From NCBI RefSeq assembly GCF_902713615.1, contig NC_052148.1:243733212-243797211 (forward strand): 64,000 bases of DNA, read 5' to 3'. Every line of letters starts with the position of its first letter. Positions within the stretch are counted from its first letter, which is position 1. Below are positions 1 through 64,000 of the stretch, in pieces. The position numbers were made by a program, and so were the translations under genes. Source of the stretch: Scyliorhinus canicula (taxonomy: Eukaryota). The notes below the pieces were generated by a model that made no database searches, had not been told where the DNA came from, and saw only the letters and a list, made by a program, of their open reading frames with translations.

Positions 1-2059
1 GAATGCTACCAGCACTGAAATTAGATTCCATAGTTTATCAGTAGGTGCAACAATATGCACTGTAAAAGCAGAGTCACTTCAAATAACAATGCATTCGGGC
101 AAGCCCAAAATGAAATATGATGGGGAAATGTTTCCGTCATTAAGATGGCTTGATTTTGTTGAAATAGAACTCTTTCAAGTATGAATAACTTTGATGAGCA
201 TTTGGCCCAGGACACATTTGCTTGTGAGAGTATGTGCACATGCACAGTGGGGGCAGAATTTCATGCCCTTCCCTGTGGCAATTTCAGTGGCGGGGGTACT
301 TAATTAAGCAGGAGGCCTGCAGGTGACATCCCCACCACCTTCCTGCCTTTGCCCGGATTAAATTTGTGACGGAAAGGCTTGTGGACAGCCTGCCTGTCCC
401 TCTGCCAGTTGAAGTCAGTCCTTAGGTGGACAATTGATGCCCACTTAAGACCCTCATCTCACCTTTCCTGGTATTCAGTCAGTGAAGGGTAGGGGACTTG
501 CCATGCAGGAAGTCTGAACAGCAAACCCTATTGGATTTGCATGCAGGCTTCCAGGGGAGGATCCATTGATCAAAGGCTCTCAGTGCTTGATTGAAATACC
601 CGGCATTGGGAAGATGGAGAGGTACCCACTGAGAGTCAACCCCTGCTCTCGGCACAGATCATCTATCCCTGTCTCCACGACCCAGACCCCACAATCGCAT
701 TCATGTCCATCACTCACCTGTGGACGAGAACCCTCGGCGATTCTGGGCCTTGGAAGGGTGCATTACTGACAGCAGCCACTGCCTCCCCAGTGGCGCTGCT
801 GAGCAATAAAGAGCTGCTCGGCTTTTACTGACCATCTGCTCTTTTGGAGAAACTTCAGCATCCGGGGTTCTTAATCCTGGGGAAGGCTCACCATCACTGA
901 GTCTCGTGGGACTTAGAATCATAGAATCCCTACAGTGCTGAAGGAGGCCATTCGGCCCATCAAGTCTGCACTAACCCTTCAAATGAGCACTCTACCTCTG
1001 CCCACTCCCCCCTATCCCCGTAACCTCACCTGCACCTCCATGGTAACTAAAGACTCCTGCTGGTTTCCCCAGCTGACAGGTGGCACCTCCGTCACCTACA
1101 TTGAATTCTACCCAATTTCGGCTATGGTAACATAGTAAAAGGTTCTCAAAGATTTTAGGTTGTAGGACCCATTTTCGAATGGATAATTAATCAGCACGTC
1201 CATCTAAGTTATGATACTTTATAATACTAATGATATGAAAGGGCTGCATGTAAAATATGTTTTAGTCATGCCTTTAACTAAATTTGCAGATATTAGGGAG
1301 ATGGATGTGCATTATATGTTTGTTGTTCTGCTCCTTCTTTACAGTAGAAACAAAGGATGAAAAGGCTGCCACACTGTAGATTACTTAACCAGAACGTCAG
1401 ACTTTATTGGAGAGGTGTTGTTTGCTCACAACCTAAGGTGGAAGGGAAGGAAATCTCCCAAATGCCTCTGATGATGTCAACACGTAATCATGTGGCACAC
1501 GACACAAAGATGCATTGGTTTACAATACATAACAGTATGTCTGCTTCCCACTGCAGAATCTGTCTATCTTTGGCAGGGGTATAAAGAGAACAGAAGGCCA
1601 GTGGGAGCAGAACATGGAGAAAGTGCGAAGAAGAGAGATAGCAGGAACAATGGGGAAGCACGACACATGTGAGAGCAGAAGCACGTCAGGAGCAGAGCAG
1701 AGAGAAAAGTGGAGCCCAGAAAGAGCAGGAGCCTGGGGAGAGAAGGGAAGGGGGTAGAAAAGGAACAGGGGGAGAGCAGTAGGAGAGTGGGACTATGGAG
1801 AGCACGCTAGAAGATCAGCAGCAGAGCATGCCTCTCATTTACTCTTTACCGCATGGTTCCCTAGTCAGTCATCCATGTCACCTACCCATGGACTGCCCCG
1901 TTTCCTGGACCCTCTGCAAGGGCACTGTGGACCTCAGGAGATGAGTTTGAGAGCCACTCCATCATGTTGCTGTTTAATAATTGGGTACAAATAATCGAGA
2001 ACATGTATTTTTTAATTCTCTGACTGATGATTAGGAATACACACCTCCTCCTAAGTTTA

Positions 2060-2520
2060 TCACCATCACAGATGCCAGTCTTCGGTTAATTAGTTCACAT
2101 GATATCAAAGATGGGCTGTAGGCACTGGATACAGCAAAAGCTGTGAGCCCTGATAACATCCTAACTATAGTACAAAAGTCTTGTGCTCTCAAATTAGCCA
2201 CACCCTAGTCAAGCTGTCTCAGTGTAGTGACAGTGCCGGCATTTTTCGACAATATGACAAATTAGCAGTGATTTGGATGTCCTCTCCACAAAATGCAGGA
2301 CAAATCCAATGTGGCCACCTACTGCCCCGATCAACAAAGTGATAGAAGGAGTCGTCAACAGTGCTAATCAGCAACTCATTCATTGATGCTCAGTGTAGAT
2401 TCTGCCGAATGCATTCAGTGCCAGACCTCATTATAACACTGATCCAAACATGGACAAAAAACTGAATTTCGGAAGTGAGATGTGACCGATTGCCTTTGAC
2501 ATCAAGGCAGCAGTTGACTG
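2060..2520 (+). mobile_element. Decayed CR1/L2-group RT fragment
   Basis: LDTAKA.SPDNI and AFDIKAA.D remnants. Related pieces at 4400-4930, 5290-5355, 10540-10715, 15480-17100 (-) and 21260-21650 (-). Confidence 0.65.
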
Positions 2521-2591
2521 ATCCATAGAATCCCTACAGTGTTGAAGGAGGCCATTTGACCCATCGAGATTGCACTGACCCTCCGAAAGAG

Positions 2592-2793
2592 ATGATGTGG
2601 AGATGCCGGCGTTGGACTGGGGTGAGCACAGTAAGAAGTCTTACAACACCAGGTTAAAGTCCAACAGGTTTGTTTCAAACACGAGCTTTCGGAGCACGGC
2701 TCCTTCTTCACCTGAAGAAGGAGCCGTGCTCCGAAAGCTCGTGTTTGAAACAAACCTGTTGGACTTTAACCTGGTGTTGTAAGACTTCTTACT
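2592..2793. mobile_element. Penelope-like terminal-repeat insertion forming a perfect palindrome
   Basis: Arms 2630-2710 and 2713-2793 are exact reverse complements (81 bp, CC loop). Flanked by CTCCGAAAGAG / CTCCGAACGAG (TSD-like) inside an HE1 SINE. Confidence 0.85.
2709..2743 (+). ncRNA. Minimal type-I hammerhead ribozyme motif
   Basis: CAC-CUGAAGA-A-GGAGC(CGU)GCUCC-GAAA-GC-UC^GUG: core boxes, stem II, palindromic AGCU helix III, and stem I CAC/GUG. Confidence 0.72.
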
Positions 2794-3512
2794 CCGAACG
2801 AGGACGCAACCTAGGTCAACCCTCCACCCCCCCCCCCCCCCCCCCCCTCCCCGTGCCCTATTCCCATAAACCTGCGCATTGATCATGGCCAATCACCTAA
2901 CCCACACATCTTTGGAATTATGGGAGGAAACAGGAGCACCCAGAGGAAACACACGCAGACATGAGGAGGATGTGCTAACGCCACATAGACTTCATCCAAG
3001 GAATGAATCAAACCCAGTTCTCGGACGCTATGAGGCAACAAGTGTTAATCACTGTGCCACCGTGTCGCTCACACATGTGTTTGTGTTAGGATCCCTCCCA
3101 ATGGTTGGAGAACTGATGGGAAACCTTCATTGCTTTTGTCTGAGGGGCGGGGGGGGGGGGGGGGGGGAGGGGGGCAGATCCAATTACTGGGTAATCAGCC
3201 ACTGACATACCTGGACAGGTTTGCAACTCCTGTTGGATTAAGCCAATCGGAATACAGAACCCGGGAGCTGCCAGTCAATCAGGGGTTGGCAGATCTTGTG
3301 TTCTGACAGTTCTACCAAGAGCATGGTCAATGTTGTTAACACAATTGGACCTTTACCAGGGATTGTTGCTGTATTCCTGGATAGAGGCAAGTGGGGCAGG
3401 ATGGGTTGCCAGTCAGAGGCTTGACGGGTCAGATGAAAGGGTGGCTTTCAGAAACTCCCCTTCCCAATGTCAGGTCCTTCAATTGGGTACTGAATGCCTG
3501 TGAACAAGGGAC

Positions 3513-3877
3513 TGTGGTGCTCTTTGTGTTGCTTAATTCAGGATGGTTGGCGTAGTGTTCTCAAAGACCATAAAATAGCTTGAACTTAAACAAAGCTATA
3601 AATTTATTAACACCATGAATGTACTCATAAAGAATACACCGTTGATTAATAACATTTAAGCTACACTCATCTACAACTAATCTCACTCCTGATATACACT
3701 ATGATCTTCTCTCACTTACACTATTTGTATTTTGACTCTCTCTAGCTAACACCTGCACACACTCTCCCACAAGGCTCAGCATCACTGCCTTATATAGTTG
3801 TAACTGTAGCTCCCTCTAGTGGCTACTATAGACACTTCATTAACCCTTGCAATTCTTACAGTCATGATAATACCACA
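3513..3877 (-). mobile_element. Solo LTR (Gypsy-like)
   Basis: Termini TGTGGT...ACCACA with perfect 5-bp TSD GGGAC (3508-3512 and 3878-3882). Shares TTTATT, CTTATATAG and CTAGTG motif order with the 6633/9839 LTRs. Confidence 0.85.
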
Positions 3878-4019
3878 GGGACCACCCCATGGTAGGCACT
3901 GGCAAACCCAACAGGGCTTTCTGTGCGGTTCTCTGGAGGCACAGTAGAACCTTGCAAGTCTTGTTTATTCCCTGAGCTAATGTGAGCGCATGGATAATTG
4001 AGTTTAAATGTCTCATTGA

Positions 4020-4150
4020 TAAGCTCTAATGAAGAGACATCCAGCCTTTAAACCTTAGCTCTGTTGTCGCTCCACAGAAGTTGTCAGACCTGCTGAAACT
4101 TTCCAGCATTTTCTGTTTTTGTTTCTGCAGTAATTTGCTTTTATATTAAT
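4020..4150 (+). mobile_element. Penelope-like terminal-repeat fragment
   Basis: CTCCACAGAAG..CAGACCTGCTGAAACTTTCCAGCATTTTCTGTTTT; similar fragments at 20605-20720 and 34200-34330. Confidence 0.55.
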
Positions 4151-4935
4151 GAGCCGAAGTGCCTTCCTACTGCCAGTGGTCTAATTTCCTGTGCCGCTTC
4201 ATTCCTACTGCTCACTTACTGCAGAGCAGTTTTCCCGCTGCTAGGAGCTGGATGTGTAGTCTTCTATGCAACTCTTTGTACTCGCCTTCCATCTTTCCCT
4301 CTCGAGCTAGCTCCATTAATTTCCACCTTGAGTCGTTTTTGCAAAATTGAATTGAATGGGAATCATGGGAAAGCTCTCCACTGACTGAAGACGTACTTAG
4401 CACAAAGGAAAATGGTTGCGGTGGTTGGAGGCCTATCTTCTCAGTCCAAAGTCATCACTGCAGGCTTTCCTCGGGGTAGTGTCACCCAAGAGTCAGGCAA
4501 GAACCATCTCCAACAAGAGAGAATCTAACCATTTCCCCTTGACAATCAATGATATTGCCATCGCTGAATCCTCCACTATCAACATTCTGAGGGGGTTACC
4601 ATTCACCAAAAAGTTAAATAGGCCAGCTCCATAAATACTGTGGCACGTTTGAAGTGAGTAACTAACGTCCTGACTTCCCAAAACCTTTCTGTCATCTACA
4701 GTTCAAGAGTGCGATTGAATACACAGCACTTGCCTGGATGAGCACAGTTCTACCAACACTGAAGAAACTCGGCATCATACAGGATGAAGCAGCCCACTTA
4801 ATCAGAACCCCATCCACCACCTTAAATATCACCCCCGAAATCATCAGTGCACAGTGACAGCAGTGTGTTCCACCTGTAAAATTCATTTCAGCAACTTGCC
4901 AAGACTGCTAGCAAACTCGCGACATCTACCATCTA

Positions 4936-5283
4936 AGGACAGCACGGTAGCACAGTGGTTAGCACAGTTGCTTCACAGCTCCAGGGTCCCAGGTTCGTTT
5001 CCCAGCTTGGGTTACTGTCTGTATACTGTCTGTGTGGAGTCTGCACATTCTCCCCATGTCTGCGTGAGTTTCCTCCGGGTGCTCCGGTTTCCTCCCAAAG
5101 TCCAAAGATGTGCAGGTTCGGTGGATTGGCCATGATAAATTGCCCTGAGTGTCCAAAACGTTTGGTGGGGTTACTGGGTTACAGGGATAGGGTGGAGGTG
5201 TGGGCTTGGTTCGGGTGCTCTTTCCAAGGGCCGGTGCAGACTCGATGGGCCGAATAGCCTCCTTCTGCACTGTAAATTCTATG
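4936..5283 (+). mobile_element. HE1-like tRNA/V-SINE, full length
   Basis: A box (GGTAGCACAGTGG), B box, body GTTTCCTCCGGGTGCTCCGGTTTCCTCCCA, CR1-like tail TTCTATG. Confidence 0.92.
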
Positions 5284-6632
5284 GCCGCAGACGCATGGAA
5301 AAATCACTGCCTGCAAATTCTCCTCCAAGTCACTCAGCATCCTGACTCTGAAATATGGATGGGATTCTCTAGGTCCGTCCGTCAGAGGAGTAATTCAGGA
5401 TTGGCTGCGGAATAGCATGTTAGGCTGAAATCGGGGTTAGCGGTGGGTGGCAGACCCGCCAAATGTCGCAGTGCCTGTCCCAAGGTCTCCTTCGAGCATC
5501 CCGTCTCGACCTGACAGGACCACACAAATAGCCCAGTAGAGCTATTTTACATCTCATTGATGGTCAGGATGCCTGACTCACTACCCAGCAGGGATGCTCC
5601 AGCCGCAACCCCCCCCCCCCCCTCCTTTCCAGCCGAGAGTCCCACTGGCATGAACTGGTGCAAGTATTGAGGAACATTGACCAGGCGGTTAGCAGTCTGA
5701 GGAGTGGCAAGATGGTAAGTACCCTCCCAGGGGGCCAAGGGGGGTCTTTCATGGGAGGTGGGGGTCAGTGGGGCTTGCGCTGGGCTGTAGGGGTTCAGGT
5801 TGTGGGTCCTTCCTGAGATAGGGCTTATTTGGCTGCTCTTGGCAGATGGAGGGGTAGCCCCTGCTCTTTTTAGGAAGCACTTGTGAACAAAGAAGTAGAC
5901 TCATAAAAAAACTGTGGTTAGGAAAACATCTGCTCCCCTGAGTTAATGGATCCCTGCAGACATATAAAAATAAACAATCTGAATCTTCCCTTCGATACTG
6001 CCTCGACCTGTCAATCAGAAACCTTTTAGCAAGCAATGGTGTGAAATTGAATTTAAACAATGCAGATCAAAGCTTTCAGTCTTCTAGGCAAACACACTTG
6101 TATACTTTAAAGGGCAATGAAACTGAATGTGTGAAAATCTATTCAAAGGGTTCCACGACTTTAAAAGGGATAACTACAACCTTCATTTCACAGACCTTTA
6201 AACTTGGCATATTGACAGATTTTTAAAAGGGTTTAAGGGGACAGATGAGAACACTTATACTTTGTTATGAAGTATGTGTATTTATGAACTACTAAGTGAC
6301 TGTTTGAAAGGTTTAAAGGCTGCAGATGAGGAAAGCAACCAAGCTTATCCCGGGAAGGATGCCTGACCTGAGCCGCTCTATCCCAGCACAAGCCTCCCTG
6401 ACCCTCACTTCCCATGAAGGAACCCCCTTGGCACCTGTTGGGAGGGTATTTGCCATCTTTCCATCCCTCGGATGGAAAGGTGACAGGTTGGCACAGCCAA
6501 GGGGTGGAGCTTGAAGGGGGCATACTGGCGAGGGGCTGAAGGGTGGACTGGGGGGTTGGGGGAGATTGGGGGTGTACTGGAGGGGGAATGAAGGGGGGGC
6601 TGAAGGGTTTTTTGAAGGGGGGCCCTTGCCAG

Positions 6633-7023
6633 TGTTATATTACAGGGGTGTAATATATATGCTATTCAGTTGTCTTGCCGAGTTATACTTAACATGATGA
6701 TAAACAGTCAAAGTCTTCCGTTGATGACAAATTATTTATGGAGTAACAAAATAATATACTTGTGAGTTCTTAACTTTAATATGTTGACTAGTAGTAGAAT
6801 CAACTGAGATTGAACTAAATTAACAATGAATATAATACGCTATACTCTGAGCTTGTCACACTTCTATCCTCTAGCTAGAACTCACACGAAGAGAAGAAGG
6901 AGAGCGGCAAAACTGCTTGAGCTTGCTTATATAGTCCCTGTTAGTGTTGCCACCTAGTGAATATCTGACTGTACTGACTGCACATTAACTAATCATGTAC
7001 TTATATATACAGACATCACTACA
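6633..7023 (-). repeat. Gypsy 3' LTR
   Basis: Direct repeat of 9839-10225; adjacent to the PPT. Confidence 0.93.
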
Positions 7024-7039
7024 TCCCCCTTTTTTGTGT

Positions 7040-7180
7040 TTGCCCTTAGTGTCCAAAAAGGTTAAGGAGGGGGGGGGGGGGTTACTGGGTCACAAGGATA
7101 GAGTTGAAGTGAGGGCTTAAAGTGGGTTGGTGCAGACCCAGTGGGCTGAATGGCCTCCTTCTATGTTCTATGCTCTATGT
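7040..7180 (+). mobile_element. HE1-like SINE 3' half at the Gypsy deletion junction
   Basis: TTGCCCTTAGTGTCC...GAATGGCCTCCTTCTATGTTCTATG. Confidence 0.85.
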
Positions 7181-8025
7181 TCCATTTCTGTTTTCTTTCT
7201 GATCAAATTTCGTAGAGCAACAGTTATTGTAGATACATTGGAAATGAATTTCACGAGGAAATTTACGAATCCACGAAATCTAAGTGCAGCTTTCTTGTCT
7301 TTTGGTTGTATTTTCTGTATAGCTGATATATTTTCATCATCCGCTCTGACACCTTTAGCTGAAATGGTATCACCTAAAAAATTCAAAGACGAGGTAGCAA
7401 AAGTACATTTCTGTTGGTTCAATTTTAGACTATATTGATTTATTCGGTGAAATACTTTTCTTAGCCTTGCAATATGTTCTTCCTCAGTAGTTGACCAAAT
7501 AATAATGTCATCCACATAGGCTCTGACACCTTCTATGTGTTCTGTCACTTGCTCCATGATTCGGTGAAAAGTCTCTGAGGCTGAGATGATTCCGAAAGGC
7601 ATTCTATTAAAACAGTACCGTCCAAATGGCGTGTTGAACATCCAGAGTAGCTTGCTGGAATCGTCGAGCTGCATCTGCCAAAAGCCTTGTGATGCATCTA
7701 ATTTTGTAAAAATGTGTGCGTTTGACATCTCAGAAGTAATTTCTTCTAATTTGGGAATGGGGTAGTGTTCCCTACAGATGTTCTTATTTAGATCTTTAGC
7801 ATCCATACAGATTCTGAGATCTCCTGAAGGTTCCTTGACGCAACCCAATGAACTGACCCAGTCAGTCGGTTGTGTGACTTTGGAGATTATGCCTTGAGAT
7901 TTTAATCTCTGCAATTCAGCTTTTAATCTCTCTTGCAGAGGTGCTGGAACACTTCTTGGCGGATATATGACAGGTTTTGCATCCTTCTTGAACAAAATTT
8001 TGTGTTGGTATGGCAAGGTGCCCAT
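7181..8025 (-). pseudogene. Gypsy reverse transcriptase
   Basis: LRICMD, KLDASQGFWQ, FNTPFGRY, MPFGI, YVDDIII, FLG. Truncated at the SINE fragment. Confidence 0.93.
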
Positions 8026-8028
8026 ACC

Positions 8029-8453
8029 TCAACTTAGTAGTTGTTGGATGTCTTTTTCCAGTCGTGATGTCTCATTTGTGTGCATGAAGATTTGTTGGAT
8101 TAACTGCAACTCCTTGTATGCCTGAGCACCTAATAAAGAAGCTTTGTGATCATCCACAATTTCAAAACAAAGTGTTTTCTGCACTTTCTTGTTGACAACT
8201 TTTAATTGCACGACCCTTGTGACACAATTTGATTACCATTATAATCTTTTAACTTGCATGCCGCAGTTACTATCTCGTAATCTCCTTGGATTGATGAGAA
8301 ACCTTTGCTAGTCATCAAGTTGGCTGAAGCACCAGGGGCAAGCTTGAATAATATAGGGCTGTTATTCACATGTCCTGTCATTATACATTCACTGTTATTG
8401 TCAATGAAGTTAATTCTCTGAGGAGCCTTTGATGTTGATTGTAGATCCTCCAC
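8029..8453 (-). pseudogene. Gypsy aspartic protease remnant, frameshifted
   Basis: FKLAPGASAN (degenerate D-T/S-G site) and SLLGAQA..ELQLI, split over two frames. Confidence 0.75.
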
Positions 8454-8598
8454 TGTATCACTGTATCAATGATACCAACATAAACATATTTTCCAGAGAA
8501 AATTAGCCATCATCTTCTGAGAAACTCTTTTTTGAATTATTGTTTTCCAAACTATCAATGGTACGAACATTGAAATGTTGTTTCTGTGTCGTATTGGG

Positions 8599-9465
8599 CT
8601 ATATTGCTGTTGATTTACACTGAGAAGCAAAATGGTTAAGTTTTGAGCACTGTAAACACCTTGATCCTTGAGCGGGGCATTTCCCCTTTAAGTGGGTGTT
8701 ACCACATCTGTAGTACGTCATGGCGTCATCTCTCTGACTCACTAGTGACGTTTTTGCATGCGCGGACTTCTTCTGTTGAGCCTCGCATTTCTGAACGAAC
8801 TGCACATGTCCTGAGCTGGAGTGTGCGCGTGGAAGATAGCTGTCCTCCCAACCGTGCTTCTTTGCTGCCTGCAACACCATTTTAACACTCTCAACCTCGT
8901 GGTGGACTTTCGTGCCCTTTTCCCGGTGATAAATTTCCAAATATTGATTTCTGCTTTCCTCATGCGAAATACGTGTTTCGATCACGATTTTGAGCGTTGG
9001 ATCATTCTGTCTTAGTAATGTTTCTCTTAGGCTTTCATCATTTAGTCCATAAACGATTTGATCTCTTATTAAAGAGTCATGAAAATGAACAAAATTACAT
9101 GTTTGTGCCAGCAGTTTTAAGTCGGTGACAAAGCTTGTGGTCTGTTCGCTGTTTTTCTGTAACCACTTATGAAACATGAAACACTCCAGTATTTCATTTG
9201 TCTGCATCTTGCAGTGGTCATCAAACTTCGCGATAATTGCTCCAAATTTGCTTTTGTCTTCGCCTTCAGCGTATATAAATGAATTATATATTTCTGTAGC
9301 TTGCTGACCTGCCATTGACAGTAGCAGTGCTATTCTTCCAGCTTCAGAGGCTGTATTTAAGTCATGAGCTTTCAAACAGAGTTGGAACTTCTGTTTAAAT
9401 AGTTTCCAATTTAAATTAAAATGATTGGTAGTTTTCAGCTGCCATCGAGCTTGAGCGAGGTCCAT
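8599..9465 (-). pseudogene. Gypsy gag (288-aa ORF)
   Basis: NWKLFKQKFQL, LIRDQIVYGL, and C-terminal zinc knuckles including CLQCSKLNHFASQC. Confidence 0.9.
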
Positions 9466-9540
9466 CGAATCGATTTGTTGTCGAGAATCTGTTTGCTGCG
9501 AAGACTTCCACAGTTGAACAGTGGTATTGGAACTTTTTCT

Positions 9541-9770
9541 TTTCTTTTTTCAAAATAAATTGAGAGTACCCAATTCAGTTTTTTCCAATTAAGGGGCAAT
9601 TTAGCGTGTTCAATCCACCTACCTTGCACATCTTTGGGTTGTGGGGGTGAAACCCACACAAACACGGGAAGAATATGCAAACTCCACACGGACAGTGACC
9701 CAGAGCTGGGATCGAACCTGGGACCTCGGCGCCGTGAGACTGCAGTGCTACCACTGCGCCACCGTACTGC
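9541..9770 (-). mobile_element. HE1-like SINE, short-tail variant
   Basis: Tail AATTGGAAAAAA.TGAATTGGGTACTC; same variant at 21728-21932 (+) and 51826-52039 (-). Confidence 0.88.
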
Positions 9771-9838
9771 TCTAACTTTTTATTTTCTTTCCTAATCTTT
9801 CTACGAGTTGTTCTTAAAGCTTATATACCCTGGTACCA

Positions 9839-10225
9839 TGTAATATTACAGGGGTGTAATATATATGCTACTCATTTGTCTTGCCGAGTTATACTTAACT
9901 TGCTGATGAACAGTTGAAGTCTTCCAGTTGGTGACAAATTATTTACTCAGTAACAAAATAATATATTTGTTACTTCTTTACTTTGACTCGTTGTAGAATT
10001 AACTACGATTGAATTAAAGTAGCAATGAATATAATACACTACATTCTGAGTTGGTCACACTTCTATCCTCTAGCTATAACACACACAAAGAGAAGAAGAA
10101 GGAGAGCGGGAAAACTGCGTGAGCTTGCTTATATAGTCCCTGTTAGTGTTGCCATCTAGTGATCATCTGACTGTATTGACTGCACATTAACTAATCATGT
10201 ATTTACATATATAAAGATCACTACA
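9839..10225 (-). repeat. Gypsy 5' LTR
   Basis: Direct repeat of 6633-7023; adjacent to the PBS. Confidence 0.93.
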
Positions 10226-10815
10226 GCCAACGATTAAGGTGGAGGGGAGAGGGGCTGCCTATAACACAGGCAGGGCTACAGCAGCTTTTTAAGATTGGAG
10301 TACCCTTTAAAAATGGAGTTCCAATTTCAGAGGTGTGGGACCTGTCAGAGAGGTTTTGTCCTCTGTGTGTGTGCTATGGAAATGGCATGGAAAAGCCGAT
10401 TCAGCTAAATATTTATTCAAAGTGCCATGGCATGGTAAGTCGGAGTCACTTTTAGTGCGACTGTGAATCAATCTGGTTTTCCCGCTGCCATTTAGTCTGC
10501 AAACGGGTGAATTGCGCCCTACATGTCAATCCTACACTGTCGCTGGTCAAAATTGAGGAACTCCCTTGTTATTAGCACTGTGTGTAACCTCACAGAACAA
10601 GAATCCAGCATTTCAAGAAGGCGATCCACCAGCAACTTCTGATGGGCAATTAGGGATTTGCAATAAAAGCTGGCCTAGTCATTGATGCCCATTTCCCAGG
10701 AATGAATAACAATTAAAAAAATTATATGGATATTTCTGAACAATATTTCGGGGGTCAGAGAGGATGGAAACGTACCTTTTGTCTGGCAGAGACGTGCTTT
10801 TGTGGGAGGAAGCTT

Positions 10816-11255
10816 GGTTATGACAGAACTTCACTCTGGGAACAAGACTTCAACTTCAGGTAGGGAACGTATGGGTAGTCCTTTCTTTTGCCATTGGGCC
10901 TCCCAGCCCTCCCAGGTACGGTTGTGTAATTAGGATAGTCTATGAGGATCTCTGCTAAACTATTCTCTTTTGACCCCTTTTCACCCTTTCTTGGGCCTAA
11001 GCAAAACTCATGCCAGTGGAGTGCTCGTGAGTCCTGCCAAATCCACAAGAGGCCTCAAACAAATACTAATAAAATGGAGTAATTTGTTCCATTTGGCGCC
11101 GATGACCAGAAGAAGCAATGTTTGTAGGGCATTTCTGGGACTCTACTCCACCCTTAAGATCGGTATAGTTCTATTCTGACATTCCCACCAGTAGTTCAGG
11201 TCATGTGTTATCGGCGTACCATTAGAGGTGTAATACACCAGACCTGACCATAACA
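10816..11255 (-). mobile_element. Probable LTR preceded by PPT and decayed internal sequence (to about 11470)
   Basis: Minus strand GGTGGTGGGGTAAA|TGTTATGG ... CATAACCA. Confidence 0.45.
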
Positions 11256-11831
11256 TTTACCCCACCACCGGATTTGGAACATGCTCTCTGCATAGAACGT
11301 GGTCTCTGTATATCTCGGGTGGGGTTTTCACTCCATTGCACCTGCATCAGCACAGTGGTCCTTCCTATTGACTTTCCATCACATTCCTGGCTGACCCCTT
11401 GCATTCTATGCTCAGTAAACTTGAGGCCAATCTGCTGCCTGAACACAATTGGGTCCTGGTCAAGCAGCATCTTGATTTTGAAGTTAGAATTAGAGAATCA
11501 TAGATCATTTATGGCACAGAAAGAGGCCACTTGGCCCATCATGTCTGCGCCAGCTGAAAGACGACCTACCCAGCCTAATACTGTTTTCTAGCTTTTGGTC
11601 TGTAACCCTGTTAAGTTAAGGGTTTCTGCCTCTCCTACCTTTTCAGGGATTGAATCACAGACCTCCCACAACCCTCTGGGTGAAAATAAAAACATTCCCC
11701 ATGTCCTCTCTAATCCTTCTCCCAATTACTTTAAATCCATGTTTCCTAGTCACTGACCTCTCTGCTAAAGTAAATAGGCCCCTCACGTTCACTCTATCCA
11801 GGCCCCTTATAATGTTTTACATGTCAATCAT

Positions 11832-12167
11832 GGGGAGGCAGTGGCCCAGTGGTATTGTCGCTGGATTAGTAATTCAGGGATCCAGAGTCATGCTCTGGGG
11901 ACCCCGGTTTGAATCCCGCCATGTCAAATTTGAATTCAATACAAATCTGCAATTAAAAGTCTATAGGTGATCATAAAACCATTGTCGTAATAACCCATCT
12001 GGTTCACTAATGTCCTTTAGGGAAGGAAATCTGCCATCCTTACTTGGTCTGGCCTACATGTGACTCCAGACCAACAGCAATGTGGGTGATTCTTAAATGG
12101 CCTCAGGGATGGGCGATAAATGCTGGCCCAGCCAGCGACGCCCACATCCCATGAACGAATAAACAAA
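11832..12167 (+). mobile_element. tRNA-headed short element made of the 5' and 3' ends of the CR1/L2-group LINE
   Basis: A/B-box-like TGGCCCAGTGG and GGTTTGAATCCC. Body matches 27300-27545; tail matches 10645-10715. Inserted into a CR1 fragment (11491-12400, -). Confidence 0.72.
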
Positions 12168-13099
12168 CATCTCCCCTCCACCTCCTCTGTTCCAAGGAGA
12201 ACAACCCTAGTCTATCCAATCTTTCATCATAGCAGCAGTTTTCCAGCCCCGGCAACATCCTTGTAAGTCTCCTCCATAACCTCGCAGTGCAATTACACCC
12301 TTTCTGGAATGAAGTGACCTACATACAGTAGACACGTTGCGACCTAACTGATGTTTTATATCGTTTCAACATAATCTCCCTGCTCTTATATTCCCATCCT
12401 TGTGGCTTGGTGTTGTGTTTTGTTTTATCATGATCCAATAAAGTGCCTTGGAACATTTTATTAAGTTAAAGAGCTTCATAAATATAAGTTGTTGTTGTTA
12501 CTGATGTTTTACTCAATCTTTGATTACGGGTTTTTTTGTTAACCTCAGGTTAAGTTTCGATAAGGATAAGGTTTGCTGTGGTGACAAACAGCTTGTCATT
12601 AAGTTTAGTTTATCTCTGTTTCTTTTACATAGTTAGCAGTTACTTAGTACTTCATGCACTGTGTCATGTTTTCATCTTCACGTGTCATTGCGCATTACAC
12701 AACATGAAATCTGGCTTGAGGAGAGCAAAATATTCATCCCTTTCAAGAGCTTGAGTGCAGTGTAATTAGACACAGGATACCGGATCCCTGAGAGTGATGT
12801 CAGGGCACTAATTTAATTGAATGGGTTCAGATGGTATTATAAACCTTGAGAGTGGAGCTGAACTGAATTAAACCCACCACAGAACTTCCAAGATAAGATT
12901 ACTGTCATGAATCAATGTTCGGCTTATTTTATTGATGTACGTGTGTATGTATTATGGGATAGTTTTACCAAACCATGCTCCCAGTGCATGGTGCCAAGGT
13001 CCTGAGTGTTGGCAGTGCTGACTGGGAATTCAGGCATGGAACCTTTCCCTACGCCGCCCCCACCCTCAGGAGCATGGGTAAGTAAGATCTCACTCATAT

Positions 13100-13401
13100 A
13101 ATAATCTTTATTGTCAAAAGTAGGCTTACATTAACACTGCAATGAATTACTGTGAAAAGTCCCTAGTCGCCGCATTCCGGCGCCTGTTCGGGTACACTGA
13201 GGGCAAATTCAGAATGTCCAAATGACCTAACAGCACGTCTTTCAGGACATGTGGGAGGAAACCGGAGCACCCGGAAGAAACCCACGCAGACACGGGGAGA
13301 ACGTGCAGACTCTGCACAGACAGTGACCCAAGCCGGGAATCGAACCTGGAACCCTGGCGCTGTGAATCAATTGTGCTAACCACTGTGCTAACGTGCCACC
13401 C
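13100..13401 (-). mobile_element. HE1-like SINE, alternative-tail variant
   Basis: HE1 head/body plus tail CCGAACAGGCGCCGGAATG...AAGCCTACTT...AATAAAGATTATTAT. Confidence 0.88.
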
Positions 13402-14516
13402 AAATGCAGTTGGTTCTGGTGCTTACTCTGAACTCACGTTGCTGTTAATGCAAATGGGGGTGTAAGTCATGTCAAAGTAAATAGCTTTGTTTAGGATAAC
13501 CTACGGACAGAAAATCATGGATCGAAGCTCCCCAAATGGGTTGAGAGGAGATGAGGTCTGAACCAAGAGTGGAAACACATTATGTTTCTTCTGTAATCTT
13601 AGTGCCCCATTTCTTTAACTTATTTTGTATCTTTTGGTGAATGTTTGTGCTTGTCAAGCTGAGGGACTTCAGTGATGGGAATTGGAACACATTGTGTGCT
13701 GATGGTGTCAGCGTTAAGCACTCTATGATTTTAGCTTAACCTCGGGACACCATCTAATGCGGCAGTCTGATTTTTTTCCATTTCCTGCACCCGTTACTCA
13801 CCTGCCTTTTTGAGTCGGGTAGCCAATTTGAAGTCCTGATTGTGGTGATTGATGGGCCATTTTGTGCCATCAACCTGTTAAGAGACTAAAACTAATTCCA
13901 CGCAGCTGCCAGAAAAGAGGTGTTTGTCCTCGCAGCTAGAATTCACGCCCACACCTCACAAACTGAAAAAATGGCAGGTGAACTCACCGTGTTGCCTGTG
14001 ATTCAAGTTTAAAGGAACTTGAACTCGGAGGGTTAGTTGACACAAGTCACAATTGTTGAAGATAGTGTTAACTGACCTGTATGTTCACCAGCCTTTTGAG
14101 TAAAGCTTCCTACCAAGCCACCTTATCTTTGGCAACTCTGCTAAATGGAAAGGTAAATTGGGCCGTGTAATAGGTGCCCAATTTGGTACTACCCATTTAG
14201 CACTGGCTAAAATGTCCCATTTGGATATATTACTCACATACAATTAGAAATGCAAACAGGCATGTTGGAAGGCGAGTTTTGCAGATTAGGGATAACTATT
14301 CAAAGTGATGTGATAATTGCAGTACTTCAAGGAGCAGCACTGTCAGTTTTGATTTGCCAGCTTTGTTAACAGAAGAGGGTGCAGTGATGTGACGGGTAAT
14401 GCACTAGAGACATTCAGAGTGACAATCTTTCACTCAGAGTTAGGAATTATGCCATATTTTGATGTCGTTTTTAAAATGAGCCCAGTTCCATATGTTTAAA
14501 AGTGTTTCCTAACTAG

Positions 14517-15407
14517 GGGCACGATTTAACGTGCAAACAGACAGAGTCCCGTTTTGGACGTGTATAGCAGAAATTTCTTGGCGCCTGTAGCACCGAGAAT
14601 GACCCCACTATCAAGCGGGACTCACATTTCTTTTACCGCGGCAAGGAACACCCCACCAAGGCTGCACTTACCTCACTTTAAAGAGACCGGGGTGCCATTT
14701 CTAAATGCCGCCCCTTGGACACTCCACCATAGCCTCCGGTCCTGCCAATGGCCCCAGCGTACCTCTTAGGGGGTCCTCGGGTCCCCCCTCACCCCACGTC
14801 TTAAGGGTAGGGCAATGCCGGGCCTAATCCCTAGCATGGGCAAACTTGCACACGGGCAACTTGGTACTGCCAGCCTGGCACCCTGGAAGTGCCCCGGCCA
14901 GCCTGGCACCCTGGAAGTGCCCCGGCCAGCCTGGCACCCTGGAAGTGCCCCGGCCAGCCTGGCAGTGTCACCTAGTCATCCTGACAATGCCAGAATGGTA
15001 CTGCCAGGGTGCCCAGGTGGTAGTACCAAAGTGCCAGGCTAGCAGTGCCAAGGTGCCTGGGTGCCAGTGGGCATGCCAGGGTACACCAGCCCAGAGCCCA
15101 ACCACCCAGAGACTTCTGATGGCCTGGGAGACATCCCTGGGTGCCACCACACCTGGTCCACGTTTGGTGAGGTCTCCAGGTGCGGACGTTAGTTTTCAGG
15201 CCTCGGGGAAAATCAGGCGCAGACATATTTAAATTAGCCTAATGGCTCACTTAAATATGTTAATCTGGGCAAGATCCAGATTACGACATTTTATTAGATG
15301 TTGCGAGGTGTTCCAAGCATCGCAAATGTCCCGAGAGGCCTCTTGCGAGATTTAATGGCCACGTCGCGTCACCAAGTCAGGCGCGATGAGGCCATTTGAT
15401 CACACCC
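14517..15407. mobile_element. Older Harbinger-type non-autonomous element
   Basis: TAG|GGGCACGATTTAA ... TTTGATCACACCC degenerate TIRs; TGCCA/TGGCA-rich interior. A related right end lies at about 52100-52580. Confidence 0.65.
14869..14964. repeat. 28-bp tandem repeat, about 3.4 perfect copies
   Basis: Unit GCCAGCCTGGCACCCTGGAAGTGCCCCG. Confidence 0.95.
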
Positions 15408-15644
15408 AACGTCTTTCTTATGGATCATAAACTCCTAACATTTCCCTTTTATTCTATTAGCTCAAAGGGTAAGGGGTGCTGTGGACAAGGGCAGCATTTA
15501 TTGTTCATATCAAATTGCCCCTGAGAAGGTAGGGGTGAGTTGCCTCCCTGAATCACTGCAGTCCATGCAGTGACGGCCGTCAAGATAGGGAATTCCAGGA
15601 TTTTGACCTAGAGATGATGAAGAACTGGCAGGTAAATCTAGTAT

Positions 15645-15960
15645 GGGCTGCATGGTAGCACAGTAGGTGGCACTGTTGCTTCACAGTGCCAAGGTCCCAG
15701 GTTCAATTCCCGGCTTGGGTCACTGTCTATGTGGAGTCTGTACGTTCTCCCTCTGTGTCTGCTTGGGTTTCCTCCGGGTGCTCCAGTTTCCTCCCCCAAG
15801 TCCCGAAAGACATGCTTGTTAGGTAATTTGGACATTCTGAATTCTCCCTATGTGTACCTGAACAGGCACTGGAATGTGGTGACTAGGGGCTTTTCAAAGT
15901 AACTTCATTGCAGTGTTAATGTAAGCCTACTTGTGACAATATAAATTATTATTATTATTA
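15645..15960 (+). mobile_element. HE1-like SINE, alternative-tail variant
   Basis: Same tail as 13100-13401, ending in (ATT)n. Confidence 0.88.
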
Positions 15961-17231
15961 AGTCCTTATGAGGTGTGACTTGGAAGGGAAATTGGAGGTG
16001 GCGGTGTTCACATGTGCCTGCTGCCCTTGTCCTTCTAGGTGGTAGAGCTTGTGGGTTTGCAAGGTGCTGTTAAATAGCCATGGTACATTTCTGCATTACA
16101 TCTTGTCGAAGATACACTTTGTAGTCGTGTGGACTGGGAACTGAATTATTAAGGTGGTGGGTGGGTTGTGAGGGGTTCGGTTAGCTTAGTTGTTCAAATA
16201 GCTAGAAGGTGGCACGGAATGGCTCCATCGGTGTGGGTTCAATCCCTGTATGGCCCTGCTAGTTCTTTGAGGCCTGCCTCCTTTTCTTGTTGCCCCATGC
16301 TTGATGCAAAGTCGTGCCCATCAAACTATGTAACTATTGGTCTCTCTCTAGCCGAGAGAGGTGCCTCTGCTAATTACTCAGGATAGGGTTCAGGATGATG
16401 TTGAACCTGTAGAGTGTTGTTGAAGTTGCACTTATCCATGCAAGTAAAATGGGGAGTATTCCATCACACTCTGGACTTCTGCTTTGTAGATGGTGGGTAG
16501 ATTAGAGAATCAGGAGGTGAGCTACTTGCCATACTGAATATCTCATCTGATCTGCTTTTGTCGCCACGTTTTTATGTGGTTGGTCCAGTTAAGTTTATGG
16601 TTAAAGCTGACCTCCAGAATGTTGTATGTGGAGCATTTGATGATGGCAATGCCATTGAACATCAAGGGGGAGTGGTAGAATCTCTCTTTTTGGAGATGAT
16701 CAGTGCCTGGCACTTTTGTGGCTGAATATTGCTTGTTACTGATCAACCCTATTCTGAATGTTGCGCTGGTCTTTCTGCATGCAGACAGGGGCTGCTTCAT
16801 TATGTGGGGACTTGCAAATGGAACTGAACACAATGCAATTGTCAGTGAGCATCCCTACTTTTCACCGTATAATGGAAGGAAGTATATTGAAGTGGCTGAA
16901 TATGTTTGGGACGAGGATTCTGCCTCATAGCGATGTGATGGGCTGAAACAATTAACCACCGACAACCACAACTAGCTTGCTTTGTGCTGGGTATAATTCC
17001 AAGCAGAGGAGAGCTTTCTCCCTGAGTCCCAATGACTCCAATTTTACAAGTGTTCCTTGATGTCACACACAGTCAAATGTCTCAATGTTAATGATAGTCA
17101 CTCTCACTTCACCCAGGGAATTTACTCCTTTGCCTATGTATGAAGTAAGATCTGACAGGAGAGTCTGGGAGAGGGGATGCAGATGATGCCAAACACCAGG
17201 GCCTGGGATCATTGGTTAAATAGCTTGTCAT

Positions 17232-17545
17232 TAGAATCTGTAGAATCCCTACAGTGCAGATGGAGGCCATTTGGCCCATCAAGTCTGTACCGACCCCCCG
17301 AAAAGGCCAGTGCATACTAGACCCCCACCCCCACCTTATCCTTGCAGTCTCATCTAAAATGCACAGCATTGGATACTAAGGGGCAATTTAGCATGGCCAA
17401 TCCACCAAACCCGCACATCTTTGGACTGTGAGAGGAAACCAGAGCACCCGGAGGAAACCCACGCAGACACGGAGAGAACATGCAAAATCCACACAGTCAC
17501 CCAAGGCAGGAATCAATCCCGTGTTTCTGGCGCTGTGAGGCAGCA
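17232..17545 (-). mobile_element. HE1-like SINE
   Basis: Conserved body and tail; abuts a CR1 3' end at 17544-17920. Confidence 0.85.
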
Positions 17546-17920
17546 TAGAAACATAGAAAATAGGAGCAGGAGAAGGCCATTCAGCCCTTCAAGCCTGCTT
17601 TGCCATTCATTATGATCATGACTGATGATCCAGTTCAATAGCTTAATCCCACTTTCCCTGCCACCCCCCTGTATCCTTTGATCCCCTTCGCCCTGAGAGC
17701 TATATCTGACTGCTTTTTGAAACCACACAATTTTTTGGCCTCAACTACCTCCTGTGGTAACGTACTCCACAGGCTACCCACTCTCTGGGTGAAAAAAATA
17801 CTCTGTATCTCTGCTAAATGGTCTACCCCGATCCTCAGATTGTGACCCCTGGTTCTGGACACATCCACCATCGGGAACATCCCTACTGCTTCTACCCTGT
17901 CTAGTCCTGTTAGAATTTTA

Positions 17921-18180
17921 GAGAATCATAGAAGAATCATAAAATCCCTACAGTGCAGAAAGAGGTCATTCGGACAAACATGTCTACACCGACATTTCGA
18001 AAGATCACCCTACCTCGGCCCACCCTGTAACCCCACCCTGAAGGGCAATCCACCTAACCTGCACATTGTTGGACTGTGGGAGGAAACCGGAGCACCCGGA
18101 GGAAACCCACGCAAGACACTTCGGAACCGAACCCGAGTCCCTGGCGTTGTGAGGTAGCAGTGCTAACCACTGTGCCACCC
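17921..18180 (-). mobile_element. HE1-like SINE
   Basis: Conserved body, with internal deletions. Confidence 0.82.
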
Positions 18181-18226
18181 CTTTTTATAGGTTTCTATAA
18201 GATCCTCCCTCATTCTTCTGAAGTCC

Positions 18227-18574
18227 AGGGGCCTCACGGTAGCATGGTGGTTAGCATCAATGCTTCACAGCTCCAGGGTCCCAGGTTCGATTCCCGGCTG
18301 GGTCACTGTCTGTGTGGAGTCTGCACGTCCTCCCCGTGTGTGCGTGGGTTTCCTCCGGGTGCTCCGGTTTCCTCCCACAGTCCAAAGATGTGCGGGTTAG
18401 GTGGATTGGCCATGCTAAATTGCCCGTAGTGTAAGGTTAATGGGGGGATTGTTGGGTTATGGGTATACGGGTTACGTGGGTTTAAGTAGGGTGATCATTG
18501 TTCGGCACAACATCGAGGGCCGAAGGGCCTGTTCTGTGCTGTACTGTTCTATGTTCTATGTTCTATGTTCTATG
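18227..18574 (+). mobile_element. HE1-like SINE, young, (TTCTATG)4 tail
   Basis: Intact B box GGTTCGATTCCC; last ~60 nt nearly identical to the CR1 end at 59177-59235. Confidence 0.93.
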
Positions 18575-18658
18575 AATACGATCCTAACTGAATCAATATC
18601 TACTCATTCGTAAGACCCGCCATCCCAGGAATCAGTCTGGTAAACCTTCACTGTACAC

Positions 18659-18960
18659 TGTTATGGACCAGGGTGTAGAAAACTCCAAAGTATATCATGG
18701 AGTTCACCTGACCCACGACTTTTAATAGATTGTGGTTATGGGGAGCACAACGGCCTACTTTACAGGTGTGATGCAACTGAGATCTAAAGTACTTCTAAAA
18801 TAAAAGCATGTTTATTTATGAATCCGGTTAACACTTTATAACCCACGGTAAACATTTTAACAACTATCAACATCAATAATCCCCACAGGTACAATATTCT
18901 ATAAATAACCCTTCATAACTTTCTTGACAATATCCGTAAGTCCAAAATCTGGCACATAGA
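18659..18960 (-). mobile_element. Truncated LTR end
   Basis: TGTTATGG terminus like the 11255 and 37581 ends; minus-strand AATAAA near 18811; interrupts a CR1 fragment. Confidence 0.4.
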
Positions 18961-21727
18961 CCATCCTGATTGACTGCTCGGCCATGATTGCTGTTGCTCT
19001 GAACGTCAGGAAGCATAGGCCCAGTAGCCTGTGCCAGGTTCCACACTCTGTCCTTTTCTTTCTGACCCCCTGGAGCGTGGAAGCAGCTGGATTGCAAGGT
19101 TAAGTGCGACATTCCCTTACTACACCATCCTGCCCAAAGGCCCTTCCCCTCCCCACCTTTTCATTGAGTCCTGAAGTTGATCAACAGTTCAATCCCTTGA
19201 TGATGGTGTCATGTGTCTATGCTTCAGGGCCTTTCCCCTCCCTACCACTTCTCTGAGTTTGCTCCCAGTTCTTTGCTGTATCGCCCAGGGAGGGCTTTTA
19301 ACCATTGCAATGGTAGAGTGCAACTTCCATTCTCCACCAACAGAAGAAGATGTCTTTATTGACCTCTACAAACATGTGCCCTCATGCCCATTATTAAAGG
19401 CTCCACATAATGGTGACTGGTGACATAATCTGTGCAGAATGAAAATGATTGGGTCATTCCCCCATCAATCATTCCTGGAGTCTAGATATTCTCTGTGTTA
19501 ACTAGGTCTGATTTTGTGCATCTAATTTGTATTAGATAGCCATCCTTCACTGACTGCATTTTGCTGCAGAAATAATCTTGCTGCATGCTGTTGCTTTGCC
19601 CACGTGTTTGAAAACTCTCAAATCCTTCCCTGCTGCTGACTTGTTGATTAACACAGTACAGTCAATGTTATGTTTGAATCTTAAAATAATCCTGCCCCTG
19701 TGTTTTGGATATGGTCAACAACCTGGGCACCGAACAGACAAAGGTGTCCCCCCTTCTTACTTCTGGCAGATTGGTAACCCAGCAATTCTGGGCACATACC
19801 CGAAGGTATGATGCTGCTTTGTTCTCATCAGTGCCAGCAGTTGGGAGTATCTCGAGCTGCGAGAGATTGAATTTATGCTGTCCTCAAGGCAGCGCAAGAA
19901 TTCTGTAGACTTGAATGAGTGGTCAGGAATGTCTCACTCTGATTGAGAAGAGTGAAAATACAATGTGTCAAATATTACAGTGTGGGCTTTGATATGTTGG
20001 GTAAAGTACTCGTCCCACCCACATAGTGGCTGCAGTTGAAATCCAAATAGCCAGGGACTACTGACAGAGTCTGTGACTAGAGGGGAAAGGCTGGAGTGGG
20101 ATTGAAGTAATACAGCAGAGGTTGCTTGTGGGGAGCTCGACCCTCCAACCACACCCTTCCCTCTCTTCTGGTTCCAGTAGGAGGGGGAGGCTGGGAGCAC
20201 AGCAAAGGCTGTGGAGTGGGGACTAGAGCCAGTTGGTGAAGGTGGCTGGAGAGGAGCAGCAGGGTAAGGCTCTGTATGCCTGGCGTCTCTCTCTCTTTGA
20301 GCAAAGCAGCACCAAAGCTGATGGGCAGGGATGAAGGAATGAGCAGACTCATTGGCTGCTCCCATCTGGGGGAGGGAAGAGGGCCTCGGTCAACAGGTAG
20401 TGAATGGGACCAAGCACTCTCCTCCTCCCCTCAGTCCCTTTTTCCCTTCAATAACGCCCCAACAATGAAGCAATGTGAGCTTCACCATGGAGTTGGTCTT
20501 CTTTTCTGATACAGAACAGCTCAATGAAACATATAGAACAAAATGAGATGGTTTTCTTGAAATTTTTGTTTCAAGTATTGAGCTTTTCTCCGAGATATGA
20601 ATTTCCTGTTCTGATCAAAGGTCATCAAACTGAAATGTCTGCTTCTCTCTCCACTGATGCTGCCTGACCTGCTGAGTTTTTCTGTTCTTATGTCGGATTT
20701 CCAGCGTCTGCAGTGTTTTAGGAATTCACTGTCACTGCGTATGGAGCAATGGACAGAACTTGTCAATGAGGCAGTCACTGAAATCAGTGTTGTTGTTCGA
20801 ACAGTGTTATAAACACCAATGGGTTAGTTTCCTGTCAAATTAGCAACATTGTACCATGCTAGTAAGATAAAATTTGCACTCTCTGGTTTGTTTGATACTC
20901 GTGGTGGGATGGCCCAAAGGCTGCACACAAACTAACACTGTATAATATGTTTGCTCTGAACATTAATAACCCATGCTGCAAAGGTATCAGGCAATATTTG
21001 TAACCAGACACCAATAATGGGCGGCATCATCCAACTCAAACCTTTCTGTGATTATTTGGGGAATTGGATGGTGAATCTTAAGAGCCAGAAGAAATAGATG
21101 TATGTTTGAGGGGCGGGTTCCAGGGTAGTGAGTGGGTAATAGTGGGGGTGGTGGGGAGGGAGTGCCTGTAAACAGGAGAAACACCAGGGCGAAGATTTCT
21201 CTCATTGTCCCTGCCTAGCAGAACCCAAAATAAGCATCAGTGAGTTGGTTATTGGAGATGTACACTGGCATTAACAAATTTAATCACTTTGCTGAGGATT
21301 GAAAGTATATTGATGGAGCAGTATTTGGCTGGATTCAGTTTTTCCTGCTTTACGTGGACATCTCTGGGCAATTTCCCACATTGTTTGGTAAATGCCAGTG
21401 TACTGAAGCAGCTTGGCTGGAGGAACCGCTAATTCTGGAGCACAAGTCTTCTGCAGGCCACATAGGATGTTGATGTGGCTCATAGCCTTTGCTGTACCCA
21501 GTGTGGTCAGCATTTCTTGATATTTCATGGAGTGAGTCAGATTTGCTGAATGTTGGCTTCTGTGACATTGGGGACCTCAGGAGGAGGAGGAGATGGATCA
21601 TCCAGTCAGCACTTTTGGCTGACATCGTCTGGGGAATGATTGAAATTTGTCCAAATGAAAAATTAATCCAAGCACCATAAATGGAGGAAATGGTCGATAC
21701 AGAACTGTCAAGTAAAGAGCCAGTCGA

Positions 21728-21932
21728 GGGCAGCATGGTGGCGCAGTGGGTAGCACTGCTGCTTCATGTCGTCGACGTCCCAGGTTCGATCCCGGCTCTG
21801 GGTCACTGTCAGTGTGGAGTTTGCACATTCTCCCCGTGTTTGCGTGGGTTTCGCCCCCACAACCCAAAGACGTGCTGGCTAGGTGGATTGGCCACGCTAA
21901 ATTGCCCCTTAATTGGAAAAAATGAATTGGGT
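21728..21932 (+). mobile_element. HE1-like SINE, short-tail variant
   Basis: A/B boxes, shortened body, AATTGGAAAAAATGAATTGGGT tail. Confidence 0.88.
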
Positions 21933-23889
21933 GTGCAGCCTATAATTTCTGTTCCATTAAAATCACAGGTTGGCACATCACAAGCTTTGCATTTGCAATT
22001 TCCCATAATGCATGCCTCACAAGAGAATTCCCCATAGCGAGTGTAGGACTGTAGGTTTGTTCCTTATATTAACACGCATAAAGGGAATATAATGCAAAAT
22101 GCTGAATTGCTTAATGAGATATGTGAGGCTTTGTTTCCCTGTGTTCCTTCATCTAAAGTAACACAACTCAACAAATGGTATTTTACTTCTGCATTCCCTG
22201 AAAGTCGGCAGTTTTCGAATTACTTTGCCACTGAGAAGTAAATGTTATTCCTCTGCAAAGTGACTTGGAAAATTGCGTTGTGCTCTAATCTGCTGAACAA
22301 AAAGAAATCTGCTTGCTTCTGCCATCAGCTGTTTATATAATGGAGCCAAGGGTATAAAATAGGAGTAATAGGATTGTTTGGACAATCTTCCAAGCCCTTC
22401 GGGCAATGGTTCATTGCTGCAAAACTTGACATTACTTTTCACCTCTGAAGTTCTAGGCTGAATGCCGTTTCTGGACATGAAGATGCTTCATTTAAGGTGG
22501 GGGGGGGGGGGGGGGGGGGGGGGGGAGAGGGACTTTGGAACTCGCTCTTGTAAGCTGTTTACAAAAAAGAGATTTTCACCATTTTCTTTTTCATTAATCT
22601 TAATCAGTTTCATTTATAAGCATTTCAGGCAGAAAGTGATTCACCTCAATCTTTTTAACAATCTACACCTGAGTTAGTGTGAAATTGTTTTTTTTCAAAT
22701 TAAGCCATTTTCGCTACACTGTTGCCCACCAAGCTAATTCAGAAGGATCAAATTGTGTACAAATGCTGAATGTGAATCAGTAAAATTAAAGTGGTGCTTG
22801 AAATCATTAACTTTACTCCAATGTCACTCAGTTAAACTCATACAACGTACGGATACGGATCCTTCTCTCAGGTTTTACTTGTTGCCCGCTATTAATTTAT
22901 TACTTCAATGTGACACGAGTTTATATAATAATCTATAGTTGAAGAACATCATGGCAATATGCAAACTGTGTGTGCATCGCCTTCCCTGGGCTCCTTGCAA
23001 TAATAAAACCGTCATGAGACTCATCAAAATGCAGGCTCAATATTCAGCACAGCAGCAGTCACATTGAATAGGTATTACATAGTGAATAAATGATGGCTGG
23101 GACTACGTTACAAGGAGGCCAAATTATGTCATAAACCACAAGAGCTTCAATTTCCAAATTTATTGTCTAAATTCAAATGTGTTTCAGTTTTATAAAACGC
23201 TCCCACATTTTTCTTATTCTTTGCAATAATAAAAAAAAAATGAGATAATTATCCGACAAAGAAATTTCAAGGAGATGGAGCTGACTGGCAAAATAGTCAG
23301 ACGTCCTCGTTTGCAGATGCGATACAAATGGAAATGATGTGAGCTTTATTGTGATTGAATAGTGCAGGGAAATAATTTGCAAGCTCTGCTCCTGGCAAAG
23401 AACCTCAATCGTGGTGAACGAGTTAGTGGGGATAGGGTTGCGACATTGTAATCTCAATTTCCGACTGTTGCTCACCACTAGCAAGATTGTGCAATGGCAG
23501 GCAGCATTGAAAAATTACCCCCCCCCCCCCAAGTTATGTCTCGCATAATGTTTTGAAATTATTCCATTTATATGCAGTGCTGTTTGTTGACTACAGAAGT
23601 CTCTCTGCTACATTGTTCCTTTGTACACGAACACAACTCTTCCATATTTTCACTTTTGAATAAAGCACGTAATTTAGTAATTGTGATTTTGTTCCATTGT
23701 GATATGTATTACACTTGGAAGTTGCTAATCGAACTCCAGGAGGAAGCAAACAGAAAAAATGTATTCCCGTGAACACACTCTGCTATCTTACCTTTTATGC
23801 CACTATCAGCTCTAGCCCTCCACACAGCCACGAAGGCTTCTTCTGCCACGTGACCTACACAGCTCTCCTGCTCCCAACAATCACTGACC

Positions 23890-24100
23890 TTCTCTGCTCC
23901 ACCCCCTCTTATTCTGTATGTAATCCATCATACTTCTCCCTCTCTTTAGCTGTGAAGAAGATGGACTCAAAACATCGAAATGAAGATGGACCCTGTTTTT
24001 CTCTCTCCACAGATGCAGCCAGGCCTGCTGAGTTTTACCAGCACTTCCAGCTTTTATTTCAGATTTCCAGCATCTGCAGTTTTTTTGCTTTTGTATATTA
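23890..24100 (+). mobile_element. Penelope-like terminal-repeat fragment
   Basis: Same tail as 27130-27295 (CTCTCCACAGATGC...TCCAGCATCTGCAGT). Confidence 0.65.
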
Positions 24101-24780
24101 TCTATGATGTATCTCTGGTTGTTGTCGTAATATAGATTAATCTACCCAGAGAGTAATGTTCCCGGATGAACTGAGCAAAGCAGCAATTACATGGCCACAT
24201 CAATGGAACATTTATCTTGTACACTTCAAAATGACAATGTCTGCGAACAAGGAGACATTTCCCCCCTCACTGTAATTTAAATTTAAAGATTCCGAACTGG
24301 GCCAAATTTTGGGGATGGATTTCCTTGGACATTCTCCCATTCCAAGATTATAACTTTGTGTGTACCCCAGTCTGCAGGTAAAAAGGAGACCCACCAAACC
24401 TGTTTGTCTTTTTCCAAGCAAATGCTATTGATCTCACTTTGGATATTGACATTAGACTTAGCACTCTTACCTGGCAATGGCCCAAGGGAAGATTCCAAAT
24501 ATAAAATAAAAAAGAGAAAAGTACAAATACACAGCATTCTCTAGAATTCCCTGAAATTTAAAGTTTAAGGTGTGATTACTTTGCAGTTTTTTCAGATGCT
24601 ATGGGAAACAGAAAAGATCGATAGAGACTATTTCCACTGGTCGGGGTTTCTAGGACCAAGCAGAACAGTCTAAATTTTAGATACATTTTAGGAATGAAAT
24701 TGGGAAACATTTCTAAACACAAAAAGTCATTTTAAATCTCGAATTGATTGATTTTTATAATCCAATTATATTAAGGATAT

Positions 24781-25115
24781 CATAGAATTATAGAATTTAC
24801 AGTGCAGAAGGTGGCCATTCGGCCCATCGAGTCTGCACCGGCCGTTACAAAGAGCGCCCTACTGAAACCCACGTATCTACCGCATCCCCGTAACCCCCAC
24901 TTAACATTTTTTGGACACTAAGAGCAATTTAGCATGGCCAGTCCACCTAACCCGCACATCTTTGAACTGTGGGAGGAAACGACACCCGGCGGAAACCCAC
25001 GCAGACACGGGGAGAACGTGCAGACTCCGCACAAACAGTGACCCAGCTGGGAATCGAACCTGGGACCCTGGAGCTGTGAAGCAACTGTGCTAACCACTAT
25101 GCTACTGTGATGCCC
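24781..25115 (-). mobile_element. HE1-like SINE
   Basis: Full head, body and tail. Confidence 0.9.
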
Positions 25116-25159
25116 GTAAACGTGTATATGGAGTTAGATTGCCGATGATGTACCGGTTA

Positions 25160-25483
25160 GGTGTGTGGTTAGCACAGTTGCTTCACAGTTCCAGGTTCCC
25201 AGGTTCAATTCCTGGCTTGGGACACTGCCTGTGTAGAGTCTGCACGTTCTCTCCGTGTTTGGATGGGTTTCCTCCGGGTGCTCCGGTTTCCTCCCACAAT
25301 TCAAAGATGTGTAGGTTAGGTGAATTGGCCATGCTAAATTGCCCTTAGTGTCCAAAAGGTTAAGTGTGGTTACGGGGATAGAGTGGAGGTGTGGGGTTGA
25401 GTAGGGTGCTCTTTCCAAGGGCTGGTGCAGACTCAATGGGCCGAACGTCCTCCTTCTGAACTGAAAATTCTATGATTCTATGA
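25160..25483 (+). mobile_element. HE1-like SINE
   Basis: Full body and ATTCTATG tail. Confidence 0.9.
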
Positions 25484-26129
25484 TGAGCCATGATCTCGCT
25501 AAATGGTTGCTTCTCTTCCTATGCTCATAGATACATCAACAAAACAAATTGAGGTTTCAGTAATAGATACTGTGAGATTCTGAGCCCAATATTCATATAT
25601 TGGTAATTAAGTTTATGCTGGTGAATTTTGACTATGAACTGATCTATCTGTTCTGACTTAGTGTGCATCATTTGAATTTTGGACAACAGTGGATTAGTCG
25701 CCTATTTTACACCATGCTTAATTCTCCTTTTGTACTGGTGATGGAAAATTTGGTGGCTATATCATCGGCAGCTATTTTTATTCGGTAAAGAGTTAGGGAA
25801 CAGAGAATAGGGCCAAAGGAGAAATATCCTGCTTGGTGGAGTGTTCACCATGAATCTATATTTAGGCCACTGACTTGCCTAACAAAGTTTGCAGATGACA
25901 CTAAGATACACAGAACGTTGTATTGATGCGTGTAGGCAATTACAAAAGGGACATACACAGATTAAGTGAATGTGTAAAACAATGGCTGAACGTAGACAAG
26001 TCTTAAATCAGCCATCCTGAAGTGAAGGAAGAAAAACTAGAAGGAAAGACAATGGACTAGTGATAAGATCCCTCGTGACCCAGAACAGTAATCTGTATCG
26101 ATGATAAAACCTTCGAAATAAGCCTTTCA

Positions 26130-27295
26130 GACATGTCTTCCTTAACACTATGGTTGCCAGGGCACTCGACCACCTCCTGCACTTCTGCACTCATCCCTTT
26201 CCTTCCCTCTCAGAACCATCTTAGGGTCCTCACTCTTCACCCTTTCAGCCTCCGCATTCCAAAGATCATTCTTTGCCATTTCCATCAACTTCTGCATAAT
26301 GCCACCACCAAACACATCTTCCCCTCACCCTCCCGATCAGCATTGCAGAGACTGTTCCCTCTGTGATACCCTGGACCACTCCTCCATCACCCCCAATCCC
26401 TCATCCCCTTCTCATGCAATCGCAGAAGGTGCAACACTTACTCCTTTACCTCCTCCCTCCTCACTGTCCAAGACCCCAAACTCGCCTTTCAGGTGAAGCA
26501 ACATTTCACCTGCACCTCCTTCAATTTGGTCTACTGTATTCACCGCTCACAATGAAGTCTCCTCTACATGTGGGTGACTAAACGCAGACGAGGTGGCCAC
26601 TTTGCGGAACATCTTCGTTCACAAGCATGACCTTAACCTTCCTGCCTCTTGCCATGTTAACTCACTATCTTGCTCTCATGCCCACATGTCCCTCCTTGCC
26701 CTGTTGCAATGTTCCTGTGAAGTCCAATGCAAACTGGAAGAACAACGCCCCAACTTCCGATTAGGTATATTACAGCCTTCTGGATTCAAAATAGAATTGA
26801 ACAACTTTAGACTGTGAACTTCGTCCTCCAACTTCAACCTTTTTTTAATCCAAATTATTTTTAGTCCCAGCACAACCCCTCACTACCCCGCATTCCCCCA
26901 CAGGGCTATCTGTCACTTGTTCTTTAGTTTAGCTTTCGCTGATCACTGACCTTTGTTCTCTTATTCATCCATCTGTTGCATTACGTTTATGCCACCATCA
27001 GCACCTTCTTTGGCCCTCAACACTGCCGTTAACACATCCTTTGTCTTATGCTCTCAACATCTTTGTGCAATATCTCCTAGCTCACACCTGCCACTGACAT
27101 ATTTTGATCCACATCCTCTTGAACACAACAATATCTATTACATTTCTCCCTCTCTTTAGCTCTGTAGAAAAATCATATGGACTCGAAACATTAATTCTGT
27201 TTCTCGCTCCACAGATGCTGCCATACCTTCTGCGTTATCCAGCATTTTCTGTTTTTATTTCAGATTTCCAGCATCTGCAGTATTTTATTTTTATT
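26130..27295 (+). mobile_element. Penelope-like element 3' remnant (GIY-YIG endonuclease plus terminal repeat)
   Basis: FQVKQHFTCTSFNLVYCI...LLY..VTKRR...FAEH near 26487-26615. 3' tail CTCCACAGATGCTGCC...TCCAGCATTTTCTGTTTT. Confidence 0.8.
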
Positions 27296-27299
27296 TTAC

Positions 27300-28255
27300 C
27301 AATCCAGGCTAATGCTCTGGGGACACATGTTCAAATCCTTCCATGGCATCTGGTGGCATTTAACTTCAATTAATAAATCTGGAATTAAAAACTAATCCCC
27401 TTGGAATGATCATGAAAACAATGTCGATTTTCTCAAAAAGCCATAATGCCCTTTAGGAAAGGAAATCCGTCATCCTTACCACGTCTGACTTACAAATAAT
27501 TCCAGATCCGTAGCACTTTAGTTGACTCTTAAATGCCCTCTGAAATGACCTAGCATACCACAAAGTTGTATCAAACTGGTACAAAGCATAAAAAGAGAAT
27601 GAAACTGGACGGGCCACCTGGCATTGAACAAGGTACCAGAAACAACTTGTTGACCGTGTAAAGTTGTCCTTATGAACAACTGGGAGCTGGTGCCAAAACT
27701 GGGAGAGCTGTCTACAAACTAACTAAGCAACAGCCTGAATAGTCATACTCATGGAATCATACCTTGCAGACAATGTCCCAGACACCACTGTCACCATCCC
27801 TGGGTATGTCCTATCTCGCAGCTCCACCAGATATGGATACGCAGTGGTTTACAGTGGGGAGGGAGTAGCCTTGGGAGACTTCAACATTAACTCTGGAGAC
27901 CGGTTAGTCCCACGGGATCTGGTCAAACATGGGCAGTAAAATCTCATGTCGGGAGGAGGCCTGGAACCACCAATCACATTCCCCACCCCCTTATCCCCAC
28001 AGATGATGAATCAGTACTCCTCCATGCTGAACACCACTTGGAAGAAACACTGAGGGTGGCAAGGCACAGAATGTACTCTGGGTGGGGGACTTCAATATCC
28101 TTCACCAAGAGTGGCTCAGTAGCATCATGACTGATCAAAATGGCCGAGTCCTGAGGTACATAGCTGCTAGACTGAGCCTGCGGCAGATGGTGAGGGAACC
28201 AAGGGGTAAAAGTCTACTTGACCTCATCCTCGTCAATTTATCGGTCAAAGATAAA
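27300..28255 (+). mobile_element. CR1/L2-group LINE 5' region with AP-endonuclease remnant
   Basis: ESYLADNVPDTTVTIPGYVL, GDFNILHQEWL, SLLDLIL. The 5' region matches the short element at 11832. Confidence 0.78.
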
Positions 28256-29592
28256 TTGGCCTCTTCCGGTGGCGGAGATGTACTGAGCTGTCGCATCAAA
28301 GATGTGTCTCCCCCTAGAGACCTCAATCTATGTACTTTTGACCCAAAATTGGTCGCAAAGTGAACAAAAATTCCCCCCCCCGCCACACCCTCATCCTGAA
28401 ACATAAAACATCTGAAGAAATGCCCTGAAACCAGGAAAGGGGCCGAAAAGACAATAAGAACAGTGAGAACCAGAAGAGGAAGACTAAGATTGCAGACATG
28501 AGGAGTGAGGCAGAGCAGGACATGGTGGATTGAGCGGAATCACCGATGCAGCCGTTGGCCCTGCAGCCGCTGGCCCTCCTGCCAACAGGGCAATGGATGG
28601 AGCTTCTGACACGAGGGGCATGATCCAATGCCCACACTGCACCCGAAAAGCAGCTCGCCGTGGCGCAGCGTGGTTGATAAAAGCCAGGAGACCCTGCTTC
28701 CAGGTTCTACCCAACTCGCAACACCTCGAGTGATCCATCGTGATCTTGCGAGACATTGCAGTGTAATCCCAGCCATTGTAGTTGGCCTCACATTTTGACA
28801 AATCTGCATATTAGAGCAAGACAGCTAATCTCACTTTAATGTGCAGATTCCCTAGGTACCTGAGACTTTGGGATTCATCCCCTTTGCCTCGGAGAACTCA
28901 GGAGAATGAGGTCCAGCATGATCCCTACAAATGGTGACCAGATGGAATGGCAGAAAGCTTTCAAATCCCAGTTCAAAAAATGACAGAAAGACCAGTCCAG
29001 TCAAGCAGTATCCAAGAAATAAGAGACATTTACAAATATGATGTGCATTTCTTGGGCGAGGTTGCAAAGTCCAAGGAAAATTTTGAGCACAGATATTATG
29101 GTCAATGACCACAAGGCGTATTTTGAATTAGACACAAGATCAGGGTGTCAATTCTTTCTGATATAGTGGCTGAACCCAGAGTTTCTTCAACCATCTACCA
29201 TTCAACTCCATGCTCCAGGTGACATCCCACCGAAGATGCTAGGGCAAGTGACTGCAACACTTTGAGGTAATGCAAGAGAAGTTACCGTCATTCTGTACAT
29301 TATTTGGAATCAAGATTTCTCTTTATTAAGCAGAGAAGCTCGGATGGAGTTGCAGCTCCTTTATTCACCTGCTGCAAGAGAAACCCAAGTCTAGCCAAAC
29401 TGGTCCGAGCCTGGGAAAAGCTGCAGGAGGGAATTTGAGAAATTGCACACCTCTTCGAAGAGAGGGCGGATAACGAACAGGGTGACCAGGATACCAAAGT
29501 GCCCGGATGTCCTGGTGAGGATATTAGTAATATAGAACATTCTGATGCAGGAACTGACTTGCCTGAAGACAAACTCGGAACAGAGGCTCGAA

Positions 29593-29954
29593 GGCACAGG
29601 CCCGCCCGCTGATCGATGGGCTCCGATCGCTGGTCAGGCCACTATGGGGGCCTCCCGGTGCCAGATCCCCCCGCGCCCGCCCGAGGACGCCGCAGGCTGC
29701 CTGCAGAGCCAGGTCTTGCTGGTCAGGACCTTGTTTTCTTTACGCTGGCAGGACTGGCGGCCACTTGGCCCATCGCGTAACGGAAGATCACTGGAGGGGA
29801 CACTGCCAATGGCCCCCGACCGGCACATCGCGGTTCCTGCCCCCGTCGAAAAACGGGCGGTGGAGAATCCGGCAGCCGGCGTCTTGGCGGCAGGGTGGGA
29901 TTAACGCTGCCCCCCGGTGATTCGCTCCGGCAGGGGGGTCAGAGAATCCCGCCC
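29593..29954. mobile_element. Truncated Harbinger-type MITE
   Basis: Right end GAGAATCCCGCCC; internal GCCCGCCCGCTGATCG motif shared with the other copies. Confidence 0.75.
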
Positions 29955-30960
29955 GTGGTTCTAGCACAGACCCCTCAGGCACACCAGTAGTCACCAGCTG
30001 CCATCCTGAAAAAGACCCCTTTATCCCCACTCTCAGCCTTCTGCCAGTCAGCCAATCCTCTATCCATGCCAGGATCTTACCCTTAACCCCATGGGCTCTT
30101 AACTTATTTAACAGTCTCCTATGCGGCACCTTGTCAGAGGCCTTCTGGAAATCTAAATAAATCATGTCCACTGGTTCTCCTTTGTCTAACTTCCTTGTTA
30201 CCTCCTCAAAGAACTCTAACAGATTTGTCAGACATCTTTGACAAAGCCGTGCTGACTCTGTCATATTTCACCATGTACTTCCAAGTACTCCGCGATCTCA
30301 TCTTTAATAGTGGATTCTAAAATTTTACCAATTTTACCGAAGTCAGGCTAAACGGCCTATAATTTCCGGTCTTCTGTCTCCCTCCCTTCTTGAACAGTGG
30401 TGTTACATTAGCCACATTCCAGTCCTCTGGGACCCTTCCTGCCCCCAGTGATTCCTGAAAGATCACCATCAATGCCTCCACAGTCTCCTCAGCTATCTCT
30501 TTTAGGACCCTGGGGTGTAGTCCATCCGGTCCAGGTGACCTATCCGCCTTCAGACCTTTCAGTTTCCCCAAAACCTTCTCCTTAGTGATGGCCAGTGCAC
30601 TCACCTCTGTCCCCTGATTCTCCTGGAGCTCTGGCATTCCACTGGTGTCTTCCACCATGAAGACTGATGCAAAATAACTATTCAGTTCCTCTGCCATTTC
30701 TTTGTTTCCTATTATTACTTCTCCAGTCACGTTTTCCAGTGGTCCAATGTCTATTTTTGCCTCTCTATTACCTTTTATATATTGAAAGAAACTGTTCCTA
30801 TCTTCTTTTATATTACTGGCGAGCTTGTACTCATACTTCATCTTCTCCCCCCCCTTATTGCTTTTTTAGTTGTCCTCTACTCGCTTTTAAAGGATTCCCA
30901 ATCCTCTGGCTTCCCACTAATCCTCGCCACTTTGTATGCTTTTTCTTTTGCTTTTATGCT
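29955..30960 (-). mobile_element. CR1 ORF2/RT fragment
   Basis: KEMAEELNSYFASVF, SPGPDGLHPRVLKE, NYRP, YLDFQKA, GVPEGSVL; frameshifted. Confidence 0.92.
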
Positions 30961-31704
30961 GTTTTGTATTCAGTAGGTCCCGCCTACTGATCTTGTGCAC
31001 ATTTCAGATATACAAGGAAGAGATGCAATGGAACAACGATCTAATCAGATAGAACACGGCTTGGCATCAGAAACTGTGATGAAATCCAGTTCCAGTCCAG
31101 ATATTCATTTGATTGCTGAAGCTCCCGAGGTGTTATGACCTAGTGAAATGAAAATCACACCGGTGCGAGGGAAGAATGTGCACACAATACATGAACCCCT
31201 GCAGTGCCAACAACACAGCCATCAACCTCGCTTGAGAATAATCTTTGTTCACTGTTTTCTGCCAGCTCTAGTGATCAGAAGACATACCACCCCAGGGGTA
31301 AACTACTCCTCTAACATTCCCCTACGCCTTTTCATCAAAATTCCACCCAGTTCTGTGTAAAAGAGATCTTTTCTGTGACTTTAAGCAGGATCAGCCCTGT
31401 ATGTGACCATTCACTCCATGGTCACAACCGTCAGTTGACCATTGATTAAAATAAGTCAACAGATAAGTAAACTAGCAACAGATATTTTTGCCAGACAATG
31501 GATTTGCTGAATTGGAAGGCTTACTACAGTAGGACAAACACAAGGAAAAGCTGCCAAAGTCGTATACCTTCAAGAAGGAGCAACCAATATCATAATGCCA
31601 CCCCAAAACTATATTCCAAGAAGATTATGGAAATCATGCTCCTACATTTCTTCCAAGAGAGCGAAGAGATGAATGGCACCACGACAAGGAGGGTAGGGGG
31701 GTGA

Positions 31705-31972
31705 TGTAGGTTAATGTAGGAATGTTTAATATGCAGCATTGGAGACTCAGATGGTGATGTATTAATAGCTATCCTGCTGCAGCAATCAGTGATGTCATAT
31801 CACATATGCCCAGAGCTCAAAGAGAGAGAGAGAGAGAGATGGTTCTAGAAGGAGCCCTGTGCTTATTTATTCCTATATATAGTTGTATAGAGTTAATAAA
31901 TGTTTTAAAGTTCTGGAGGCCTTATTTCCAGCAATCTATGTTAAACACACAATGGGACGGTTTGCAACTACA
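31705..31972 (+). mobile_element. Short LTR after a polypurine tract; highly decayed Gypsy internal region upstream (about 30980-31700)
   Basis: AAGGAGGGTAGGGGGGTGA|TGTAG ... AATAAA ... CTACA. Confidence 0.55.
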
Positions 31973-32611
31973 TTTCAGTTAACACACTGATCAATAGCAT
32001 TCAAGAAAAGAAAAGAATAGGACAAATGCTGCATGTTCTCCGCCATAGGGAAACAATAGGTACTTTATGCTCATATGAGGCAGTGCCCCACCAAGTTGAA
32101 AATCAACAAAGTTGATTAGTTTACTTATCTGCTGACTTATTTTAATGGTTTTGTTCAAAACTCAGTTAAAATCAAACCCTCGATGTTAGCTCCATACTTT
32201 TATGGTCGGTGAATATCCTGGTAATTCGAGTTCTCCATAATTGGTATTTGCAGAAAATTTGCCTCCATAAACCTCTATTTGACAGAGGCTTACGAGTTGC
32301 CAATAGCAACAACTGCATTGAACAACGTTCCATTCTAATCTTTTCAATAACACCATTTCAGAACAGATTAAATGGTGCAATCTTCACCTTCTGTCAGATA
32401 ACCATGCACTTGAGAAACAGCCTATTAAAAAAGCCATTGAATACTCAGAACCTTGGGGCGAAGTGGGCTAGATAACACAAGGAAAAAAAAAACAGTTACT
32501 TAACCCTCCAACAGGGCGTACCCAAATAAAATCCATTGTACAATCTGAAGAATGCAAGAACATTTGAAAGCAAGAACAAATATATCACCATCGTGGTGAT
32601 TGGCGAAAGAG

Positions 32612-32941
32612 TCATAGAATCATTCGGCCCATCGAGTCTGCACCGGCTCTTAGAAAGAGCGCCCTACCCAAGGTCAACACCTCCACCCTAGCCCCCATAA
32701 CCCAGTAACCCCACCCAACACTAAGGGCAATCTTGGACACTAAGGGCAATTTATCATGGCCAATCCACCTAACCTGCATATCTTTGGATTGTGGGAGGAA
32801 ACCGGAGCACCTGGAGGAAACCCACGCACACATGGAGAGGATGTGCAGACTCCGCACAGACAGTGACCCAAGCCGGAATTGAACCTGGGACCCTGGAGCT
32901 CTGAAGCAATTGTGCTATCCACAATGCTACCGTGCTGCCCC
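32612..32941 (-). mobile_element. HE1-like SINE
   Basis: Full head and body. Confidence 0.9.
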
Positions 32942-33357
32942 TTAATGGCGACATGTAGAAACACCTATAAAAGCAGCAAGTGGTTCGGGTCTGGAATGTA
33001 CAGCCTGAGAGCAAGTTTGAGGTAGATTCAATCATGGACTTCAAAAGAGAATTGGACAATTATCTGGAGAAATAGATGCTTACAGGAGTACAGGGAAAAG
33101 GCAAGGAACAGGACAAGCTGAGTTACTGTTATAGAGAGGTAGCATGGACTGGAGTGGCCGAAAGGGCTCCTTCTGTGCTGCAGATACTCTTTGGTTCTAT
33201 CATGATGAAAGCTGGTGTAGTGCCTCAACAAGATAGAGAATCCACACCTTGTAATCTGGAAACCGAAGCAAGAGATTTTGGGAAACTGTCCATTTACCTG
33301 GCCAATGGTACCAGTGGCTTTTGACTGGTAACTCCCCAGCCTGTATTGGAAGAAATC

Positions 33358-34025
33358 AGCCGGGATTCTCCCTTCTGGGGAATAAATCCCCACACCGGCG
33401 GGAAATCCGGCGGCAACCACTCTGCCGTCAACATCCCCCGAAAATGCAGAATTCTCTGCATTTTTGGTGACTAGGTGGACGCTGGAGGGGTCGACGGCGC
33501 ACCAGCTGGTGCTCCAGCCAGCGCCGAAGGGACGGTGCGAGTTCGCGCATGCACGGAACAGGTGGAATGGTTCTGCGCATGCGCAGATCGGCCGACGTAT
33601 TTTGACGCCTGCGCGGGGGGTTTTCTTCTCCGCGCTGGCCATGGCAGATTCCTACAGGGGCCGGCGCGGAAGGAAGAAGTGCCCCCACGGAACAAGTCTG
33701 CCCGCAGATCGGTGGGCCCTGATCGCGAGCCAGGCCACCCTGGGTTGGATCACCCCATGCCGCCCCTGAGGACCGCCCCCACCGACTTACCAGCCATGTC
33801 CCGCCGGTACGTGAGTGAGTGATTCACTCTGGCGGGACTGACCAAAGATGGATGGCCGCTCAGTCCATCGGGGCCCGGAGAATCTCTGGGGGGGGGGGGG
33901 GGGGGGGGGGCGCTACCATTGGCCCGCGACATGGCATTGGAGAATATGGCAGCTGGCATCGGGGCGGGATTTGCGCAGCCCCCCGGGGATTATCCGACCC
34001 GACAGGGCATCAGAGAATCCCGCCC
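33358..34025. mobile_element. GC-rich Harbinger-type MITE
   Basis: Ends ..CGGGATTCTCC / GAGAATCCCGCCC; flanks ATC/ATT; no coding capacity. Confidence 0.85.
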
Positions 34026-35066
34026 ATTATGTCCAGAGCCTCTATTATGTTTTTTTTGTCAATTGGCCCTGCCACATTCTGAATTTAGCATCGAAATCTT
34101 TTCATTTTCTTTTCTCTTTTTCTCTCCTTTTAGTTTTCTCTTCTCCTCTTGCCTTCTTTGATGCATAAGTTGTAACCTAACACATTTATTGCATTATTGA
34201 AACAGAAAATGCTGGAAATATGCAGCATCTGGAGAGAATAACAAGAGTTAATAGTTTGGGCGATAACCTTCCAGGTGAACTGAGTATTTTCAGCATATTC
34301 CATTTTTATTTCCGCTTTCCAGTACTTTTGTTTTTACGTACATCATGTGATGCTGGCAAAATCATCCTCTGGGATTTTCCGTGGAGCTGGCCCCTGCAAT
34401 TATTGTATTGTTTTGCCAATTTCTCTTCGACAATAATTTTACTTTCTCTCACCATATTCTGTCTATACAAATTTGAACAATGAATTAGAGGGTCTGGCTA
34501 TGTTGTGGAAGAGGGCATACTTGGTAGAAAGGACCATAAAAAAGCTATTACATATCAAGTTTTTTTAAAAAGGGACAAAGAGCAGAAGAGGTAATGATAA
34601 ATCTGGGTCAGGTCACAGCCGAGACAACTGTGAGCAGTTTGGGCATCTCGTTATAAAAAGGGCATGAAAACCATGGAGGATGCTGATAAGGTGAGAAACC
34701 TTCGTCATGAATAGAGACTTGAGATTCTGGGAATAATTCCATTGGAAGGATAGAATCATAGAATGGTTCCAATGCAGAAGAAGGCCATTTGGCCCATCCT
34801 GTCCCTGCCAGCTCTCTGCAGGAACACCGCAGCTAGCCCCACATTCTTTCTCTGTGGCCTTGCAACTTTAAAAGGGGGAAATTAAGGATATAGAGTTAGC
34901 GTGGGAAGGTGCCATTGAAGTAGATCAGCCATAATTGTATTGAATACAAGCCACGGGAGATGATTTAGCGAAAATCGTTTTAAGTACTCTGAATAAAGAT
35001 TCAAGGTTATAAGTGTGAGAGTAGGTTCAAACTAGATAACTTGATGGTCACATCAGCTACCCATTG

Positions 35067-35530
35067 CAAAGAAGAACAAAGAACAAAGAAAATTACAGCA
35101 CAGGAACAGGCCCTTCGGCCCTCCCAGCCTGCGCCGATCCAGATCCTTTATCTAAACCTGTCTTCTTTTTTCCAAGGTCTACTTCCCTCTGTTCCCGCCC
35201 GTTCATATATCTGTCTAGATGCCTCTTAAATGATGCTATCGTGCCCGCCTCTACCATCTCCGCTGGTAAAGCGTTCAAGGCACCCACCACCCTCTGCGTA
35301 AAAAACTTTCCACGCACATCTCCCTTAAACTTTCCCCCTCTCACCTTGAAATCGTGACCCCTTGTAACTGACACCCCCACTCTTGGGGAATGCTTGTTGC
35401 TATCCACCCTGTCCATACCTCTCATAATTTTGTAGACCTCAATCAGGTCCCCCCTCAACCTCCGTCTTTCCAACGAAAACAATCCTAATCTACTCAACCT
35501 TTCTTCATAGCTAGCACCCTCCATACCAGG
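35067..35530 (-). mobile_element. CR1 3' end
   Basis: SYEERLSRLGLFSLERRRLRGDLIEVYKI, FFTQRVV; (TTCTTTG)n tail. Confidence 0.92.
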
Positions 35531-36268
35531 TATGCTTTTATTCAAAAAGAGTGGAAGACAGAAAGTAGGAAACTACAGGCCAGCTATCTTAACATCTGAT
35601 GTCGGGAAAATGTGAGAAGCTATTATTAAAAATGTTACAGCAGAGTATTTAGAAACCCCAGGTAATCAGGCAGAGTCAGCTTGGTTTTGTGAAAGGGAAA
35701 TTATGTTTAATACATTTATTGGAGTTCTTTGAAGACGTAACATGTGCTGTGGATAAAAGGGAACCAGTGGATGTAATGTACTTAAATTACCAGAAGACAT
35801 TTAATAAGGGGCCACAACAAAAGTTATTGAGGAAAATATAAGGTCATGGTGACCTATTGGCAGGATAGAAGATTGACAGGAAATGGAGAGCAGGCATAAA
35901 TCGGTCATTTTCTGGTTGACAAGAAGTGATGATTGGTGTATCACAGTGGTCAGTGCTGGGCTCGCAACTGTATACAATTTATATAAATGAGTTGGATGAG
36001 GGGATCCAAGGTACGTTGCTAAATTTATAGATGACACAAAGATCGGGAGGAAAGTAAGTTGTGAAAAAGACATAAGGAGGCTACAAAGGGATTTTGTAGG
36101 TTAAGCGAGTGCACATAAATCTGGCAAATGGAGTACAATGTGGGAAAATGTGAAATAATCCATCTGAAAATATAAATCCTATCTAAATGGTGAGAGATTG
36201 CATAGCTCTGAGATGTAGAGGGATCTAGGAGTCTTAGTGCATGAATCACCAACGGTTAATGTGCAGGT

Positions 36269-37581
36269 TATAAGGAAATGAGAGTTCTTAATATTTTTTG
36301 CAATATCATTGTCATATTGTCACATAATATGAAACACACTCATGTGCGTGAGTCTGGGTGTGACTAGTTTAATTAAACTGGAAATGGTTAGACCGCAGAG
36401 GTCAAAACATCAAGAAAGGATATGTGAAGACAAGTAGTTGAAATGGTAACGAACAGGGGGCCAGTGAAGCAGCTTGACCAGAAATTGACATTAGGCAGAT
36501 AAGAGAAGTAATTTTCAAGTTCACTGTTGGATTTCAAAAGAAACATGTATAATTGGAAATGGAAATGGAAATCACTTATTGTCACAAGTAGGCTTCAAAT
36601 GAAGTTACTGTGAAAAATCCCTAGTCGCCACATTCCGGCGCCTGTTCGGGGAGGCTGGTACGGGAATTGAACCGTGCTGCTGGCCTGCCTTGGTCTGCTT
36701 TAAAAGCCAGCGATTTAGCCCTGTGCTAAACCAGCCCCTAATTGGGAGATCATAACTGTTTGAGGCAAAATAGTAAGTTTACTTTATAAATATAGGAACC
36801 ATAAAGTAAGAAAGATAAAGCTGCTCAGTTCTGAGAAGTGGAACTTTTAAAGGATTGTAGAAACAGTAGAGTGAAAGATAAAAGGAAAAAAACATACTTA
36901 AAGAGAGGCTGAAGCTGTTGTCGTGTGGCTTTGACCTTGACTAAGACAGTAGGCACCCCTGCTGCGTGTTTCGTGGCAACAGAGGTGGACCGCCATTGGT
37001 TGGCAGTGGGTACTTCCTGTCCCGTTGTTGTCAACAATGTTTCCCGTTGAATGCATCGCTGGCTGTCAGGAAATTTGCGGCAGAGGTGAACTGTCGGCAG
37101 GACCAAAAAAACCCGCTGTTGTGAACAGCTGGGAAAATCCGTACGATATGAATAGAATCTAGAACTGTAAACACTAGTTTTTTGCCACCCTAAGAGAGGA
37201 GAGCTGGTGTGAGATTTCTCTGAGAAGCAACAAGGCATTGTGTGGTCGTGTTAAAGGAAGTTTATAGGTTAGAAACTTAATAAGGACTATTGCCTTCAAA
37301 AGTGGGTTTTAGCTCTGTGTTTATTTAATCCAATATCTTTTAGGAAATGTTTGTAATTTAACTGTGTACAGGTGTTTTTGTGCCTTTAAATGTTTTTTTT
37401 CTTTATTTTTGATGTACGTTCAAATTTAATGTTTAAAATCATCACGAGTGGTCTGGAATTTCTTATCTTGTCTTCAGATAACACATCACAATATACAACT
37501 CGCAAAATGTTGTGGCAGCTTTTCCCAAATTCCCCTTGGGGTTTGGGCAGCCTGGCACCTACCATCTGCCGTGCCATAACA
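36269..37581 (+). mobile_element. Solo LTR inserted in a CR1 fragment
   Basis: AGGT duplicated at 36265-36268 and 37582-37585. Ends ...CATAACA (start reads TA rather than TG). CR1 sequence resumes after it. Confidence 0.6.
36557..36738 (-). mobile_element. Short tRNA-derived SINE (second family)
   Basis: Minus strand GGGGCTGGTTTAGCACAG...GGTTCAATTCCC, ending in a microsatellite tail. TAATTGG TSD at 36550-36556 and 36739-36745. Confidence 0.85.
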
Positions 37582-37695
37582 AGGTCCAGCAAGTAATTAG
37601 GAAAGCTAATACAATATTCTTGTCTATTGCAAGAGGAATTCAATACGAAAGTAAGGAGGTTATGCTTCAGTTATACGGAGCATTAGTAAGACCAT

Positions 37696-38328
37696 GGGCA
37701 GGATTCTCCGACCCTCCATGCCGGAATCACGCCGGGTGTGGGGATGGAGAATAGCCATTCACGCTGGAAATTCGGCGCGACAGCCCTTCCGCGATTCTCC
37801 GCGGACCCGCCAGTCCCGTGCGCGCGGTCGACGTGGCACCGGTCAAGGGCCGTTGGAACAGGCCCCCACGGCGATTCTCCATGGTGGACCGGCCAAACTC
37901 CCGCCGGCATAGTTTATATATGGTTCCACTCGGCGGGAGCTGGGATCCACGGTAGTGGTTGCAGGTGGGTATCTGACCCGCGGTGGAGCCTCAGCGGTGG
38001 CCAGGCCTGCGATCGGGGGCCACCGATCGGCGGGCCAGCATGATCTTCCTCTGCGCGGGCCTGCTATGTATCTCCGCCATGTCGGCGGCACCTGCGCCGA
38101 GGTGGGCCGCTGCGGACCCACTTGCGGCTGCCGTGCGCATGTGCAGCCGCGCGGTCTGGCCAGCAGGGCCCCACCAGCAGCCAGAGCAGCGGGATGCATG
38201 CCGGGGCTCTGTTAGCCCCCTGGAAAATGGAGAATCATCCCGGACCTTCGAGGACAAAGACTGTAGTCATTCTCGCCCATTTTCCGGCCTGCCTGGGGGT
38301 TTAGTCCCCAGAAGAGAGAATCCAGCCC
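37696..38328. mobile_element. GC-rich Harbinger-type MITE inserted in a CR1 fragment
   Basis: GGGCAGGATTCTCC / GAGAATCCAGCCC; flanks CAT/CAG. Confidence 0.85.
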
Positions 38329-38362
38329 CAGATCTATAGTATTGTGTACAGCAAATGTAAAG

Positions 38363-39268
38363 TGTAGCCACCGAAGTTGGCCACTTCCCGACCCAACATG
38401 GCGATTTACAAAGCACGCAGGGAAACTTGGACACTTTAAGAAAGACAAGTAGTTTGCAAAATTTCATGTGTATTCTGGCTGCAAAGAAAGCAGACAGCAC
38501 CGAAACCAGCAGTTTGCATATTAATGAAGCGATCCCGGGAACAATGGATACAACGATTAGCTACAATTGGGACATTCTATGGCAGGTCAGACTTCCCGGC
38601 GCCAACGGGGTCTGAAACAAAAGGAAACAAACCAGTTAGAAAGAACCGCCCCGCGATCGAGGGACAGCCTCAGTATTGGGGGATTCGTACCAATCGATGG
38701 GATGAGACCCAATCGATTGACAGTAGGATCGGGGTCCGCCCAAAAGGGCGCGAAGCCCCTGGGACCTATAAAAGTCAGGTCCCAAGTTTAGTTCGCTCTC
38801 TTAGCCGGCCCTCCCAGCAGAACACCTTTGCAGCAGCTCTCTAAGAACTTGACCGTGAGAAGGCGAGGCCTGGCCAACAGCTACACCGACAACTAAGTGT
38901 CCAACCAATGCTCGCTATGAGAATAGACACTCCTGACCCCTTAGCCCATACCAACTGGGAAGCCTGCAGTCTCAGGACAGAACAAGAGGCCATTGTTCCT
39001 TGATCCAGTGGGTTCCCTTATCGAAGATAAGTATTGGCTTATAATGGTAGGAATAGTTTAGTCTGCTAGTATTAGTTGCATGAGTATCGATTTACTGTGT
39101 AAATAATAAATGTGTTTGATTGAACCTTACTAACTGGTGTATTGAGTCATTGATCTGAACTTGAACTTGAACCTCGTGGTGGTATCATAAGGATACCTGG
39201 CGACTCTAGAGCTAAGGAATAAAACAGAGCCAATTGAGTGTAAAGCACACTCACCAGAACGAGCAACA
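38363..39268 (+). mobile_element. Solo LTR (ERV/Gypsy-like)
   Basis: TGTAGC...GCAACA termini; TATAAAA near 38767; AATAAA near 39105 and 39218; flanks AAAG/AAAT. Confidence 0.6.
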
Positions 39269-39458
39269 AAATGCAGTGGAAACATAGTGTCACATAGAAC
39301 CTTTCTCCATGTAGCTGCTGGAATTGCGCAAAGACCACCAGATCAATTTGAGGAACCTTTTCCAGTTTGATGTCAAGGAGGTCAACTTGTAGATCCATTG
39401 ATACATCTTTTTTCACGCCAGCGCATGCGCAGTTTCCGCACTGGCGCTGTGCAACGAG

Positions 39459-40162
39459 GGGCGGGATTCACCCCTACCCGGCGGGGCGGGGAGTCCCTGC
39501 GTAGCGGAGTGGCGCCAACCACTCCGGGGTCGGGCCTCCCCAAAGGTGCGAATTCTCCGCACCTTTGGAGGCCAAGCCCTCACATTGAGGGGCTAGGCCC
39601 GCGCTGGAGCGGTTGGAACCACACCGACAGGCGCCAAAACCGGCACAACGGCCTTTGACGCCCACCGCCCAGCGCCGGGGCTGGCTGAAAGGCCTTCGCC
39701 GGTTCGCGCATGCGCCGGTGCGTCAGCTGCCGATGATGTCACCATCGGCGCATGCGCGCTGGGGGATTCTCTTCCGCCTCCGCCATGGTGGAAGCCGTGG
39801 CGGCGGCGGAAGAAAAAGAGTGCCCCCACGGCACTGGCCCGCCCGCCGATCGGTGGGCTCCGATCGCGGGCCTGGCCACCCCCCGGGGTCCGATCGCCCC
39901 GCGCCCCCCCAGGACCCCGGGGAGCACGTTCGCGCCACCGATCCCGCCGCCACCAGAGGTGGTTCAAACCACGGCGGCGGGAGAGGCCTCCCAGCGGCGG
40001 GACTTCGGCCCATCGCGGGCCGGAGAATCACAGCAGGGCTGCTCGCCGCTCGGCGGGGCACGATTCCCGTCCCCGCCAATTCCCCGGTGGTGGAGAATTT
40101 CTGCCGTGGCGGGGGCCGGATTTTCGGCGGCCCCAGGCGATTAGGGTCGGAGAATTTCGCCC
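39459..40162. mobile_element. GC-rich Harbinger-type MITE
   Basis: GGGCGGGATTCACC / GGAGAATTTCGCCC; closely similar to 44467-46459. Confidence 0.88.
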
Positions 40163-40449
40163 ATATTTTGTAAATAGTTATACTTCTTCGGAAGGGGGAA
40201 AAGTTTCTTTAAACAGAAAGGGATATGTTGTAATGTGCCTTTAAGGGATAGTAGCATACCGTTCACTGGAAAGCAAGCATGTCATGCTCTGATGTCTCAA
40301 AGTTTTGTACCTTTGAAAGTATATTCTCATGGGTCGAGCCTCGATAACCCCGTAATGCATTTATGCAATCCCTTATGAGTGACCGATGCCTTTATGTCAT
40401 TAAGGCTCACACAACAGAGACTGAAGATAACCTTGGAGGATGATCTTGA

Positions 40450-42520
40450 ACAGTTCTTGGACTAGAAAACTGACTTCAAACTGTACCATTCAGGTATAAA
40501 CAATGGTAGTCTAGGCTTGCTGGCTGCCAGGCAACAGCAAGGGTACTGGCAGAGTGACAGTAGTGAGAGGATGAATGCTGTCTTTGTAAGAGAGGACAGC
40601 AGGGTTGCCTCTATGGAACCACTGTCATTTTCCTGGGATGGCATCTCAGTAATCCTAGTAATCTGTTTTGGTATAGATTGTTGGACTGCTGTGAAACCCT
40701 GCAAGACCCTTTGAGTGCCGGTACCTGGAGCCATTATTACAGTCGGCTGAATTTGCATGGCATGTAAGTTGACCTTGCATCATTTCCACCACAGCATTCA
40801 GACTTTTGGTGGAGGCTGCTTGTGCTATAATAGAATCGGAGGCAGTAACGATCAGATACTGTGTCATGGTTGGGTCTCCAGGTATGTTGTTGGAGTTGAC
40901 TATCAAAGGAAAGAAGGAATTGAGACATCTATCCATCTCTGTTTTGAGCATGTATCATGTTGGAATAGATGGGCTCCAAGATCTGTGCACAGCCCTGTGT
41001 AAAGTTGATGCTCAGCTCATCCATGCACATTAACATCAAATGCAGGCTTACTGGAAAACTTTTCAATGTGCCAAGCGTTTTGTAGTGTACACCCATCAGC
41101 CATCTTCTGTAAGCTGGCTCAACGAAGGCCTCAGTTGAGTTCTCTCGAGCAAAACCTATGGTGCAACCTTGCCCTCAGGCAACCTGGCACCAGGGATGTC
41201 CTTGCCCTCTGCCCTGACTCTAGAAGTCTTGTGCCCGGTCTCTCATCAAATATAGGTCCTGTCTTTCTGCTATCTTCTGAGCTGGTGGCTGTGAGTCTGA
41301 AATCTATTGCGAGTGTGTCTTTACCATCACTCCCTTCACCTTTCTCCACTGTCTTATCAGGTTGCAATTCCTGTGTATCTGAAAGTGGGGTGAAAGCATA
41401 AAGGTAATGTGATGAAGGGAGGGTAGAAAGAAGGAGGCACATTCTTCCACTTTTGTAAATCAGAAGAGACTTGTATGAGGAGGCAGTGAGATGTGAGGAG
41501 GAGGAAGATTAGTTATTCAGATAAATTGTCATCTTCAATGGGGGCAGCACAGTAGCACAAGTGAATAGCAGTGGCTTCACAGCGCCAGGGTCCCAGGTTG
41601 ATTCCCCGCTGGGACACTGTCTGTGCGGAGTTTACACATTCTCTCCGTATCTGTGTGGCTATTTCCGGGTGCTCCGGTTTCCTCCCACGGTCCAAAGACA
41701 TGCAGGTTAGGTGGATTGGCCATGATAAATTGCCCTTAATGACCAAAAAACGTTTAGGAGGGGTTATTGGGTTTGGGGGATAGGGTGGAAGTGAGGGCTT
41801 AAGTGGGTCTGTGCAGATTTGATGGACCGAATGGCCTCCTTCTGCATTGTATGTTCTATGATCAATGGATTCTGGTGGTCAGTGACCGGGAAGGATAATT
41901 TTTGCCTCAGGAATAATCCATTGAATAATGCTCAGCATTGTCTCCTCCATGGGTTTTAGAGCATATTGGTGTCGCTCTCTCCTTCTGGTTGTTTCCCGCT
42001 GCCTTTGGTTTGTGCCACCTTCGCCTGCAAGACACTTGGCGATGGTTGTTCAATGCGTTTGGGTTTTATCGTTATCAGGTTAATCAGCTGGCATGTGTGC
42101 AAACCATGAGGTATGGGTGTGAAGCTTGAAATAGTGCTAAGTATACTTACGTGAGGTGAAACACATGCATGTTAAGGATGAGCTGAATTTGATGGAGGTA
42201 AATAGTGGTTGTGGCAATTTGAGCCGTACCGGAAGCAATTTGGTGCACTTGGCAATTTGAAGATGCAATCACTGACATTTACCACTGGTTTGAGGTCATT
42301 AAACTTCTTGTGGCATCCAGGCCCTTAGGACTGGCATTGATCACTGCGGTTATCTGTCCCCACTGTCCTTCTACCCCATACCAGAGGCCCTCTGCATATA
42401 GAGCATCTCTACTCCATTTCACTCCTCCACCAAGATCTCCAATGCAGCACCATTAAACTGGGTTCTGACCCTCTCCTACTCTCCCATGTTCTTTTCTCTG
42501 TCCCAGGTGAGACTCAGCTC
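40450..42520 (-). pseudogene. Old Harbinger Myb/SANT gene fossil (multi-exon)
   Basis: CHKKFNDL-like exon end near 42290-42320. CAG|AKVA exon at about 42025. Acidic/Ser-rich segment at 41200-41400 and heptad-like segment at 40600-41030. Many disablements. Confidence 0.5.
41540..41860 (+). mobile_element. HE1-like SINE
   Basis: Full head, body and tail. Confidence 0.9.
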
Positions 42521-42883
42521 ATAGACTTCCAGCACCTGCTCCGAACGCTTCCTCTTTAAGAGGTGCAGGCCAGCATTAAATTGTTTCCGTAATGATTTTG
42601 GAAACCCCACTGATGTGTGCAGCTAATTAATAACATGGGTTGGTGTTGGTTGCAAGCAGGAATTCTGATAATGAGTAGGCAACATGAAGATGCATCATGA
42701 TCGCTGCTTTTGCTTCTGGGGGGGAGGGGGCGGGGAGGCGATATCCAATTGAGCCCCCAATATATTGTCACTGTCACATTGCTGTTTGTGGGATCTTGCT
42801 GTGTGAAAATTGATTGTCCTGTTTCCTAGAATGCAACAGCGGCGACATTTCAACAAGTGCTCGATCAGCTACAATGGGACATC

Positions 42884-43489
42884 GGGGCCGAAATTGCACT
42901 CGGCAGGGAGGCGGAGAATGGGGGTCTCAAACCCACCGTGCCGGGAGGCGATTCTCCATGGACCAGAGAGTCGCTGCCAGCTGCGTGCGCGCGGTCGACG
43001 CTGCGCCGGATGGGGGCGTTGAAAGAGGCCCCCACGTCGATTCTCGCCGATCGACCGGCCGAGTTCCGACCTGGTTCCACCCGGCAAGAGCTCGGTCTCA
43101 CGGCCGCGCTGGCCGTCCTGGTGGGGGGGCGGGGGGATCAGACTCTGGGGGGGCCTCCACGACAGACAGACCCCCGATCGGGGGCTACCGATCGGCAAGC
43201 ACGCGCGATCCTGGCGGGGCCTATCTTCTTCCGTGCCAGTCCACTGTGTGGCTCCACCACGTTGCGCGACGCTGGCATGCAAGAAGCTGCCGTGCGCATG
43301 CGTGGAACCGCGGCCAACCTCCGCATGTATGCGTGGAGCTGCGGCGAGTGCAGGGCCACGTACGGCAGCTGGAGCAGCGCAGAGCACTCCAGCGCCATGC
43401 TGGCTCCCTGTGGGCAACAGAATTGCTGGGCCAAGAGGTCCGTTGATGCCAGCGTGAAACAGTGGGCGTTTTCCGAGAATCCCCGGCCC
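42884..43489. mobile_element. GC-rich Harbinger-type MITE inserted in a Deu-SINE 3' part
   Basis: GGGCCGAAATTGC / GAGAATCCCCGGCCC; internal motifs shared with 37696-38328. Confidence 0.78.
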
Positions 43490-44980
43490 CTGTTTTTGTG
43501 AAGGGCGCTATTTAAAAGCAAATCTCTCATTCGTTTTCTCATGTCAGCTCCTGTGGCTGCAGCAAATACTGAAAGTGTGACTTGCCAGACTGTCACTCAT
43601 TGCAATTCCTGCTGGTTGATTAGGAATCTCCTCACAGATAGCCTCAGCATCCTGGGGAGAGGAACCAGTGTCTGCATTGCTGCAAAGCTACAATGCTGCA
43701 GTGCTCACAGTGCTGCAAGTGGGGCCAACAATTGGAATGAAAGGTCACAACATCTCTGACCTCCTGAGCGCAGAGAGCTCCTTGTTCTTTGTTGGGTAAT
43801 GCGGGCGCTGAGATCACAGAACTCCATTTTGTGTAGCGGCAGTATGTATTCAGGTGCCAGAACACCTTGCATTCAGCGAGGTGACAGGAAGTGTAATGGT
43901 GTAAAGATGCTCAGCCCGCTGAGGGGCAGCACTTCGGTTGAAGCCGAGAAACGAAGAATCTTCAAATTCAGCCATTTAGCTAATCGTTCCTGTGCTGGCT
44001 CAGAGACAGGAGCTAATTGTAGCCAAGCCGAGCCTGAAAAATAAACTTTCAATTTGGAAGTGAAATTGGCAGCGATAACAACGTAAGTCAATGCCAATAG
44101 CAACACTTCTGTGTGGTTGATACAAGGGGGAATTGAAAGATGGATCTTAAAAATGAGTAATGAGTACCAGCAAAGTAATTAAGGCAATTGGAATGTTGGC
44201 ATTCATTGCAATGGGGATGAATTATTTAAGTCGTACTGCTTCAATTTTTGATCTTATTTAAGGAGAGATACACTTGCATTAGAGGCAATTCAGAGACAGT
44301 TCATCAGGCTGATTCCCGGGTGAAAAAGTTGTCTTATGAGGAAAGGTTGAGTAGATTAGGCCACAACTTATTGGAGCTTAGAAGAATGAAAGATAATATT
44401 GAATCATGAGATTCTAAGGGGCTTGACAGGATAGAGCATTTCCCCTGATGGGGACTCTAGAACCAGGGGCGGGATTCTCTCCTACCCGGCGGGACGGGGG
44501 GTCCCGGCGTAGGGGAGTGGCGCCAACCACTCCGGGGTCGGGCCTCCCCAAAGGTGGGGAATTCTCCCCACCTTTGGGGGCTAGCCCCGCGCCAGAGCGG
44601 TTGGCACCACGCCGACTGGCGCAAAAACCGGCGCCAGCAGCCTTTCAGGCCCGCCGCCCGGCAGCGGGGCTGGTCGAAAGGCTTTCGCCGGTTCGCCAGT
44701 TTCCGCCAGCTGCCGCTGACGTCACCACCGGCGCATGTGCGCTGTGGGTTTCTCTTCCGCTTCTGCCATGGCGGCGGCGGAGGAGAAAGAGTGCCCCCAG
44801 GGCACTGGCCCTCCCCCTGATAGGGGGGCCCCGATCGTGGGCCTGGCCACCGTGGGGGCACCCTCCGGGTCTGATCGCCCCGCGCCCCCCCCAGGACCCC
44901 GGGGGCCCAGTCGCGCCACCGATCCCGCCGCCACCAGAGGTGGTTCAAACCTCGGCGGCGGGAGAGGCCTCCCAGCGTCG

Positions 44981-46279
44981 TGTTTTTGTAAATTCACCAC
45001 TCTGTCTTAGAATTCCCCCTATACCAAAAAGGGCCGATATTCCAAATGGTGACAGGGATTCTCACTCCCTGACTCCGATGCAGGCTTCGGTGGGTGCTAT
45101 TCAGGTCAAACTATATTTCCAAGTTATTCCCCGGTATAACCCATACCTTCACCGAAGAATTTTACCTACTTACCCCTTAATAGCATCGATGTCCTGGGTC
45201 CTGCATTATTAAGGAAGTGAAGTAAGCTAATAACCACTTTTTCAGGTTAAGTTATTTTATTATTATACTTTTTTTCCCTTTAAGTTGCAAACACTTTCTT
45301 TACAGAAAGGAAAAACGATTAGTGATTCCGGATGCTGCTGGTTTGTTGTAGGGACCTTCAGACTCTCTCTCTCTCTCTCTTGTAGTTCTCCTCCCCTTCT
45401 CTCCTGTTGCTGTTTCTCTGTTTTCTCTGTTCTCTGTGTTCTGTCCTCTGTCCTCCCCATTGCTGCTGGTTCACTTCCTTAGGTTGGGCCAATTTTATTT
45501 CAACCTTGCCCTTCATAGCCTGAGCTTTCTTGGGATCAATAACTCTCCCATCAAGTTTGTGCTCCCCATTCAATACCCTGTCTACTCTTTCAGGATCCTT
45601 GAAGAGGATAAACCCAAATCCTCGCGAACACCCAGTCACAGGATCCATTTTAATTAAGCAGTCTACACATCTCTCCCCATCCAGAAAAGCAGTCCCTTAA
45701 ATCTTTCTTACTTGTTTCCCAGCTGAGTCCACCAACAAACCTCTTCCTTCTCATCCTCCTCATTCTTGCTGGCGTTGATCTTCGAGCCTTCCACCTCCTT
45801 GAGGGGAGCGGAGCTCCCCCGGGCCGTGCCCCGGTCACCAGCTGTTGCTGCCTCGCGTTCTGCTGCTCTCTGCTCCTGCCTCGCGCGTGGGGGGAGGGGC
45901 GAGGGGAGCCCGCGCTTAGTGCTTTTTGGCGGGCGAGATCGGGACCTCCGATAGGGGATGGGCTACGGGACTTAAAGGGGCATGGTGGGACACAACCAGG
46001 CCAATGGGTCGCCCTCTATTCAGTACATCACAGTGCTTCAACACAGCACAAAGAAATCTATGCAAACTCTCTTTTTCTTTTTCCCTTTCTCCTGCTGCAG
46101 GTTGTAATAACAATTCTGACAGACTGAAATTGACTGCATTTTTGACAGAAGAGCTGGCCACAGTTTCTGCTCTTTTCAGCTGCCACCAACCTCTTGTGGG
46201 ATCTTTTCCTGCACTCTCCCAGACCAGATATTGGCAGACTTCTATGTTTCAAACGACACATTCTGTATTTTCCAGAACA
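44981..46279 (-). mobile_element. Solo-LTR-like insertion (1.3 kb) containing a host-gene fragment
   Basis: TG...CA ends with imperfect inverted termini (TGTTTTTGTAAAT vs TGTTCTGGAAAAT). 4-bp TSD GTCG/GGCG. Splits a MITE whose uninterrupted paralogue at 39991-40006 reads CCCAGCGGCGGGACTT. AATAAA on the minus strand near 45257-45262. Confidence 0.78.
45451..45850 (-). pseudogene. Intronless hnRNP A/B-D-DL family fragment (RRM1 plus post-RRM2 tail; RRM2 deleted)
   Basis: Across frameshifts: [85 protein letters not shown]. These match the HNRNPAB/HNRNPDL pattern; the exact paralogue cannot be resolved by eye. Confidence 0.92.
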
Positions 46280-46483
46280 GGCGGGACTTCGGCCCATCGC
46301 GGGCCGGAGAATCGCCGCAGGGGCCTCGCCGATCGGAGTGGCGAGATTCCCATCCCCGCCAATTCCCGGGTGGCGGAGAATCTCTGCCATGGCGGGGGCG
46401 GGATTTTCGGCGGCCCCAGGCGATTCTCCGACCCTGCTGGGGGTCGGAGAATTTCGCCCAAGGTGGCACTATTTAAAAATAAG

Positions 46484-48420
46484 CAGTAGAAATTTCCGTT
46501 TCAGAAACAATTTGACGCTGGGACTGAATCAGTGGTGTTTTACGACAGGAAAATTGGCACCTTTCCCAGAGCAATTCCTCAACCGTTAATGGGCTACACC
46601 GGTGCCACGTGGAACAGGACCAATTCCAATGAAAAACAGTGTCTGATTCGTCGGAGTCGGTATTGACACTCGGGAGGCTGACAATCTGCAACCGCATCTA
46701 AGCACCTCACTGCCCCCACACACACTATCCCAGCCAAGAAGATGGCAGCAAGGAGAGCGGCACCCCGGTTAACAGACGCAGAGCTGGGGACCCTACTGGA
46801 TGCAGTGGAGGAGAGGTGGGCCACCCTGTGCCCCAGGATGGGGAGGAGGTTACCACCCACCGCTGCGCATTGGGCCTGGGTGCAGGTGGGAGAGGCCGTA
46901 AGCGCTGTGGGTAACACCGCCAGCACCGGTCAGCAGTGCCACAAGAAACTGCACAACCTCCTCAGGGCGCCCACACTGCCCCCTCCACCAACACCACCAC
47001 CGCCACCCCAACCTGCGGTCCAATCATGCACCTTGCCTCGCCTGGCGATGAGGTGGGCCAATCTGGCTCCCCCTACCCCCTCTCCCAACTCCAACCACAA
47101 TCCCAGGAGGACAGCAGCGAGGAGCTGGAGGAGGAAACAGACATCGATGGAAGCTCTCGACCCGCAGCCCGAGATACCGCGGAGCACCCTTCCGGGAACG
47201 ACAGTGACGTCCTGTCACAGCAGTCTCCAACATCCTCCATCATCCCAGAAATACACACCTCGATGGGGCACTTTTGTGAAGAGGTTCTTGGGGCACTATC
47301 TGGAGCGCACCACATACATGCATTTGGAGGTAGTAGGAACCCCCGAGGGGACGGACAGTCAGAGGGCAGCTCGACCCCCAGGTACTGGCTGCCAGCCAGA
47401 CAGGCCTCAAGCTTCTGGGACGGACGGTCCCATTGATTGTGGAGATGCAGGCACAGAGCCAAGGACTACATGAGGGGGTGTTGGCTACTATCCAGCGCCT
47501 GCAGATGCAGTTGGAAGGGTCGAACCACCCACAGAAGCAGGGGGTGGTGCCAACCATGCATGCCACCCAGGCCAACACCGCAAGGGTAGCATTCACTGAG
47601 GAAGCCTTGGGAGTGAAGGTTTCGGCCATGGTTCATGATGTCCAAGGCCTGGGAACTCTGTGCGGATGGCGGCAAATGCGCAAGACAGGGCAGCCATGTA
47701 TCAGGGCGACCTGGACATTGCAGCAGCGTTCCAGAGCATGACCTAGTCACAGCGGGTCATGGTTGAGGGCGTCAGCGGCATTACTCAAGAAGATGGTGGC
47801 ACAGTCGCAACGTGTGGAGGTGATGTGCTCCATGGGCTCCATGGCCGCGAGTATGAGATGCTGGTCAGGGCGGGGGTGGACCTCCAGGACTGGCAGTGCC
47901 AGGTGGAGGGGGGGCGGGGGGGGCAACAGGGGATGGCTCCGCTCGCACCACTGTCACATGGAATAGCCCGGGAGCTATCGCGCACCCCGAGGGGGGAGGA
48001 GCTGATGGGGCCTGTGACGATGACTCCTGCATGGGAGGTGCTGGAACGTCACAGTGCCTCGGACACCCCCCCCCCCCCCCCCCCCCTGTCCCCGGTGCAT
48101 CTGATGTGTAGTAGACAGAACAGGGTAGCATCACGCCACTTGGTACACCGAGGCAGCAGCTGGGCCCATCCAGGCCCGGTCGCCACTGAGGGTGGCCGCC
48201 AAAGGCACCCAGGTCACAGACGAGATTCGCAAAAGGCCTCCTGCACTCCTGATGTACTGCCTGGGGATCCACCTGGCACAGCATTAGGGCCCACAAGGCC
48301 AGGAAGACAGTCACCAGTTCAGTTGGCACGGACGCAGCTTATAGGATAGTGGCTGGGGCACAAAGTTGCATATATATATGTTCAATTGCTCACTTTAAAC
48401 ACCTGTTCACAATGTTAGAG
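46484..48420 (+). pseudogene. Decayed Harbinger element: left end plus Myb/SANT-coiled-coil gene
   Basis: MAARRAAPRLTDAELGTLLDAVEER...WVQV...CHKKLHNL at 46742-46968. Also SPTSSIIPE, QGVVPTMHATQANTARVA and LQDWQCQV in shifted frames. 3' region resembles 57600-57700. Confidence 0.88.
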
Positions 48421-48739
48421 CCTTCTCTATCAGAAGGTTGGGAGGGATGGGCTGGTCTGGGCTGGCCACAGATGGAGTGCAGAGGGTGGGTGGGAAGAAT
48501 GGGCAGAGGTTGTGGGTGGGCTTGGCGCAGGAATCCCCAGATCAGCAAGCGCTCACCGCTCCGACGTCTCTCACCCATCTCCCCTTCCCACCGTGACAGA
48601 TTAAGGTGACAGAGGCTTCACATGTATGAGGTGTGACATATTTTAGTAGACCATATTTTACTGTGACTGATTTCCATTCCCCCAGCTACAGATAGTGATC
48701 GCACCAGTGCCCACTCAGTGCTCCTCACTATTCGTGGTC

Positions 48740-49620
48740 TTTCGTGGTCTACTGCTATGACTAGGTGTATCGACAGGATGAACATCAGAGGTGAAGGCAG
48801 CCTCCTGATTTCTACGCTCTGTGGCCTTTAATGCCCATGGCAGATGTCCTCTGGAAGGCCTGGAGCCATGGGGCCTAGCCGACTTACCAGTGTCACTGGC
48901 TTCGCCCTGCCATACTGTTCTGCACTCTGCCCTTGAGATGCACCAGTGACAGGAGGGGAAGGTTTGAAAGAACTAGAAACTGGCATAGACTCCTTGGTGG
49001 CAGGCCCTGGGTTGGGCTCCTGCATTTCCTCCTCCCTGCTGCTGTCCGTTGGACCCTGGGGGACACAATGGGATGGAGGGGAAGCTGGAGGGAGCTCAAG
49101 AGGCCTCTGGGTCACCTGGCGCTGCCAGATCTGGAGCCTCCCCATTGTCTGAACCATGGTGTCGACACCCTTTGCGATGCTCCTCAGTGATTGGGCCATG
49201 TTTTGCAATGCCTTGGCAATGTCCACCTGCATCTGGGACACATCCCTTATTAACTGGGACATGATGGTGAGGCCCTCAGCCATGGCCGTCACAGACTGAA
49301 CCATGCCTTGGACACCACCACTCAAGATGCCGGCGTTATGGCCCAGGCTTTCTGCTGTGGTTGCCAGCCTAGCAGTGTTTGCCTCAGTGCCACACTTTGT
49401 CAGCAACATCTCCTGCGCCTGCAGCCTTTGGGACTCCTCCAATCAGCCTTGCAGTCGCTGGATTGTTGCTGACACTCCTTCTGAATCTCACTCCTGTGTC
49501 CTATCGTTTGTGTCATCTTTGGGAGAACCTTGTCCAAGGCTCAGCATCTGATCGGGACCCAGATGTGATTTGGGATCCAGCTGACTGCTGTCTTCTCTGG
49601 ATGTTCCTGCCTCCACCTGA
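48740..49620 (-). pseudogene. Decayed Harbinger coiled-coil exon (third copy)
   Basis: EESQRLQAQE...TEANTARLA...VSQMQVDIAKALQNMAQSL...LQIWQRQV, homologous to 56800-57230. Confidence 0.82.
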
Positions 49621-49770
49621 TGTGGATTGGCCATGCTAAATTGTGCCTCAGTTTCCAAAGGTTACGTGTGGTTGCGGGGGAGTGGGCCGGGGTAAAGTGC
49701 TCTTTTAAAGGTTGGTGCAGACTCAATGGGCCAAATGACTGCCTCCTGCATTGTAGGGTTTCTATGATAG
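49621..49770 (+). mobile_element. HE1-like SINE 3' half between two Harbinger fragments
   Basis: GTGGATTGGCCATGCTAAATTG...TTCTATG. Confidence 0.82.
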
Positions 49771-50135
49771 CATAAAAGTTTAGGGCTGTAGTGACCTTCA
49801 CAGCCACCAGGAGCGGGTGTCCTTCTCGTCCACGGGGTGCCATGTTCACGACGACATGACACAGGCGCCGCTCTAACTCTCTGCTGAGATGCAGTCTTCT
49901 GTGGACAATGGTGTTCGTCAGCTTATTGAATGACCAATGATGCCTGTACACCTTGGGCTGCCCTGGCCTTCCCTTCTGCCTCTCTCTTCAGCCTGACATA
50001 ATCTAATCACATAGGATGCTGCCACCAGCCATCGTTATCGCTGCTGCCTTCTATGGTATCTGCCCACCTGGTTGCCACAAGCAGCACAAGGGCAGCCTCT
50101 GCAGGATCGACCTCCGCAAACAGATTTTTATCTGG
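49771..50135 (-). pseudogene. Harbinger transposase N-terminal remnant
   Basis: PKVYRHHWSF...RRLHLSR...MAPRGREGHPLLVAVKVTTALNFYA, preceded by a polypyrimidine-CAG acceptor near 50132. Confidence 0.8.
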
Positions 50136-50569
50136 GATGAATTAGAGAAAGAGAGATCAACAATCAGTTTGAGCTTCACCCCGGGACCCTCAAATCCCCC
50201 AAGCCTCCCCCGCCCTTCCCGTGACTGTCCCGTCTTCTCTCAGACTGCCATCCACTGAGCCACTTGTGCTGGAAAACCTTCCCCTGTACACTCACCCCTG
50301 GCCACACCAGGAACCCCTAGTCCCCAGACCTCTGCTGGGAACATGAGGGAGGACTTGCTCAGCTGCCCTCGCTCATCCAGACATTTACCCTTTGGTCGCG
50401 AAAAGATCCACAGTGCTGAAGCCTTACTCTTTACTGTTTGATTGTTGGCAGCTGCCTCTATGATGCTGATGCTCCTAGACTACAGGCACACTGTTCAGGC
50501 ACCAAAGTTTGCTGGACATGCAATTCTCTAATCATTCTCTGACGCCTGGCATATGATCCCTCGAGGAGG

Positions 50570-50975
50570 CATTTGAGAGTTGAGGAGCTTGAAATGCTAT
50601 CATAACCAGCCTTCAACTGTGAAGCCAGAGCTGAGGAGGAGGGTGGACATCCTTCATGAAAATGAAAATCACTTATTGTCACGAGTAGGCTTCAAATGAA
50701 GTTACTGTGAAAAGCCCCTAGTCGCCACATTCTGGCGCCTGTTCAGGGAGGCTGTTACGGGAATCGAACCGTGCTGCTGGCTTGCTTTGGTCTGCTTTCA
50801 AAGCCAGTGATTAGCCCTGTGAGCTAAACAGCCCCTGGGTCATGTCAGGGTGAAGGAAGTTCTCCAGGTAGCTCAGTAAACAGTGGGAGGAGATAGCTGG
50901 GGATGTGATTGCCACAACAACATGGCTGCTGTCCTTGGAAAGAAAATCAATCATGCAGCTTGAGTTGTCAAGGTA
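50570..50975 (+). pseudogene. Possible Harbinger Myb exon-1 fossil, split by a SINE
   Basis: QWEEIAGDV at 50881, ending in GTCAAG|GTAAGA donor at 50973. Confidence 0.35.
50656..50835 (-). mobile_element. Short tRNA-derived SINE (second family)
   Basis: Near-identical to 36557-36738. Confidence 0.85.
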
Positions 50976-51825
50976 AGAAACCTGCTTAAAAAGTCTTATT
51001 ACAGCTACACCACTCATTGCACTCATCACAGTGCTACAGCAATACCACTGCACTCAGCCAATGTCCTGGCGCTGATGTTACTCAACCTATTAGCCCAGAT
51101 TGTTACAGTGCACGCCAAGATGCTACAGCCTGCACCCAGGCCTTTTAGGCCCAGAGTTGCTTGAGGCCATCTTCCACATGTAGCTGAAGTTTTCTCAATG
51201 GAAGCTCAGCAGGCTTCAACTCCCCAACCTCTGAGAAAACACCTTTAGGAGCACTAAGGTAGAGAATTCAAGACAGGCACAAAGGGTTTGCTCAAATGGG
51301 ATTAGTCATGTTTTCGGGAGTACATTTGTTTTGGATCTTAATTCGGTGTTGATTTTTGACTTTGCAACAAAGGAGGGGAGAAGTCTGGAGTGGAGGCAAA
51401 CCATCACATGGTGGATGTAAAAGAATGTTAAGGGTTGTCAGACTATAGGTGATTGAGGAATGCGAGGGCTGACTCAGTTAAAACACTAACCAGTGATCCC
51501 CAAGCAGTGACAAGGACTGCAGAACTTGGCAAAGTGTCAGGCTCAGACTGAGAACTGGAGTGTAAATCTCCAGTTGCACAGACCAGGTTTCTCTCCGGAT
51601 CCTGAGCCTGTTCTTAAAGAAAAAAATGAGTGGGCATGGTTCATGGCACCACTCTGACAGAGAGGCGCCTGTTAGAGCCAGCAACCTGCTCTGCAGAGAT
51701 TGGGGCGCCCCCTTTAAAGGAGACTCTAATACCACCACAGAGACATCTCCCGACAATCATCACTGGCATTCCTCCCCCACTACACCCCCCCCCTTTATTT
51801 TTTTCTTTATTTTAAAAAATTTAGA

Positions 51826-52039
51826 TTAGCCAATTATTTTTTCCAATTTAAGGGGAAATTTAGCGAGGCCAATCCACCTATCCAGCACATTTTTTTTTTT
51901 GGGTTGTGGGGGTGAAACCCATGCAAACACAGGGAGAACGTGCAAATTCCTCACGGACAGTGACCCAGGGCCGGGATTCGAACCCAGGTCCTCAGCGCCG
52001 TGAGGCAGCAATGCTAACCACTGTGGTACCGTGCTGCCC
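51826..52039 (-). mobile_element. HE1-like SINE, short-tail variant
   Basis: Conserved head and shortened body. Confidence 0.85.
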
Positions 52040-53469
52040 GGGTCTGGCACACCTAACAATAATCATCGACATTAACCCCAATAAGTACCCGTTCTCTCCA
52101 TGCACCCCCCTCCCGCCCCCAATGAGGCTCCCATTCAGATCTGCCCCTGGCATAGTGCCAAACTGGCTGTGCCAACCTGTGCCACGGAGCAGTGCTAGGG
52201 CACTTCCCGGGAATGAGTCCCCTCCCCGCCTCCCCAGGGGCTAAGTTTATCTCTGCACCCCTGGAGGGATCTCCTTGACTGATTCTCATTTGGCCAAACC
52301 TGTGGTAAACCTCACCGAAGTAACGTCTCATCGGCAACGTATGAATATTCATTGAAGGGTGGGGGGTTCATGTGGTGTGTGGGGTTTGGGGCTCGCTAAT
52401 AATATTTAAATTAGGTTCCTGCACTTGGTGGGCATGAGCATTGTAATGCCGCCAGCGAGGAGTAGGGAAAACCAGGAAACGCAATCTCTCCGAAGTGGAT
52501 CGCTGTTCCCAGGTCTCTCCAGGTTTAACGCCCATGTCGCCGTGCCTTCTGATGGCAATCGTGGGCTGAAAGTCGCACCCTATAACTGAGACAAAGAGCA
52601 ACAACAGTTGGCAGCGCAGAACCAACAAAATCTTTTTCTGAGCAGACAAAATTAACTTTCAAGAGTTTCAATATGAACACGCACAAAAACAAACAAAGAT
52701 GTCTTTTCCCCAGAGGTTTTTCAGTTTAGATTCTCCAAGATTAAAATGACAGTCCTTGATAGTTCTGCTGTGGTGTTTTGATATCTGACATGGATGATTG
52801 TAGATTGACCTGGCAGCAATCTGCTTGAAGCACAACTCAATAGCAACAATTACCAGGACCTGGCAGAGAGCAAGGAGCCTAAATAAACAAAACAACCCAC
52901 AGTCCCAATTACACAGTCTCCATCAAACTATAACCCAGCCACTCGCTGTTTTATCAAATTAACTAATTTTCTCCACCACTTACTTTTATTCTTCCTTCGG
53001 AATTGCCTTAGTGAGGTGTGATTATAATGTCTGTTAAATCTGTCTGGGACTTTTTATGCAGTGTCTTCTTCAAGCAACTGACACAATTCTTGCCTTTTAT
53101 GAATTTTCCTAGTCGAATTTGATCTGCTTGTTCTCATTATCTCGAGTGCCTAGAGAACTACGTACAAACTGCTCTTATTTTGCAGTCTGAGCCTTGGGAA
53201 ACAGTGGTCCACCCAACATCACTGACCTTCGTAACGAGCAGTGCTGCAAAATGGCCGCACTTGGTGAGGGCTAATAGAAAAGTAGCTGCAGAATGGTAAC
53301 TTACATCTGCAGCAAGGAGTCTCTGGAGACCACACATGTCACTCTTCCCCTTCAGTTTCCCATCCTCTCCAAAGGAAAAAGCCGCAGACAACACTTCCCT
53401 TCAGCATGCGCTGAACAAGATGTAGCAGGTCTTCAGTCTTTAATAAAAAGAATGACGTGCCTTTATGTA

Positions 53470-53795
53470 GTGCCTTGTATGTAGTGAAATTGCCATTTTG
53501 TGCACAGCAAGCTCTCACAAACCTCACTGGCATAAACTGACCAGAAAATCTGCTGCAAAGCAATTTTGGTTGAAGGATAAAGTCAGTCTGGAAACGAATT
53601 GAGCCATCTCGCTCTTCTTCAAAATATCAGAGGATTCTCTTATGTCTATCTGAGAGGGCAGATGGGGCTTCAGTCTGACAGTGCAGCACTTCCTCAGTAC
53701 TGCACTGGAGCACTAGCCTTGATTTTCTGCTCAAGTCTTTGGAGTCGGATTTGAACCTACACCCTTCTAACTCGAGCGAGACTGCTACCATTGAG
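53470..53795 (-). mobile_element. SacSINE1-like Deu-SINE, old
   Basis: tRNA-like head (GGTTCAAATCC), CAGTGCAGTACTGAGGAAGTGCTGCACTGTC and TTTGAAGAAGAGC. A 3' part of the same family lies at 42750-42883 and 43490-43525. Confidence 0.65.
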
Positions 53796-54203
53796 GTTAA
53801 TATATACACTATCAATTTTTAAATACTTGACTTTTGCGAATAGCGCTGCTCAATAACGACAGAACTTCCCCAGTTTAGGTCTGAAAACTCCAATGTTCTT
53901 ATGCCTTTGAAAATAATGACAGGGTTACAAAATAACCTGAGGACTTTGAATTGCACTTAAATAGGAATTGAGATTTTTCACAATAGTCTTCAACAATAAA
54001 CGATTTTCATTTCATTTCATTTCATGTCATATATGACTTAAGTACAGCTTTCTGTGTGTGTTTTTCTTTATATTTTCATTTTATTTATAAAAAGGTACAT
54101 TTTCCCTCAGCAAAGTGCACAATCTGCAAGGCAAAAGCAAATCGGAATGTCTCCGTTCGAAAGAAATTTGGTGACTAAATCAATCGAGGCATGGAATGGT
54201 CAC

Positions 54204-54393
54204 GGCCTGGATTCTCCCCTACCCGGCGGGACTTCTCCGCACCTTTAGGGGCTAGGCCCGCACCGGAGTGGTTTCCACTCCGCCGGCCGGCGCGAACGGC
54301 CTTTGGCGCCCCGCCAGCTGGGGCCGAAAGGCCTACGCCAGTCGGCGGAGGTCCACGCAGGCGCATGCGCCGGGGGGTCGGAGAATTCCGCCC
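54204..54393. mobile_element. Short internally deleted MITE of the same family
   Basis: GGATTCTCCCCTACCCGGCGGG start and GGTCGGAGAATTCCGCCC end, as in the 39459 and 44467 copies. Confidence 0.8.
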
Positions 54394-54940
54394 CTTATTT
54401 TGCTTATCATCATGGCTGACATCTTGCAACATTGGTCAAACTACCTTGCTCCGTGAAGCATTTTTACGTTGAAAGGTGATAACTTATCATAAACATCCCT
54501 CAGAAATCTCAGTTAAATAGCTCAGAGCCTTTCATATTATTTCTTCATTGGGGTCGATACCTTATTTAAAGAGGGAGTGCCGATGACATTATTAGAATAC
54601 AGAATTGGCAGCTGTTGAATTCAATGGTAGAGAGGAGATTAACATGGGATTGAAATGTGATTGCCGAGGCATCCAGCAATACCGATTATATTTCTGACAC
54701 TAGGGGCGCGATTCTCCCGACTTACGAAAAATCGGGAAATTGGCGGGAAAAACGGGCGCGTTTGACGACGGTCAGGAAGGGTCCATTTCCCGACGTATTC
54801 ACTTCCGGAAAATGGGCTAGTAACGCGGCCTAGTCAATTACGTGCACCATTACGACGGAACGCGGCGATGACACGAACACGCCCACATGACGCCGCCCGA
54901 CGCCGTAAAAAGGCGCGGGCGAGCACAGAATCTGTCGGCC

Positions 54941-55180
54941 ATGATGTCGCAGCCCAGGAGAGCTGCCCCTCGGTTTGTTGAGGCCGATGTCGAGACGCTG
55001 CTCGATGCCGTCGAGCAGAGGAAGGGCATCATCTGCCCGCGAAGAGGGCATCGCCAACCTTCCGGCTTGGTACGCCAGGCCTGGCGTGAGGTGGCTGCTG
55101 CCGTTAGTGCTGTGGGGCAGACCCCTCGCTCTGCAGAGCAATGCAGGAAAAAGCTGCACAACCTCACCAGGGCTGCCAGG
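54941..55180 (+). CDS. Harbinger Myb/SANT-like DNA-binding protein, exon 1
   Basis: MMSQPRRAAPRFVEADVETLLDAVEQRK...AWREVAAAVSAVGQTPRSAEQCRKKLHNL matches the Myb/SANT (MSANTD-type) pattern. Ends at AGG|GTAAGT donor (55181, phase 0). An upstream in-frame ATG at 54887 is an alternative start. Confidence 0.88.
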
Positions 55181-55452
55181 GTAAGTGCCAAGAGGGTGCC
55201 CCCTGGTCACAACCACCCCCCCCCCCCTTAACTTAATCACCCACCTGCCCCCCCTGGCTCGAGGGGGTGGAGGGGGATTGGGGCAGTTATTTGAGGGTGG
55301 TTCACAAAGTTGTCACAGACCCAGCGCTCTGGCCTCCGTGGAGAGATGCAATGGTCTTATGACAACTTCACCCCCAAACTGTGCCAGTATCTGAACGGAC
55401 TGCTGATACCTGCCGTATTGTAATGATCTACCTATGCCCCCTCACCCAACAG

Positions 55453-55609
55453 GCCAAGTCCGCTCACAACACCCGTGAGCGGCACAAGACTGGAGGGGGT
55501 TCGCCCAACCTGCACCCCCTGACCACATTTGAGCTGAGGGCACTGGACCTTGTTGAGGGGTCTGGCACCCGGGAAGTCGCGCTATGCGAGGTTGGCGGAT
55601 CTGCAGCAT
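55453..55609 (+). CDS. Harbinger Myb/SANT protein, exon 2
   Basis: Acceptor CAACAG| at 55452. Encodes AKSAHNTRERHKTGGGSP, the R/K-x-TGGG motif that typically follows the Myb domain in Harbinger partner proteins. Probable donor GTGAGA at 55610. Confidence 0.78.
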
Positions 55610-55640
55610 GTGAGACAACCCTCCTTGACAAACACCCACC

Positions 55641-56177
55641 CCTCCCCCATCCTCTGTCCCTTCACACACCCTGCCCACTGGGATACCTCCCCCATCCTCT
55701 GTCCCTTCACACACCCTGCCCACTTGGACACCTCCCCCATCCTCTGTCCCTTCACACACCCTGCCCACTGGGATACCTCCCCCATCCTGTGTCCCTTCAC
55801 ACACCCTGCCCACTGGGATACCTCCCCCATCCTCTGTCCCTTCACACACCCTGCCCACTGGGATACCTCCCCCATCCTCTGTCCCTTCACACACCCTGCC
55901 CACTGGGATACCTCCCCCATCCTCTGTCCCTTCACACACCCTGCCCACTGGGATACCTCCCTCATCCTCTGTCCCTTCACACACCCTGCCAACTTGGACA
56001 TCTCCCCCATCCTCTGTCCCTTCACACACCCTGCCCACTGGGATACCTCCCTCATCCTCTGTCCCTTCACACACCCTGCCCACTGGGATACCTCCCCCAT
56101 CCTCTGTCCCTTCACACACCCTGCCCACTGGGATACCTCCCCCATCCTCTGTCCCTTCACACCCTGCCCACTGGGAC
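55641..56177. repeat. 45-bp minisatellite, about 12 copies, in Myb intron 2
   Basis: Unit CCTCCCCCATCCTCTGTCCCTTCACACACCCTGCCCACTGGGATA with few variants. Confidence 0.97.
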
Positions 56178-56231
56178 CGTCCAGCGGCCGGCCGAGCGAA
56201 TCTAAATAACCCGTTTCATTCTCTTCCCTAG

Positions 56232-57601
56232 GACGTGATGCCGAACGACCAGGGCCGTCTGGCTGCAGACGGACACAGGCATCTGCCCCCACCTCACCTG
56301 GGGCCGAGCGACAGAGTGTGCTTAATCAGCGGGGAGTTCCATCCTCCCCAACCCAATCTGCGGAGCAGGACGCCCAGAGGGTGGCGATACCACAGGCCAC
56401 AGAAATGGCCAGCGAACACCCTGCGGACTCTCAGCGGCCCCATACCATAGAGGAGGCGTTAAATACAGAAGACCTCGAGCTTTCGGCACTGCTATCTCCC
56501 ACACCATCCATCATCCCAGAGACACTCACCCCGGCTGGCCTATTTAGTGATGAGTCTCCTGGGTCACAGTCTGGTTCGCACATCACAGCTGAGCAGGTAC
56601 AGCAGGTGGAGGTCGGAGCAACCGAGGGCCCGGACTGGCGGAGGCCAGGCCAGGCCCAGCATGCAGCTGGCTCCCAGACGTTTTCTGAGTTCCTGGAGTT
56701 TCTCAACCCACCCGCACAGCCGATGCCTCAAGAAACCCAGGGTAACAATGACGGGATGAGGGCTGTTTTCCAGACTCTGCAGACGCTGTTAGAGAAGTCG
56801 AACCGCGTCCACGAGCAGGGAGTGGTGCCGCTCATGGCAGCGACCCAGTCCGACACCGCACGGATGGCATCCGCGGTGGAGGCAATGGGTCAGGTTATGC
56901 AAGGCGTTGGGGTTAATGTGCACGCGTCATCATCGGCCCTGGACAGGGTTGCCCTCTCACAGGCAACAATGTGCCAGAGCCAAAACGACATTGCCGGCGC
57001 CCTGCGGGCCTTGGCCCAGTCTCACCGGGTCATGGCCCAGTTGCAGCAGTCAGTCGCTGAGAGCATCAACCGCCTGACACATGTGCTGGATGGCGTCGTG
57101 CACTCACAGGTTGAGGTCGCACAGTCCCTGGCAGGAATGTCTAACTCCCTGGACTCTGTGTCTGCAAACGTTTGGATCCTGGTGGATACCGTCACAGGCC
57201 TCCAGGACTGGCAGCGCCAGGTGTCGGTGGCGCGATGGGGCACCTGCCCGCTCGCATCTCTGTCCCAAAGTGAGGCCCGGGGGCCACCGGGCTCCCCGAG
57301 GGAGGAGGAGGTTTCGGGGCCCGTCCCATTAACTCCATCACGGGACGTCCCGGAATTCTCGGCCTCCCCCCGTCCCATCCCTGGTACATCGGGTGGGCAG
57401 CAGGCAGATCAGGGTGGCACAACGTCACCCGAGACGCCCGCAGAGCAGCCTGGCCCATCAACGCCGGGTCGCCCCAGGAAACGCTTGCCGAAGGAGAAAC
57501 AAGTCGAAGGGGGCGATTCGCAGCAGTCCTCCTCCACTCCTGCTGTATCATCTGGGGACTCACGTAGACGTAGTGTTAGGGCCCGTAAGGCAACAAAGTG
57601 A
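56232..57601 (+). CDS. Harbinger Myb/SANT protein, exon 3 (S/P/E-rich linker, long coiled coil, basic C-terminus)
   Basis: Polypyrimidine tract plus TAG acceptor at 56231, then an open frame to TGA at 57601. Heptad repeat at 56864-57220; NLS-like RPRKR and RRRSVRARK. ATTAAA near 57678. Homologous decayed copies at 47.1-48.3 kb and 48.8-49.6 kb. Confidence 0.78.
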
Positions 57602-58138
57602 GACACAGAGTAAGTTGGCACGGGTGAAGGGCACAGTTTAGTTGTAGGGGCTAGGGCACCTGTAAATGTTTGTTCACATTAAACGCACTGTTCCACCTTA
57701 CTTGTAATACCGTGTGATTGTTCCACAGCCACAGGAATTGTGATGGTGACCGAGTGTCACTGGGGTTGACGAACGGTGAAACTTCGGTGCCGGGTGTGCA
57801 GTCCCTGCCCCTCCCCCCACCCCCTCCCAAGCTAGCCCACGCGGGCACGTGATGGAGTGTCCATGACGAACTCAGCGGCCACCAAGGTGGATGGTTCAGC
57901 TATTGCCGTGGGTCAGACTCTCTCTAACGATTCTAAGCTCACAGCTCTTCGCAGAGTGGGCTGTCATCATTCCACATGGCACTGATCACACCCGCTGACA
58001 CAGCCATCAATGTTGTGCCATACCGTCTGGACCCAGTGGTAAGGGTGATGTCGAAGTGGGGTTGTGGTGGTGGCAGTTGTGTGTTGACCCTCTGAGCGAC
58101 TGGTGATGCAGGTGGTGGTTTGGTGTTCAGCGGGGACG

Positions 58139-59179
58139 TCACATGCGACGCGTGAACCGTGCTGCCACCAAGGCGTCGCGTGCCCACCGTCCTCGCCGGG
58201 TCTGTTGTGCTGCCTCCTGGGCATCACCAGCACCTGGGTCGTGTCTGCATGCTGCGCCCGCCACTCCGCCAGCCTCCTTCTCCTCCTCCTCTGTGCTGGC
58301 ACCACTGCCACTGGCTTCTCCCTCCGCCTCCTGCAGCAGGTCATCTCCCCTCTGCATCGCGATGTTGTGCAGCGTACAGCAGACCACAACAATGCGAGCG
58401 ACCCTTTCAGCCTGGTACTGCAGGGCCCCTCCGGAGCGGTCCAGGCACCTGAATCTCATCTTCAGGAGGCCAAGGCAGCGCTCCACCACACCCCTGGTTG
58501 CTGCATGGGCCTCGTTGTATCGTGTTTCCGCATTGGTCTGAGGCCTCCGTATAGGCGTCATCAGCCAAGACCTCAGCGGATAACCCCTGTCACCCAGCAA
58601 CCAGCCCCTCAGCCGGGGGGGACGTCCCTCAAACATCGCAGGGATGAACGACTGCGCCAGTATGTAGGAGTGATGCACACTCCCTGGGAACCTTGCACAG
58701 ACATTCATGATCCTCATGTGGGGGTCACATACCACCTGGATATTCATGGAGTATGTCCCCCTTCTGTTTGTGAACACGTCCCTGTCCCCTGCAGGCGGGC
58801 GCATGGGGACGTGAACACAATCGATTGCCCCCTGCACCCTCGGTATCCCGGCCACTCTGGCAAATCCACGAGCTCGTGAGTCTTGACTTGCTTGGTCCTC
58901 GGGGAAGGTGATGTAGATGTTAGCGATGGCATAGAGGGCGTCGGTCACATCCCGGATGCACCTATGCACCGATGACTGGGAGATCCCGGAGACGTCCCCG
59001 CTCGGAGACTGGAAGGAGCCGGTAGCATAAAAGTTAAGAGCGACCGTCACCTTGATGGCAACCGGGATCGCGTGTCCTCCCCCCGTTCCACGTGGGGCGA
59101 GGTGCGCCGCGAGGTGACAGATATGTATCACCATCTGCCTACTCAGCCGGAGTCTCCTCCTGCAGGTGATGTCCGTCAT
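58139..59179 (-). CDS. Harbinger/HARBI1-like DDE transposase, catalytic C-terminal part (346 aa)
   Basis: Motifs RLRLSR, ALNFYATGSFQ, GISQSSV, GAIDCVHV, NRRGTYSMNIQVVCD, LLGDRGYPL, RYNEAH, VVERCLGLLKMRFRCL. The usual PGSxHD motif reads PGSVHH. Confidence 0.95.
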   Translation of the reverse strand: MTDITCRRRLRLSRQMVIHICHLAAHLAPRGTGGGHAIPVAIKVTVALNFYATGSFQSPSGDVSGISQSSVHRCIRDVTDALYAIANIYITFPEDQASQDSRARGFARVAGIPRVQGAIDCVHVPMRPPAGDRDVFTNRRGTYSMNIQVVCDPHMRIMNVCARFPGSVHHSYILAQSFIPAMFEGRPPRLRGWLLGDRGYPLRSWLMTPIRRPQTNAETRYNEAHAATRGVVERCLGLLKMRFRCLDRSGGALQYQAERVARIVVVCCTLHNIAMQRGDDLLQEAEGEASGSGASTEEEEKEAGGVAGAACRHDPGAGDAQEAAQQTRRGRWARDALVAARFTRRM

Positions 59180-61033
59180 AGAACATAGAACGATACAGCG
59201 CAGTACAGGCCCTTCGGCCCTCGATGTTGCACCGACATGGAAAAAATCTAAAGGCCATCTAACCTACACTATGCCCTTATCATCCATATGCTTATCCAAT
59301 AAATTTTTTAATGCCCTCAATGTTGGCGTGTTCACTACTGTTGCAGGTAGGGCATTCCACGGCCTCACCACTCTGCGTAAAAAACCCACCTCTGACCTCT
59401 GTCCTATATCTATTACCCCTCAATTTAAGGCTATGTCCCCTCGTGCTAGCCACCTCCATCCGCGGGAGAAGGCTCTCGCTGTCCACCCTATCTAACCCTC
59501 TGATCATTTTGTATGCCTCTATTAAGTCACCTCTTAACCTTCTTCTCTCTAACGAAAACAACCTCAAGTCCATCAGCCTTTCCTCATAAGATTTTCCCTC
59601 CATACCAGGCAACATCCTGGTAAATCTCCTCTGCACCCGTTCCAAAGCTTCCACGTCCTTCCTATAATGAGGCGACCAGAACTGTACGCAATACTCCAAA
59701 TGCGGCCGTACTAGAGTTTTGTACAACTGCAACATGACCTCATGGCTCCGGAACTCAATCCCTCTACCAATAAAGGCCAACACACCATAGGCCTTCTTCA
59801 CAACCCTATCAACCTGGGTGGCAACTTTCAGGGATCTATGTACATGGACACCGAGATCCCTCTGCTCATCCACACTACCAAGAATTTTACCATTAGCCAA
59901 ATATTCCGCATTTCTGTTATTCTTTCCAAAGTGAATCACCTCACACTTCTCCACATTAAACTCCATTTGCCACCTCTCAGCCCAGCTCTGCAGCTTATCT
60001 ATGTCCCTCTGTAACCTGCAACATCCTTCCGCACTGTCTACAACTCCACCGACTTTAGTGTCGTCTGCAAATTTACTCACCCATCCTTCTGCGCCCTCCT
60101 CTAGGTCATTTATAAAAATGACAAACAGCAACGGCCCCAGAACAGATCCTTGTGGTACGCCACTCGTAACTGAACTCCATTCTGAACATTTCCCATCAAC
60201 TACCACTCTCTGTCTTCTTTCAACTAGCCAATTTCTGATCCACATCTCTAAATCACCCTCAATCCCCAGCCTCCGTATTTTCTGCAATAGCCGACCGTGG
60301 GGAACCTTATCAAACGCTTTACTGAAATCCATATACACCACATCAGCTGCTCTACCCTCGTCTACCTGTTCAGTCACCTTCTCAAAGAACTCGATAAGGT
60401 TTGTGAGGCATGACCTACCCTTCACAAAACCATGCTGACTGTCCCTAATCATATTATTCCTATCTAGATGATTATAAATCGTATCTTTTATAATCCTCTC
60501 CAAGACTTTACCCACCACAGACGTTAGGCTCACCGGCCTATAGTTACCGGGGTTATCTCTACTCCCCTTCTTGAACAAAGGGACCACATTTGCTATCCTC
60601 CAGTCCTCTGGCACTATTCCTGTAGCCAATGATGATCTAAAAATCAAAGCCAAAGGCTCAGCAATCTCTTCCCTGGCTTCCCAGAGAATCCTAGGATAAA
60701 TCCCATCAGGCCCCGGGGACTTATCTATTTTCACCTTGTCCAGAATTGCCAACACTTCTTCCCTACGCACCTCAATGCCATCTATTCTAATAGCCTGGGT
60801 CTCAGCATTCTCCTCCACAATATTATCTTTTTCTTGAGTGAATACTGATGAAAAGTATTCATTTAGTAGCTCGCTTATCTCCTCAGCCTCCACACACAAC
60901 TTCCCACCACTGTCCTTGACTGGCCCTACTCTTACCCTAGTCATTCTTTTATTCCTGACATACCTATAGAAAGCTTTTGGGTTTTCCTTGATCCTACCTG
61001 CCAAAGACTTCTCATGTCCCCTCCTTGCTCCTT
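59180..61033 (-). mobile_element. 5'-truncated CR1 LINE (young; RT domain intact) inserted into the transposase gene
   Basis: ORF with KSPGPDG, NYRPVSLTS, DFSKAFD, GVPQGSVLGP and FADD. 3' tail (TTCTATG)n at 59177-59190. TCAT is duplicated at 59176-59179 and 61034-61037. Small frameshift near 59372. Confidence 0.96.
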
Positions 61034-61034
61034 T

Positions 61035-61293
61035 CATTGTTAGGAAAGAGACCCGGACACGGTACACCTGGTCGTCGCATCTGGCGCCGTGGCTGCACCC
61101 TCACTCTCTCCTCCTCCTCCTCCTCCTCCCCCCCATGCTGCTCGACGACTGGCAACTCCTCGGCCCTTCCCTCTGCTGCTGCAGCTGGCCCTGCATCCAC
61201 TGCGGGTTGTGGCTGTGGATGCTGCTGCATCTCCAAATGCAGTGCAGCGGCCCCAACCACTGCGCTGAACATAGCCGTTCTGTTCACAGACAT
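61035..61293 (-). pseudogene. Harbinger transposase N-terminal part, separated from the rest by the CR1 insertion; frameshift near 61068
   Basis: MSVNRTAMFSAVVG...RRQMRRP then, in another frame, VYRVRVSFLTM. Removing the CR1 restores ...SFLTM-TDITCRRRLRL. Acceptor CTTCTGTAG| at 61303 lies just before the ATG. Confidence 0.85.
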
Positions 61294-61619
61294 TGTGCTA
61301 ACCTACAGAAGGGTGGTGGGGGGCAGAGAAACGGGACATGTTAGACGGAGGTTAGTCGACAACTCGGCAGCCGCCAGCCACGGGATACCTGTGTGTCCCG
61401 GTGGCCTGGACGCGCTGCTGACACGCGGGCAGCCTAACCCCTGGTCACTTTCTGCATCCAACGGGCAGTAAACTATGTCCTCCTCACCGGTGCGTCAGTG
61501 GCCTGTGGCCGTAAGCCACAGGGGAACCAGCGGCTGTGTCCTCGTGACCGGCACGCCATGGCATGGTGGCAGACATTTTGTTACGGGGTTGGACGGGTCA
61601 CTCGCTCACTCTCTCCCTA

Positions 61620-62650
61620 ACACCCCCCCCACTCCCACTCCCCCCCTCCGTCTCCCCCACTGCCCCCCTCCATCTCCCCCACTCCCCCCTCCATCTCCCC
61701 CACTGCCCCCCTCCATCTCCCCCACTCCCCTCCTCCGTCTCCCCCACTCCCCCCTCCGTCTCCCCCACTCCCCCCTCCATCTCCCCCACTCCCCCTTCCA
61801 TCTCCCCCACTCCACCCCTCCGTCTCCCCCACTCCCCTCCTCCGTCTCCCCCACTCCCCCCTCCGTCTCCCCCACTCCCCCTCCATCTCCCCACTCCCCC
61901 CTCCATCTCCCCCACTCCCCCTCCATCTCCCCCACTCCCCCCTCCATCTCCCCCATTACCCCCCTTCGTCTCCCCCACTCCCCCCTCCGTCTCCCCCACT
62001 CCCCCCTCCCTCTCCCCCACTCCCCCCTTCCATCTCCCCCACTCCCCCCCCCCTCCGTCTCCCCCTCTCCCCCCTCTGTCTCCCCCACTGCCCCCCTCCA
62101 TCTCCCCCACTCCCCCCTCCATCTCCCCCACTGCCCCCCTCCGTCTCCCCCACTGCCCTCCTCCATCTCCCCTTCTCCCCCCTCCATCTCCCCCACTCCC
62201 CTCCTCCGTCTCCCCCACTCCCCCCTTCGTCTCCCCCACTCCCCCCTCCGTCTCCCCCACTGCCCCCTCCATCTCCCCCACTCCCCCCTCCGTCTCCCCC
62301 ACTGCCCCCTCCATCTCCCCCACTCCCCCCTCCATCTCCCCCACTGCCCCCTCCATCTCCCCCACTCCCCCCTCCATCTCCCCCACTTCCCCCTCCATCT
62401 CCCCCACTCCCCCCTCCATCTCCCCCACTCCCCCCCTCCGCATCCCCCACTCCCCCCCTCCGCATCCCCCACTCCCCCCTCCATCTCCCCCACTCCCCCC
62501 TCCATCTCCCCCACTCCCCCCCTCCATCTCCTCCACTGCCCCCCTCCATCTCCCCCACTCCTCCCCTCCATCTCCCACACTCCCCCCCTCCATCTCCCCC
62601 ACTCCCCCCCTCCATCTCCCCCACTCCCCCCCGCTCTGGACCCCCCTCCC
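61620..62650. repeat. C-rich ~20-22-bp degenerate tandem repeat in the predicted transposase 5'-UTR intron
   Basis: Unit approximately CCCCCCTCCATCTCCCCCACT. Bounded by minus-strand donor GAG|GTGAGC (62720) and acceptor (61303). Confidence 0.93.
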
Positions 62651-64000
62651 GTTCTCAGGGATGCCTTCCCCGTTGTGGCCAGACTCCAGCAGTGCGCTGA
62701 GCGGTGCGCTGTGCGCTCACCTCCTGGAAGCTGTCGTCAGCCAGCACGACAGGTTGACAAACTTAAAAAGCAGGTGTGTTTCACCTCGTGTAACCAGTGC
62801 GCGATTAAGTCAGGACTTTGGCCCATCCGGGCCGGAAAATAGCGGGGGGGCCAAAAACTAGCGATTCTGGTCATGTCGGGGGCGCGTTAGAGGCGTTTGG
62901 CGGGAATGGCGACTTGGAGTCTGTGCGGGGTTCGGAGAATAGCGGGAGGGCGTCGGACCAGCATCGCCGTAAAAATTTGCGACGCCCGCTATTCTCTGAT
63001 TTTTCGTAAGTCGGGAGAATCGCGCCCTAGGGGTTTCGATAATTTTTCCCAGCAAGTTTCCTAATTATTTGAGCAGCACTGTTTCAATACTCTGACAAAT
63101 TGCATGAAAACGCAGGAACAAACAAAAGGATTTAGAGTTTTTGTAACTGTTTGATTTTTATTTTATGAGGTGTACTGATGATTACACTCGCTTTTCAAAC
63201 TCTGGCAGGTTTAATCCAACAAAGAAGCTTGCGTTTTCCTCAAAGGATGTTAAGGTGCATTATTTAACATGCTAGAGGGTCAGGTGGAGGGATGTGAGTT
63301 AATCTGACCTGTGGTTTCCCAAGGAATTATCACCATCGGGCAAATGCAGAGGATAGCTCGACAAATGGAAAATGTTTGTCCTTTCCATACTCCCCCTCCC
63401 GGACCTCCCCCCCCCTATTTTTGCCCAAACTTCTTTCGTTTGTCAAATTTCATGGATGTAAATGAAGAAAAGTAGCTTTTCTGCCGTCCATTCCTTTGTT
63501 TGAACAGCGTGTTACAAAATTTAGCTTCCCCGCAGTAGTGATGCATGTTGTAAGTGGGAGCAGCTGCTCTTAACATGGCTTTGTTAGTGCTGCATTTTCA
63601 ATTCTGTGCCACAGGCTTCCCACGGCAACAACAACAACAAAAAAAGATATTTCACATGAGAGTTGGTTTTTGCCTTCTGTTCGACTGATCAGGGCAGTGG
63701 TCATGCTATCTAATAAAGCACCGCGAAATGTTAGCCAGAGACTCGTGAGATAAAGCCTGTCAACAAACAGCCAAATGCTATTGCAGTGGAAAATGCGGTC
63801 AGCATTTGATCGAATCCCAGAGCACACAGCTGTCAGATTTATCAAAGTTCTGAAAGTGCCTGCTTTAATAAGCAGGAAGTACTCCTATGCATTGCTGCAG
63901 TGAAAATGAGATATCTCTGCACTTAGTAGGGTTTCTTATTTGTTATCCTGAACAATTTATTAAAATTGCCACTACGCATTTTAACTTGAAATGCAGCAGA

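Follow-up and report, generated by a model that had tools for sequence, protein, structure and literature searches.

The closest described route by which part of a spliced host mRNA enters an LTR element is LTR-mediated retroposition (Tan et al. 2016, PMC5131818). In the sections of that paper drawn on here, a partial spliced mRNA comes to be flanked by retroelement sequence and replaces part of the element, the junctions show a median microsimilarity of 6 bp, the retrocopy lacks a poly(A) tail and target site duplication (TSD) of its own, and later rounds proceed as a non-autonomous element. These retrocopies replace internal ORFs and stay at low copy number (1-5 for Bs1). Host-gene-derived sequence inside the LTRs themselves is described, in the relevant passages of PMC10886601, for the non-autonomous TRIM elements Cassandra, Helenus and Ajax, which carry pieces of 5S rRNA or tRNA with conserved Pol III promoter motifs. 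On the retroviral side, prototype foamy virus has an R region of 193 nt and a splice donor upstream of its poly(A) signal (PMC3694450, in the part considered), fish foamy-like endogenous retroviruses (ERVs) are characterized in PMC5210030, and a family named ERV-Spuma.0-Sca has been published in PMC10699275.

The window analyzed here, the whole stretch of 64,000 nucleotides of Scyliorhinus canicula DNA (NC_052148.1, positions 243,733,212 to 243,797,211 of the forward strand), contains at 44981..46279, on the minus strand, what is very probably a solo LTR of the pol-less offshoot of a foamy-like ERV, with host exons likely captured once by a double template switch of reverse transcriptase (RT) and likely now carried as a decaying passenger. 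As far as the consulted sections of PMC5131818 go, it shares with LTR-mediated retroposition the partial spliced mRNA flanked by element sequence, the replacement of part of the element, the microsimilarity at both junctions (9 and 7), the lack of a poly(A) tail and TSD, and later non-autonomous rounds. Unlike those internal retrocopies, however, the shark piece lies inside both LTRs, is duplicated in each provirus and kept in solo LTRs, and exists in at least 184 copies. It shares with the TRIMs of PMC10886601, in the passages compared, a non-autonomous LTR element with host-gene-derived sequence in its LTRs, but its sequence comes from a protein-coding Pol II mRNA without evident conservation, in an element of 5-6 kb. 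A search of the open-access literature (subscription papers and Repbase/Dfam lay outside it) found no description of mRNA exons inside a shark ERV LTR.

A solo LTR within an inverted-repeat element

The element at 44981..46279 is an LTR of 1299 bp with the termini TG (44981-82) and CA (46278-79). A sequence-only reading of this DNA had proposed a TG...CA insert with a 4-bp TSD that splits a MITE, and this proposal was borne out, with one mismatch in the TSD: GTCG (44977..44980) and GGCG (46280..46283), both read on the plus strand, agree at 3/4 bp. The two parts of the inverted-repeat element (44466..44980 and 46280..46459, +) have an uninterrupted counterpart of 80-83% identity at 39493-40163 in the window, where the empty site reads GGCG (39996-39999). 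Among 48 solo LTRs surveyed, 3 with damaged ends were set aside; 42 of the other 45 have a 4/4 TSD and 3 an imperfect one. A genome search returned full-length relatives at 85-97% identity (best 40 of 2834 candidates), and because in paired copies the PBS follows the 5' LTR and the polypurine tract (PPT) precedes the 3' LTR, the minus strand is the sense strand.

Next to the split element, a 263-aa frame (46682-47473, +) has a weak Myb/SANT-like match (PF13873, E 0.03), and we presume that it may be a remnant of a Harbinger-type transposon.

Exons of an HNRNPDL-like mRNA inside the LTR

The host-derived fragment spans 45850-45450 on the minus strand, is intronless and has Pfam matches to CBFNT and RRM_1. 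Over 399 nt (an insert of ~400 nt) it is 93% identical to an intron-containing host gene on contig C22, whose exons are spread over more than 20 kb and encode the protein P0009 (96-100% per exon). The best protein matches of the fragment are shark HNRNPDL-like proteins (84-88%), so an intronless hnRNP mRNA piece had been rightly recognized, while its assignment to hnRNP A/B gives way to an HNRNPDL-like donor.

Host exons 1, 2, 3 and 5 are joined without introns. The exon 1 piece (45750..45850, -, 92/102 nt as in the host) begins at codon ~66 within a 9-nt microhomology and encodes CBFNT; exon 2 (45577..45748, -, 158/170 nt) supplies the start of RRM1, and the first ~73 nt of exon 3 (45505..45576, -, 64/67 aligned nt) its end; the first 55-60 nt or so of exon 5 (45450..45504, -, 52/55) run into a 7-nt microhomology. 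At the exon 1/2 join the frame is shifted throughout the lineage, and the window copy has an extra break near 45668. The exon 3 to exon 5 join is an in-frame skip of 219 nt that removes RRM2. The fragment had been said to stop mid-CDS; it is indeed truncated at its 3' side, but it also starts within the CDS and skips RRM2. As had been noticed, it has neither a poly(A) tail nor a TSD of its own.

Splicing as the source of the RRM2 skip was rejected, for the break in exon 3 has no GT donor and a short shared word lies at the join. Capture of the host promoter or 5'UTR was rejected as well, the promoter-side sequence having no match (best scores 24-36, shuffle maximum 34). The exon 1 piece is closest to the Ala/Gly-rich stretch of this genus (17 proteins compared by eye), and on this ground a capture in another shark lineage was rejected above the genus level. 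The genome also holds an ordinary intronless retrocopy of the same hnRNP gene (L035, C8:45999883-46003101) and one of an hnRNP paralogue (L034, C13).

Empty LTRs, loaded LTRs and a probable single capture

Counted by exact-pattern matches, which give lower bounds, the family has at least 669 LTR starts, sister subfamily included. Exon 2-3 junctions number at least 103 and exon-1-only junctions at least 81, so that at least 184 LTRs, a minority of the family, are loaded with host exons; empty junctions number at least 135, of which 4 lie in empty x loaded recombinants. Among the LTRs examined, each motif recovers 82-91% of its class and none has both loaded motifs; by these counts, loaded LTRs make up between about one quarter and one third of the family. 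A count of 182 for the exon-1 pattern was discarded, all 14 checked matches of its 'C' variant (14/14) being an unrelated repeat. The fragment thus recurs in many copies without a hidden TSD or poly(A), and the flanking 1.3 kb is repetitive.

Among 146 distinct LTRs, a non-random sample, we distinguish class B, with part of exons 1-4 (n=4); class A, with exons 1-2-3-5 (n=19), to which the window copy belongs; class A', which lacks a further 48 nt including RNP1 (n=38, plus 4 recombinants); class C, with exon 1 only (n=45); the empty class D (n=30); and others (n=6). By their sequences, classes B, A, A' and C form a deletion series.

The fragment-free LTRs that the sequence-only reading had thought worth looking for exist as class D (~970 bp) and in the sister subfamily, and they are the ancestral state. 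All six sister copies are empty (6/6), five of them with 95-96% Pol identity (5/6), and in a U5 tree of 101 rows, built from the last 330 nt with 3' LTRs excluded, the sister subfamily attaches among class D LTRs; this tree is weakly resolved (13/93 branches starred) and blurred by recombination. Where loaded LTRs carry the insert, empty ones have a native spacer of ~29 nt, bordered by two words, of 9 and 7 nt, that also occur in the host mRNA; both words fall at poly-Gln (CAG) runs. Within the AG-rich part, a random point pair would show such microhomologies with a probability of 3.5e-4 and 2.2e-3, as estimated from one empty copy picked after inspection. The insert appears to have replaced these ~29 nt between the two microhomologies, which is the signature of template switching and supports the earlier proposal that the piece was acquired from spliced mRNA in this way.

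The host match starts within CDS nt 190-229 in all 110 loaded LTRs scored (110/110), and 62 of the 65 RRM-bearing LTRs share one frameshift; for these two reasons we infer a single capture by double template switching, the mechanism that PMC5131818 describes for internal retrocopies. A whole exon 1-5 insert was absent from every copy (113/113 candidates scored), and the full ancestral insert is accordingly pieced together from classes A and B. The four recombinants examined (4/4) are empty x loaded, and mosaic haplotypes are also seen.

In the sequence of events that we favor, a host HNRNPDL-like mRNA would have been co-packaged with retroviral RNA, and RT would have jumped from the AG-rich tract of the LTR onto the mRNA and back at the two poly-Gln runs. 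Reverse transcription would then have placed the insert in both LTRs, pol-bearing partners with empty LTRs would have mobilized the loaded element in trans, and short-repeat deletions (of RRM2, of RNP1 and of all RRM1) would have trimmed the insert during spread. Recombination between the two LTRs would have left solo LTRs such as the one at 44981..46279.

A foamy-like retrovirus family and its pol-less offshoot

Proviruses with empty LTRs are 9-10 kb long and encode RT, RNase H and integrase. Their best named viral Pol matches are simian and equine foamy Pol (28-29%), and in an RT tree built without a lokiretrovirus reference the family groups with foamy viruses and fish sequences (support 83/92, unstarred). 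The PBS junction, with 50 exact matches, contains what we take to be a PBS of the tRNA-Lys type; the family further has a GGGTG PPT:LTR motif and a 4-nt TSD. On its sequence features, then, we class it as a foamy-like ERV (class III). After pol there are only frames of 92-222 aa, without a Pfam match; PMC10699275 annotates an env CDS in this position and, in the part considered, states that no Env domain was detected.

The family resembles the fish foamy-like ERVs of PMC5210030, as far as the sections compared reach, in its tRNA-Lys-type PBS, GGGTG PPT:LTR junction, 4-nt TSD and foamy-like Pol; it differs from them in that no env was recognized, in a weak Macro-domain match in ORF1, and in a poly(A) signal that lies upstream of the LTR splice donor. 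Lokiretroviruses (PMC7947760, the description there) were also considered; neither a fusion-protein-like env nor an smc gene was recognized in the shark family. ERV-Spuma.0-Sca has in the compared parts of PMC10699275 the same LTR start, promoter-side motif and empty junction, LTRs of 866/869 bp and a provirus of ~9.2 kb that corresponds to our class D copy L124; judged by two LTR motifs, the empty junction and the sizes, our family is this published one. The LTR listed there is the empty form and differs from the loaded offshoot; the term 'hnRNP' gave 0 matches in two supplement files of that paper, and the compared parts make no mention of the pol-less loaded offshoot.

We examined 59 loci. 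Both LTRs are loaded in 27 proviruses, and every one of these (27/27) has an internal region of 2.8-3.4 kb that retains ~50 aa of pol. Pol-bearing loci number 15; 14 of them carry empty LTRs only, and the exception is a TSD-mismatched chimera. By this comparison the pol-less loaded element derives from the full element by deletion. The fragment stands in both LTRs of paired proviruses, and its spread by an LTR lineage had been correctly foreseen, but a 'whole LTR family' was an overstatement, for only the pol-less offshoot is concerned. Loaded LTR pairs are 0-2.4% apart (median 0.86%), the median corresponding to ~9 million years at the rate of 0.5e-9 assumed in PMC10699275 (in the part considered). 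Pol-less proviruses with empty LTRs exist as well (L115, L131, L132 and L164).

Several further observations concern individual proviruses. ORF1, in the gag position, has a weak Macro-domain match in L112, L114 and L128 (PF01661, E 0.002-0.008, below cutoff) but none in L108 or the sister copy L188; a second captured host domain is a possible reading of this Macro-like region. ORF1 and pol lie in one frame with a single stop between them in L114 (4638-4642), L188 (4270-4274) and L189 (3894-3898), which suggests readthrough and sets them apart from mammalian foamy viruses, where pol is spliced. L113 (C9:32991800-) has an empty 5' LTR and an exon-1-loaded 3' LTR that are 6.7% apart with matching TSDs, and may reflect either gene conversion or a nested event. 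L148 and L106 (C10:124070900-) form a tandem LTR-internal-LTR-partial array with a shared middle LTR. A frame of 140-175 aa just before the 3' LTR (L114 8878-9390), without a Pfam match, is found in pol-bearing and pol-less proviruses alike.

A cluster of A>G changes

In the part that encodes RRM1, classes A and B share twelve differences from the host, and 8 of these are A>G, against 9/61 among later variants (p=5e-4). The fixed A>G changes fall into two groups of four, one within 13 nt and the other within 17 nt, and all have a 5' U or A (8/8, p=6e-3), in a test made after the pattern was noticed. They arose on the LTR side, since several alter residues conserved across sharks. ADAR prefers a 5' U or A neighbor. 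Editing of duplex RNA by ADAR is a general mechanism (PMC5075021, in the part considered), and the cluster is likely to stem from such editing of a presumed RNA duplex, in which case the insert would have been hyper-edited A-to-I early on. An error bias of RT is a possible alternative source of the A>G excess.

Layout of the LTR and its RNA reads

Motifs were surveyed in 152 LTRs including 6 sister copies. On the minus strand of the window LTR, a presumptive U3 (45940..46279), its border set from TTTAAG, has no host promoter or 5'UTR match. It holds a CCAAT-like ATTGG (46001..46005) kept in 63/152 LTRs and 0/6 of the sister subfamily, followed by TTTAAG (45971..45976), a TATA-like candidate promoter found in 130/152 LTRs, 6/6 sister copies and 0/4 of class B. 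Beyond the insert come an LTR-native AG-rich tract of varying length (45360..45449), which also occurs in empty and sister LTRs, the polyadenylation signal AATAAA (45256..45261; 140/152), and a splice-donor-like GTAAGT (45168..45173; 146/152) in the putative U5. The promoter-like motifs and AATAAA pointed out earlier are all present, although the CCAAT box is poorly conserved. Only one AATAAA is conserved, and the donor follows it at a distance of ~85 nt, an order unlike that in prototype foamy virus (PMC3694450, in the part compared), from which the shark LTR also differs in its apparently longer R.

Four raw-read runs from two studies (X19, single-cell; X20-X22, bulk), of each of which 1-34% was read, were mapped at 94% likeness to L106:1-2200, a class A' copy taken from the genome, with the sense strand set by host mRNA reads. 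Across L106 1258/1259, 15 nt past AATAAA, the X19 depth drops from 62 to 5, and as 117 reads lie at 1233 ahead of this drop, the reads end within a few bases. Most X19 3' reads continue upstream as in sister subfamily LTRs; a single truncated locus as the source of the pile was rejected, because they follow natural LTRs of that subfamily. This marks the poly(A) site at window ~45240, ~15-18 nt downstream of AATAAA and downstream of the insert. In X21 and X22 the bulk sense depth drops from 14 to 3 past GTAAGT. Large X19 piles at L106 149-444 and 1999-2200 lie upstream of A-rich tracts and likely result from internal priming. Antisense exceeds sense over the presumptive U5 (L106 1259-1480), with a depth of 20-32 in two bulk runs, and 31-32 molecules start at the PPT edge.

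We regard it as probable that the insert lies in the R region, as had been proposed: the RNA 3' end downstream of the insert agrees with that proposal, but the start expected near 45940 did not appear, for the four runs show on L106 neither a visible start site nor a depth step near the start predicted from TTTAAG. R would then be unusually long, with a median of 711 nt in class A and 416 nt in class D (~700 and ~415). The same capture could instead have placed the insert in a long U3, with transcription starting near or below AATAAA and a short R, an arrangement that we hold to be possible but distinctly less probable. It fits foamy virus LTRs, which combine a long U3 with an R of ~190 nt (PMC3694450, in the part considered), as well as the missing step-up of reads and the lack of TTTAAG in class B, and a TATA-like A/T run precedes AATAAA in 132/146 non-sister LTRs. 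The sister subfamily, however, supplies reads that end after AATAAA, and there the A/T run is found in 0/6 copies and TTTAAG in 6/6; the retention of TTTAAG (130/152 overall) together with the lack of this run in the sister LTRs favors the long R. The last 230 nt, moreover, contain neither AATAAA nor ATTAAA in 150/152 LTRs. Markers in U5 track the empty or loaded status (r2 up to 0.56) more closely than most of those in U3 do (mostly under 0.15, one 0.49), but the U5 linkage may stem from one founder crossover, and since crossovers occur throughout the LTR this mapping of the U3/R border is only suggestive.

Coding frame and possible functions

We regard the insert as likely a decaying passenger. 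N/S is 9:3 for changes fixed before the A/B split (ratio 0.74) and 47:14 plus 3 stops for later variants (ratio 0.83), these counts being small. These dN/dS values of 0.74-0.83, the serial loss of the insert and its low expression give no backing to selection on an RRM1 peptide or on a regulatory RNA, either of which had once been suggested. The RRM1 frame is ATG-led and open in 50/65 RRM-bearing LTRs, yet 35 of those 50 are without RNP1, and the window copy is broken.

That the insert is useful to the element, as a single-RRM peptide or as an RNA aiding packaging, export or sparing of the pol-less offshoot, seems to us unlikely. A coding role could also explain the open frames and the deletions of 219 and 48 nt, both of which are in frame: the frameshift brings upstream ATGs into frame with RRM1, 13/19 class A LTRs are open, and RRM2 is excised cleanly. 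Loaded LTRs are also more numerous, at 184 or more, than the empty ones of class D, for which 135 junctions were matched, including 4 in recombinants. With dN/dS near 1, on the other hand, conserved RRM residues have been altered, the RNP1 octamer was lost via the 48-nt deletion in 38/65 RRM-bearing LTRs, and at least 81 LTRs that keep exon 1 only have lost RRM1 and kept spreading; the four empty-LTR proviruses without pol also speak against it, and fragment-bearing transcripts are few. Similarly doubtful is a wider scenario in which the captured, ADAR-edited RRM would be an LTR-borne accessory in a ~700-nt R; each solo LTR would produce it, as a short RNA or a single-RRM peptide, and it would have favored the pol-less offshoot or would feed small RNAs against the host hnRNP gene.

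Still less likely do we find an action of loaded LTRs on the host gene, as a sense decoy or a source of antisense or small RNA. Some 200 near-identical copies (93%) in both orientations would lend themselves to it, X19 sense reads are of LTR type at 14/22 and 15/16 for two diagnostic sites, and the clustered A>G changes would imply RNA that was once double-stranded. Reads in X20-X22 are, however, nearly all of host type (6/6, 16/16 and 19/22 at site one; 17/17, 56/57 and 36/37 at site two), and antisense depth over the fragment is 0-5, partly host strand leak. An origin from an ordinary LINE-made retrocopy, such as the one at L035, that inserted into a single LTR before being amplified is highly improbable, for the fragment has neither poly(A) nor TSD, both its ends lie within the CDS, and comparison with the empty site contradicts it, LTR sequence having been replaced rather than interrupted, with microhomology at both ends.

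Discussion

LTR-mediated retroposition is known; the new twist here is that the captured coding exons lie in the LTR itself. Capture and spread can here be observed in part and otherwise strongly inferred; a function is unsupported, and the importance of the finding is limited to that extent. Taken together, these results indicate that host coding exons can enter the LTR, the one part of a retrovirus that every cycle duplicates and that persists in solo form. A single capture can in this way give rise to hundreds of exon copies, all of them adjacent to a promoter and a poly(A) signal. The genome keeps all stages of this process, from the donor gene and the empty ancestor to the loaded forms, the recombinants and the deletion series, and thus documents cleanly how a foamy-like lineage captured a host gene, along with what is likely a fossil signature of RNA editing.
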